From contig CM102283.1 of assembly GCA_046563655.1 (NCBI GenBank), forward strand, positions 9,858,001-9,922,000: 64,000 bases of DNA, in the 5' to 3' direction. Every line of letters begins with the position of its first letter. Position 1 is the stretch's first letter. The notes under the pieces are model-generated. The model had not been told where the DNA came from and made no database searches. It was given only the letters and a program-made list of their open reading frames with translations. Positions 1 through 64,000 of this stretch are shown here, piece by piece. This DNA is from Yuukianura sp. NJ FZ-2021. Taxonomy: Eukaryota. The translations under genes and the position numbers were made by a program.

Positions 1-1849
1 TCTTCAGTGACCTTGTTTTGATGTTGTTCATGAATGTGCTCTTTGTTGACATGGATATGCTCTTTTTGGTTGTGGTAGTTGTGAATGTGGTAGCGATGCA
101 AATGGTAGTTGTGCACAATGTAGCGATGGAGATTGTGCTCATGCAGCACTTTCTGGTGGTGGTTGTAGCGGTGCAGCACTTTTTGATGCACGTTGTGAAC
201 ATTGTTTTTGAGGGTGGTCGAAGGTGGTGGAGCACCATAAGATGGTGGAGGTGAACCATAATTTGGTGGGGGTGCACCATATCCTGATGGCGGGGGAGGA
301 GGAGGACCTGATTGGTGCCCAATTTGTGGTGCTATGTAACTTGGCGGGCCGTAATTTTGTGCAGCCTGTTTTGGCGGGCCGTAACTGTTGAGAGAAATTG
401 GGCCGCTTGGACCGAATGTTGAAGTGGGAGGGGGTGCACCATAATTTGGTCCTGCAGACGGTGCACCATAATTTGATGAAACTGGTGCACCATAATTTGG
501 TGGTGGAGGACCATAGTTTGCTGAAATTCCGGGAGCACCATAACTGGAAGAACCTGCAGCGTCGAAAGCAGCCTCTCGTGGTGGATTTTCAAATGGTTTT
601 CGAACAGCATTGTACTGTCCTTCTTTTTCTTGAACTGCGTTGAATTCTGATTTTTGTGGAACAACGTACTCAATTGACTTGACTGGAATGTTGTAGAAGT
701 TCCCTTCAGGAAGTTTTTGTGTCGTCACTTGTTCCTGTTTTGGTGGTTCTGGTGCTGGTTGTTCGTAGGCGACTGGGTCAAGGTTGATGACTGGCGGAGC
801 GTAGTTGTTGACCGGATAGCCATAGAGTGCTGGAGCTGGGAAGTAAAGCGGCTGCGCTGGCAACGTGACTGGCAACGCATTTTGCGGAAGTGGTTGCCAC
901 CGAGTGGAGTAAGACAAGCTGGATGCTTGTGGTTTCGGTTCATTCACTTCGTTACTCGACACAGCTTCTGTACTGGACGGCGGAAGAGACTGTGCAACTG
1001 TTGTGCTTGACGGTGGTGCTTGAGTAGTACTTTTCTTTAAAAAAAAAAAGAATAAAAAAAGATGAAAATAAATGAAAAACTTTAAAAATTTTATGAAATT
1101 CTTTGGAACTGACAACTTGGACGACTGGAAAATAAGAATCATTGGGCAGCATCTGCATGATGATTGGTTCCAAAGCTTTTCCCGCCCGAGCTTCGAATGC
1201 AATTGACCTTTGGATGGTCATGGACGTAGGAATGGACGGGAAGGACGGAGGGATGGACGGCGTCAAAGTTGTGGACGTCGTCCCTGTGGACGTTGATGTT
1301 GGTGACGAAAGAGAAGTTGAGAAGAGGGTGACAGTTACCTACAGATTAAGCAAAGGTCAAAGGTCATTGTCTAAATATTTCCACCTTTTTGTTTTTAACA
1401 AGTGAGACTAATACTGTGAAATTGGGGATAATTACTGCGATTGTTGCGCAACGAGATCAGCAGAGTGTAAAGCACCTTCTGCCATTTCTAAAATCTTTTG
1501 TCAAAATGTGAAAACGTTCTTCAATTTTTCATCTTGGGGAAGATTGTAAACAAAAATGTTAAAAGTTGGCATTTGGGAACAACAAAATGAAAACAAAAGT
1601 TATGAAGCATGTTAAGGGATCAAAACTTGTTAAAATTTGTGTCACGTTTTAACTGATGGTGATGACGATTAGACAGCCACTGGTTTTCACTCTCAGTTTT
1701 TATACTTTCCAAATGAAAATGAGAGTCAACAGTTCAACTTTGCAACAAATTTTACAAAATCTACAAAAAAAAAAGTAACTCAAAATTTAGAAATTTTTTC
1801 TACTTACGATTATAGCTAGTCCGAACCCTCCAGGCTTCCTGTTAGCCAT
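1..1849 (-). CDS. Secreted Pro/Gly/Tyr-rich (YGAP/YGPP-repeat, pro-resilin/extensin-like) protein with a His-rich C-terminal domain; putative cuticular protein; 3' end lies outside the window
   Basis: Exons complement(1808..1849, 1114..1338, <1..1034) with GT..AG boundaries and phase 0/0. Translation: MANRKPGGFGLAII|VTVTLFSTSLS (signal-peptide-like), a Ser/Thr/Pro-rich region, many NYGAP/YGPP motifs, then HNVHQKVLHRYNHHQKVLHEHNLHRYIVHNYHLHRYHIHNYHNQKEHIHVNKEHIHEQHQNKVTE, open to the window edge. Confidence 0.8.
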
Positions 1850-4625
1850 GTTGAATTTTAACTACTTTTCACTCTACTTTTTGTTTTTGACTTTGAAACT
1901 ACGCAAAAATATTTTTGTTTTGCGAACTTTTGCAAGTCAGAAATATTTTGGGCGTGCTAAAAAGAGAGATCAGAGTGGCTGGACGCCTTGGTTCGTACTG
2001 ATAGTCAACGAAGGAAGAAATTGCCAAGCCTTTAGCATTTGTTGCAACAAACGAACTGGTTCAAGTATGCCTCCCTTTGTTGTTTTTTGGCAAAGGCCCA
2101 CATACCACAAAAAAATTAAAAGTTATTCGCATTAAACTCTGAACGTTCCCCTCCATGTGCTCAACACTTTGCTCATTTTAATTTACACTTCGCTTTTGAC
2201 TTTTACGTTTCCACTTACAAATTAAAATGAACCATAAACTTAAAGTGGTTGGCGGTTAAATTTACCAAAACGTTTTTAAAAAAAAACAAGCTTTTGGGAA
2301 ATTTATTACATGACCAAAATGCATAGATGCACAAAAAATTCAGCCAAGGTGCATTTCGATGTTATTTAAAAATTAGCACTATGCCAATTTTTCAAAAGAT
2401 TAAAGTTGGGCTAGGTTAATGATGAATTTTTGGAAATGAGGTCGGTTGTTTGTGACATGCATGTCAATTTTTAAGTTGACCCAATGAACCCGCCTTTTTC
2501 TTCTTTTTGTATTGAATTGGTGGATTATGCAATGGAAACTGGTTGGTGTGGATCCTAATCTCTCAGATTTCAATCTTATTCTTTAAGTGGGAAATTAAGG
2601 ATCACTTAACTGCGTCTGCGCTCTCTTTTCGATCTCTGTGATACGGAAGTCTCTCTTAAATCATCATCGCCACAATCTGACCATAACACTCTGAGTCTGC
2701 GCAGATTGCAGGAGGTGTAAACACTTTTTTGTGCTTCCGCTTGGCTAGAGGCACCTCAACCAGTCCATGGCAAGCCGAAGGGCCCACTGGGACTTAACAT
2801 TTCTAGGAAACTTGACGAAGCAGTTTCAATTTTAAATTCAACAGTCTCAATTTTAATTTCGAATGCGCAGACGCAGTCAATCAATCATCATACTGCTCAT
2901 TAAAATTTATGCTTCTATTATGACATCGACTGGAGGCGTGGTTGTGTGGATTTGGAAATTGCAAAAAACTCATCCAATGGTGAGATGAAAATGAGTTATG
3001 ACATGACGACAACAAAGAGGTGGACCACAAGTGACATCTTCAGAAATTAACATTGTATTGACAATTAGTAATTAAAAAAATTAACTAAAGTAGTTCCACA
3101 TGACCTAATCCAAATTTTTTCATTTAACACTCTAAGATCGACGAAATGTTGAAAATTCTGTTTAGGCAGGGAAATTGGTGTGGGGCAATTCCGTTTTATG
3201 TGCATTGTGAATTACCATTTTTAGCAATAATTGGTTAATTTGAGTGGAATTAAGAGTAAGTTGAGTGCATCCAGTTGTCGATTGTTGGTCAACTGATTGC
3301 GCATGCACATTGAGAATCATACAAGTTTTGACAAATTACTAAAGTCAATGGTCAGGCATTGGTCAACTTCTGCATCCAACTGACCACCTAATCACTCCCT
3401 TCCGACGTACTTTTATTAAAACGTTAATTTTAACAAGCTCAAGGACCTGCTCACTGGACTTTAAAGAGTTAAGCTATTCTTTGAAATTATTCTATTGTTT
3501 TACAAGGAGTCAAGGTTGACCTTTGACAATTCCATTTCAAAACATGATATATGAGACGATTAAAACAAATTTTGACCTCGTTCAACGAAATCCGGCATTA
3601 TTACTCCCACAACATTTTCATCGAACCGTGATTTCCAAAAACCTCACCCTCTTTACTTTGTAACTTTTTAACTTTCAACAAAAAAAAAAACAAATTAAAA
3701 ATTAGCCCGATTTTACTCAAGAGTGTCAACAACTTACACTGTGCAATTAGAAATTATAACTATCTTCAAAAATGAAGTTTTACTAAATTGTGTTGACTTT
3801 CACACGCATCACGCATAAAATGTAAAAGAGAATGGGCGTGTAAGTATAACATTAAACACACAAATTGTGTTTTTACTGTACACTTTGATTGTTTATGAAT
3901 GGAGGAAGTAAGGTGTATGAAGGTGTAATAAAAACAATGAGACTGAAAACAGGATCTTTACAATTCTACCGCACTGCCAACGCCACAAAAAAAGTTCCAA
4001 TATTGAAATTCACACCAAAGTGTGCATAAAAAGTGATTTTTCGACACTGTCTCGTATTTTTGTATGTCTGTCATGACCCAATAATTTGTTGTGGGTGCAG
4101 AGGGGAGACGTGCGTCGTTGCAACCGGAAGATGCGGAGAAGATGTTAACGTAATCACAGTACAAGCTGAGAATGTGTGAATGATTACATGAGTAGACTAA
4201 TATTTACATACATTGCGACATTACGCAGGGAGGCTCTTTGTCTGCCACTCACAACCAATGGAGTTTCAATTTTGAATTTTGAAGAGACTTGGCGCTCTTT
4301 TAAGAGGGAGGAAGACGTGAGAGGAACTAGTGAGAGCAATTAATTAAGAAAAGGAAGGAAACTCGTTTTTAAATTACGCAGGAGACTCAATCGTGTCAAA
4401 TTGAAAATGGAAACTGCGATTGTTCACGTCAAATAAAACTTAAAGTCCACTGGGATTCATCAAACATTGACTTTCAATCCTTCTCTACATTCACTTCCAA
4501 CATTCCGCTCCCTGGCACATGTTCAAAAGTTATTCTCAGTTTTACTAAATTTTAGTCTTGAGTTCAAGAATTTAAAAAAGTCAAAGTATTTTAAAAAGTC
4601 AGGTTCTAGTTTCCCGAGATCAAAG

Positions 4626-5966
4626 ATGACAAGGCATTGGATCGCAGCATTTGTGGTAAGAATTTAAAAAAAGTTTGAAATTAAAATTTAAAATTAATTA
4701 ATTAATAATTACGGTTGTAATTTTTAAGTTTACTAAACCAGTGAAGTTAATTAAAATCTTAAAGTATGAGGTGACTAGATTTGATTTAATGGAGGTTGAG
4801 TTGTAGCGAAACAAATTAATTTTTGAGCGGCGTTAGAATGGGGAACTTTTTGTCAAAGCGTCAAAAAATTGTCAATTTGACAACTCTCGAGTATTTAAAC
4901 TTTCGTTTTTTCATGCTCACTTTGTGCTTACCTTGCTATCAAATGTGTCAATGTTGGCAAAATAGGCTCTTTGCTCTTAAACGTAAATTTAACGATTTAA
5001 TACTACAGTGGTTTAATTTTTTTGCAAAGCTGTGCAATTTTTGAGGTAGAAAAATTAAAATTTCGCCAAAACAAATAACTGTTTTTTATGCTGAAATGAA
5101 ATCTGAACAAAAAAACTTCAATCATGCGTCACTTTCACTTTGATTTCTAACTTTTTTGTAATCTTGAGAATCTCTGACATGATGAGATACGAAAGTAGTT
5201 TTTCTCTCGAGCAAATTACAGTTGTTGTAACACTTAATTCGTAAGAAATGGAATTTGCCGAGTGAATTCTCACGCGCTTTAAGGTCAACCACAACAGAAA
5301 GTGAAAACTAGCAATTTACAACAGTTATGTGACTGATTGAAAGAGAAGTTTTATTTGCATAACTTTTATTTCAAGGTGGTGATGGTGTGTTTGAACTTGG
5401 TGGCAACAGAGCCACCGCCACACCATGGTGGCTATGGTGGCAACCGTGGAGGTGGATTTTTTTCAAATCTGTTTCTTCCCCGGTTCAACATTCCTGAGGA
5501 GCAAGGTGAAAGTACAGTAGAAGTTTTGCAGCCACTCGTCAGAGAGTACCACCATCACACTTTTGTGGAAAAGCCGTACCGCCAAGTTCAAAATTACGAA
5601 AGTTTTGAAAAACAGCGCCAACAGATCCTGCACAACCACTTCCAGCACCAGAAGATTGTGCATCAAAATCATCAACATCAACATGTTCTACGTGAACATA
5701 CTCAACATAACGTGCATACACATAATTTGCATAATCTGGTGCACCACATACATGAGCATACGAAGGAGCAGGAGCATATCCACAAGCCGTATTACCACCA
5801 GCATGAGCACCACCAGCACAAAGTGACGAATGAGCATGTGACTAAGCACACGGAGGACAAGAGGGTGAAGCATGCGCATGAGCAAGTAGTGACCAATGTC
5901 CATGCCAAACCAGTGCACCAGAAGGAATGGTCAATTGTGGAATGGTTCCGTGCTATGCTAAGCTAA
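4626..5966 (+). CDS. Secreted histidine-rich protein (putative cuticular/metal-binding)
   Basis: Exons 4626..4655 (MTRHWIAAFV|gtaag) and 5376..5966 (tcaag|VVMVCLNLVATEPPP...). The join gives a clean signal peptide followed by EPP, a GGYGG motif and a long His-rich tract (ORF 5337..5966). Confidence 0.85.
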
Positions 5967-6533
5967 GCAAAGGTTCAATCCAGCGCAGAACGTCAACAAC
6001 TAGCCCATTGCGCATCACAAACTACAAACAAACCTTGTAGAAATCTAGTCTTGAATACTTGCCAGCCATTTTAACCGTTTGAATGCCAGTAGTTTATGTG
6101 TAAGAGCTTAACTAACATTTTTGCAAAAACAAAAAGTTTGACGAAAAAGTTTTCTACTGTTTCAAATTTTGAATTCTAAAAATGCTTAAACTAACAATTG
6201 CATTTAGCCATCTTTAGTGCCATTTCAAAAATTCTGAACACTTGGTCTTTTTGCTCAAAAGAAAAAACGGAAAATAAAGTAACATGTTTGAAAGAAAATT
6301 GTGCAGTTGCAAATTTGTATCTTTGGCTGTTTATTCAGAAATTGTAAATGGTCTGTAGAAATTCAAGTTCAAAAAAGTAAGAGACTAGCAGTAATTGATG
6401 TAAATGTCACAAATTAATGACAAGTCGTAATGAAAAAATGCGTTGAGCAGTCTCAGTGTCTTGTGTTATCTCTTCCTGTATAAACAAATGCAAAATATAA
6501 GTTGGTTTAGTGTTTGCTAAAACTTCTTTTTTT

Positions 6534-7001
6534 TTAGCTCTGGTTGTAAACTGACCCTGTTTGGACGTTGAAGGCATTGGCTTCGGCCATTGACATGGAC
6601 GCATCGAAATACGGGACTGGAAACCCATTGACATTTGTGACTCCCGCGTCCATCGCCATGGCCATGGACTCACTCATGGACATTCCGGAACCACCAAATC
6701 CAAGGTTCATGCTGTCAGCCATTGCCATGGATTCACTCATGGACATTCCCATCCCTCCTCCTAAGCCAGCCTCATGTCTCTTCTTTCCTGGAAACACCGA
6801 AAAAGTCACGTCATTTCAAAAACTAGTTCAAAAACTACCAATTTTCACAAATTCAAAAACCCAAACCACGAAATTTTAAAATGATTTACCTCTACGCATC
6901 GGAGTGGATTCCGTTTGCAGTAAGAGTGAACTGAAGATCAAAATAGTCAAAAACACACAAAAAGTTTTGTGAACGGCAGTTTGGAGCTTGAATTCGAACA
7001 T
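6534..7001 (-). CDS. Small secreted Met/Ser/Ala-rich protein (~121 aa)
   Basis: Exons complement(6890..7001, 6534..6787), phase 1 (G|gtaaat ... ttccag|GA). Translation: MFEFKLQTAVHKTFCVFLTILIFSSLLLQTESTPMRRG-KKRHEAGLGGGMGMSMSESMAMADSMNLGFGGSGMSMSESMAMAMDAG...YNQS*. Hydrophobic signal, basic cluster and an internal repeat. Confidence 0.75.
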
Positions 7002-10000
7002 TTTCAGTATAAAAATTATTGTCAACGGAGCAAAGTGAGAAAGATGCGACTAGCTTCAATGTCAAAACGAAACTGAACACCAAAAGTTCCATGACCTTCA
7101 TACTTCAAAGCAACAAAAATTTTCAGGACTTGAGACTTTTTTTGAAGTTGCACAAAATTTAAATACAAATCTTCATCACACAAAAATCTTCGCTGAAAAG
7201 TTTTGCATTTTTTTCATTTTCTTGCAACTTGAAATTCCTTCTATCGCGAATTCTGCTTATTCCATGCGTCTTTGCTGTAAAATGTAAATGATACTCTGCT
7301 CAAAAGTGAAATTGAGAGTCATTGCATGTTTTTTTGGTTGGATTTGGCTCAACTCTTGTTGACAGGAGAGGTTGATCTCCTGAACAGAAATATGGAATTT
7401 GGAAAAGGCGCTTGGTAAGATTTGTAAAAATGGAGGAATGGTTGGAGGAAGTTGTTGGTCCAGAGTGGAACAAAGTCCAAAGGAGCTTCAGAGGAGAGTT
7501 CTATTGATTTTGGAGACCAGAGGGAATGTTGGGTTGGGGAAGATCAACTTTTGGCACAAGAGAAACTCTCTCTGACCACTTTTTCCTTTCACTCACAAAA
7601 GTTTGGGCAGAAAGTAAAAGTTCGAGCAGATCCATTCTTTACACAAATTCCGTCTAATTTGGGAACTAATAAGAGACAGAGCAGAGTCTATCCACTTCTC
7701 CAACATTCAATCGGATGGGCTAATTAAACGGATCGTTCCACTAAAACTTTTCCAGGAACATCTACAAACACCAATTTCAAAAAAAATGTGCCAAACTTTT
7801 CAATTCTGTCATTCAATCCTTCAAATTTCATTGGCCAACAAAGAAAACATGAAAATTATTGTAGATTTTGTCGTTGAGTTTTGTCTTTTTGAAAAAGTCG
7901 CTTTAATCAAGATTTATTTTGTTTCAAAATTCAATTTGAAATCACTTTTTGATTTGAAACTTTTCTCTTTTGAAACATCGAAAAAGCAAAAAAGTAAAAG
8001 TCCTTTCATCTTTTTTCTCAAATAGGAGAAAATCTAATTCAAAAAAGTTTAGTTTCGTTTTCTGATTGTGTTTTATTTGTACTTGTGAGTTTTGTGTGCT
8101 GCGTAAGCATAGCGAAGTGATTAAAATTAGAAGCCATGTGCTTTTCCAAAACTTTGCTTTCTAATCCCACTTGATTCTTATTCTTTAACAGGGATTAAAA
8201 CTTTCTCTCTTTTTGTTTTCAAAAAGGAGAAATCGAATAGAACTCTTTTGAAACTTTTTGTTCCAAAAATAATCAAAAGAATCTCAATTCTTTCCGTTCC
8301 AGTGCACCCTAACATCCCTTCACTTTTTTCTTAAAAAGAGAAATGTTATTTGCTATACATTTTCTGGTACAAGAGTAGCATGGTTTCATGATCTTTCAAA
8401 ATTTAGAAAAAAGTAGTCGCCGGGAAGAGTTGTGCGCCGGTTTTGAGACAACTTTCTCCGACTTTCTCTTTCGTAGAAGTTCGTGTTCGTGTTCGGAGAG
8501 TGTCGAAGTAGATTTGGAGAAAGTGAAAGGGGGTCGGTGGTTGTTGGCTGAGCAGCACTTTGTCAGTTCCTCCGTTCCAATCCCACTCCCAGCACCTTCT
8601 CACTTTTTACGCTCCAAAAACAAACTACAATTTTTTGGTAGCAAACGTGACAATTTCTTGTTCCTTCAATTCAACCCTGTTTTGAACAAAACGAGAAAAG
8701 TGAGAAGTAGATTGTGCAGTTGAATTGGCCCAATTGTGTACTTTGGATCCAAAGTGTTGAAGTTAGCACTAACCAATCAACTGAAGAAACAAGTACGGTT
8801 TTCACTCTAGTTGGAACTCAGAAGTGAAAGTGTTTTGGTTGAAATTATAGTTTTGCCGGGTGAGATGATGTGACTCCGCCCCCATTTTACACATTGATCT
8901 CAGTGCGACTATTCGGTGGGTGGAATATTTTGACTTTCTCTGCTCATTTTTGAAGCTGGAAAGTGAAAGTGAAAGGCGCAACGTTAAAGACAAACCACAA
9001 ACGACGAAATCTACACAGCATTGCAAAGAAAACGAAAGTAAGTCGGAGGATCGATTCCCATAAGGTTTGCTTTTTTTGTGGAGACTTGGATGCGTGTTGT
9101 TAGGAAATTATGGAAAAGCATATCTTAAAAACTGTCAGAACGGGAAAATTTACAAGGAACAACCAATGCTCCTGCGGAAATTTAAACTCAAATACTAAAG
9201 CTATAGTTGAGGGGGCTAAATATTAACACCAGCAACAGAACTGTGTTCAAAAACTTAAAAAAAGTTTAAACCAAAGTAAAAACTGAACTTTTGTTAAACA
9301 AATACTGCAGCAGCCACTTCAAAACTTTGGTTGAATTGCAACGCTGCTTCAAAGTAGGTAAGTCTACATCACCAAGAATTCATTACTTTTAATTCTGCAT
9401 TAGAAAATTCCAAATTAGCACTAAAATTTACTAACCTCAAAAGAATTTGCACCAAATACGCATTATGCAAATGTTACAAAATTGGCCACGCCCTTTTTGG
9501 CCAAAATTATTCTTTACAGAAAGTAGTTTGACAAAACGAGAATTGGTTTTTGATAATCCGAAACGATGTCCTAACTGTGTCCTTTTTGTGTTGAATCTTT
9601 GAATACAAGAACTTTCCCTGCCACTTTGTCAGATCCTTTGAGTGCCAAAATTCACCTTCCCTAATCTCTTTCATCTCTCACTTTTGACTAAAGTGCTACT
9701 TTGTAGCTTCTCCAAAGTTGCGACTTTCCTTCAACATCAACACGTCAAAAGAAGTGTATAGTAAACACATTGACATTGGTGGAATTCCAATTTTGAAAAG
9801 GAGAGACAATGGAAAGTTCATTTGGTTGTGAGAATGAAGCGGCAGATTTGAAGAGATTCGTCCGAGTCCTTTGTCCATTGTGAACAATGGACCGGCAACT
9901 ACAGGAAATGAACCTGAATACCTTGCATAAATTTAATTATCAACACGGAACAAAGTGAAAGTAAAACAAAGAAAAGCCGACTTTCTTTGAACCATTTCAA

Positions 10001-13000
10001 TACTTACTGACTCTGGAATGCTCAAGAACTCAAAACTGGAAAATATTTGGTTGTAAATGTGGAAACCCAAGTTTTTAAAAGTGAAATGTAAACTTAGAAG
10101 TTAAGTTTGTGGAAGTAGGCGTAAGTGATGAATGAAAAGCGGCAGAATTGAGTATCGATCGTCTTTTGTGGGTTTCGGTGGCCGTAGTGGTGGGTGGCAT
10201 GGAAAGGCCCACTTTCGCACAGTGGGGAAACTGCGCCTTCTCTCGCCAGACTAAAACTGGGGTGGTTTAAGTGCCGCTACTCCCTTCGTCCAACTAAAGT
10301 CTCCGCTTTTTCTTGCAAACACTTTGTGGAGCGAAGGAGGTTGGAGTCGCAGCTTGGAGAAAGTCACAGGGAAGCCTGTACAGAGAAGTAATGGGTCCGC
10401 TGTGCTTCATTTCAATCTCCCTTCATAATTCCAAGGTTTGCAGAAGTAGGAACTTTAGGTTAGCTTGTACGGTTAGGTTTATTGGTGAAGTTGGATTATT
10501 GGTTTCCCTTCTAGCCCAGAAACCTTCTGTTATTAATGTTGGGATTTGGAGAAAGGAGAAAGTGACAGAGGAAAATAGAAACAAAAGAGTAAATTGTAGT
10601 GACAGGTTGGCCTCAAATGTGGAACAAATAGGAGGAGGAGGCTGCTGGTCCAGGCCCAGAGCAGGCTCCAAAGTGAGCCACTTTCTCTTGGCATTTCTCC
10701 CAAAAACACGTCTCAGTTTCAACAAAGACCAACTTTCTGCACGGACTTTCTCTTTTCCTGCACAGCGGAGAGAAAGTCCAGATCTTAGAGTTGCCTAAAT
10801 TTAAATTCCCAGAGGTGACCTTCCCCTGACCTCATTAAGTTGCACGTCATCTCTCGCACTACTCCAATCATCCTACAGCACACCCAAGTGCAAACTAAAC
10901 ACAGGCACACAAATGTCAAACAAATTGACACGTTTCACTCCTCTAAATCTCACTTTCATCTTAACATCTTTTAACTTCCGTTTTAATCCAAAGTGAGTTT
11001 TTTTAAATGAAAGTTCAAAGAAATCAGAAATATTCCTCGTGACTTTTGTTGGCCAATTCTAATTAACACAGTTTGTAATTAGGCATTTTGTGCTAATTAG
11101 CATGAACCACGCCCCTTCTCTGCGCCTGCTCAATTGAAAAATGCTGGCGGGTGGATTTGAACCGGCGGCACAACAGTATTTAGCATATGTTTTATGCTAA
11201 TTTTCATCATCACAGTTTGTGCAGTGGCAGCCAATGACAGAGGAGATTGGTAAATGGCGGTGCCATGTAATTAATTCCTCAACTAAATGCCACAAAACCA
11301 ATTGTATTTCCTTCAAACCACCCACAATCACTTTTCCAAAAAGCGCCAAATTCAAATTAAGCCTCCAAATTGGAACGGTAACTACTCTTATCCCTTGTTC
11401 CATCAGTACACTCCGTACTTTCACCCAAACCCACAACCTCACTCTTCAAATCCACCTCTAATCTAACTAACACAGACCTAACTAACCTCTGCTCAACATT
11501 TACTTTTCAAAATGCCGCCACTTTTCAAGGAAAAAGTTGAAGTTTGAGCACATTTCGTTAACTAGGGTTGGAGTGGAGGCATAATCATAAATCCTTGACT
11601 TCCGAGCTTATTTTCCCAGGAAAAGTGAAAATCCTAATGAAATGTGTGCACAAGGGATAAAAACCCTCTTTTCACTCTTCTTCTAAGAAGATTTTGGAGA
11701 GGGGAGCACAAGAACATCTTCTCATTCCAATACCACTTTTTCTCAACATTCTAAAGATGCACAAAAGTGGAAATTCAAAAGAAAAAGCAGCCATTTCCCG
11801 CTTTTCCTCTTCGTACTAACCAACTGCAGCAGTAGTACTTTTCTTAAAAAAAAAATTCAATTCAAAGTCTTACAAAATGAACAGATCAAGTAGCGGCAGA
11901 ACAGATTTTGATTAAATTTGTGACTAAAGTTGATTAATTAATTTGCACTTAACTAAATTCAACCTAAAGTTTCATCATTATCGACATTGTGAGCTCGGAA
12001 TTTTGAATTATTTAGATGACTTACAATTTTGCTGAAATCTTTGAAAATTTGCAACACAAGATGAAACTGAGAAAATTAAATTTGGAATTGAGAATAAGAG
12101 TTTGCGAAGTGTTTTGAAATTGTCGTTTTTCATTAAATTTTTGAGACAGGAGCAGAAGCACTTTGTGAAATGGAATTCCATTGTTTGTTTTTCTTTTCTA
12201 AAATAACAAAAGGAAATTAGGACTTTTGTTTTGAGATTTTTTGTAATTAGAAATTTGTAAACAAAGTGAAAGTTTGAAATTAGAAAGGGCGAAGAGGAAG
12301 GTGAAATGAAAAGGGAGACTCCTGTGAGGTTTTCCTGCTGTGTTCCTATGCTTCCTAATGAAAAGTTAATCAGACCATGCAACTCTCCTCCCTTTCTCAA
12401 AACAGCATGTGTGTTTTAGTTCTAATTAAAATGGGTGTTCTATGAATATCTTCTCAAACTCAAACTGAAAAGTACGGAATTTCATGTTGTGCTTTCTCCG
12501 AAGTGAAAGTGGCCAAAGATAAGCCAACGCTGAGCAGAAGAGGGAAATAAGAAATGATGGCGGGGAATTTAAACTATGCGGAATTTCAAAGGCTCCTTTG
12601 TTTTTGTTTTCTCTTTTCCCTTGTTCTTGGAAATTTATTGTTTCCTTTCTTCCTCTTCCATAACATTTCCCGCTTTCTTCAAACAATCCTTGTCTATTGG
12701 TAAATCTCAAAAAAAGTTTTGGGTAAAAAGCACTTCACATAACTAAAACATAGCAAATGAAAAAGAATAGAAAATTGCTTGATTTAGTTTTTTTAGTTCT
12801 AGGAAATTGAACTTTTTTATTTGAAAATTTTGAAACTGACCTTTGCGTAGGTTTTCAAGAACCTTCATTTTGAGAAAATGAAACAGAAATCTGTCAATCT
12901 TGTCGAGAACGTCAAAGTTATTTTTTTTGTTAAACATTTTTGTAGAGATTGGAGTGTGATTAAATGGAATGCGAAGAGAAAGTTTGCTGACAGGACAGAA

Positions 13001-14440
13001 GTAGCTGGTGAAATGTACTTGTTTCTGTCTTCTTCTCCTTGTTTCTGATTGAGTTATTTGAGTTGAGAAACTTTCCATTTCCGGATCCCTTTCCTCTCTC
13101 TTACTTTCTCACAAACTTCTTCTCCGCTTGTCCTCTTTCTCCAAATCAAAAATCAATAGACAACCACTGGTTTCATACACAAAAACAACTTTTACTTTTC
13201 TACCACTCACATGTCTCTAAACTCAAAATAACCCACGCTCTCCTCTTTTTATTGTTTTTCCAAGAGTTTGATTCTGATTCAATTTCAGCTTCGTTTTCAC
13301 TTGTCTTCGTGAGACGAAAATGAAAAGTGTGCCTGTGTTTTTTCATTTTTGGGAAATAATAAAAGATGAAGAGTATTTATTTTGTTGTCCCAAGATGATT
13401 GGTGGAAGTATTTGTGGAGAAAGTGTGTCCTGTGTTGGCCTCCTGCCTTGAGCCTTTGTTTTCATTTCTATCTTCCGATCATCTTTATTTTTTCGGTTGA
13501 CGTGAGACAGGAAGGGAATTGAAAGAGTGCTGAGTCGACTGACTTTCTCCTGACAAAATAAGAGTTGGAAGTTGGCCTGGAGGCAGAAGATGTTGAGGTT
13601 TCCAGCACACAAACCAATCACTCACTCAGCAGTGCACACAACAAACAAAATAAACGTCAAGGCTCCAACGCTTCTCTGCGATTAATAACAACTTCCCAGG
13701 ATTTGTGGGTTTTTGAAGCGGAAGAGGTCAGAGGTCAGCCTGAGGTCATTTGAAACCAAGGTGAAAGAGGATCTGGTGTGGTTTAATGGGCCTAATAGCC
13801 CCTCATCGCTCCATCATTCATGGGTTTCTGTGAGAAGTTTCAGTTTACAATTAGAGAGGGGCGTCACAGCCTCCCGCGTCCAATCTCCAACAAAGTCAAC
13901 TTTCTCGGTGGCCAAAGTGACACGTCAATGTTGAAACTTGAGACTGTCTCTGCTCAGACGAAAATGCTAAAAACAAAGTTTATTGTCGTTGTAAAGGCAG
14001 AGTCTCTTGGTCTATCTTGATCTTGTGGTGGTTTAAGGGAAAGTTGTGGAATTGGAAAGTGGAGACCAATCAAATGTCTTAACAACCCAACAGCCAATCA
14101 CAAACCAGCTTCACACTGTTTCTCATTTTAGCACTCTTTTTCAAAAACTATAAATTTACAAGGCTACCAACTCCGCACTTTGCTAGATTTCAATCATCTT
14201 TTGCCCAAATTCAACAGACTGCGAAAAAAATTAAACATTTTTGAAAAAAAGATGCTAGTGATTCTGAAAAAGTTGAACTTTTTTGTGCTGATTTGTGGTT
14301 TTGGAGAAGCATGAAAGTGAAAGTAGAAGCGGTTGATGTGATTCTGTCATTTCCTGCATGTTTTGCTTTCTGTTCACTCCAAATTATTTATAACTGAATG
14401 TGAAATTAGAAACTTTCAAAAGCCTTTTCAAATAAACTTA

Positions 14441-14547
14441 CCGTAAAACTTCCAATAAACGCCTGGCGTATATTAAAAATCTTAACTTTCTCCTGTCAGT
14501 TCATTGCGACCCGGCTCTTGCTTGAGCTTCTAATGGAAGTTTTACGG
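14441..14547. mobile_element. MITE, Tc1/mariner superfamily (Tc2/pogo-like), ~107 bp
   Basis: TIRs ccgtaaaacttcca(a/t)ta (16/17 match) at both ends, flanked by TA at 14439-14440 and 14548-14549. Confidence 0.7.
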
Positions 14548-17500
14548 TAACGTGCATGAGATGGAGTCTTTGAGCCAGAACTTCACAAAACTAGAAGTGG
14601 CCTAATGCTCAACCGCTGCAAAACCTAAAAAAGAAAAAGTAGAGTTGGTCGTAAAAGCCAAAAAGCCTGGAACGTGAGTTTGTGTTCAAGTTCAAAGGAA
14701 AAATTTAGTGAGAGAGCAGCCTACTTTGCCCGGCAGAAAGTTCTTAATTATCCAATGCATTTGGCTCTACACAAACCAGAAACAGAAAGATGTGCACAAA
14801 TAAAAAGTTCTCTTTTTGAGTAAAAGTGGAGTCAAGAGGAAGTCTTAAGTTAGTTAAACTTTTGTGAACAAAAGTTTTATTTCTGGTGGAATATTAGGCA
14901 TACATGAGTCTGTTCCACTCATTTCCAATTGCCTTGTTCAATTGGACGGATATTGAAAGGAAGAGGAAAGTTTTGATTAGATCAGCTTTCCTCCACTCTA
15001 CTTACAAACTCTGCATAAAAGAACATCAAACTTTTACTATTTTAAAAAGTTAGACTCCCAAACCACCAAAATTCTACAAGGAAACTAACCATGTAATTTA
15101 ACTTTCTCCTCAACCTTGGATAGACTACTAAAAATCAAGAATATTAATTAGCCTCATTTTTTTTTACTTTTTTACTTTCTAAAAAGTGAACTTTTTTTAT
15201 ACTTTGAGTTTTCTTCTTTGCTAACGAGGAATTCTGTTGGAATAAACGGAAAATCGCAATTTTCAGAAAAACTGAATGAAAAAAGTTATTTTTGCTCAGG
15301 AAATTTGGTTTAAAATTAAATGCGGGTAGAAGCTTTTGTAACTTCCAGGGTAAAACTCGGTTTTTGGATTTTTTTTATCAAAATGCACACGAGCTGAAAA
15401 TTGGATAGGATGCTGCTACAGAAATTTTTAAACTAACGTAAGCAAAAGTGGTATTCAAAACCGCCAAGTTCAAAAACCGAATTTTGTTTTAAAGTTTTGA
15501 AATTGTTAAATGACAAAACGGAGGGGGAAAGGTGTTGATGAGAGAAAAGAAGACGGGGAAAATAAAAATGAAAAATATGAGGGGGTTTATGAGCCAAAAA
15601 CGTAACATTTTTTCCTGTTGGGAAAAAATGAAGAAAAATGAAGTTTGTGAGTTGGGCATAAGCTTTTTTATTCCGGGAGGTTTTAGATTCTAGTCTGGGC
15701 TTCTTCTTTAATAATCCAGAATGATTATTAGATGGAGAAAGATTCTTTGTAAGAAAAGGAACGTGAATGGAGTGCTCAAGTAACTCTAGCAAAGGAAAGT
15801 GACAAAGACAGAAAGGCCGCGAAGCAAAAAAAAACGAAAGTTTAACAACGCCGCTTTTCTCCAGTTTCTTACGAAGCTTAAACTTTTTTTGTGGGAAGCG
15901 TTTTTGCCGTTGTGCAGTACCTGGAGGAAGATGAAGGGCGGCATTAAAAGCCTTTGGCTTAAGAATGAGTTTAAGAAAGGCTCATCTGGACGTATTTAAA
16001 AAAAGCGCGCGCGCCGTGAGCGCGCTCAAGTTCGTATTACGGTGGAAAAAAGTTTATTTTCTTTTGAGTTACAGAGGGAGGGGATTAAGCCTCTTGAGCA
16101 TAAGAAGGGAGAAAGTTTCTTTGGCGCTTAATCCGCTTTCATCATAATTGTAACGAAAAAAAAAGTAGTGGTTTTTTGGCGGAACTTCTTTTGTGGTTTA
16201 AATCTCCCACCATAATTCAAAAGTTTTTAAAAAAATTTCTCTCTTTTCCTGAGTTGGGGGAAGATTAGGTCTTTTAAGATGCGGCAAATATTGGTTTTGT
16301 AAAAATTGTGTTGGAGAAGTTCTTATCGATCCATCTTGAGTGATGGGCCTTTGGGGCACTGAAAAACTCAAATTTAAACTTTTCCTCCAACAACAAACTA
16401 AATATTTACTTTTACATTTTACAACTACTATTTCATTAAGTATAATGAAAGGGGCAATTAAGTTATTTATGTTTCCAAATTAAAAATTCCCCAGGGTAAA
16501 ATCAACTCTTTTCCGAACTGTTTATGTTCCGAACGGGAGCAAAGCACTGCGTTTTTCATTTTGATGAGGGGAGTTATGTTGCTTACTTTGGATTTTTGTT
16601 TACTTGAGAAATTTAAACAAGAGTTGAGGAAAATTTAATTGGAACTTTTTTCTTTTGAGTTTACTTTGGAAGAAAGTAGAAGTTGAGGAATTTGTGAGGA
16701 AGTGGAAAGAGGATCTTCTATTTGATTTGATTACTAATTAGAAAACCTGAATAGAATTCTACACTTTGTAGCTCCAGGCTACTCACAAACTTCCTCTGAA
16801 TAGACTCAGCGAGGTAAAACTCAAAGAGAAAGGAGGAAGCGTAACCTTTGACCTTTGGCTAAATTTCAACTCGTGAACAACTTTTAGCGCCTGTTCTTTG
16901 TCCACTCCTTGAGTTAAAGTGAAAGTGGGAGCAAAAGAGGTTTTTAGCTGTTATCTTGAGCCATGCTGTACTTTGGTTGTGTGTCTCCCTTGACAAATTC
17001 AATCTGCGAGGGAAGTGAAGTATGACTTTCTTATTATTTTGTGAAATGGAGATTGGATCATGCTGTACGTGTGTTCGTTCCCTTGACAAATCTAGTCGTG
17101 GTTTCCAAAAGCCTATCAAAAACTACCCACCGTCATCCGTCACTTGGCCCAACGTGTTCAGCGGACTAAAATGGAGCTGGAGAGCCACATTAGCATAAAG
17201 CCCCGCCATGGTGGGGCCTCAAGCCACCGAAAGCCCAGTCGTGCGGATAACGAGAACACAAAGCACAAAGTCACCAAGTATTAACAATTTCAAAAACGAA
17301 CATGAAAATGTGTTCTAGTTAAAACTCGTTTTAAACATCTCGAATGTAAAAGTAAGAACGGCAAAGTTTGAACTTGGCTCTTTGCTTAACTCTTTCTTCA
17401 GATTTCCAACATGGAATTTAAAAAAAAGCAGTCGAAAGTTGAGTGGGAATATTTAAAATTTCAGTAGTTGCTTTAGGAAAACCAAAGTTTCAATACTTTT

Positions 17501-18217
17501 TGAAACTCTTTTTACTTATTTAATGACCACTCAAACCACAAAACAGAATCTGGAAACGGAAGTTACTATTTTGGCTAATTTGAGCCTCAAAACTTTGTGT
17601 TTTGTGAAAAATGAAGATGGATTTGTCGTAAATGTGTTCCATGTGAACAAGTAATGGAGACGCACAACTCCCTCCGAGTTTTCCAACTTCCTGGCACACA
17701 AAGTAGAAGTTTGGAAGTGAAAGTTGAATAAAATATCGAAGTCCAATGACAAATCGTCCCTCACTCTTTCCTCCTCTCTTCAATTTCCCCCAGGAATTTT
17801 GGAACTTGGACTTTCCTGCATCACTTTCACTTTCCCACAAAAAAGGAAGGAGTTCCTTGACTGAAATTTATGTACATGGACTTGCATCTTTTAAATCTTC
17901 TGCCTCACTCCAGCATCAAAACTCCGCAAGGAAACTGATGAAACTATCAACCTTACACTTTACTCTCTCCGCATTTTCCATGTTTCCTCTTCTCCTTTGT
18001 ATTTCAATTTGTTAGTAAACAGGAAGGAAAAAGACAGTGCCACTAAAATTTTACAACCTTCTTCACTTTCCTTTTTTCATCTTGCACAAAAACCGGTCTG
18101 CCAAATGACGCTTGCGTCCACAAATCCACTCAACTTATAGCACAACTTCACTTAATTTCCCTACCAAAATTTGATGTTTTTCCATCCAGTTGCAAAATTT
18201 TAAGTGATGTTCAAAAG

Positions 18218-18381
18218 CAAGGTTTGTTGACTGATTTTCTTTAACAGGTTGGGTAACACATCATGCTTTTTCGATTTTGCAACTTTTCATTTCGGAGCAT
18301 AATTTTAAATTTTGTCATTTCTTGTCAGAGTAGTACTCAACCTGTTAAAGAAAATTAATTTTTCGTTGTCACGGAACCTTG
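18218..18381. mobile_element. MITE (~164 bp) with imperfect TIRs and a 9-bp TSD
   Basis: Ends caaggtt...aaccttg. Internal inverted arms ttttctttaacaggttg(g/a)gta. Direct repeat gttcaaaag at 18209-18217 and 18382-18390. A related single end occurs at ~33871-33912. Confidence 0.7.
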
Positions 18382-19152
18382 GTTCAAAAGTATGCTTAAT
18401 TTGATGAGCTTGTCGTCGCCTAACCGCTTTTTAATCCTTGCTTTAAAGTTTGAGTGTTGTCGTTGTAATTTTTTCTGGTTGTTGGGCACTGTCGTGGGTC
18501 ATTGGTCATAGTTTTATTTTTATGATGATGTTAAGTTAATGTTGTCGTTCCAGCTGAGATTGTGCAGAGTCCTGCTGTGTTCAAATTGGAAATGGATTTT
18601 CCTAAAATTCCTTTTTCGTTTATCTTCTGTTCAGATTTTGTAGAAAAGTGGAGAAAGGAGCAATAATTTAAACAAATTGCTACAGTTAAGAGAGTCATAA
18701 ATTTAAGTATTGAGAGGCACGGAAGGACAGAGCTCAGTTCCAGCAGCCTCCACCTTCCCAGAAACACACGAACGGAGATGATGAATTGGTTGGTTCAATA
18801 CGAAAAATCCTACACGCCTCCTTTGAATTTGGGAACAAGTCACAGTAGAAATTGGATCCATAACGGCTACACAAATTCAAACTCTAAATCCACTCTGACA
18901 TTTTAGCACAAAAAAAAAGTCATGCACTTTCTCTTTCACAAAACCAATGTCGTTTGCTCAACAGAAGCTAAAACGGAAATGTTTAGGAAAATTGTGCTTT
19001 TGTGTAAAGTGTTTTATGAAATATTTTTTATAAAATGTGTAATAATAAAATCTCTTTTGTCTTTTTAGCTCAAGCTCAAGGGAGAAGGATCTTTAAGGCT
19101 GATTTAGAAGCACTGCAATATTGGTCGTCCTTCACTTTGGTCACACACCATC

Positions 19153-19164
19153 ATGGCTCAAGAG
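19153..19164 (+). CDS. Glut1: Candidate alternative first coding exon of Glut1 (MAQE)
   Basis: Exon 19069..19164 is bounded by ctttttag| and |gtaagt. ATG GCT CAA GAG ends in phase 0, compatible with direct splicing to the TM1 exon at 30194. Confidence 0.5.
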
Positions 19165-20936
19165 GTAAGTCAAAATAATTACACTTTCATTTTCTAAAAC
19201 ACTTCAAATGTAAGTTTTTGCTGTCTGAACTGTGACCTTCAGTGCATGAAAGTAATCATAAAAGTGGAAAGTGAGAGAAGGAGAAAGTGGTGTAAGTTAA
19301 AAAGCGTGAAGCGAGGTGTGTTTGAGTGTGCTGTGTTGCATGACACTTTAGTTTGTTGGAATTTGAATTCTGAAGTGACTGGAGACAAGGGAGGAATGGA
19401 TTAGGAGGATATGCGAAGTAGGAGATTAAAGCGTAGCTTCCGCCCTGACTTTGACAAATTATAGCCATTCACCACACCAAAATCAACGTCAAACCAACAC
19501 AACTTTCTTCAAACACACACAAGGAAAATACTGGCGTCGGGGACTTTCAATTTCAAAAAATACAGGCGCCACGAAAGAAAGTCAAAAAATTACTTAAGGG
19601 CACAACAGATTCCAATTTCAAAAAATATACGCGCTCAATGAAAAAATATGAAAGGAAGTCAAGAAATTGTCTACTTAAGGCACAACATATTCCAATTTCA
19701 ATTTCTAAAGCTTTGTTGCCTTTTTGAAGGAACGTAGAAGCTAAAACCTAAATTTTGGAAAGTTGAAGTTATTCACGACGAAATTGTATTCATAAGTTAG
19801 ATATTGTCAAAGTTGAGCCATTTCTGTTTCATTTTAAAATTTGAACATAACCGCCTCCCAGAATGTTGTTAAATACAAGAGTTAAAGTTAAATTAAGTTT
19901 TGAAAGGAGTTGAATAAGTAAGTCTAATCAAGGCTCTTCATGCTGAATCACCCTGTACAACTTTGAACTCTTACAAAATGCAGACTCTGAAAGAAATTCA
20001 AATGGAGAGAGAAAGTTGTGTTGAGTTTCGTGAATTGTTGTGCAGAATAAGTCTGTTTCCACTTTGTTCATTGAACACTTTCTTTTGGAGATGAAGTTGC
20101 ATGGCGGAAAATGAAGGTTTTGAGAGGAGAGAAAGTTGGTTTGAGTTGAACTGCTCTCGCAGTCTCCCCTCGTCCACCAGTCATGTTCTGAATTCAAAGT
20201 CCCGGGAAAAATTGAACTATTTTCTCATCTCCAAAGACTTCTCTTTAGTACAAGAGATGGATTATGCTGCTCTAAAGGACAAGATAAAATTACTACCAGG
20301 AGAAAGCTAGATGGGGATTTGAGGCACAAACCAGTTCTTAAACCCCTTCAAGCGAACCATTCACTATCTTAACCTTTGAACGCTCGCTCCACTTCACATT
20401 CAACACAGAATTACACAAATTCCATTTTTCAACAATTACATTTCAACCATTTTGCGTAGTTTAGGCTAGTGGAGAAAGTTTTTTTTAAATTTTACTCTCT
20501 AAATATTTGTTTTTCTATTACTCAATTTGTTTCCATATTTTTGAAATCTTGTTACTTGGATTTTTCTTGTGCAAAGTCGAGGAAAAACATAACATTTTTA
20601 GTTTGATGAGATTTTCCCCTTAAATCCACTTAGGAAAATTTGACTTCGAAAAAAAAAGCACAATTTTTTTTAAATTGATCAAATAAACTAATTCACTTTT
20701 TCTTAGTTTTATGGAACCGCTGCAAATGATGTCTTTCGACTTTTTCAAAATTCATGTTTCATTTTGAGCGAAGGTGAACTGTAGAAAGTTTATGATTGTT
20801 CTGAAAACTTTGTTTTAAATTTTTGAAAGGTGGAAGTGGCCTGCAGTGTGGAAGTGAGAAGTGGAGACTTGGATGAAGCCTTGCAGACTGGGAGTTGTGG
20901 TTGTAGGAGGAAGAAGACTGCGGAGACAATGTCGCC

Positions 20937-23900
20937 ATGTCGCCAACTGCACTCTTCCCACCATTTTTCAGGAGTATGGGCGCATGTTCTGAAGACAAAG
21001 GGCCCATGAACAACAACGCCTCCCCCTCTCCTGGACTGTCACAGTTGCCTTCGTCCTCCAACATCCTCCAAGGTCAAGGGCCCCCCACCACTCGCTCCTC
21101 AGTCGTAGGGACCCCCCAGTCTCAGACTTCGGGCATTTCCGCCCTCTCGGAACTCTCCGGAGAGAGAAGCATCTCGGGACTGATCGTGAGTGGGCATGGG
21201 ACGCTGCTCAGAGGGCAGCAGCATCATGGCCCCCCACCCAATCTCCTCCCCCAGTCTCAACACTACTTCAGACCCATCATCCCCCACCACCAAACCCACC
21301 ATCACCATCGCCCCTACCACCAAGGTCGTCATGACGACTTTGACCTCACTTCAGACTCAGATGCCAGCTCATCCATCATTGGCCCCCCTCCGCCCCTCCC
21401 CCTCTTGCCGGGATCCCTTGGCAGACCCCCCTCCGACCATCACTTGACTCCCAGACTCCCCTCCATCTACAACGGGGAACCACCACCTCCAATTCCATCG
21501 AATCCCCCCGGTTCAGGTGAGAAAAACTACATTTCAACATTTCTCTCCTGCAAACATGAAATTTAACAAAAATTTGCACTTTTCTTTCTCTACAAAAATG
21601 AAACAACTTTTTGAACAATTCCATTCTTACAAAAATGAAATTTTGTAGTACCGCAGTAAAATTTTACAGGTTTAGTACTAAACATTTTATTTATAAATTC
21701 TACAAACAAAAGGGAGAAAGTCTAAGTATTTTCAGTGGAATTGAATCCATTTGGCTGCAAAATGATTTTGAATTCCAACTTTCTCTCCTGGTTGTGTATT
21801 GAAAAAGTGGAGTTTAAATTGCGGAATGGAGAGCGTGTTTTTTGTAGGATTGAGAGCATTTATTTGGATGGAGAAAGTAAGAAATAAAGTTTCAATTGTG
21901 AGTGTGAGTATTGGGGAGAGAAAGTTAACTGGATTCAAAGTAGAGCAGAAGGGAGGAAGCACGTAGAAGACAGGAAATGCGACTGGAATTTGAGAAAAGA
22001 TGAAAAGGAGGTTTGAGCTGGCGGAGCGTCTTGCCTGAAGGTTGTGGAAATGGACCATTTTGGAGGCGAAATGGGGGCAGTGCTGGCGTTATTGTTGACG
22101 GGAAGTCGTACACTTTTGTGTTTCGTCTCTCTGGCACTATAAAGTGCATCCCATCCTGCGTCATTCCTCCTTCTTGGCTCCACCAGAACTAACGTCAAAC
22201 ACTTTCACTTTTGGAAAGGTCAAAGCATGAGCGGAAGTGGGGCAGAGAGCCTGGCACAATTAAGCTCCACATCCATTTCCACTCCTAAACTCTAATCTAA
22301 TTACCAGAGGCGCAAAACATATTTTCTTACATATTACATATTTTTATATTTTTAAAAAATATTTCTTGAAAAAAAAAATAGAAAAAGTATTTAGCAAAAT
22401 ATTCTAAGATTTTGCCAAAAAAGTGGCATTTTTGCAAATTTTATACTATTTGTCATGCACAAATCGTTTATCAAGGGTCCATGTAGTGTTGGGATAATTT
22501 TTCTTTATATAATTTTCAAAAATAGTCACAACATAGCCACAACATAGCCACAACATAGTCACAACATAGCCACAACATAGCCAGAACATAGCCAGAACAT
22601 AGCCACAACATAGTCACAACATAGCCAGAACATAGTCGCAACATAGCCAGAACATAGTCACACCATAGTCACAACATTGTCACAACATAGCCACAACCTA
22701 AATATTTCACTGATTTTTACTACATATTTCACCGGTTTTAACAACATATGTTTTGCGCCTCTGCTAATTACACAATTCACTCCCGAATCATCCCAAACAC
22801 AAAGAACTTACTAAATTTTGAAATTTCCACATCCACACGATTTCAAAAAATTTAAAATGAAATCAATAAATGAGAGACTGATTAGGGTGAAATTTGAGAG
22901 ATGCAGTCTGGCATGAAAGTTGTGCAGAAATGATGTTCCTAATTGCAAAGTCGATTTCTCAACTTTCAAATTTCCATCGCATCTCTCCTCATTTCCATTT
23001 TGATCTAACATGGAACAGAGTTATTAAAAATTCCAGACCATACTCATCGGTGGTTGTACTCTTTTTAATCAAAGTTTGTGTTAAAAAGCTAAGATGAAGT
23101 TACGTTTTTGTGTTAAAAAGGGAAGATTAAGTTAAGCTTTTGTGTTGAAAAGTGGAGAGTAAGTGAAGTTTTTGTGTTAAAAAGGATAAATTGAGTTGAG
23201 TTTTGGTTGTTTAGGGTGGATGTCTGGAATCTTCAGTCCGACTGGTCAGTCTACGGGAAGTGGTGCTCTTCGGTTCGACGACTCTTCTTTCCTGGGCACT
23301 TCTGATGCTTGCTCTTCCCCTGAAACCGGAAACAGTCTTCCGCGTACCACCAAGATCACAAAGAGAAAACGACCACCACGACCACCACCCAGGAGACTCA
23401 AGTCAGAAGACTTTACACTCCCAGAAGAAGATGATCGCAACATGGACGAAGAAGATGACGAAGATGATCCTCATTTACGCCACTTGATTGCCAGGTACAC
23501 CACTTTTCAAAACACTTTTTAAAACGCCTTCACCCATTTCCTCTCCCATTCTCCTAAAACTTTACTTTCTCTCTCTCCATTCACTTTTATGGTAACTAAC
23601 TATCATTACTTTCATTCACCTCTGGTTGATTTCACTCTTTTTTTTTTAAAACTATTCAACTTTACTTTTTTTTTCCTTCAAGCGCCAACATTCAAAATAT
23701 TTAAAATTCAAAATGCTTCAGTCAAAATGTTTAGACTTTTAAAGGCGCGTCTTTGAAAATATTTGAATTGGGCTTCTGATGCAAAAGGCACGTAGACTTC
23801 TAAAGTGACAACTGGAGAGAAGGGGCTCAGAAAACAACTTGTTCACAAATCCACTTGAACGGAGTGGTGATGATCAAGGGCCCTTCAAGTCCCTCACTAT

Positions 23901-26900
23901 TAATCAGCATTAACAACCCTATTTCTAAGATTTTTGAAAAGGAGCAAAAACTTTTATGAAATTGTCAAATTTGGAACCCATTTTTGGAAATTCCGAATTC
24001 CTGGCAAGGCGGAAGCAGCTAAAACGTCAATCCTAGTTTCTGAAAAGTCTAAACTTTTTTTTTCCACTCCAAAGTGTCAACAGACTGAAGTGACAGCCCC
24101 ACTCTTTTTTTTTGGATCGAATAAGTCAAGTGCATGTAGGGCAAGGTAGAAAGGAAACCTCACTTTTTATTTCAAAAGAATTTATGAAATGTGTCAAAAC
24201 CGTAACTCCCGTTGTACAAAAAAATTGGAACATTTTTTGAAAAGAAGAAATGAAAAGCTCTCTGGGGTGAAAAAATTGTTCGGTGGATTGACAATAATCA
24301 AGGAAGAGAGAAAGTGCGAAGAGATTTCGTTGAGTTTGATCGAAATTTTGTACAAGTCGGGAGGGATTTGGAGAAAGTCATTGGTGAGCGGCGTTTATTC
24401 CATTAGTTACTTCCTCCATCCTTTGTCCCCTCATCATCTCCAATTCTCTCTCCACAAAAAACGTAATCTGTCTTCGTATTGGACCAAGACGAAAGTCTGA
24501 CATTAACTGATTTATAACACTCACAAGAACCTGCTTCTCCTAAGCCGCAACGCTCAAAATGTCACTTTTTCCAATCGATAAATTTTGAAAAATTCTCCTT
24601 TTCAAAAAAATCGGGAAAAGGCTTTAAAAATTTAGTCGTTACATCATTTTACGCTTCCTCCAATTTTTCACAGTTAAGGCACCGCTTGTCTTGTAACCAA
24701 AGACAAATTTTATGGCAAAGAAGATTTTATAATTTTCATTTTCAAAGTTGCAGAATGTCTTTTTTTAAACAGAAAATCAAATCCCGAAACCAATCAGAAT
24801 ATTTTAACGTAGTGCTGCAAATTGTTGAGAGTTTTCCTGAATGGCCCTTTTTAATTCAAATTTTGTGCCTTTTTTGTTGATGTGTTTGAGTTGTTGGGGA
24901 AAAGCGTTGGCCGACACGGGTTTCCTCTTAGGCTTGGCGCCATTTTGTTATGCAAATGACATTTGGGGGAGCCATTGTGGATTTTGAGGAGGGTTTGCAT
25001 TAGAGAGTGGAATGTCTCTGGGGAGGAGGAGGAGGAGGAGGGAGGGAGTAAATGACTTGTCGTGAATCATTGTCCAGTGTCCATTAGCATACAATCAGAG
25101 ACTCTCTTTTGGAATTTGTCTTTGTCTGCCCTCCAGTCACCTTGGAGGGGAATGGGTGAAAGTGGGGAAAGGTAGAGAGTCGTTTGGAGGCGGAAATGAT
25201 GAGGATCGTTCTCTTTCCCAGCCACTTCTTCCGCTCCTGGGGATAGAAAGCCATTTGAAGCGGAGCTGGACGGAGGGCGCACTAAACAATGGCTACGCTT
25301 GTCTGCTTCTGACTGCTTTATTCAGGCGGGAAGCAAAGAAGATGGACCACAACTCCCTTCTGCCTCTGACTCACTTCTCCCAACGGTTCACGGTCCAGCA
25401 CAGTCCACGGCGTCGCAGTGGCACTTTCTTCTACTTTCAAAGGAAACCAGCCTTCAATTCTCAAATTTCTCCAAGAAATAAACAAAAGGCGAACAGTAAG
25501 CGCCGCACAAAAACGCACCCGAAGACGCCGGAATTCTGAATTAATTTGAGTCCAACCGCCGGAAGTTGATTAAAAGCTTAATTGATTTAAGCGTTGGGGA
25601 ACTATTGAGTTTTTGAGTTGGTCAAATGACGGGAGTGACCACTCTACCTTAGTCTAATCCTCGCTTAGTTTGGGTTTCTCTCGCTCTATTAATTCCAACA
25701 TTCCCGTTCTCTGGAAATGAAATTTTCTACTAAACATTGAAGTTAATCAGTTGAATGGAAACCTCAGTTGCAATAATTCATGCCACAGCACAAACCAAAC
25801 GTTGGACAACTTCTCCATTAACTCCAATTCAAAATCTCCCACACTTTGTCCGATAAGAACTTTCACGCTAAAGTTATGCCCATTCTTCCCTTCAACTTTC
25901 ACTTTCAACTCAACTTTACACATTTTTTTTCCAACCGCCGCTGAAAAAAAAAATCATAACGTATAGCTCCCAAATCTAAAGGACAGTTTTACTCTCATTC
26001 TGATTCTCATCATAAAGAAAACTTTCTCCAATTCTTTCGACTTTAAGGTTTTTAAAACTTTTTTTTTGACCTGTATGCAATACTGTTTGATTAAATCTTA
26101 AAAAGTAAAATAAGAGGCGGATTCTTTTTAAAACTTGACCACGCTTTTTAAAAGTAATTCTTTTAAAAGTTGTTTTTGAAAAGTTAAGCTGTAATGTAAG
26201 CTGGAACGGAAATGAGGTTTATGTCAGAGTTGGACTTTGGTCACCTAAAAGGTCACGACCTCTGCTTAATTCTGAGTTTTGTCACACACGCATGCCACAA
26301 AGACGATGATTGATTTGGTCATTTCGACTCCAATTTTAACAAAAGCGGAGGCATGTCGTGCGTAACCCAATTTGGACTTTATGAGAAAGTGAAAGAGAAA
26401 CGGCGGTTTGTGTGTCTTCTCGACTTAATAGTTATTGCATGTTTTCCTGTTCACAACTTCCTCTAAACAATTCATTAAACCCAGTCCACCAAATTTCAAA
26501 ATTTACTTTTTTTTTAATTTTCTAAATTTTCAAAATCAACGTCATGCTACCAAAGTCTTAATTTATTTTCAGAAACTCTCATGGAGGAGCGAGGATCGTG
26601 GACTACGGGTAAGAAAAATAAAGTTCTACTTTTCAAATTACGTGTTCTTAAAACTTTGAGGTAGAAAAGATCACTTTCAAAATAACTTTTTTTAAAAAGC
26701 GCTGGTTGTGTTTTGATTTTTGGAGGTCTTGGCCGCGTGACACGCCGTCGCCCGTGGCTTCTTCTGGCTACCAGCAAATGGCTGTAATGACGATGAGCAT
26801 GGGCGGGCGACTGGACGACATGCAAGCAGACGACGACAAGTCGCTGGACACTGCCATGGCACTCACGGAGATTCGGACGCAGTTGCAGGAACTGACCAAG

Positions 26901-29900
26901 AGTGTGGAGTCTTGTCAGAGCGAGGTGACACTTTTTACACACCCACATAACTTACCAAACCACTCCAAATTACTTTCCTACAAACTTTATCAAGCCCCAC
27001 CGCAGCCCCACGCTCCAAACTTTCTCCAAACCTTGTTTGGGTTCAGACTGAAATAACAAAAAAACCAAAGTCTTTCCTTACTTTTCATCTTTTGTGGGAA
27101 AACCAAGAAGAGTGAAACAAAAACACGATCTTTGCTCTTTCTACGTCAGCGTCTGCCGAGATAAGCTTATCCTCCAAGATAAAAAAAAGTTTGGATATGA
27201 GTTTTTGGTCGTAAGAGAAAGCTGTCACTGGAGCCCTGCCACTCTCAAGTCTCCTTTCTAACTTTCATCTCGTCGTCAACTGTTGAGAAATGACAATTTG
27301 ATTAATGAGACACGGCTACTTTGGAAAGTAGTTTTTTTGAGTGGCGTTTAGTTAAAGCAAAACACTTTCCATACTTGAGAACTTTTGGTTGTAAAGTTGT
27401 GTTTTGTTTGGGAATTTGCATATAGTGGTCCATAAATCTTGGTTTGGTTTTTGCACAGAGATGGCTGCTCTCCAGAATTTGCTAAAAAGGTAGAAAGTGT
27501 AGAGGGCTCTTCAAATTCAGAGCAGGGAAAGTTAGTGCCAAAATTGTGATAATTTATGGGGAGGATGGTTGTGCTTGGTGCAGCAGTTTGTCCTGGCCAA
27601 GAGCCATCAAAACCCTCTGTGTCTTTTAGTGAAAAAAAGAAAGTTGTTGTTAAAATTTGAAATGACTGGGCGGGAGTGTGTGCGTGGAGAGAGAAATAGA
27701 AGCCAAAAGTCATTTGGCCAAATGAAGGATGATTGTGGATTGAGAGTGCTCCAGGTCAAAGGTCATTCCGATCTCTGCCGTGTTTAGACAACAAGAGTTT
27801 GAGTTTTGTGGAATGATTGTAGAAGGACGTTAACTAGAAATTGGAAGTACTGAAATGACTTTGGGAAAAGACGAGCGAATGGCTGGAGGGAGAGATGCTC
27901 TGCGCAATGGGTTTTATGGTCGCACCGAACCGTAAAATCTACGACTTTAATTTTATGTAATGTTATCCCTCTCTAATTTCCTCCATCTCCACTTGTCCAA
28001 AGTTGCACTTTTTAGCGTCAACTTCCAAATAAAAACGTTAAAATTTAAACTTGGAGTCGGTTTGTGTTTTAACACGTTGGATGATGCTGCCAGTGGCTGC
28101 CTCATAATTTCCTTTACGACTTTTGTTCCTGTGTTGGCGGGAGGTGAATTTTATGAGACTGATTCGGAAGCCTTTTACGTTGTCAACTCAAATCTCGTGG
28201 AGTCATGACTTAGCCGGGGATTACGCCGTCTCCACAGCACCATCCTCCGACTTCTGCAAAATATCACCAACAGATCCCTCCAAATCTATTTATATTGACA
28301 GATCCACGGCGACGACGTCGCCTAAGTCCCAGCTTCTCGAAATGTCGCCTCTTATTTTCTCTTTTCCAAATACTCAAAGTACCGTGAACACCCCTCCAGG
28401 TGACTCCGGGCACAAACCACTCACAAATATTCCACTTTTCCATTCCAATCCCATTCCTCTTTTATCCCATTTTTCACTTTGAGGCATTAGGAAACTAGTT
28501 TTTAGTTTATGAAATTCTGGAGGAGAAGGAATTTAGAAATTTTAAATTTGACATAGTTCGGAGTGAGGAGGAGGAGGATGTTAAAGTGGAGTGACGGTGA
28601 CCTGGAGGGAAGTTGACGTTTCCTTTGGAACGGAGAGTGTCGCTGTCTGTCCACATTACTCGGAGGAAGAGGTGACATTGAAAGGAGTGCTTATGAGGAA
28701 GTGGAGGGAGGACAATGTGATAATGTTTTCGCATTCACTCCCTCCTCCTCCTCCTCCTTGGAGGAAGTTAGCAGAGTGCCTATGAGAAAGCTACAAATGT
28801 CCTCTGCAATTTCCGTAGCATCTTAGTCTGTCTCTTTCTATTCTCCGTTGTTCGCTGGAGAAAGGCCATGAAAAAGGACAAGGCCTTCATGCACTTATAG
28901 TTACTCCCTCCACTTCCACCAACAATTTACATGCTAATTCACCATTCTTCAAAATTCAAATTCACCAAATCCAAGGGGGAAATTAACTCTGACCCTCACT
29001 TGACCTTTACGATGAAACTTGGAATAAATTTTGAAATGTTGATAATTTTGGATAAGTGTGAAATGTTAAAGTTGTGCTGTTGCTAGGTGACTGATGTGCG
29101 GAGAGACATGCGCTCAATGCAGAACAAAGTGGACATGGTGCATCACCACGTCAAAGATGAGCTGGACGATATGCGAGAGTGCGTAGATCGACTGGACGAG
29201 CAGTCGAGACGCAGGAAGAAAAGACTGCTGGAACAGGTACTTTATACTTTCTAAAAAAAATAACACTTTTTAAAAATACTCTTTTCAAAATCTAAACATT
29301 TTGAAAAGTAGTTGCAGTAAACGGTGGAAGAAGAGATTTTTATGTGGAGTGTTGGAGAAAGTTGGTGAAAGTGAAGCACCAACATTTAAGTATTATTTGT
29401 TACTGCACAAGAAAAAAGTAATATTTCCAACGGCGTCTTTTTTATGGCTCAATATTTTACGTTTCATTTGTTTGGTTGTGACATTCCAGGCACAAAAGTA
29501 CAACTTAACTTCCCGTTTATTTCAAAAGGCTACTTGAATCCACTTTCACTTTAATCTTTTAATACTATTTAATCCCTTTCTATATATTTGAATATATTTT
29601 TAACCGAAATAGTTTTTAATTTTGTACATTTTGTAACTTGACCTTTGACTTTTGTGAAACGAGTGTTTTTGGATCCCATGTGAATCCAGTGGGATTTCGA
29701 ACTGGAAGTTGAACCGAATTTTCTCCTGTTTTTCTTTCTCTCTGGAAAGTTTCGTATTAGCTCCACTTGAGACGCAGGCAGGAGAAGTTAATTGAGCTTG
29801 AACAGAAACGTGGGTGGGAACTTGGATCATTTGAGACGAGTGGATATTCCATATTCCAACTTTCAAAAAAAAAATTTTAAAAAGCAACACTCCAAGTTCA

Positions 29901-32900
29901 ACTTTTCCCTCTGCTGTAATATTGTCGCCTAGATTCCAAGAAATTTTAACAACTTTCATTTCCCCCTGCTGCGTTGAGCTCATTTGAGGACTTTTCAGAA
30001 AGTCTCTCTTCATCCGTCGTCCTTCTCTTTTTCCGTTTTTAAATTTTCATACTAAAAAACTAAAAGACTTTTTTGAATTTTGGAAAGAAGTTGAAGAGGA
30101 AAGAAGTTTGTTGGGAAGAAATAAAAAGTTTCTCCACTTTTTTGTAAGAATGGTTAGTTAGGCGGCAAGATTTAAAGGTTTCTCTTTCTACAGGGCCTGA
30201 CGCTGTTCCTGTCGTTTGCCATCTTTGCTGCCGTCTTGGGAATGCTTCAGTTTGGCTACAATACGGGCGTAATTAATGCCCCCAAACAGGTAACTTCCAC
30301 ACTCAAACTTTGTCCATCAACTTTTACTCTCAACTTCATCACGCCCTTTCCTCAAAAACACTATTAAAAAACACACTTTAAAAAGTGAGTGTGTAAACCC
30401 ATCTATTTTTCTACAAAACTTCAAACTACCAAACGAGCCCTGGGCTAAAAATCTTTTTGGTTTAATTTCATGTTCAGTTTATGCTCAAACCGCAAACCAA
30501 AAGAAGTTTAATTTAGTTTTTAAGGTTAGTGGTTAATCGTCTGACCAAGGAACCATATTGTTAGAATTTCCATGTTGAAGTGGGCACTAAACCTCCTTTT
30601 AAGTCTGATTTGTGATTGAGGAGTGACAGGGAGAATGCAGAGTGAAAGTTGGAGCATAAAGCACGTAGTGCGTATCAGATCTCATCAGAACCACTTTGGC
30701 CTAACCCACCCACCTTTAACTTTCTCCCGCCAAAACTAATGTCTCGAGGCAACCGAAAAGCACTAGAAAGAGCCGGTTAAATATGGATGATAGCTTTCCC
30801 TTTATGCCTTCCCGCCTCTTCTTTAACACAAAAGAAACCAACTAGAACTTAACCGAAAGTTAACGTGAAGGAAGTTGAGGAGACTCAAGTAGGAAATAAA
30901 TACAATTAAGAGGAACAATTACGCTCTCTCTCTCTTGTTACGGGAGAGAAAGTATTAAAATGAATGGGACAAATATGATGACCCGCTTTAAATTATCCCG
31001 CCAAAACCAACTCAGGTGGGTCAACCAATGCACATTACGTTAAGCCATCTTCATACAAAGTCTCGAGCAAACTAAATCCTGGAACTTTCTCCAGAGATGA
31101 AAGTTTTGGCAGGAGTTGTGAATTTGATGAGGCCGAGACGCGGCGGTTGATTTGAAATTGTTGGCAAGAGAGGTCGAACTTTGACCTTTGTGCGGAGGCC
31201 AACAAAAGTTTTATGGGTCACGTCTCTTGCGAGTATCTTTTGCCGCCCATTTCAAATGGCCTCAAATTTGTACACTTCCATTCCATCCAGCACACGCAGA
31301 CAGCCAAAAGAGCAGCACAACGAACATGACTTGATCAGAGAGGCGGAACAATTTTTTCAAAAATATTTTTTTTAGTTCACGTTAAATGGGATTTGAAATG
31401 AGACAATTGAACAAAGTCCCTCGGTCTGTCTGCTTCTGCGCAGATCTTTGCCTGATCTGTGTCGTTAGTGATCATAACTGAGGAGGATGAGAGTCAATCA
31501 GTCAGTTTTGGGCGGGAAGCCAACTTTCAAAAATTTCAAACTGCACTCCTTACATTGAACGTCATTTAAAATTCTTTGTCTTACCCTGCCTCAACGTAGT
31601 CGTATTAATTAGAGATGCAAAGGAGGAAAGTGTGAATTTCCGGAACATTATTTTCCCGGGAGGGTAAAGTTTTTGATTGAGGAAAGACGAGGAGGGAAAT
31701 TCAAAAAGTGAGAAGGACTCTCATTTATTACCTCCACAAAACTAAAAGTTCGCAGAGAGACCTCATTTTTATTCATGGAGCGAAACAGGACTTTCTCCTT
31801 CCGCTTTCCCCTGATTTGTCAAATACTCCACCTTCTTCCCGCTTCCGCTCTTACCAAACTCTAACCAGCCTTTGGAATTACAAAAATCACTCCCTCCGTC
31901 AAAAACTTAAAACAAAATTTAAATAAATTTGGTCTAAAGTTAGACTTTCCTCTTCTTTGTTCGGTTTCTGCTCAAAAGTTGTGCAGAACGTTAAAGTGCG
32001 TAGGAACGACTCTGCTTCAGTCCAAACTTAGCCATGTCTTTTTTCATTTTCGGGAGAAAAGAGAAAGTTCTCTGCGGGCATTTGGAAGTAGTTGGGTCGT
32101 GGACTAGAAAAAAAAGAGAAAGTGGTGGTGCAGCACACAAAATAAGTTTATAGGCTTTTTCATGAAAAAAGAAGGAGGCTAAGAGAAAAATAGACCGAGA
32201 ACCCCGGATGATTCAATCACCCCGAATTTCCATCCAATCCAAACTTCCCTCCGAGTACAAAAAAGCAGACTTAAGAAATTGGCCAACTTTCTTCTTCTTC
32301 CAAAGCATGCGCCTAACAAAAACAATTTTATTTTCTATGGAGCGGAGCCATTTTAGTACAAGGACGAACAACTTTCTTCTGCTCCAAGGAAAGCCAAGAG
32401 CAACCTACGCTTTGTAGCTTATTTTGGATGTTTCAAAAGTTTCAAAAATCTGATCCAATAAAAAATAAAATGTTTTGAACATTTTTCTATTTTATTCAAA
32501 ATGGGCACAAAGTGTCCCTCTTTACTTTCAAATTTTGAAATTTCCAAGTGCGTCTTCTGTTCTCCAACGTGCATTTTATTTCCACTTGCCTCAAATCCTC
32601 AAGTATTTTCTTATTATTCTAAAGGTTTTCTGAAACTTTTTCAAAATGTGCCTATCTTGTTGGCTTGTGGAGATGGAAAAAGTGATACTGCAGGATCAAA
32701 TCCAACCTCCGTTTAAAGCTTAAAGGATTTGAGTTCTCCCGCATTTTTGTTCCACTTTTTAGAATATTTCTGGATCGTATCGACGCACAAAGTTGGACAA
32801 AGCCTATCTCCTCGGAACAACTTTTTTCAAAGTTTGAACTTGGCGGGTTTGGCTGAGGGCGGATGATGACATTTTGTAATATTAATGTTGCCACTTTATT

Positions 32901-35900
32901 ATTTTGGATTGTGGGCTGTTCGTTTGTGGCGGGAATGCAGGAGGGATGAAGTGGAAATGTATGTTTTGGTCCAATTGTCTTCTACTTTCTCTTTCCATAA
33001 TCTTCACTCACTCTCAATTTGAGTTCCATCCATTTTCCCTCTGTGTCCATAACCATAAGAAGTATTAGCATATGCACCAACCTCATTTCCACTTTCCATT
33101 AAACTTTACGCCCAGTCTCCAGGGACGACTTTCCAACTTTCACTTTTGCACAAACACAACACATTTCCATCAAAGGAGGTCAGAGGTCACTGACCTCTCG
33201 AATCTCTGGCGCTACAGTCACAGTTTGCCCGAATTGAGACAAAACAAGTAAAGTTGGGGCTACTTTGGAAATGCAACAACGACAAATTAGGAAGATTGAA
33301 TCTTGCGGAACTCAAATCTCCCGGGACACGAGAGTTTAGTTCTAAGACTAACTCTGCACAATGAATTATTACTCAACTCTGACCTTAACTTTCTATTTTG
33401 TTTTACTTTCTTTCTTGTTTTTAGGAAATTGAGGCTTTCATGCTAGAAATTCACAAAGGGAGGCTTTTGGCGACACCAACACAAGCCAAAGGAGCGACGA
33501 CAAAGGAGGAGACAGCAGATGAGAAACTAGACGTTGAGTTTTTGTACTCCATTGTTGTGTCAATATTTCAAGTGGGTGGGATGCTGGGTGGCTTCAGTGG
33601 TGGCATCATCGCAAACCGTTTCGGAAGGTGAAAAAACTTTTTAAAACAAGACAATTTTAAAAAGTGTTAGTTTTAAAAAAAGAATTTAATGAGTTTTGAA
33701 TTGTGGTTTCAGGAAAGGGGGACTTTTGCTCAACAATTTGCTGGGGATTTGTGGTGGATGTCTGATGTGGATGACAATGGCATCCAATGCCTATGAAATG
33801 TTGATTATTGGTCGATTTATTATTGGAGTTCACTGCGGTAAGCCACTTCAACTCTCAAAACTTATTGCCTAACCTGTTAAAGAAAAAACTATTTTCTTGT
33901 TTACGAACCTTGCCTCTCACTTTCTCTCTTAATTCCAAGACTTAAGTTGTGAAGTGTTGGTGTGAGGGATTAGAGTGTCATAAATCAAAAGTTGAAAAGT
34001 GTTGTTTGTAAGATACTATTAACAAGGTTAGTTTTGAGCAAGTTGAAGAGTTTAATGTCATGTCATGTCAAGAGAGAAACGGAGCGAGAGGAACGGGAGA
34101 GGCTATAAAGTTGGAGATGGATTTTAGACGTTTGGAAGCGAGAGGAGGGAAACCGCCTTTCATGTTCGGTGGAGTGTGAGTTGGATCTGAGCATTAGCAA
34201 GAAGTTACAAACTTTCTTTTCTGATTTGAATTCAGAACAAAGTGCACCGCCGTCTCACTTTGTGCACAAAGAATTAAGCCCACTTTCTCCAACTTTAGGA
34301 AATGGCATGACAGCACGCACGCAACTCCCTTTCCAGTAATAAGCTCCGTTCCTCTTGTCTAATCATACTTTCCGCACTAACCCCCACTCATTTTTTACAC
34401 AAAACGAGATTATTTTTTGAAAAAGTTGCAACATGAGTCATGATTTGTGTTCAGAACAAAAGTTGTACAATGGTGGACCTCGTAAAGGTAAAGTACATTG
34501 GGTCCTGCGCGGGAGTGGGCGGTCAGAACAAAGTTTTTTGTGACTTTGAAGGAAAGTTTGTTGCGCCAAAAGTGCAGTGAAAAGTTTTGGGGCGCGATAG
34601 GTTTGAGTTAATATTTTGAAAATGGGTGTTTGTTTTCTGTTTTTGCAGGCGTAAATACAATCCTGGTGCCGATGTACGTGTCGGAAATTGCTCCATTAAA
34701 TCTCCGGGGTATGACAATTCCAAAAATTTCAAACACGGAAACACCATTTTTGAATTTCCCGCCAAATTTGAACTTTTTGTAGGTGCTCTGGGAACTGTGA
34801 ATCAATTAGCTGTGACTGTAGGACTCTTAGTTTCTCAAATCCTGGGAATTAATCAACTCCTGGGCACTAAAGAAGGATGGCCACTCCTCCTAGGTTCGCA
34901 CTCTTTAGAATGACCTTTGACCTCTGAGTGACCTTTGACCTTTGCGTAGGTCTGACTGTGGTTCCAGCGGTGCTGCAATTGCTGTTATTACCAATGTGCC
35001 CTGAGTCTCCCAGATACTTGTTAATTACTCGGCAGAGAGAGGATGAAGCCAGAAGAGGTGAGCTTAAGCGGGTTACGGGGAAACTTTGAGAGAAAGCTTC
35101 TTTATAACTTTAATTATGAGCAAGATTTAAAAGTTTTCAACAAAAGCCGAGATTAAAACCAACACTAAAACCAAACCTTTATGATTCCGCTTTCTTACTC
35201 ACTCAAAATCCCAACTCAAATTTATCTTCCCCCACTTTCTCTGAGGAGATTTCCATGAAAACTTTAGTAGAATTGTATTGACAACTTTTAATATTTTTCT
35301 TGGAAAAATGAGTAACTGAAATTTTGAAATTTTTAAATTTAGCACTGCGTAAGTTCCGAGCTTGTCAGCATGTAGAAGAGGACGTGGACGAGATGCGAGC
35401 GGAGATCCGAGCTCAGCAGTCGGAGACTTCTATTTCGATGCTGCAACTGCTGCTGTCGCCCTCTCTGCGCATGCCCCTCTGTATTGCCATTGTGATGCAA
35501 CTGTCGCAGCAACTCTCAGGAATCAACGCTGTGAGTCTTAACTTCTGAATCCTAATGAACACACTTTCATATCCTCCAGTCCATGACTTTAGTTGAGAGT
35601 GACATTGAGGCATGTTAATGCTAATCCACCCTCCCAACTAATTCACAGCCTCTATTTGCACAACCACTTTCTCCACACTCTCTGTCAATATTTGGACTCT
35701 CACACAATCTGTCAAGGATCCACACTTTTTCAATTTCCCCCATCCCTACCAAACCTCATTCCTCAAACAACATTTTACAAATCACAAAGTCATTCACTTT
35801 ACACTTTTCTGTGAAAGCACGCAGTGAAAAACCGCAGAGGAAAGTTTCATCTGTTGGCTCAAACTTCTTTTCAACTGTGACAAAATCAGACATTTCTTTT

Positions 35901-38571
35901 GGAAGTTTAGTTTTATTTTGAGTAGATACATTCCCATTTCCAATCTATGTAGTGAAAGTAGTAAAGAGAAGGGAGCAATGTGTAATATGAAAACAAGGAA
36001 ATCAGTACCATCGGAAAAAAGTGAAAGCGGGAGGGAGACTACTGTGCTCTTCCAGTCACTTGGTGATTGATGATCTCCAGGCCAAAGAACCTCAAAGGCC
36101 TCAACCACTTTTCTATATTCCTTTCTACTTTTTTTGAAAATGGCACCTCCTGAAAAATAGAACTATTGTCATGGACTCCCTTCAGCACAATACTCTCCCA
36201 AATCCAATCTTCACACTTGACTTTTGACACTCATTTCTCGTGGGAGTTTGATGGATTTGTTAATTCGTAGGTGCTCAACTACTCGACTGATTTCTTCATG
36301 GAGTTGGCTGGACTGGGGCAGGACCAGGCCAAGTTTGCGTCGATGGGAGTGGGAGCCATCATGGTCGGCATGACACTCATCTCCATCATGCTCATGGACA
36401 GAGCGGGCAGGCGCAGTCTGCATCTCTACGGCCTCGGAGGCATGTTCGTCTTCTCACTCTTCATCACCATAGCAATGCTCATCAAGGTAACACACAGTTC
36501 AAAAAACTCACAACAAACTACAAAAATAGGTGATTTGTGATGCAAAAACCTCGTGGGGTTTTGGCTTTTTAAATCAGAGAAAGTCAAAGAAAAAGCGGAA
36601 GTTTATAGACTTGGTTCCTGAAATGTTGACTTTGATGTTTTGTGCTAATGGAGTGCGGGTTACATTAAAAATGTGTGGAACTTAAAACTCCCTCGACACA
36701 AGATGAGACAGTGAGTGATGATGAAAGGAGGTTTTCGCACTTTGTGTTGTGGAATGAGAATCAGTGATGATCTATGATTATGCTAATGCAGTCAACAACC
36801 TCCATTCTCAGAGAAAGTACAGCGTGTTTGGGAGAAAGCAGGGACTGTTTGAGCATAAATCCACAACTTCCATTTTGGTTGAAGATGAAATATAGAATGT
36901 CGACGGGGGTCAAAACCAAAATGGAGTTTGGAAGTCTCTCTGCATGCTGTCTTGTGTTGGGCAGAGATGAGTTTGTGTGGTCACTCGGATGGAACCAAAA
37001 CATTTGTCAACTGTCCCACTTTCTGGACTCAAAAAAAGAGAAAGTCTTAATTACTTTGTCTTCTCCACATGCGTCTCCTTTTGATTTATTTCTCAAACTT
37101 ATGAATTCTGCTCCTCCTCTCAAACACTTTGTCTTCACACGAGTCATGTCCACTTTCTTTTCCAAAATGTTTTTATTAAAAAGTGTTGTTAAAAAGTGTT
37201 TTTGTGGATTGTAGGAGTTTTTCTCGTTGTTCAAGGAGATCCTTGACTGGATCTCGTACTTGGCAGTCATCTTCACCCTGTGCTTCGTCGTGTTCTTTGC
37301 GGTGGGTCCAGGGTCCATCCCTTGGATGATCACTGCTGAGCTGTTCACGCAGGGACCAAGGGCCGCTGCCATGGCCATGGCCAACCTCGTCAACTCATTC
37401 TCAAGTCTCCTCGTCTCCATCTCATTCCTCTGGATGAAGGTAACTTAACTTTAATTAACTTCATTTTAACTTAGTTTTAACTTCAATTTAACTTCAATTT
37501 AGGCTCACATGGGGAGCTACGTATTCCTGCCATTCAGTGTCCTGCTAGCCATCTTCTGGACTTTCACCTACAGAAAAGTACCAGAAACAAAAAACAAAAC
37601 ATTTGAAGAAATATCTGCACTCTTCAAACGAAATGGCGCCAGGTATGCTTTCTCTCAAGAATTTCAAAAGTTCAAAATTTTGAAAATGTTGCTTTCTTTT
37701 TTTGAAGGTCACCTGATGATGATGATGCTCATATATACGGGTGAGTAGAACACGGAAAATTCAAAATTCAAAATTTTGAAACTGTTTTTGGTAGGATGTT
37801 GAATTGTAACAATTCGATGGGTGGCGGTGGATCTCTGCCTCAAGAAAGTTCGGCCTTGATAGAAGAGCGGGACAAGCAGCAACCGACTCAAGAAATCTTA
37901 TGTGAGGAAGAGTATGATTACAACCATCTCTAACATTTACTTTCTCTTTTGAGTGGATCTGCTAAAGAGTGCATTTTAAGCATCTTGGCTGCTTCTTCAT
38001 CTTCAGACATCCTCAGTTGGCCTATCATACTTTTATGTCTGTGCCTTTAACTCCCAAAACTTGGGAAATTTACTACAACCTACGCAAGAATTTTGGCTTC
38101 TTCAACTAAACTTTCTCTCCTCTGACAAGACAAAGGCTAATGACATATTTTGCATTCTTCTATACTTTTAACCTGCTTTTTAATTCTAAGGAACCAAACA
38201 ACTAAGGATGCTTTTAAACACTAAGCTTCCAACTCTAAAAATGACAACTCAAAAGACACTTTTCTAAAAATAAAAAGTAGAATTCGTAGATTTTTAAATT
38301 CTTAATAAGTTTGTGCCTTGCGCATGGATTTCTTAATTTTGCACTCTAGCACTCTAGCACGTCCTCGCATGAGCATGGTTTTTGCTTTTTTGAATTAAAA
38401 ATTAAAACTAAAACTAACTTTAAATATTTCTGTTGTAAACACAAAGCTTCCGGAAGGTCGTCCCCTCCGTGTGACCCTTCAAGTCCCCCCGGGGCAAATG
38501 GCCCCCCGCCCCCCGTGCCCTTCGCCATTCCTCCCTACCCACCGCGGTTCCTGGACGACAACGCCGTTTGA
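20937..38571 (+). CDS. Glut1: Facilitated glucose transporter (MFS sugar porter, class I GLUT; orthologue of insect Glut1), long N-terminal isoform
   Basis: Frame-consistent exons: 20937..21516, 23215..23494, 26573..26608, 26726..26924, 29087..29236, 30194..30289, 33425..33627, 33713..33837, 34649..34708, 34783..34893, 34950..35057, 35343..35530, 36271..36486, 37215..37439, 37503..37642, 37708..37740, then either 37795..37933 (stop) or 37795..37901 + 38447..38571. Hallmark motifs: [72 protein letters not shown]. Confidence 0.95.
22305..22763. mobile_element. hAT-type MITE (459 bp) carrying an internal minisatellite, in a Glut1 intron
   Basis: Perfect 18-bp TIR cagaggcgcaaaacatat (22305-22322 and 22746-22763). 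8-bp TSD ctaattac at 22297-22304 and 22764-22771. Confidence 0.9.
22522..22697. repeat. 11-bp minisatellite (atag[c/t]ca[c/g]aac), ~16 copies
   Basis: Head-to-tail units read directly from the sequence; no spacers. Confidence 0.95.
23075..23200. repeat. Degenerate ~32-bp tandem repeat (core tttgtgttaaaaag), 4 copies, just upstream of a Glut1 acceptor
   Basis: The core recurs four times at about 32-bp spacing. Confidence 0.65.
33177..33196. promoter_or_regulatory. Composite nuclear-receptor element: perfect DR1 overlapping a perfect IR1 (EcR/USP-type palindrome)
   Basis: AGGTCAgAGGTCAcTGACCT in the Glut1 intron before the exon at 33425. Function is inferred only. Confidence 0.5.
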
Positions 38572-40282
38572 CGGTGGGCGGTGCAACCCGACTCCTCGCA
38601 GTCCCCCCCTTGGTCGCCCCCCTCCAGCAGCCTCCCTTCACTGCTCTAAACAGGAGTCGCGTGTCTGCAATTTCAAAACACTTTCACAAAAATACTTTCT
38701 CCTCAATTACAAAGTATGTTCAACTTTAAAGAAGCTGAATCACTGCCCTTCAACAAGCCCGACTGAAAGAAGCAAGAATAATCTCAACTTCTTCAACTAT
38801 AGAAAATCAACCACTCCATAAACAAGATACTTTTTCAAACTCGTGATTTGACCAAATTTGAATCAATTCAACAAGTCCAATTTCAAAAAAGCTCATTCAT
38901 CTACACTTTTGTGTCACAATTTCAGAAAGGAACAATTTCAAAAACTTAGTGTTTGTGAAAGTGCATCATACAACGATTTGCCAAAGAAAAAAATGCTCCT
39001 GGAAAATAAATTTTTGAACCCAGCAGCAACTCGAAGAAAACGCAGAATTCCGAAATTCAGTTTTGAGGCAAAGGTAGGACTTAGAAAGAAGAAAAACGAA
39101 GAAATAATTAAAATTAGTTAATTTAAACTATTAATTAACGAGTGATGAATTGCAGCTGAGCTGCACAAGTCCTAAAAAGCATGAAATTGAGATGAAAGGT
39201 AAAAGTTAGTGGACGGTGCTCAAGTTGTTTTTACTAATTTAATTATTGAATTGATAATCGTAGATAATTTAGTCCAAAATAAAACATTTTATATGTAACT
39301 TGTGTGTGTAGTTACTAGGAGTCTACTTAGGATTTTACAGGTTTGTTGGATGTGGTAAGGCAAGTACTTACTCTAACACACGAAACAAACACTTTTCTAA
39401 CTTAGAAACATCAATCCTCCTCCACCTTTCACCTTTTCTTCATTTCACTTTTCAACAAACAGTGTTAGAACTAACTCACAAACAAGTTAAGTAATAATAT
39501 CTGCTCAAAATTTAAGAGACGGAGGATCTAAAAACCTGATTTGTGTTAAAATCATTTTTACAGTTAATCGGTTACTCTAATTAAGAATGTCCTAATTTTA
39601 ACACTTGTTTAAAATTTTGAAACTGATGAGATTAATCATAAACTAAACTAAACATTCGGCCTCAAAACAATTGAGTCAACTAATAACTGTAACTTTTGAG
39701 TTTGAAAGTGTAATTCTCAAAGTCAGCACTCAATCTACTTGATTCCAAATTTTGTCTAAATTTGACAAGACCAATGAAGACAACAAATCCACCAACAACG
39801 TTTCGTCTCACAACTAAAAAGTGAAGGAAGAACAACACGATTTCTACAACAAACCCAAAACTAAAAACTAAATTATTTCTGTATGTTAACATTCTTATTT
39901 TACTAAAACTACCAACATAAGTTCACTTTTCCTTGGAAATCAATATGCGAAAAAATCAACTCAAATCAAAACTCTGGTTAAATTGTCACGATTCCATACC
40001 AGTCCTTTTTTTTTGTTTTAGCATTACTTTTTCTAGAAAAAAAAAACCTAAAATGTTCTTTTTTTGTCATTTTCTAAGAATTTTTGTTAGGCGTAGCGAA
40101 GAGTCGATGAAAGTTGTAAACTTAGCGGCCACTCTTAGTCCTTAGCCCCCTTGACAGAATCACATGCTCACACAGCCACTCTTAAGTTGAGTTTAAAAAC
40201 AATAAAGCACACTGTCGAACTTTAGTTAATCAACTTCCTTGAGTTGATTGCGATTCGAAGTAAGTGAAGGAAGTTGAATTAG

Positions 40283-42989
40283 TTACTGTGTAGAAGTGGT
40301 CGTGGTAAAAATTGACTTGACGACGGGAGGAGGCGGAATTGCGGCAGCAGAGTCGACGATGGGCCACTTTGTTGGACTGTCCACTGGCCTCGCCCATGCG
40401 CAGTTGTCGGCTTCTTTGATTTCAATCAGTTCAGAGGCCTTAATTGCATTGAGTACAACGGAGTAGTCTTGTGTCATTGATTGGATCCGGAAGAACGAAG
40501 AAATTAAACTAATCGGGATGTAGCCCTCTCCGTCCATCTTCCGCCGCAAGTAAAAGTCTCGATCCAAGTTCTCCTCGCTAAAATAGTATTCGCTGAAACA
40601 CAAAGGAATTAAATTAATTGCAATTCTTAATTACTTTTTAAAATAGTGTTATTACATTTGTTTCTGGATGAGTTGGCTTAGTACGGCGTCGTCAATGGGT
40701 ATGGGTGCATATGCGTATGCTTGAGCATCAGGAGGAGGAGAGTAAGTGGCAAAGGTGGTGTAGGGCATAACGAATTCAGTCAGCGGGGGGAAGAGGGGGT
40801 TCATGCTCCCAAATTCCGGTGGGTACTCGTACCCTTCTCCAGTCTCTTCTGGAACTTGTGATGGGTCACTCGTCTCCTTGTAGAATTTGTAGTAACCATG
40901 GCGATGCTTCCCTTTGTGGCCATTTCTACCATTTCGAAGTGCCCCACCTCTGTTGCTACGCGGAAGTCCTTCTGTGGGAGTTGCACTCTCACTACTGTTA
41001 TGATCTGTCGTAAAATTACTATCATCAAACAAATCTTTCCACAGAGGTCAATAGCTTTTTATAGACTTTTATAGCTTTTTAACACAAACGACTTGATTTT
41101 ACTCACCGCCGGCCGGAGGACCGCCGTTGTTGTGCTGACTGATGGTTGGTCGCTGCTGCTCAAACTTGTCTCTGATTCTTTTCTTGGGTTTGGGCGGTTG
41201 CTTCGGAGGTTCGTCTTCCAGGATGAGCGGAACCCACTTCTGTTTGGAAGCTAAGAACATGAATAAGTTAGGAACGTGAATGATTCAGAAGGTGAGGGCA
41301 TAATGTCATGTTGTGAGACTCACATTTCTTGTTTTTCTTCTTCTTCTTCAAGTCTCCAGATGCAGCGTCCCCTTCTCCAGTTTCTTCGTTTCCTGCCGCA
41401 TCACTCGACATCCCATCTCCACTCCCATGTCTTGATTGTCTCTTCTCCTCAACTGGTTGGTCATGGCCCTTCCCAACTCCATTTGACACCAAAGGCAGTG
41501 GCCACTTTTCATCACTCAGCTCCGGTGGTCCCGTTATTCTCTGCAAATAAAAATGACCTTGAAACTACTTTAAAAAAAACATTGGAGTGTGAAACATACG
41601 AGTATTTCCTCGTTGCCAGAGTCAGTGGCTGATTCGGAAGGTGTTTGCGATGTAAAGCTCAAGGTATTGACTTCGGCTGGACGAACTGTGGGCTTAACAG
41701 CGTCGTCCAGAGAAGGCCACATATCCACCGTCGCTCCAACTTTCCCCTTTGTCGTTCCAGCCACCACAGAACTTGAACTTTGCCCTGGAAAACAGAAAAG
41801 ATTAAAGTTAAATTCATCAAAATACTTATCATTCCTTTTTACACACATTTAGATTAGTAAGTGCACGAAGGTCTCAAGAAGTCAAGTTCTCGTACTTGAC
41901 CTTGGAACTCGCAAATTCTACGCTTTTCACTAAAGACTAAACTATTCCCTTGGAGACAATTCTAAAAGTCACCTTTTAGCTAGTAGACTAGACGCTATCC
42001 AAGTAAATTGATAACGCAAAGAAAAATTGGCAACTCCTAGATAAGACGCGTAAACATAACAAAAGTGTGCAAAAATCTCAACTAGGGAAAGGAATGGTTT
42101 TCCTATATTAAAGTTCAAATGAATCGTGTGGAGATTTACCTGGAGCTGAAGTTTGAGCAATGTCAGATTTTGTGTGTGGACCGGAAATAGCGGCTGCTCG
42201 AATCTTCCAGACTGAAGGGGGCGGTGGGGGGACGAAGGACTCTGTCTGAGGTCGTGGAGGATTCTGACTCTGGTCATCCTGCTCTTGAGGTTTAGCGTTT
42301 TGAGGCACCGAATTCGTCTTTCCACTAATAGTCTTCACTGGGGTGTCTTCCTCGCTACCATTACAAGCTGAGGCAACGAGGGAGATGGCCAATGGCTTCA
42401 TATCAAAAGTACTGACTGGTGAACTGCATGGATCTCCGTTTCCTGTAATTCCAAAAAATGAAGTTAAACTTATGTTACAAGTATTAAAACAGTTTTGAAT
42501 TTGACCTGGACTTGGAGGAACTTGTATTTTGAGTGGTTTTTCTCCAGCGGCGATGCGAGCCCAAGCCATGACTGGCGGTGAGGGTGTGGTGAGTGGCGGT
42601 TGTGGCTTTGGTAGGACTGATTCAGTAGTCTGAGTCTCTTCTGGTCGTGAGTCCGAGTCCTTCGGAAGTTCTTCTGGAATGCTTGATGCAGAACTGTTAC
42701 TGTTAGTCCCACTACTTCCACTGTGTGGTGGTCCATACTGCCGATGATAGTGTCTCCCATTCCCATTCCCGTAACCATGGTAGCCCCCATATCCATTGTT
42801 GTGTCGTCGATTAGTCTGTCGATTCTGTTGTTGCTGTTGAAGGTGCATGAGTCTGACTGTGCGCTTGCTCACAACCGTCTGGAATCCGTCATCATCTTCC
42901 TCTACTTCCGCTTCATGCTGCGGAGGTTGAAGGTCAGGCAGTTCAGCGTTTCTGGCTCCTCCTTCCGTGACAACCTTTGAGCTCGTCAT
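40283..42989 (-). CDS. larp: La-related protein, Larp1-like (La motif; no DM15 domain found)
   Basis: Exons complement(42506..42989, 42140..42442, 41600..41784, 41324..41540, 41107..41250, 40656..41034, 40283..40592), all GT-AG and frame-consistent. La motif [47 protein letters not shown]. Larp1-type KQKWVPL and DxWPSL motifs. Confidence 0.88.
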
Positions 42990-44605
42990 GATGTCGATTG
43001 TCCAAATGTACAAATGTAGATTACTAAATTACTAATTTACACTAAAACGGGAAGTAAAAGTGCTAAATGTTCTTAGCTAACTGTATAGTTTAAAAGGGGG
43101 CTGCGACTAACTTGCTTGCGTGTTTCCGGACACAGTCACTCAAAAGTTGATGGAACACAGAAGGTAGTTAAACAGCTGAGCCGGGTAATTGGTGACTTAG
43201 TTTACTTGCTTCGTATTCTGTGATACACTTGTTGACTGTGAGTGGATCCACTGAACTGAGCGACAAGTGAGCTAGAAGTATACTGGAACAGGGTCACTCT
43301 CATTTCCAAGTGATGACTGGAGGTGTTAATTGTTGACAGAGTAAGTGGACTTGGACAACAATTAATTAGTTGGTCAATTGTTTGTTTCGGTGAGTGGCGA
43401 GATCCAATGGTTGAAATGTCCCACTTAAAAGTAGCCGGACCGCATGGTGACGATGGTGCAAAAGAGAGGAGTGAGACGGAGGAGGGGCAATCCTATTACA
43501 GTAAAATCCAATGCTCCAAATTACTCCATACAAGGTTATCCAATACCCAGTTCGCAGGCGGGCAACTCATTCTGCTACCCGGGTATTACACTTACACAAC
43601 ATAATAATTTGTTCATTATATCAACAAATCCAAAAACAGCAATATTCTTTAGTCCAAAATGTAATTTCTTTTCGTTTTCTTTCTGTTTTCAATAATAAAA
43701 TTATAGGAAACTAAAAGTGTGAAGGTCGGGAGAAGGAGAATTGGGTTATGAATTTGGTTTATTTATTGCAGTTGGAATGAAAAGGAAGTAAGTAAATTGT
43801 TCTGCAGTTTAATTAGTTTTAATTAATTAACCAATTGAGGTAAGGTTGTCCAACATTTTGTGTGATGGGTGGAATTGGTGAATACTGGAATAGAGGCAGG
43901 AAGGAGATGAAATGTAATCCTGGAATACGTTGCTTTTCCTCCCTAGAGATGTCACGTCATTCGCACAGATTCTGGAATGGAATTCCAGGAACAAGGAAAG
44001 TACTAAGCTCTCTCAATCAACATTAGTCCTAATTACTTTTCAGAATTTCTACAAGCAGGGAAGTGGTTTGCAAATTGCAATGATGACTTTCTCCACTTCA
44101 CTCATTCTGCCAAATTGCCATTCTCATAACCCTCATGATGATTGACACTTCTCCTCAAACGCATTTCTACTTTTTTAAAAACTCAAAAATCATTTTCAAA
44201 ATCAAGATGTCCGACGTAGATCCAGTTCCACAATCCAAAAAGTCTAGTAACTATCAATTCTAGATGAGAGTAGACAGCAATATTACCCATATTGAGAGGC
44301 TGACCTTTGACCCTCAACATTTCGTTTTTCTTCATTTCTGCAATTTCAGTTGGCAAAAACAAATCAAACTAAAGCCTAGAATTCATGTTATTTTGGTTTC
44401 GGATAGTAGTACTGCGTTTAAAAACTCTGAGAATGGAAATGCGTTAATTTCTTAAATGGTGCTTGTAATTGGAAAGTAATTGCGGAATTTAATTTGTCTC
44501 CAATGAATGAGTTAAAAAAACAACAATTAGTTCAACTATTTTTCATTTGGACTTTCACTATTCCCAACATTCTCCAATTTCCGAGTTGCGACTAAAAGTT
44601 GTAGT

Positions 44606-44884
44606 CAGTGTTCCCAGTTTCGGTCACTTTTTCAAATTTTGGTCTGAAATGTCTGAAACGACTAAAATGACCGAAATGTCCGACCAAAATGCATACACGG
44701 TATGCACATGCGCCGTGTGCCCAACCTGGCCACGCCTCCCAAATTTTCAAATCTCCCGCACCTCCTGTAGGGTTAAAATTAGTTTTGGTCATTTCGGTCG
44801 ACTGAAAGGGTTTGGACCGAAATGCCCAAAACACGTTTCCGGGCGGACGACCAGAATGTCCAGTGACTGAAACTGGGAACACTG
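44606..44884. mobile_element. hAT-type MITE (279 bp)
   Basis: 23-bp TIR cagtgttcccagtttc(g/a)gtcact with 1 mismatch. 8-bp TSD gttgtagt at 44598-44605 and 44885-44892. Subterminal accgaaatg-like repeats in both orientations. Confidence 0.9.
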
Positions 44885-46345
44885 GTTGTAGTTGAAAAGC
44901 CTATAAGTAGGGAACTGTAAATTGTGAAGGCAGTCACGGAGTGTTGACTGTGGGAAGGAAACACAAATCACAGAATGATTTAAGCTACCATCACTTCCTT
45001 CAAGACAACTTCATTTCTTTTTAGAAAAGTTTAGAAATTTCAAACAACCTTCTTGTCCAAAAGTGTCGACAACCTCCTTACACGGGAACGCTATAATTAA
45101 ATCCCCCCATAATCTTGCCAACATTTTCAAAACACAAATCTCAAATCCATTTTTTACAAAAGGTGTCAACACTCTTCACTCTAAATGGACCGCATTCAAA
45201 TCCAAACGTTTAACCTCTCCTCATTTTCAATCCAAATCAAAAATCCTCTTCTCAATTTCTAAAAAACTACAAACTTTTTGGCGTCACTTTTTTTCAAAAT
45301 TTTGCAGTCCTTTTTGCTTTTTTTCTTCACATGTGCGTCTATAATCATTCCAGAAAAAAGTAGTTGGTATAATGGAATGCAATTTTAGTTGAAATTCCCA
45401 AGGGACTAATAAAATTTCACTCTCAACTTTTGAAACCATTTGGAGAGACTCTGTTCAATTGGCATTTCTCAATTCCCCAACATTTTTAGTTGTGGTTGAA
45501 TGTTGTTTACTAGTAAATTTGTGATTTTGATTAGATTGGATTAGTGTAGAGGTGAGTTTGTGAGTAACTGGATTAAGACCAGGTTGACCGACTTTTGAAG
45601 TCAATTTGAAATTTTAGCGGCAGAGTGAATCGGTTTGTAGTTTGGAGATGAATGAAGCGTCTCGAGATTGAATTTAAGCTGGAGACTTGACGCTTCGTTT
45701 GCGACTAACGCAGGACCCTCATTCATCTTGTCCAAGGCCACTCTGTCATCACAAACAAAATGACAAAACGCCCCCCACTGCGACTTAAACACAAAAACCT
45801 AATTGTTCTATTAATTTCCCAGGTCAATTGACCACAATTAATTCCAGACTTTCACTTTTAGTCATCATGGGAAACTATATTTTGAGTAATAACATTTAAA
45901 TTAAATAGAAATAAGTTATTTGTAGTTAAGGGACGACAGAGAGGGGGCTGGAGATTGATGTTGGGAGAAATTAGGAGTAACGAACATTTCCGGAAGGGCA
46001 GGGACCCTTCAAGAGTTACATTTTTAATTAACCAAAACATAATAGACGACAGCCACAACATAAATCCCAACCAAAAGTCCATGTCCAAGGGCTCGTGGAC
46101 CTCGAAGATGAAATTGAAGACCCTTAAGGGTCCTGCCTGAACCTAATGACTTAAGTGGTCCATAAATGTCACCTCGCAGATTCACAGTCAATTGGGATCT
46201 ACTGGGAGACATTGAATGAGCGTCTGTAGACTTGTGACTTATGAAAAGGAGGTTCCAGCGAGGAGATTGTCAGACGACAAGCAGCAGTCACACAAACAAC
46301 ATCTAAAATATCATCTCTCATATTTCAGACGAGGACAAGTGGATC

Positions 46346-46408
46346 TACGAGGTCACTTTAACTGCATACGAGGTCAGTTTAAGTCCATACGAGGTCACTC
46401 TGCAAATG
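46346..46408. repeat. 21-bp tandem repeat x3 (tacgaggtca... core)
   Basis: tacgaggtca starts at 46346, 46367 and 46388. Confidence 0.8.
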
Positions 46409-48166
46409 ACCTTGACCTTTGACACGATGGAGGACTGCAAGACACTTCGTGGACGGAGGAACAGGACGCAGTTTTCACCAGAGCAGTTGGCTGCTCTGGA
46501 GAAAGTGTTTGAGAGGACGCATTACCCAGACGCTTTTGCACGCGAGGAACTCGCCAGGAAAGTCGCTTTGACTGAAATTAGAGTTCAGGTAATCATTCCT
46601 TAATTAATTAATTAATCAAAAACTTAAAAGTTAAGTTTTTTAATTAAGAATGTGATTGTGACTTACTCGGTTATTTGGGTGCTGAAAAAGAGATTTTTAA
46701 GTTTTTGGGTGAAAGCGATACAAAGTTGAAAATTGTGTCAGTTTTCCTTTGAACCTTCGCACATGTTGACTTTCTCTATACTTTACCCTTGTGTTCCTGT
46801 CATGTCAGAGTTGTTTACTTACTCCTGTGGGGTAAGTGACAACATGTGTGGGTAGTCATGTCAATGTCATCTCGTCATCTTCGCTTTTTCAAAGTGTCAT
46901 CGCTTACGAGGAAACTGTTCGAAAAGAGGCGGAGTTCTCTATGATATGACTCTTTTTCTCTAGAATTTTAAAAAGTTCAACTTTGAACTTTGAAGGAAAA
47001 ACTTTGAAGTTTTCCGATTCGTATGAAGTCTTTTTGACATTAGAATTTGGGGGGCATGAAATCGGGAGAAGTTTTGTGGCTGACTGTGTTTCGATGAGAG
47101 GTTATTGACGATGCGTATCGTTTCTACAAAATCCACATGTGCAGTCGTGTTTTCCGTTTTTAAAAAAAAGTTTTGATCAGACAAGTTCTAAAGTAAAGTT
47201 ACCTCTGCTTTTACTTCTTTCTGTTCCGAAAAGCTTTTCAAAATTAGAAATCATCAAGGGACCACTAAATCCAAAGTGCTTAGGCAAAACAAACTAAAAT
47301 TGCCTCCGTCCATGCTTTCTCAAAATTTGTTCTTTCGCGTTCTAAATTCAGAAAAATCTATCAACTATTTCAAAAGTTTCCATAAAAAACTTTATATTCT
47401 AAGCAGCTAAGATGAAATATTTTTGAAAGGACGCCATCACTGGTGGTATGTTTTCAACTCATTGCATCAATTCACTCATTTTCTTACAATTTAAAAGTTT
47501 TTTTTCTGTTTCAGGTTTGGTTTCAAAATCGACGTGCCAAATTCCGTCGTAACGAGCGCTCTTCACTTGGACTTTCAAATTCCAACACGACGAGTGTGAT
47601 TGTTTCCAACGACAAACAGCAGCAGTTGATCCAACCAATGCACAAGGTCACCAAATTGGATCACTTTCAACATGAAGCAAAAGTCAAACCACGCTCCACC
47701 CGCTCAAGTATTCCGCCACCAAGAATACTTCCGCAGTACTTGGTGGGGCAGCACTGCTCTCTTCCAGCATTGTCACCCGGGGTTCCACCGAACGTCGTTG
47801 TTCGAACTTCAGTCTTTCCTCCTCCCACCAATCGCCAGTCTCCGATTGGCCAAGCACAGGAGTATACTCAGGTGAACCAATAATTACTTCTTAATATATT
47901 AAGAAATATCATATATTATAATATTCATGATACAGGAGTACTCGGCAGTGAACAGTTTCTACAGTATGTGTCGGAATGCTGCATTTCACTACAACAATCC
48001 AAACCACTTGGCACATGCGCATCACTTCAACTACAATACGCAGTATCCCTCTTTTCAACAAGTGACATTCAGCCCAAATGCTGCTCAAATCCATACTGCC
48101 CACCACTGCCCACAACTCCCGCCACCTTATCCAGAAAACATGGACTACGCATGGGACATCGACTGA
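46406..48166 (+). CDS. Prrx: Paired-like (PRD class, Q50) homeobox protein of the Prrx family (Drosophila CG9876-like); 5' end uncertain
   Basis: Exons 46406..46588, 47515..47871, 47936..48166 (phase 0). Homeodomain [60 protein letters not shown], with the typical PRD-class intron between Q and [11 protein letters not shown] and KFRRNER match Prrx1/2. The frame is also open upstream to an acceptor at 46329. Confidence 0.88.
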
Positions 48167-48435
48167 ACATTTCTCCGTCGACAGTTTCTCCGCGGACAAT
48201 TTGTCTCCGCACAAAGACAGGTCGCATAAATGAACGATTTGAAAATATATTTTGACTTTATATTTTATAAAAATTGGACCTGAGCTTACATTTAAATGAG
48301 CTAGAAAGGTGTTAGACTAATATGGCATTTGATTAATTATCTTAATTAATTAATTTTTGTAGTCTCTAGAATTGTACACATAACAAAGTGGATAAAAACA
48401 AGTGGGAAGAAGTGACTTAGTTTTTGTACAAGTAT

Positions 48436-49038
48436 TTACCACCATTCGAACCTTGGTGGGGAAACTTTGAGTCGTGGTGGGATGACCTTGACCCGTGGAG
48501 CTCTGAAGTGGATGCGTGGTCGAGTGACCTTGAGGCGGGGCAGAGTCGGCACCCAGATATACCTCCCCTTGATGGCCTTCTTTCGCGGCTTCTTCACCAC
48601 GATCACTGTCGTGTGGTGGACTGTCGGAGTGTAGGATTTGTAAGACTCTACTGGTGGACCATAACTTGCCTTCGGAGATTCGTACCCACCTTTTGGTGGG
48701 CCATATTCGGTTTTTGGTGGGCCGTATTCGGTTTTTGGTGGGCCATAGCTTGTGGAAGGCGCTCCGTAAGATTGAGATTCTTTGGGTGCGTTGTATCCAC
48801 TGTAGTCTTCTTTGACTCCGATGGATCCCCACGGTTGACTGTTGGTGTAAGAACTCGGTGGCTCCCCGCCCACCATCCCCAGAATCCACGCTGAAAACTG
48901 TTCCAAATAAAGTTTCAATTTGAAAATATTTTGCATTTGAGAATTACAAATTTTTAGCTTAAAGTGTTTCACAAAACTTCGTCTAAGTTTAGCTTTAAAA
49001 ATTGAACTTTCTCTTACGAAAAGTATGAGAGGCTTCAT
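48436..49038 (-). CDS. Secreted YGPP-repeat protein (cuticular/extensin-like) with a basic Pro-Arg-rich C-terminus
   Basis: Exons complement(49018..49038, 48436..48897). Translation: MKPLILF|FSAWILGMVGG-EPPSSY...SYGAPSTSYGPPKTEYGPPKTEYGPPK...PPRFEWW*. Confidence 0.85.
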   Translation of the reverse strand: MKPLILFVRESSIFKAKLRRSFVKHFKLKICNSQMQNIFKLKLYLEQFSAWILGMVGGEPPSSYTNSQPWGSIGVKEDYSGYNAPKESQSYGAPSTSYGPPKTEYGPPKTEYGPPKGGYESPKASYGPPVESYKSYTPTVHHTTVIVVKKPRKKAIKGRYIWVPTLPRLKVTRPRIHFRAPRVKVIPPRLKVSPPRFEWW

Positions 49039-49879
49039 GATGCCTATGGATTCTCCTGCTTTCACTTGATTTGGATTTGGGTAATTCCTTTCCAAACAAA
49101 AAACTGAGAGTGGAAATTCCAATTTGCACTTGTTAGAATTTATATACTTCCTTCTGCAACGGCGGAAGAGTGAATGAACTGCCGCATAAAGTCAAATTGA
49201 GTTTTTATAAGTGCGTCTCCATTTCCCTTGCAGAATTTCAACTTTTTTGAATATGAGACGAAAAGGAAGGAAATCCACCCCAAAATACAAATTGAACGTT
49301 ATGGAGATGGGATGTCACTAATGAGCAGAAAGGCGGAATTCTTAGTAATCGTCACCACCAACCATTCTTTAAAATTAGCACTTGAGTCCCCTCCCTATAG
49401 CCAATCCCTTAACTGACCTAACTTCCTGCCATCTTCATCTTATGCAATCTCTGCCAATCCTAAATGTGTAAATACTGAAAGTACATGATCAAACGATTGA
49501 CCGGAAGTGAGGAAGTCAGTTCGAAGCCAGTCAAACCACTTCAAGTCCCCCCACCAGTTCCCTTCACTTAAATTACGTAAGTCCTTACATAAGTTTGTGG
49601 GAGACAACTTTCAAGACAGGTCACATCGATGATCAGTTGAGGTGGCCATTCATCATCCACTGTGGACTGCACGCTGTGAAGTGGCCCTTACAGCGCCCTT
49701 TTGTTACCAAATTTTGTGTCCCTTCCACTCCCTCCGTCCCTTCAATTTATTGACACACTGTCAAGCCTACTCACATTTCAAACTATTATTAGCCAATTCC
49801 AGCTTTTCGTAATGTCATAATGTAATTTTAAAAAAAAATTTTTCTGGGTGGAGAAAGTTCTAAAAACCTAAATTATATT

Positions 49880-49980
49880 GAAGAATTCCAAATTTCAAGA
49901 CGCAAAAAAATTAGTAGGAAAATGAACCAATTTAAATAGAAGAATTCCAAATTTCAAGACGCAAAATATTTAGTAGGAAA
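49880..49980. repeat. Local tandem duplication (~59-bp period, 2 copies)
   Basis: gaagaattccaaatttcaagacgcaaaa...ttagtaggaaa occurs twice. Confidence 0.75.
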
Positions 49981-51108
49981 GTTAGAGTATACTAGTCGTA
50001 AAATCAACGGAAGCGTTAAGTTTCCGTTGATGTCATGATCTTCAGAGCAAAAGTTAAGAAAAAAAGAAGGGAATCAGGTTTTTTGAACTAAGATACTGTA
50101 CAATTGAAGTGATGCGGTCACTGCTGTGTTGTGCTTATGTTTTGGTTGATATGCAATTATGTAGGATGTTCGAAAGTGAAAGTTTGGCGTCGCTTCTGAA
50201 TACATTTTCAAATTGTAACTTTTTGCCCACTAGAATTTCCTACTTTAAAAACAACTGAACAAGTTTCTCTCCTCATTCAATCAATTTGTGTTTACGTCTT
50301 TACGACTACGGCCTTTGTCTACACATATGCTCTTACACTTTGAAGTTCTTACAATTTAAGCAAAAAGTGTAACAAAAAATTAGATTAGTCATGAATATGA
50401 AAGTCAAGTTAACATGAAACTAAAATCAAAGTCACGTCCCTTGCTCACCGCAACACCCAAGTCCATTTCACAAAAATAAAGCACTTTTTCACATCAGCAC
50501 CTCTATCTTGTTACAAAATTTCAATTTTTCATAACTTTGTTTATGAATTTGTGTGATGTGGTGAATAGGAAACTAAAGCTAGTAAAGCTTTGTACATTTA
50601 TTGATGTTGTCCATAACGAAGGATGTGGATGGTTTACATATTTTGTTTTTAATGTAATTAGTAGTACATTGAAAGTCATAAATTCCAACCACACATACTC
50701 TTCACCTGTGTGCTCTTGGTGTAACTTTTACTCTTTTTATGAAACTGTGACACCTAGCACTCTTAAATTAATTAGAATTTAATTATAATAATAAACGTTA
50801 GTTTCGTACAATTTGTTGGTGTGGAGGACTGGAATTTAGAAACGTGTGGCTCTCACTTACAAAAACCTCATCACTTTCTGTGGCGATGAGAAACTGTGAC
50901 AAAGGTGCGTGAAAATAAGTAAACTATGGCAGAGTTTTGGTACTCTGACGATTCAATTTCTATCTCTCACTTCACCCACTGATTTCACACCTAAACGCTG
51001 TCCACACCGAACTTCTTTTGTCAGTCCATTGACTCACGAAGCGGAGTTCCTTAATTTTGTAGTTTATCATTTGGAGTTGAGAGAGAGATTGAATTTGGAG
51101 GTTGGTCG

Positions 51109-53392
51109 TCACTCCACGGCACCACTCTGCCCTGCGGACGGATTGATGTTGTTTTTGGGGTTGCCACACCCACCCCGAGTGCTGTGTCTTCGCTCTCTCC
51201 CTTCGTCGTGGTTCGCTGGACCGGGCGTTGCGTGGGGGTCAGGAGTAGAAGCTGCAGCACAGCTACTAGGACCGCGTCCCCCCTAAAACACAACAACATC
51301 AACTCAAATACTCTTAAAATCAGTGTTTTTGATCGATTAACTTACAAACTTCAGCATGTTCCAGTCGAAGACGTAGTCGTAGGTGAATCCTTGGCGATGA
51401 AAGAGGTTTCGGAAGAGTTGTCGGAGATAGCCGTAGTCTGGCTTCTCCTCGAATCTCAATGCTCGACAGTAGTTGAGGTAAGTTGCGAATTCCGGCGGGA
51501 AGCCTTTGCAAAGCTCCTCTACGGGCGTGCCGAGTTTCTTCTCACTAATTCGTTCATATTTTTGGCGTTTGGTGGCTGCCTTGAGTCCTTGCCATGGAAG
51601 CGAACCACCTATTGGAGAAGCGTGCTTGTCTTAACGATATTTCATAAAAGCTTGTTAGAGTGAATGAAGTGATGTCTTACGGTTGAAGTACATCAAGACG
51701 TAGCCCAGGGATTCTAAATCATCACGACGAGATTGTTCTGAACAAGGAAAACGACATGTTAGACTAAAGTTTTGAAGACAGTATAAGTAAGTGGACTTGC
51801 CTTTTCCAAGGTGGGTGTTGATGCTGGCGTAGCGGGCAGTGCCTGTGAGGTTTTTGTTTTCCCTGTAAGCTATGTGTTGATGTGTGCGATGATCCCGGTA
51901 CTTCTTAGCTAATCCGAAGTCGATAATGTACACTAAATTCCCTTTCTTCCCAAGTCCCATCAGGAAATTATCCGGCTGAAATCAATAACTCAAAATAAAT
52001 TCTCAGTACACGCTAACAAGCATTCCGTTGCTAACTTTAATATCGCGGTGAATGAATGACCGGATGTGAATCAACTCAATGCGGGAGATCTGCAAACATC
52101 ATAAAAGAGACATTCAAGTCAGCAGTACTGTGACACAGCAGATGCCAAACTGACCAATTGATCGGCGAGTAAGAGGACAGTTTTGAGTGAAAATCGTCTG
52201 TTGCAGAAATTGAATAGGTCTTCTAAACTAGGTCCGAGTAACTCCATGACCATAACATTGTAATCCCCTTCTGTCCCACACCACTTTATCACGGGAATTC
52301 CAACTGCAAAACAAACAAATTCGGATTAGCAAACATCATCTCTATCTTATTTCTTGAGAAGATGCAAATATTTAAGTGTTAGACTTACCACCGCCTTGGA
52401 GCAGTTTGTACAAGCGAGACTCAATCTGAAGTTGAGGATGCTTTGTTTTGATACATTCTAGTTTGATTGCCACTTCTTCTCCAGTGATTATGTTCGTACC
52501 TGAAACAACAAAAACAAAATTCACATTTAAAACTTATGACAGAAACACATTGTCAATTGCATGATTTCGGCCTTTAGTTTATGTAGAAACTAAGAGTTAC
52601 TGTTCATTTTTCATTTGGTTTTTGCATATTTTCGAAAAAGTGAAAGCAACTTAAAGTCGCCCCCCATTCCCAGGTTGTAAGTCTATGTCCCAACATGGAA
52701 TGACACATCTCAAAACACCTTTGACTCATTCCCAGCTGCAGCCTTTTAATAACGTTTTGATTTGAGGAAGTATTTCGTATAAAACCACCAAAATGATGAC
52801 AATGACAATTAATGATACTTTAGTTGTATTGAATCAGTCATGTGTATGCAAAATCACATGAAGGTCATGTGAAACCACATCGTTCTTCCTGGAATGATAA
52901 CTACGTAGCAAGTACGCTGTTGGCCTGAGGTGAAGTGTTTAATGCAATCACACAAGTAAAGTAAATGCTCAAGTTAACTGGATATGTTTATAGCAGTTGA
53001 ATTACGCAACAAAGGTAATTGATGAGCTATTCCTGGTGGTCTATGCAATTAATATCCACTTCAAGAGCCCAACCTAAACTTAATTCCCCACAATAAGAGG
53101 TAGCACCCACAACAGCTGACCATTTCCAAGCCCTTGGCCCGAATTCAACGATGCGCTAAAGGAACCATTGCCAAATTACCACTTAACTCTAATGCACCTC
53201 TCAATCATAACTTCCTCACTTTCCAATTACTAAACTACACAATTCAACCTTATCTCTACATCACTAAGATGACTCAAGAGTCGCAACTGATGAGCGTAGT
53301 AGTGAAAGATGATTACCTAGGTAGATGTCTCCGAATGAACCCGATCCAATCTTTCGTCCTAGTCGATACTTGTTCCTCACTCGGAGTTCCAT
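51109..53392 (-). CDS. dco: Casein kinase I delta/epsilon (discs overgrown/doubletime-like)
   Basis: Exons complement(53317..53392, 52389..52499, 52155..52303, 52036..52089, 51801..51975, 51681..51737, 51346..51608, 51109..51282). Motifs [74 protein letters not shown], followed by a short low-complexity tail. Confidence 0.95.
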
Positions 53393-56300
53393 GTCGATAT
53401 TCCTCCAATCCTAACGTTGTTGTAGTCAAGGACTTAACGGTCACTGCTTAGTCCACTTCCAGCCAGTGCTGTTGAGGTAGCGACCAACTACCTCACTACC
53501 AAATTGGTTGAACCCCAAACTAACACAACAAAGAGGAGTTAAGTTGTGGGATTGTAAGGAATGAACTTTGTAGTGATTGAGCAGTGGATTGTTACCAGTT
53601 GCAGGAGCTGCGTCTCCTTCGTTCAAGAGAGTTGATGACTTTGGTCTTCTGTTCACCCCCGATTTCTCGCAGAGGGGCAGTGAGTAATTGAGGAACAACA
53701 AAAGAGATCTCACGTTGTTCGTCCTATAGGTGGTGGGATGAAGATGAACAGATTTCGGAGTATATCCACTTCAGTCCGAAGAAAGAATTTGTTGCGAATG
53801 TGGAACAAAACAATCCAACTCCACTTGGAGGAAAGAGGAGAGTAAAAGCCCTTCTAAACAGGAAGATCACAAGAGGACATTTTAGCAACAACCCAACGCA
53901 GGCGTACCACCACCCACAACAATCCTCATCTACCAATGCAATTCCTATTCCGAAGGTACAAGGAATTGCAATTGCAAAACTCACAAATCAATTATTTCCA
54001 AATTCTATATTTTAGTCTTTTACTCTTCTTTCTTTTCTGCAGTGTAACACTCCCAAAAGAATTAGCAATTTGAAAAAGTAAAGTGATGCTCAAGGTTACG
54101 TTTCAATTAAGAAATTCAAGGTAAAAATCTTTGTTTTCTAGTTTCTGATTTTGCAATTTTTAAGGCAAAGTGAATGTCGTTATGGTTGACGATTCTGCAA
54201 TTATTGTCAATTGCCATTTACGAAAAAGGCCGAGTATTTGAACAGAACAGGCGGAAGATGACGCGGTCGACGCATCAGCCCATTAATTACTGACGCTTTC
54301 ATGCGTCATCATTTGTTTTGCAAAATTTTTAATCCAAATGTACGTCAAAATCGTGTTCTTCGTCATAGTCAAAAGGATTCGAAAAAATGTAAAAAAGTAT
54401 ACTCATTTTTCAATATTTTTGTTTACCAAATTAAGTACATAGTGAAACTTAGTAATTTCTAAACTAACTGAAAAGATGAACTTTTATAATTTCGTTAAAG
54501 TGAAAGCTTGTATGAAAAAGTTGAGTGAAAAAGTGACCCTTTTCAACTCTTTTTTCTCCAAACTTTTTCTACCTGGATGAAAGCCTAATCCCCTTTACAC
54601 AACAACAACAAAGTTATTGCAAAATCGTGTTTTCTCTAAAGCGCATATAAGTTAAGTCGAATTTGCTGATTTCAGCATCCACTGACCTTCTAATTCTTAT
54701 CATCCGCTTATCACTCGTCTCCACACAAAATTGCAAACGCTTCCAAAAATTGTTGACGCGTGGGCTTGCTGCAGTGGGATTCCTCGGATTCAGCCTGTTA
54801 TAGGGAAAAAGTAGAACCTTCCACTGAAAACGCTCAAGTGTTTTCCATTTAACAAAGCCAAAATCTGCACAAAGTGCAATTTGGCACACGGAGTAACGGA
54901 AATCGAAACAATTGAGATAACTTTTCTGTTCTTTTGCGATGAAATTCCGGGAAACCAATGACGTTGCATTTTGTATTTAGCAAGAATCATTTTACTTTTA
55001 TTTTATTACACGCATTTATGCCAACAGAAAAAAAAAAACACTGGTAAACTTTCACTCTTAAAATGGTAGCTTTGTTTTATGCTAAAAGTTACACATTACG
55101 TAATAAGTTTTTGCTTAATTGAAGTAATTAGCCTAGTTATTCTTGTTTATACAGAACATATTCTCCAAAAGTGGGTCCGCAGTAGGTCTAAACTAACAAT
55201 TAAAAGTTGTACAATAATAAAGTGTGTTTTTAGCAATTGTTGTGTCTATTAGGAATCATTTGGAAACAAACAACGGGGCTGCTCGGTTCGGAGGGACTCA
55301 TTAATCAAGTCACGAAAAACAACTTAACACTTTCAAGCAGTTTTTGTTGAATTTTAACAAAGTGTTGACACTTTGTGCATTCAAGTGACACTTTGTCCCT
55401 CCCGCGGCTTAACTGGGGCCATCGTCATGAAAAATAAAATGAACAATTTGGTGGGGGATTATTTTTTTCATACCAAAGACAAAACCTGTCAATATTAATT
55501 GTCCGAGTCCCTACCAAAAAACTGTACAAAAAATGTACAAAATCCCTGATTTTTAACTTCAAATTTTTAGCTAAGGATTCGCAAATTGTGTGCAGTTTAG
55601 CATATTCTGTGGAGGAGATGGGAACGCAGAGGGAGTTTCTACACTTAGCACACACAGAAATTAATATCCGACTAAAATTGACATAATCTTAACAAATCAT
55701 TAGAGGAAATGAGCTTCTCTGTCGTAAACTGGTAAATTGTAACATTAATTCATAGTAGTTAACAAATACAAAACAAATCTAGAGAACGTAAGTACAGTAT
55801 TTGGATACAATTGCAGAAAAAATGAGAACAATGGAGTTTTCCCATACTTTGTCATTCGTAAAAAATAAAATCATGGATAGTTTTTGGGAGGAACCGATTC
55901 CAACTAAAAACATTGGAAAATTATACAAACACTGGTGGAGTCAAGAGGTAAAATTAAGTGATTCAAAATAAAGAAAATTGCAACTTTTGGCCAATTGCAG
56001 TTTTCCCCAACACAAAATTTCTCTAAACTAAAGTCATCACAAGCTTTCAACTTTTCATCTACTTAATAGCTGCCATTGCAACAAATTTGCACAATTTGGT
56101 AACCAAGTCTTGCCAATTTCATTTCAGAATTAAAAACATCTTTTTCAACATACAGTTTCAGACACGAGGACGGTTTTCAAGCTTACAAACAAAATTAGCG
56201 TTCTTTTGCTAAAATCTCAGAAAATACACAAACCAAATGAGATGAAATTTTTAAAGAGCTTAGAAGAAATACAACAATTCAAATGATGCTACGATGATTA

Positions 56301-57747
56301 ACAAATTAAGGTTCAGTTAGAAGTTAAGTTTCAGGTTAAAGTTAGTATTTTTTAAATTTATAGATTAAATTTTAGTCCGAAATTCAAATCAAACACCGTT
56401 TTCATTTCTCCTGCCTAATAACAATCGTTTCTTTGTTTCAGTTAAACTCTGGTTAAGTTAAATTTGTTAACAATAATGATTTTTGTTTCCGTTTGCTTCT
56501 AGAGATGGATGTGTTTTGAATCGTATACTTCGTTTTCACTGGAAGGTGAGTTTGGTTGGTGTCGAATATCAACAGAAAAGGAAGGTCAACAACCTCGGGT
56601 GACCTTCCTCTAATTGTCTCCAATTTAAAAATTAGTACTCTGACACAATGCTCAAATATTAGATTAGGCTATTAAGAAGTTAGTAAAGTTAGTTTAGTTA
56701 ATTGTAGCACTTAAGTAGAGTTCTTAACATTGTTGCACAGAAACGTTGCATGCTCATCACTCTTTCCAGCATTCAACATTTCTTGAACCAATTTGGAATT
56801 AGAGAAAGTGTAGTAAATTTTGCTTCTTTTCCTTTCGCTTCGTCTTCGGAATCCGACTGCTCATGTCTTTCACGATGAATCTTCACTCTTGGTTTCACTT
56901 TTTAGCATTTGCCCATTGCCTGTCTTAAACTTGTAGTCTTAACTTATGTAATTTTGAGCTTTTGGTGTGGGTTTAAGAAAAAGACTGCCTATCCGTAAGT
57001 TTACAAGTTTTCAAAAGCCGTTAAAAATAAATTACAATTAAGTAATTAGCTAAACCTGAAGGCTGAGGTTTTTAACAACGTTTTGAACCAAAGTGTTTGA
57101 AAAGTGGTTGATTGAAGAGACTTCTGATTCTTGCTAGAGTGTTTGTCATTGTGGTAAACGTTTTTGGATTGCTTCCACTCCTTGACTCCATGATAACTTT
57201 GAAGATGTTTGTAGAAAGTAGATTATTAGTGTCCTCTTCTATTGTTTTACATGATGAATGACAAAGGTGGGAGTGGAGGGTTGTCCAGAGTCAGACTTCC
57301 CTCTTCCAAGTCCATTTTCAACATTCGTCTGAGAACTCATCATCCTAAAACAAACAAAAGTCTCTTTTACAAATTTGCACAACTTCACGTTGGCCAAATC
57401 CAACACTCTCGCCACACTTCTCTCAGAAGTGTTAAATTCACCCAAAAACTTCCTTAGTTTCCCATTAACAATTATTAATTTCACTACGTAGCAACTCATT
57501 CCCTTCATTTTTTCAATTAGTTTTCACTCTTCCTGGAAGGCTCATTTGAAAAAGAAGATGAGTAGGAGATGAGTAGGGAAAAGCATAAATCACAAAACAA
57601 AGTTGAGAGACAAGCCCAAAAGCAGAAGCTCAGGGGAAAGTAGTGCGTAAATTAAGAAAAGAGCAGACAACTCCGAGATATTTTGAAAGTCTAACCAGAA
57701 ACAGTACAGAGAGTGGCTAAATTGCGAGATAGTTTATGTCCTAATTC

Positions 57748-63023
<5,276 letters not shown>

Positions 63024-64000
63024 TCAAACACTTTTTACTCAAACATCAAAAACTTAAAGTTAAAGTGTCATTTTGTGCTTTTTAAATCAATCCCCCTACA
63101 AAAAATAGTGAAGAGGACTTTGGTGTCATTCCCCTTGCGTTTAAATTTTCCACTTTGGCGTGACATTTGAGTGTGTAGAATGGTTGATGAGAAGTTTGTG
63201 CCATAATAGTGGAATCGTCAGAGCGAGAAGCTTATTAGGTAGTCACTCCCTGGCAGTGGACTTGTCACAGTCCGATGACCAAGGCACAGGGGGACAATTC
63301 CATTAAGACTCACTGCTTCTGCCTCTACCAACTAATGGCTCATCTTCATCCAAAATTTAGCAACTGTCCACATTCCCATTCCATCCAATCCACATTCTGC
63401 AAACTCAACTACACTCCGAAAAAGAGAACCTTAACCACTCCCTGTTACAAAAACAAAAGACTTTTGTTATTTGTAACAAAGTTTCTTATTTTCTTATCTA
63501 AAAAAGAGAGGAAATGGGCAAGGGATTGATAAAAATTTACATTGTCATTTCCCCGCTTTCTTTTCTCTCACAATCTGATCATTTTCCGGAGCTTTCACTC
63601 GACACGGAACATTTCTCAACCTTTCACGCTCCAAGCAGAGGAATTTGAGCGTGCCAAAGGCTCGTTTCCTTTGATCAACATTAAACTCTAACACAAAAAA
63701 CAACTTTTTTAATGTTCTTTCTTTTTTGGACAAGAAAGTTTGTGTTTTGAAAACTGCGTACAAGAGGGAGTGAAAAGTGGGTGAATGGGAATAGTCAATA
63801 GCCATAGTCATAACAGTACGATTAGGCGGGAATGGCCATCCCATCAAATTGAATTAAATACTTTCACCATCATCTTCCCCCTTCAAGAGGATACAAAAAT
63901 GAGTCCATCTCTTAAACGCTACTAACATTTATGAGTCAATAAAGTCTCTCACTTTTAAACTTTAAAGCCTCATAAACCACTCACACCACAAACACCTTCT

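What the first reader, a model, noticed from the sequence alone, without database searches (positions are those of the whole stretch)
38569..38665. Stop-codon readthrough candidate at the end of Glut1: UGA-CGG plus downstream stem
Seen: the distal exon stops at TGA (38569-38571) followed by CGG. GC-rich, coding-like sequence continues in frame for 25 codons (RWAVQPDSSQSPPWSPPSSSLPSLL) to TAA at 38647-38649, and the composition turns AT-rich only after that. cgactcct (38589-38596) can pair with aggagtcg (38652-38659). Established: UGA-C is the leakiest stop context, and UGA-CGG with a 3' stem drives alphavirus readthrough. I recall Drosophila Glut1 being annotated with readthrough, which needs verification. 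Readthrough would mask the terminal DNAV motif.
Basis: partly seen in the sequence, partly recalled or inferred. Interest (0 to 1): 0.7.

Follow-up and report, generated by a model that had tools for sequence, protein, structure and literature searches.

The report
Ancient leaky stop in springtail Glut1
The glucose-transporter gene Glut1 of a probable springtail ends at the same leak-prone stop codon that fruit flies are known to read through and that termites and ants follow with a conserved hidden peptide, so this animal probably also makes a minor longer form, here with a short tail of its own.

Summary
Observation confirmed. The gene is a Glut1 orthologue, probably from a springtail. Other springtails end at the same residue (RFLDDNAV), so the UGA is old. 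It is the positional homologue of the Drosophila Glut1 stop, which FlyBase and a 2026 atlas list as readthrough. In 11 of 11 metagenome loci (termite-like and ant-like, two lineages) the stop is UGA-CAA, followed by a 52-81-residue peptide conserved as protein. Bee- and beetle-like gene calls carry the same peptide. In the springtail, the 75 nt after the stop are the most GC-rich of 190 coding-like ends tested (GC3 0.84). A hairpin starts 10-17 nt after the stop and ends where GC drops. Limits: the 25-residue tail matches the insect peptide only in its first two codons, its coding score is not frame-specific, no springtail relative's downstream DNA or RNA reads were obtained, the hairpin is absent in termite and ant, and alternative splice acceptors exist. 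Readthrough here about 0.7; stem as driver about 0.35. New member of a known kind. The scan noted other readthrough candidates elsewhere in this genome.

The parts
30194..37642 (+). Ten exons encoding the Glut1 (sugar porter, SLC2A-like) transmembrane core
   Evidence: GT-AG exon model translates without a stop; Pfam Sugar_tr on 3 exons; best hits Orchesella and Folsomia Glut1
37708..37740 (+). 33-nt in-frame cassette micro-exon
   Evidence: AG/GT borders; similar to the optional segment of Folsomia and Allacma proteins
37795..37901 (+). Penultimate exon (MLNC exon), phase-1 donor at 37902
   Evidence: same junction in Folsomia P0005 against P0125
38447..38568 (+). Last coding exon, proline-rich, ends RFLDDNAV; weak AAG acceptor at 38444-38446
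   Evidence: 84% identical to the Folsomia tail; same end in Allacma and unnamed springtail-like proteins; phase-1 acceptor also in termite and ant loci
38569..38578 (+). First stop and context TGA-CGG-TGG-G (termite TGA-CAA-TGG-G, ant TGA-CAA-CGG-G, fly TGA-CTG-AGG)
   Evidence: TGA-C-R-R-TGGG follows 5 of 36,029 TGA triplets in 864 kb (pattern chosen after seeing the data)
38572..38646 (+). 25-codon candidate readthrough extension, Ser/Pro-rich, ends SLL
   Evidence: GC 0.72, GC3 0.84 against 0.79 in two core exons; Markov score +4.4 bits in frame 0, +0.2 and +4.8 in the others
38647..38649 (+). Second stop TAA (followed by A)
38582..38602 (+). 5' arm of predicted hairpin: core 38589-38596, inner helix 38598-38602, context-dependent basal pairs 38582-38588
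38640..38669 (+). 3' arm of predicted hairpin: inner 38640-38644, core 38652-38659, basal 38661-38669; its end coincides with the GC change point
39005..39010 (+). First AATAAA after the stop, likely poly(A) signal
   Evidence: function inferred

Best explanation
This is an inherited, programmed stop-codon readthrough site at the end of hexapod Glut1. Most ribosomes stop at UGA and release the transporter ending in DNAV. A minority decode the UGA-C with a near-cognate tRNA (Trp, Cys or Arg by established knowledge; not shown here), translate 25 more codons and stop at UAA-A. The longer form buries the normal end and adds a disordered Ser/Pro tail ending in SLL, which could change binding partners, phosphorylation or trafficking. 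The 3' hairpin may raise the rate. Shown: position, age and context of the stop, readthrough in the fly, protein-like conservation after the stop in other insects. Inferred: readthrough in this species. Speculative: role of the hairpin (about 0.35) and function of the tail.
For: Same terminal residue in Folsomia, Allacma and two unnamed springtail-like clusters. Fly orthologue: UGA, 778-aa extension in FlyBase; tier 1, score 15, reads spanning the stop. The fly stop ends the same last exon. 11 of 11 loci found with a pattern ending before the stop have TGA-CAA. Termite against ant extension: BLOSUM score 98, z 18.9, 0 of 2000 shuffles; the other two forward frames z 1.1 and 1.4; 27 of 52 residues identical, 17 of them by synonymous codons; identity by codon position 0.58, 0.75, 0.37. 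9 of 16 fetched profile hits read through the old end into QWE. Springtail keeps TGA-C and Trp at codon 2; only 13 of 189 background ends are TGA-C. Highest post-stop GC of 190 ends. +4 C, +9 G and high GC3 are features of top-tier fly readthrough genes (PMC13278127 section 7).
Against: No DNA after the stop from any other springtail (searches found none), so frame conservation is untested. The springtail tail does not match the insect profile: rank 1581 of 23,082 scored, 2943 of 48,850; no match in the genome to the termite peptide. Coding score equal in frame +2; 10 of 189 background ends are as open and as coding-like. The GC-rich stretch runs 20 nt past TAA and can be explained by the hairpin alone. 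The hairpin is absent in termite and ant (z -1.2, +0.2). Within termites 4 of 5 variable sense codons change the residue. The 129-nt fly window was not enriched in a pooled reporter screen (FDR 0.70 and 0.12). The 11 loci stand for two lineages only. AG acceptors lie after the stop.
Confidence: 0.7

Rival explanations
1. Relic: readthrough is real in insects but lost, or only basal leakage, in this springtail. The GC-rich 98 nt are a 3' UTR hairpin (stability or localisation element) and the 25 open codons are incidental.
For: GC drop coincides with the hairpin end at 38669, not with TAA; 47 of 189 ends have 25 open codons; no homology to the insect peptide; coding score not frame-specific.
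Against: UGA-C and the Trp codon are kept; GC3 0.84 fits this gene's codon use; fly readthrough regions also diverge beyond recognition between clades (PMC5100048 passages).
Confidence: 0.18
2. Alternative 3' splice sites: the region after the stop is coding because some mRNAs skip the stop by splicing to an AG behind it (38601, 38627 or 38630), giving another C-terminus without readthrough.
For: Pyrimidine-rich AG at 38601; AG at 38627 and 38630 are phase 2, like the donors at 37643 and 37741, and would join the last 6-7 codons in frame. Frame +2 scores +4.8. Two dipteran NCBI models join the upstream exon to the fly-type extension. Termite and ant also have an AG after the stop (by eye).
Against: 0 of 180 annotated Glut1 tails hold the insect extension (a partial sample of isoforms). 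The insect peptide is conserved from the first codon after the stop, ahead of any AG, with stop-to-core distance 34-45 codons always in frame (biased towards in-frame cases). Fly reads span the stop.
Confidence: 0.08
3. Recoding of the UGA itself: A-to-I editing to a Trp codon inside a double-stranded region, or selenocysteine insertion.
For: In one fold the UGA is paired; in termites the UGA lies in a predicted hairpin.
Against: No SECIS or other Rfam family at gathering score in 37600-39400 (2 weak hits, E 2.9 and 4.9); the pairing partners differ between lineages.
Confidence: 0.04

Closest known systems
Drosophila melanogaster Glut1-PP/PQ (FBgn0264574, FBtr0345689) readthrough isoform
   Same: Orthologous gene, same terminal exon, UGA followed by C, G at +9, GC-rich coding-like sequence after the stop.
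   Different: Fly extension is 778 aa and has no counterpart in the window; context UGA-CUG against UGA-CGG; fly end PSSGP against DDNAV; fly case rests on comparative and ribosome-profiling data, this one on inference.
Termite-, ant-, bee- and beetle-like Glut1 extension found here (QWET...KAC...L[RQ][HN]SL)
   Same: Same stop position, UGA-C, Trp codon at position 2 in most (Arg in the ant loci).
   Different: 52-81 aa, hydrophobic and probably helical; no detectable similarity to the springtail tail after codon 2; no comparable hairpin.
Alphavirus and tobravirus UGA-CGG or UGA-CUA plus 3' stem readthrough signal (PMC3159437)
   Same: UGA-CGG; a stem with arms far apart, starting near the ribosome's mRNA entry.
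   Different: Spacer 8-9 nt and 10-12 bp with covariation there; here 17 nt for the robust 8 bp, 10 nt only with context-dependent basal pairs; no covariation data; cellular gene.
Abundant conserved readthrough genes of Drosophila, Anopheles and Bombus (PMC5100048, PMC13278127, PMC7826183)
   Same: UGA-C, GC-rich extension with high GC3, disordered tail, fast divergence of the extension.
   Different: Those catalogues rest on whole-genome alignments of insects; the passages read name no springtail; depth across hexapods is not what they tested.

Membership tests
Conserved (programmed) stop-codon readthrough genes of Pancrustacea | First stop conserved in position among orthologues | tested here: met
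   56 of 183 held Glut1-like proteins end at this position; springtails RFLDDNAV
Conserved (programmed) stop-codon readthrough genes of Pancrustacea | Leaky context (UGA-C) kept in orthologues | tested here: met
   Window, 11 of 11 insect loci and 3 Drosophila species; other springtails' codons not seen
Conserved (programmed) stop-codon readthrough genes of Pancrustacea | Protein-coding evolutionary signature after the stop, in insect orthologues | tested here: met
   Termite against ant, frame 0 only; profile hits
Conserved (programmed) stop-codon readthrough genes of Pancrustacea | Protein-coding evolutionary signature after the stop, in the springtail lineage itself | not testable with these tools
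   No springtail DNA found; single-genome scores mixed
Conserved (programmed) stop-codon readthrough genes of Pancrustacea | Not explained by alternative splicing or editing | tested here: inconclusive
   0 of 180 annotated tails hold the insect extension, but acceptors exist and no RNA reads were laid
Conserved (programmed) stop-codon readthrough genes of Pancrustacea | Ribosome footprints or peptides beyond the stop | not testable with these tools
   Published for the fly orthologue only
Alphavirus-type UGA-CGG/CUA plus 3' stem signal | UGA followed by CGG or CUA | tested here: met
Alphavirus-type UGA-CGG/CUA plus 3' stem signal | Stem of 10 bp or more after a 7-9 nt spacer | tested here: inconclusive
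   8 bp after 17 nt; 15 bp with bulges after 10 nt, basal pair probabilities 0.15-0.87 by context
Alphavirus-type UGA-CGG/CUA plus 3' stem signal | Stem conserved with compensatory changes | tested here: not met
   No equivalent stem in termite or ant; springtail relatives not available
Insect Glut1 extension family found here | Similarity to the QWET...KAC profile | tested here: not met
Selenoprotein (UGA as Sec) | SECIS element in the 3' UTR | tested here: not met
   Rfam scan of 37600-39400

The most novel reading that the evidence does not exclude
Readthrough at the Glut1 stop predates the split of springtails and insects and has been kept ever since, while the appended tail was replaced at least twice (778 aa in flies, 52-81 aa in termites, bees, ants and beetles, 25 aa here). 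What selection keeps would then be the leaky stop and the masking of the normal C-terminus, not the tail sequence; in springtails a lineage-specific, alphavirus-like hairpin may set the rate and the tail would end in a new PDZ-type ligand.
Probability: 0.5. Interest if true: 0.62.

Novelty: new member of a known kind. Interest (0 to 1): 0.47.

Why it matters
Readthrough extensions in flies are mostly restricted to Diptera (82 of 87 in a 2026 preprint). One stop that stays leaky from springtails to flies while its tail turns over would be a clean test of whether readthrough is kept for the tail or for hiding the normal C-terminus of a transporter. The conserved 52-81-residue extension in termite-, ant-, bee- and beetle-like sequences is missing from the 180 annotated Glut1 tails held here, so annotations of a central sugar transporter may be incomplete. 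The mechanism itself is known and the fly orthologue is already annotated.

Tried and rejected
Sequencing runs: no RNA holder was listed, so no reads were laid. Springtail DNA: pattern scans found 0 loci in metagenomes (the pattern was too strict for one JGI springtail-like protein seen later, P0204), 0 in viral contigs and 1 unrelated bacterial match in genomes; 3 viral matches were chance. By-eye resemblances rejected after profile tests: GVAC after the second stop against insect GKAC (double readthrough), LLAVP in frame +2 against termite, LPxLL at residues 21-25 against ant (z -0.7 to 1.2). The anchored score (58 of 2500 background stops as high) comes from the first two residues. A PDS motif and a GACTC/GAGTC pair shared with D. 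melanogaster were seen by eye; D. willistoni and the intermediate insects lack them, so taken as chance; not tested. Donor 37912, which would end the protein at 38472, is not the junction used in Folsomia or Allacma proteins. Recent nonsense mutation or sequencing error: rejected, relatives end at the same residue. No homologue of the fly extension in the window. PDB, ESM Atlas (best 0.77) and Pfam gave nothing for the extensions or the last exon. Literature: searches showed no paper on Glut1 readthrough outside Drosophila or on springtail readthrough (listings only). Jungreis 2011 (PMC3227100) was not held. Glut1 was not found by name in supplements of PMC5100048 (one file unreadable) or PMC3840789. 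The bumblebee candidate table S21 (PMC7826183) lists accessions and was cut when stored, so bee Glut1 may already be listed there. bioRxiv supplements of 10.64898/2026.07.13.738141 were not seen.
Full report
Observation. The 241-nt region is single-copy at this sensitivity in a 98.7-Mb genome.

The gene. Ten GT-AG exons from 30194 to 37642 give an uninterrupted sugar-porter core. The best protein matches are Orchesella and Folsomia Glut1, with Allacma also listed, so the animal is most likely a springtail (inference). Two donors could feed the last exon. The last exon is 84% identical to the Folsomia tail. Folsomia RefSeq, Allacma and two unnamed springtail-like clusters end in RFLDDNAV. Termite, locust, beetle and hymenopteran isoforms end in PPRFPNS[AG]V, and dipteran ones in VCQN[NT]GP, at the end of the same exon; 56 of 183 held Glut1-like proteins end there. 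The stop is therefore old, not a recent nonsense change.

The fly orthologue. FlyBase lists Glut1-PP/PQ as UGA readthrough with 778 extra residues (PMC4528330, one supplement row). A 2026 atlas ranks it tier 1, score 15, with reads spanning the stop (PMC13278127, supplement rows). The fly stop follows VCPSSGP in D. melanogaster and CLPNSGP in D. willistoni, then UGA-CUG. That matches the dipteran and hymenopteran ends above, so it is the positional homologue (inference from peptide likeness; the alignment used Hermetia and Anopheles, not Drosophila). In that paper's pooled screen the 129-nt fly window was not enriched (FDR 0.70 and 0.12; my reading of table T9).

Other insects. A DNA pattern that ended before the stop found 11 metagenome loci: 8 termite-like and 3 ant-like. 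Upstream Glut1 exons confirm the termite loci; the ant loci match by the last exon. All 11 have TGA-CAA, then 52-53 or 81 open codons; they reduce to 6 plus 1 distinct sequences from two lineages. Termite and ant extensions align in frame 0 only among forward frames (score 98, z 18.9; other frames z 1.1 and 1.4; reverse frames z 3.5-5.6). Of 52 aligned codons, 27 keep the residue, 17 of these by a synonymous change, with identity 0.58, 0.75 and 0.37 by codon position (protein-guided alignment). The second stop in termites varies between TGA and TAA at one place, and one locus has a 3-nt deletion. Against this, 4 of 5 variable sense codons among five termite sequences change the residue. A profile search of 1.84 billion proteins gave 22 hits. 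I fetched 16 and left out 6 multi-stretch hits. Nine read from the annotated end through W into QWET or QWEG; four start inside the extension; one is a Vespula model; one is partial; one is unrelated. The W is best read as a UGA decoded by an automatic gene caller with code 4; this is confirmed by DNA only for the termite case. Named cluster members are bees and a wasp. None of 180 annotated Glut1 tails holds this peptide.

The springtail extension. It shares TGA-C and a Trp codon at position 2 with the insects (TGA-CGG-TGG-G against TGA-CAA-TGG-G). That 10-nt pattern occurs at 5 of 36,029 TGA triplets in 864 kb, but I chose it after seeing the data. Beyond codon 2 there is no detectable homology in any frame. 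As background I used 190 ORF ends that look coding up to their stop, picked by a Markov model trained on long ORFs; some are internal exons, not gene ends. The Glut1 end has the highest GC after the stop (0.72; median 0.37; 0 of 189 as high). Thirteen of 189 are TGA-C, 47 have 25 open codons, 10 are open and score as high, and 1 of those is TGA-C. GC3 is 0.84, close to 0.79 in two core exons. The Markov score is +4.4 bits in frame 0 but +4.8 in frame +2, so it does not pick the frame.

The hairpin. The 8-bp stem has pair probabilities of at least 0.92 and an inner 5-bp helix; 42 of 1000 shuffles have a stem as long. Folded from the stop, the region is ordinary (z +0.10). Without the first 9 nt, which a ribosome at the stop would cover, it folds at z -3.5, rank 5 of 189 in the same window (window chosen among nine). 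The stem can extend to 38582/38669, a 10-nt spacer, but these basal pairs vary from 0.15 to 0.87 with context. The best GC change point is 38669, the end of that arm. Alphavirus signals have an 8-9 nt spacer and 10-12 bp with covariation (PMC3159437, passages). Termite and ant show no such stem. [quoted passage not shown]

Mechanism. Most likely a minority of ribosomes insert an amino acid at UGA-C, add 25 residues and stop at UAA-A (0.7). The normal end is then internal. Springtail DNAV has Asn at -2, whereas insect NSAV and NSGV fit the class I PDZ consensus; the extension's SLL end also fits it and contains a Ser-x-x-x-Leu-Leu stretch like a sorting signal (both consensus motifs recalled, untested). 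Rivals are a non-coding hairpin in a lineage that lost readthrough (0.18), splicing to an AG behind the stop (0.08) and editing or selenocysteine (0.04).

What is new. The mechanism and the fly case are known. I found no paper on Glut1 readthrough outside Drosophila or on springtail readthrough (listings only), but the bumblebee table S21 lists accessions and was cut (PMC7826183, passages and supplement search), so the bee case may be catalogued. A preprint finds 82 of 87 fly extensions detectable only in Diptera (10.64898/2026.07.13.738141, section 9). A stop that is leaky from springtail to fly with three unrelated tails would be an unusually deep case. Earlier notes of this scan report many other readthrough candidates in this genome; they are unchecked and not counted as evidence.

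Verdict. Real feature, new member of a known kind. Strong for insects, probable but untested for the springtail. Interest 0.47.

Noticed in passing
window 37902-37933 +: Reading on past the donor gives [10 protein letters not shown] then a stop; Folsomia P0125 has [10 protein letters not shown] at the same place. Likely a conserved intron-retained or intronic-poly(A) isoform with a third C-terminus.
   Followed up: partly
window 37708-37740 +: 33-nt cassette micro-exon similar to an optional segment in Folsomia, Allacma and insect Glut1.
   Followed up: partly
P0202, P0207 (Folsomia-like Logan gene calls, 28 contigs): They end RFLDDNGSSHE while RefSeq Folsomia ends RFLDDNAV. An intron inside the last codons of F. 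candida would explain it; DNA not seen.
   Followed up: no
window 21006-21512, 23229-23492, 26727-26930, 29075-29251 +: Exons matching the long N-terminal extension of Folsomia Glut1 isoform X1.
   Followed up: no
window 40283-40630 -: La-domain exon (Pfam La) of a convergent La-related gene; its 3' end lies near the Glut1 3' UTR.
   Followed up: no
L002:560-677 - (and other termite-like loci): The UGA itself opens a predicted 12-bp hairpin in termites; overall fold not better than shuffles (z -0.5 to -0.8, one locus +0.2).
   Followed up: partly
L020 near 6475 + and L074 near 7256 -: Two background ends with stop-C context, 39 and 49 open codons and frame-0 coding scores of 10.7 and 7.5: possible further readthrough sites or internal exons.
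   Followed up: no
G000:C1:6248124-6248342 +: A second sugar-porter paralogue, 45% identical to exon 37215-37439.
   Followed up: no
P0230: Unnamed protein with the insect extension core behind a longer, divergent last exon; may be another insect lineage.
   Followed up: no
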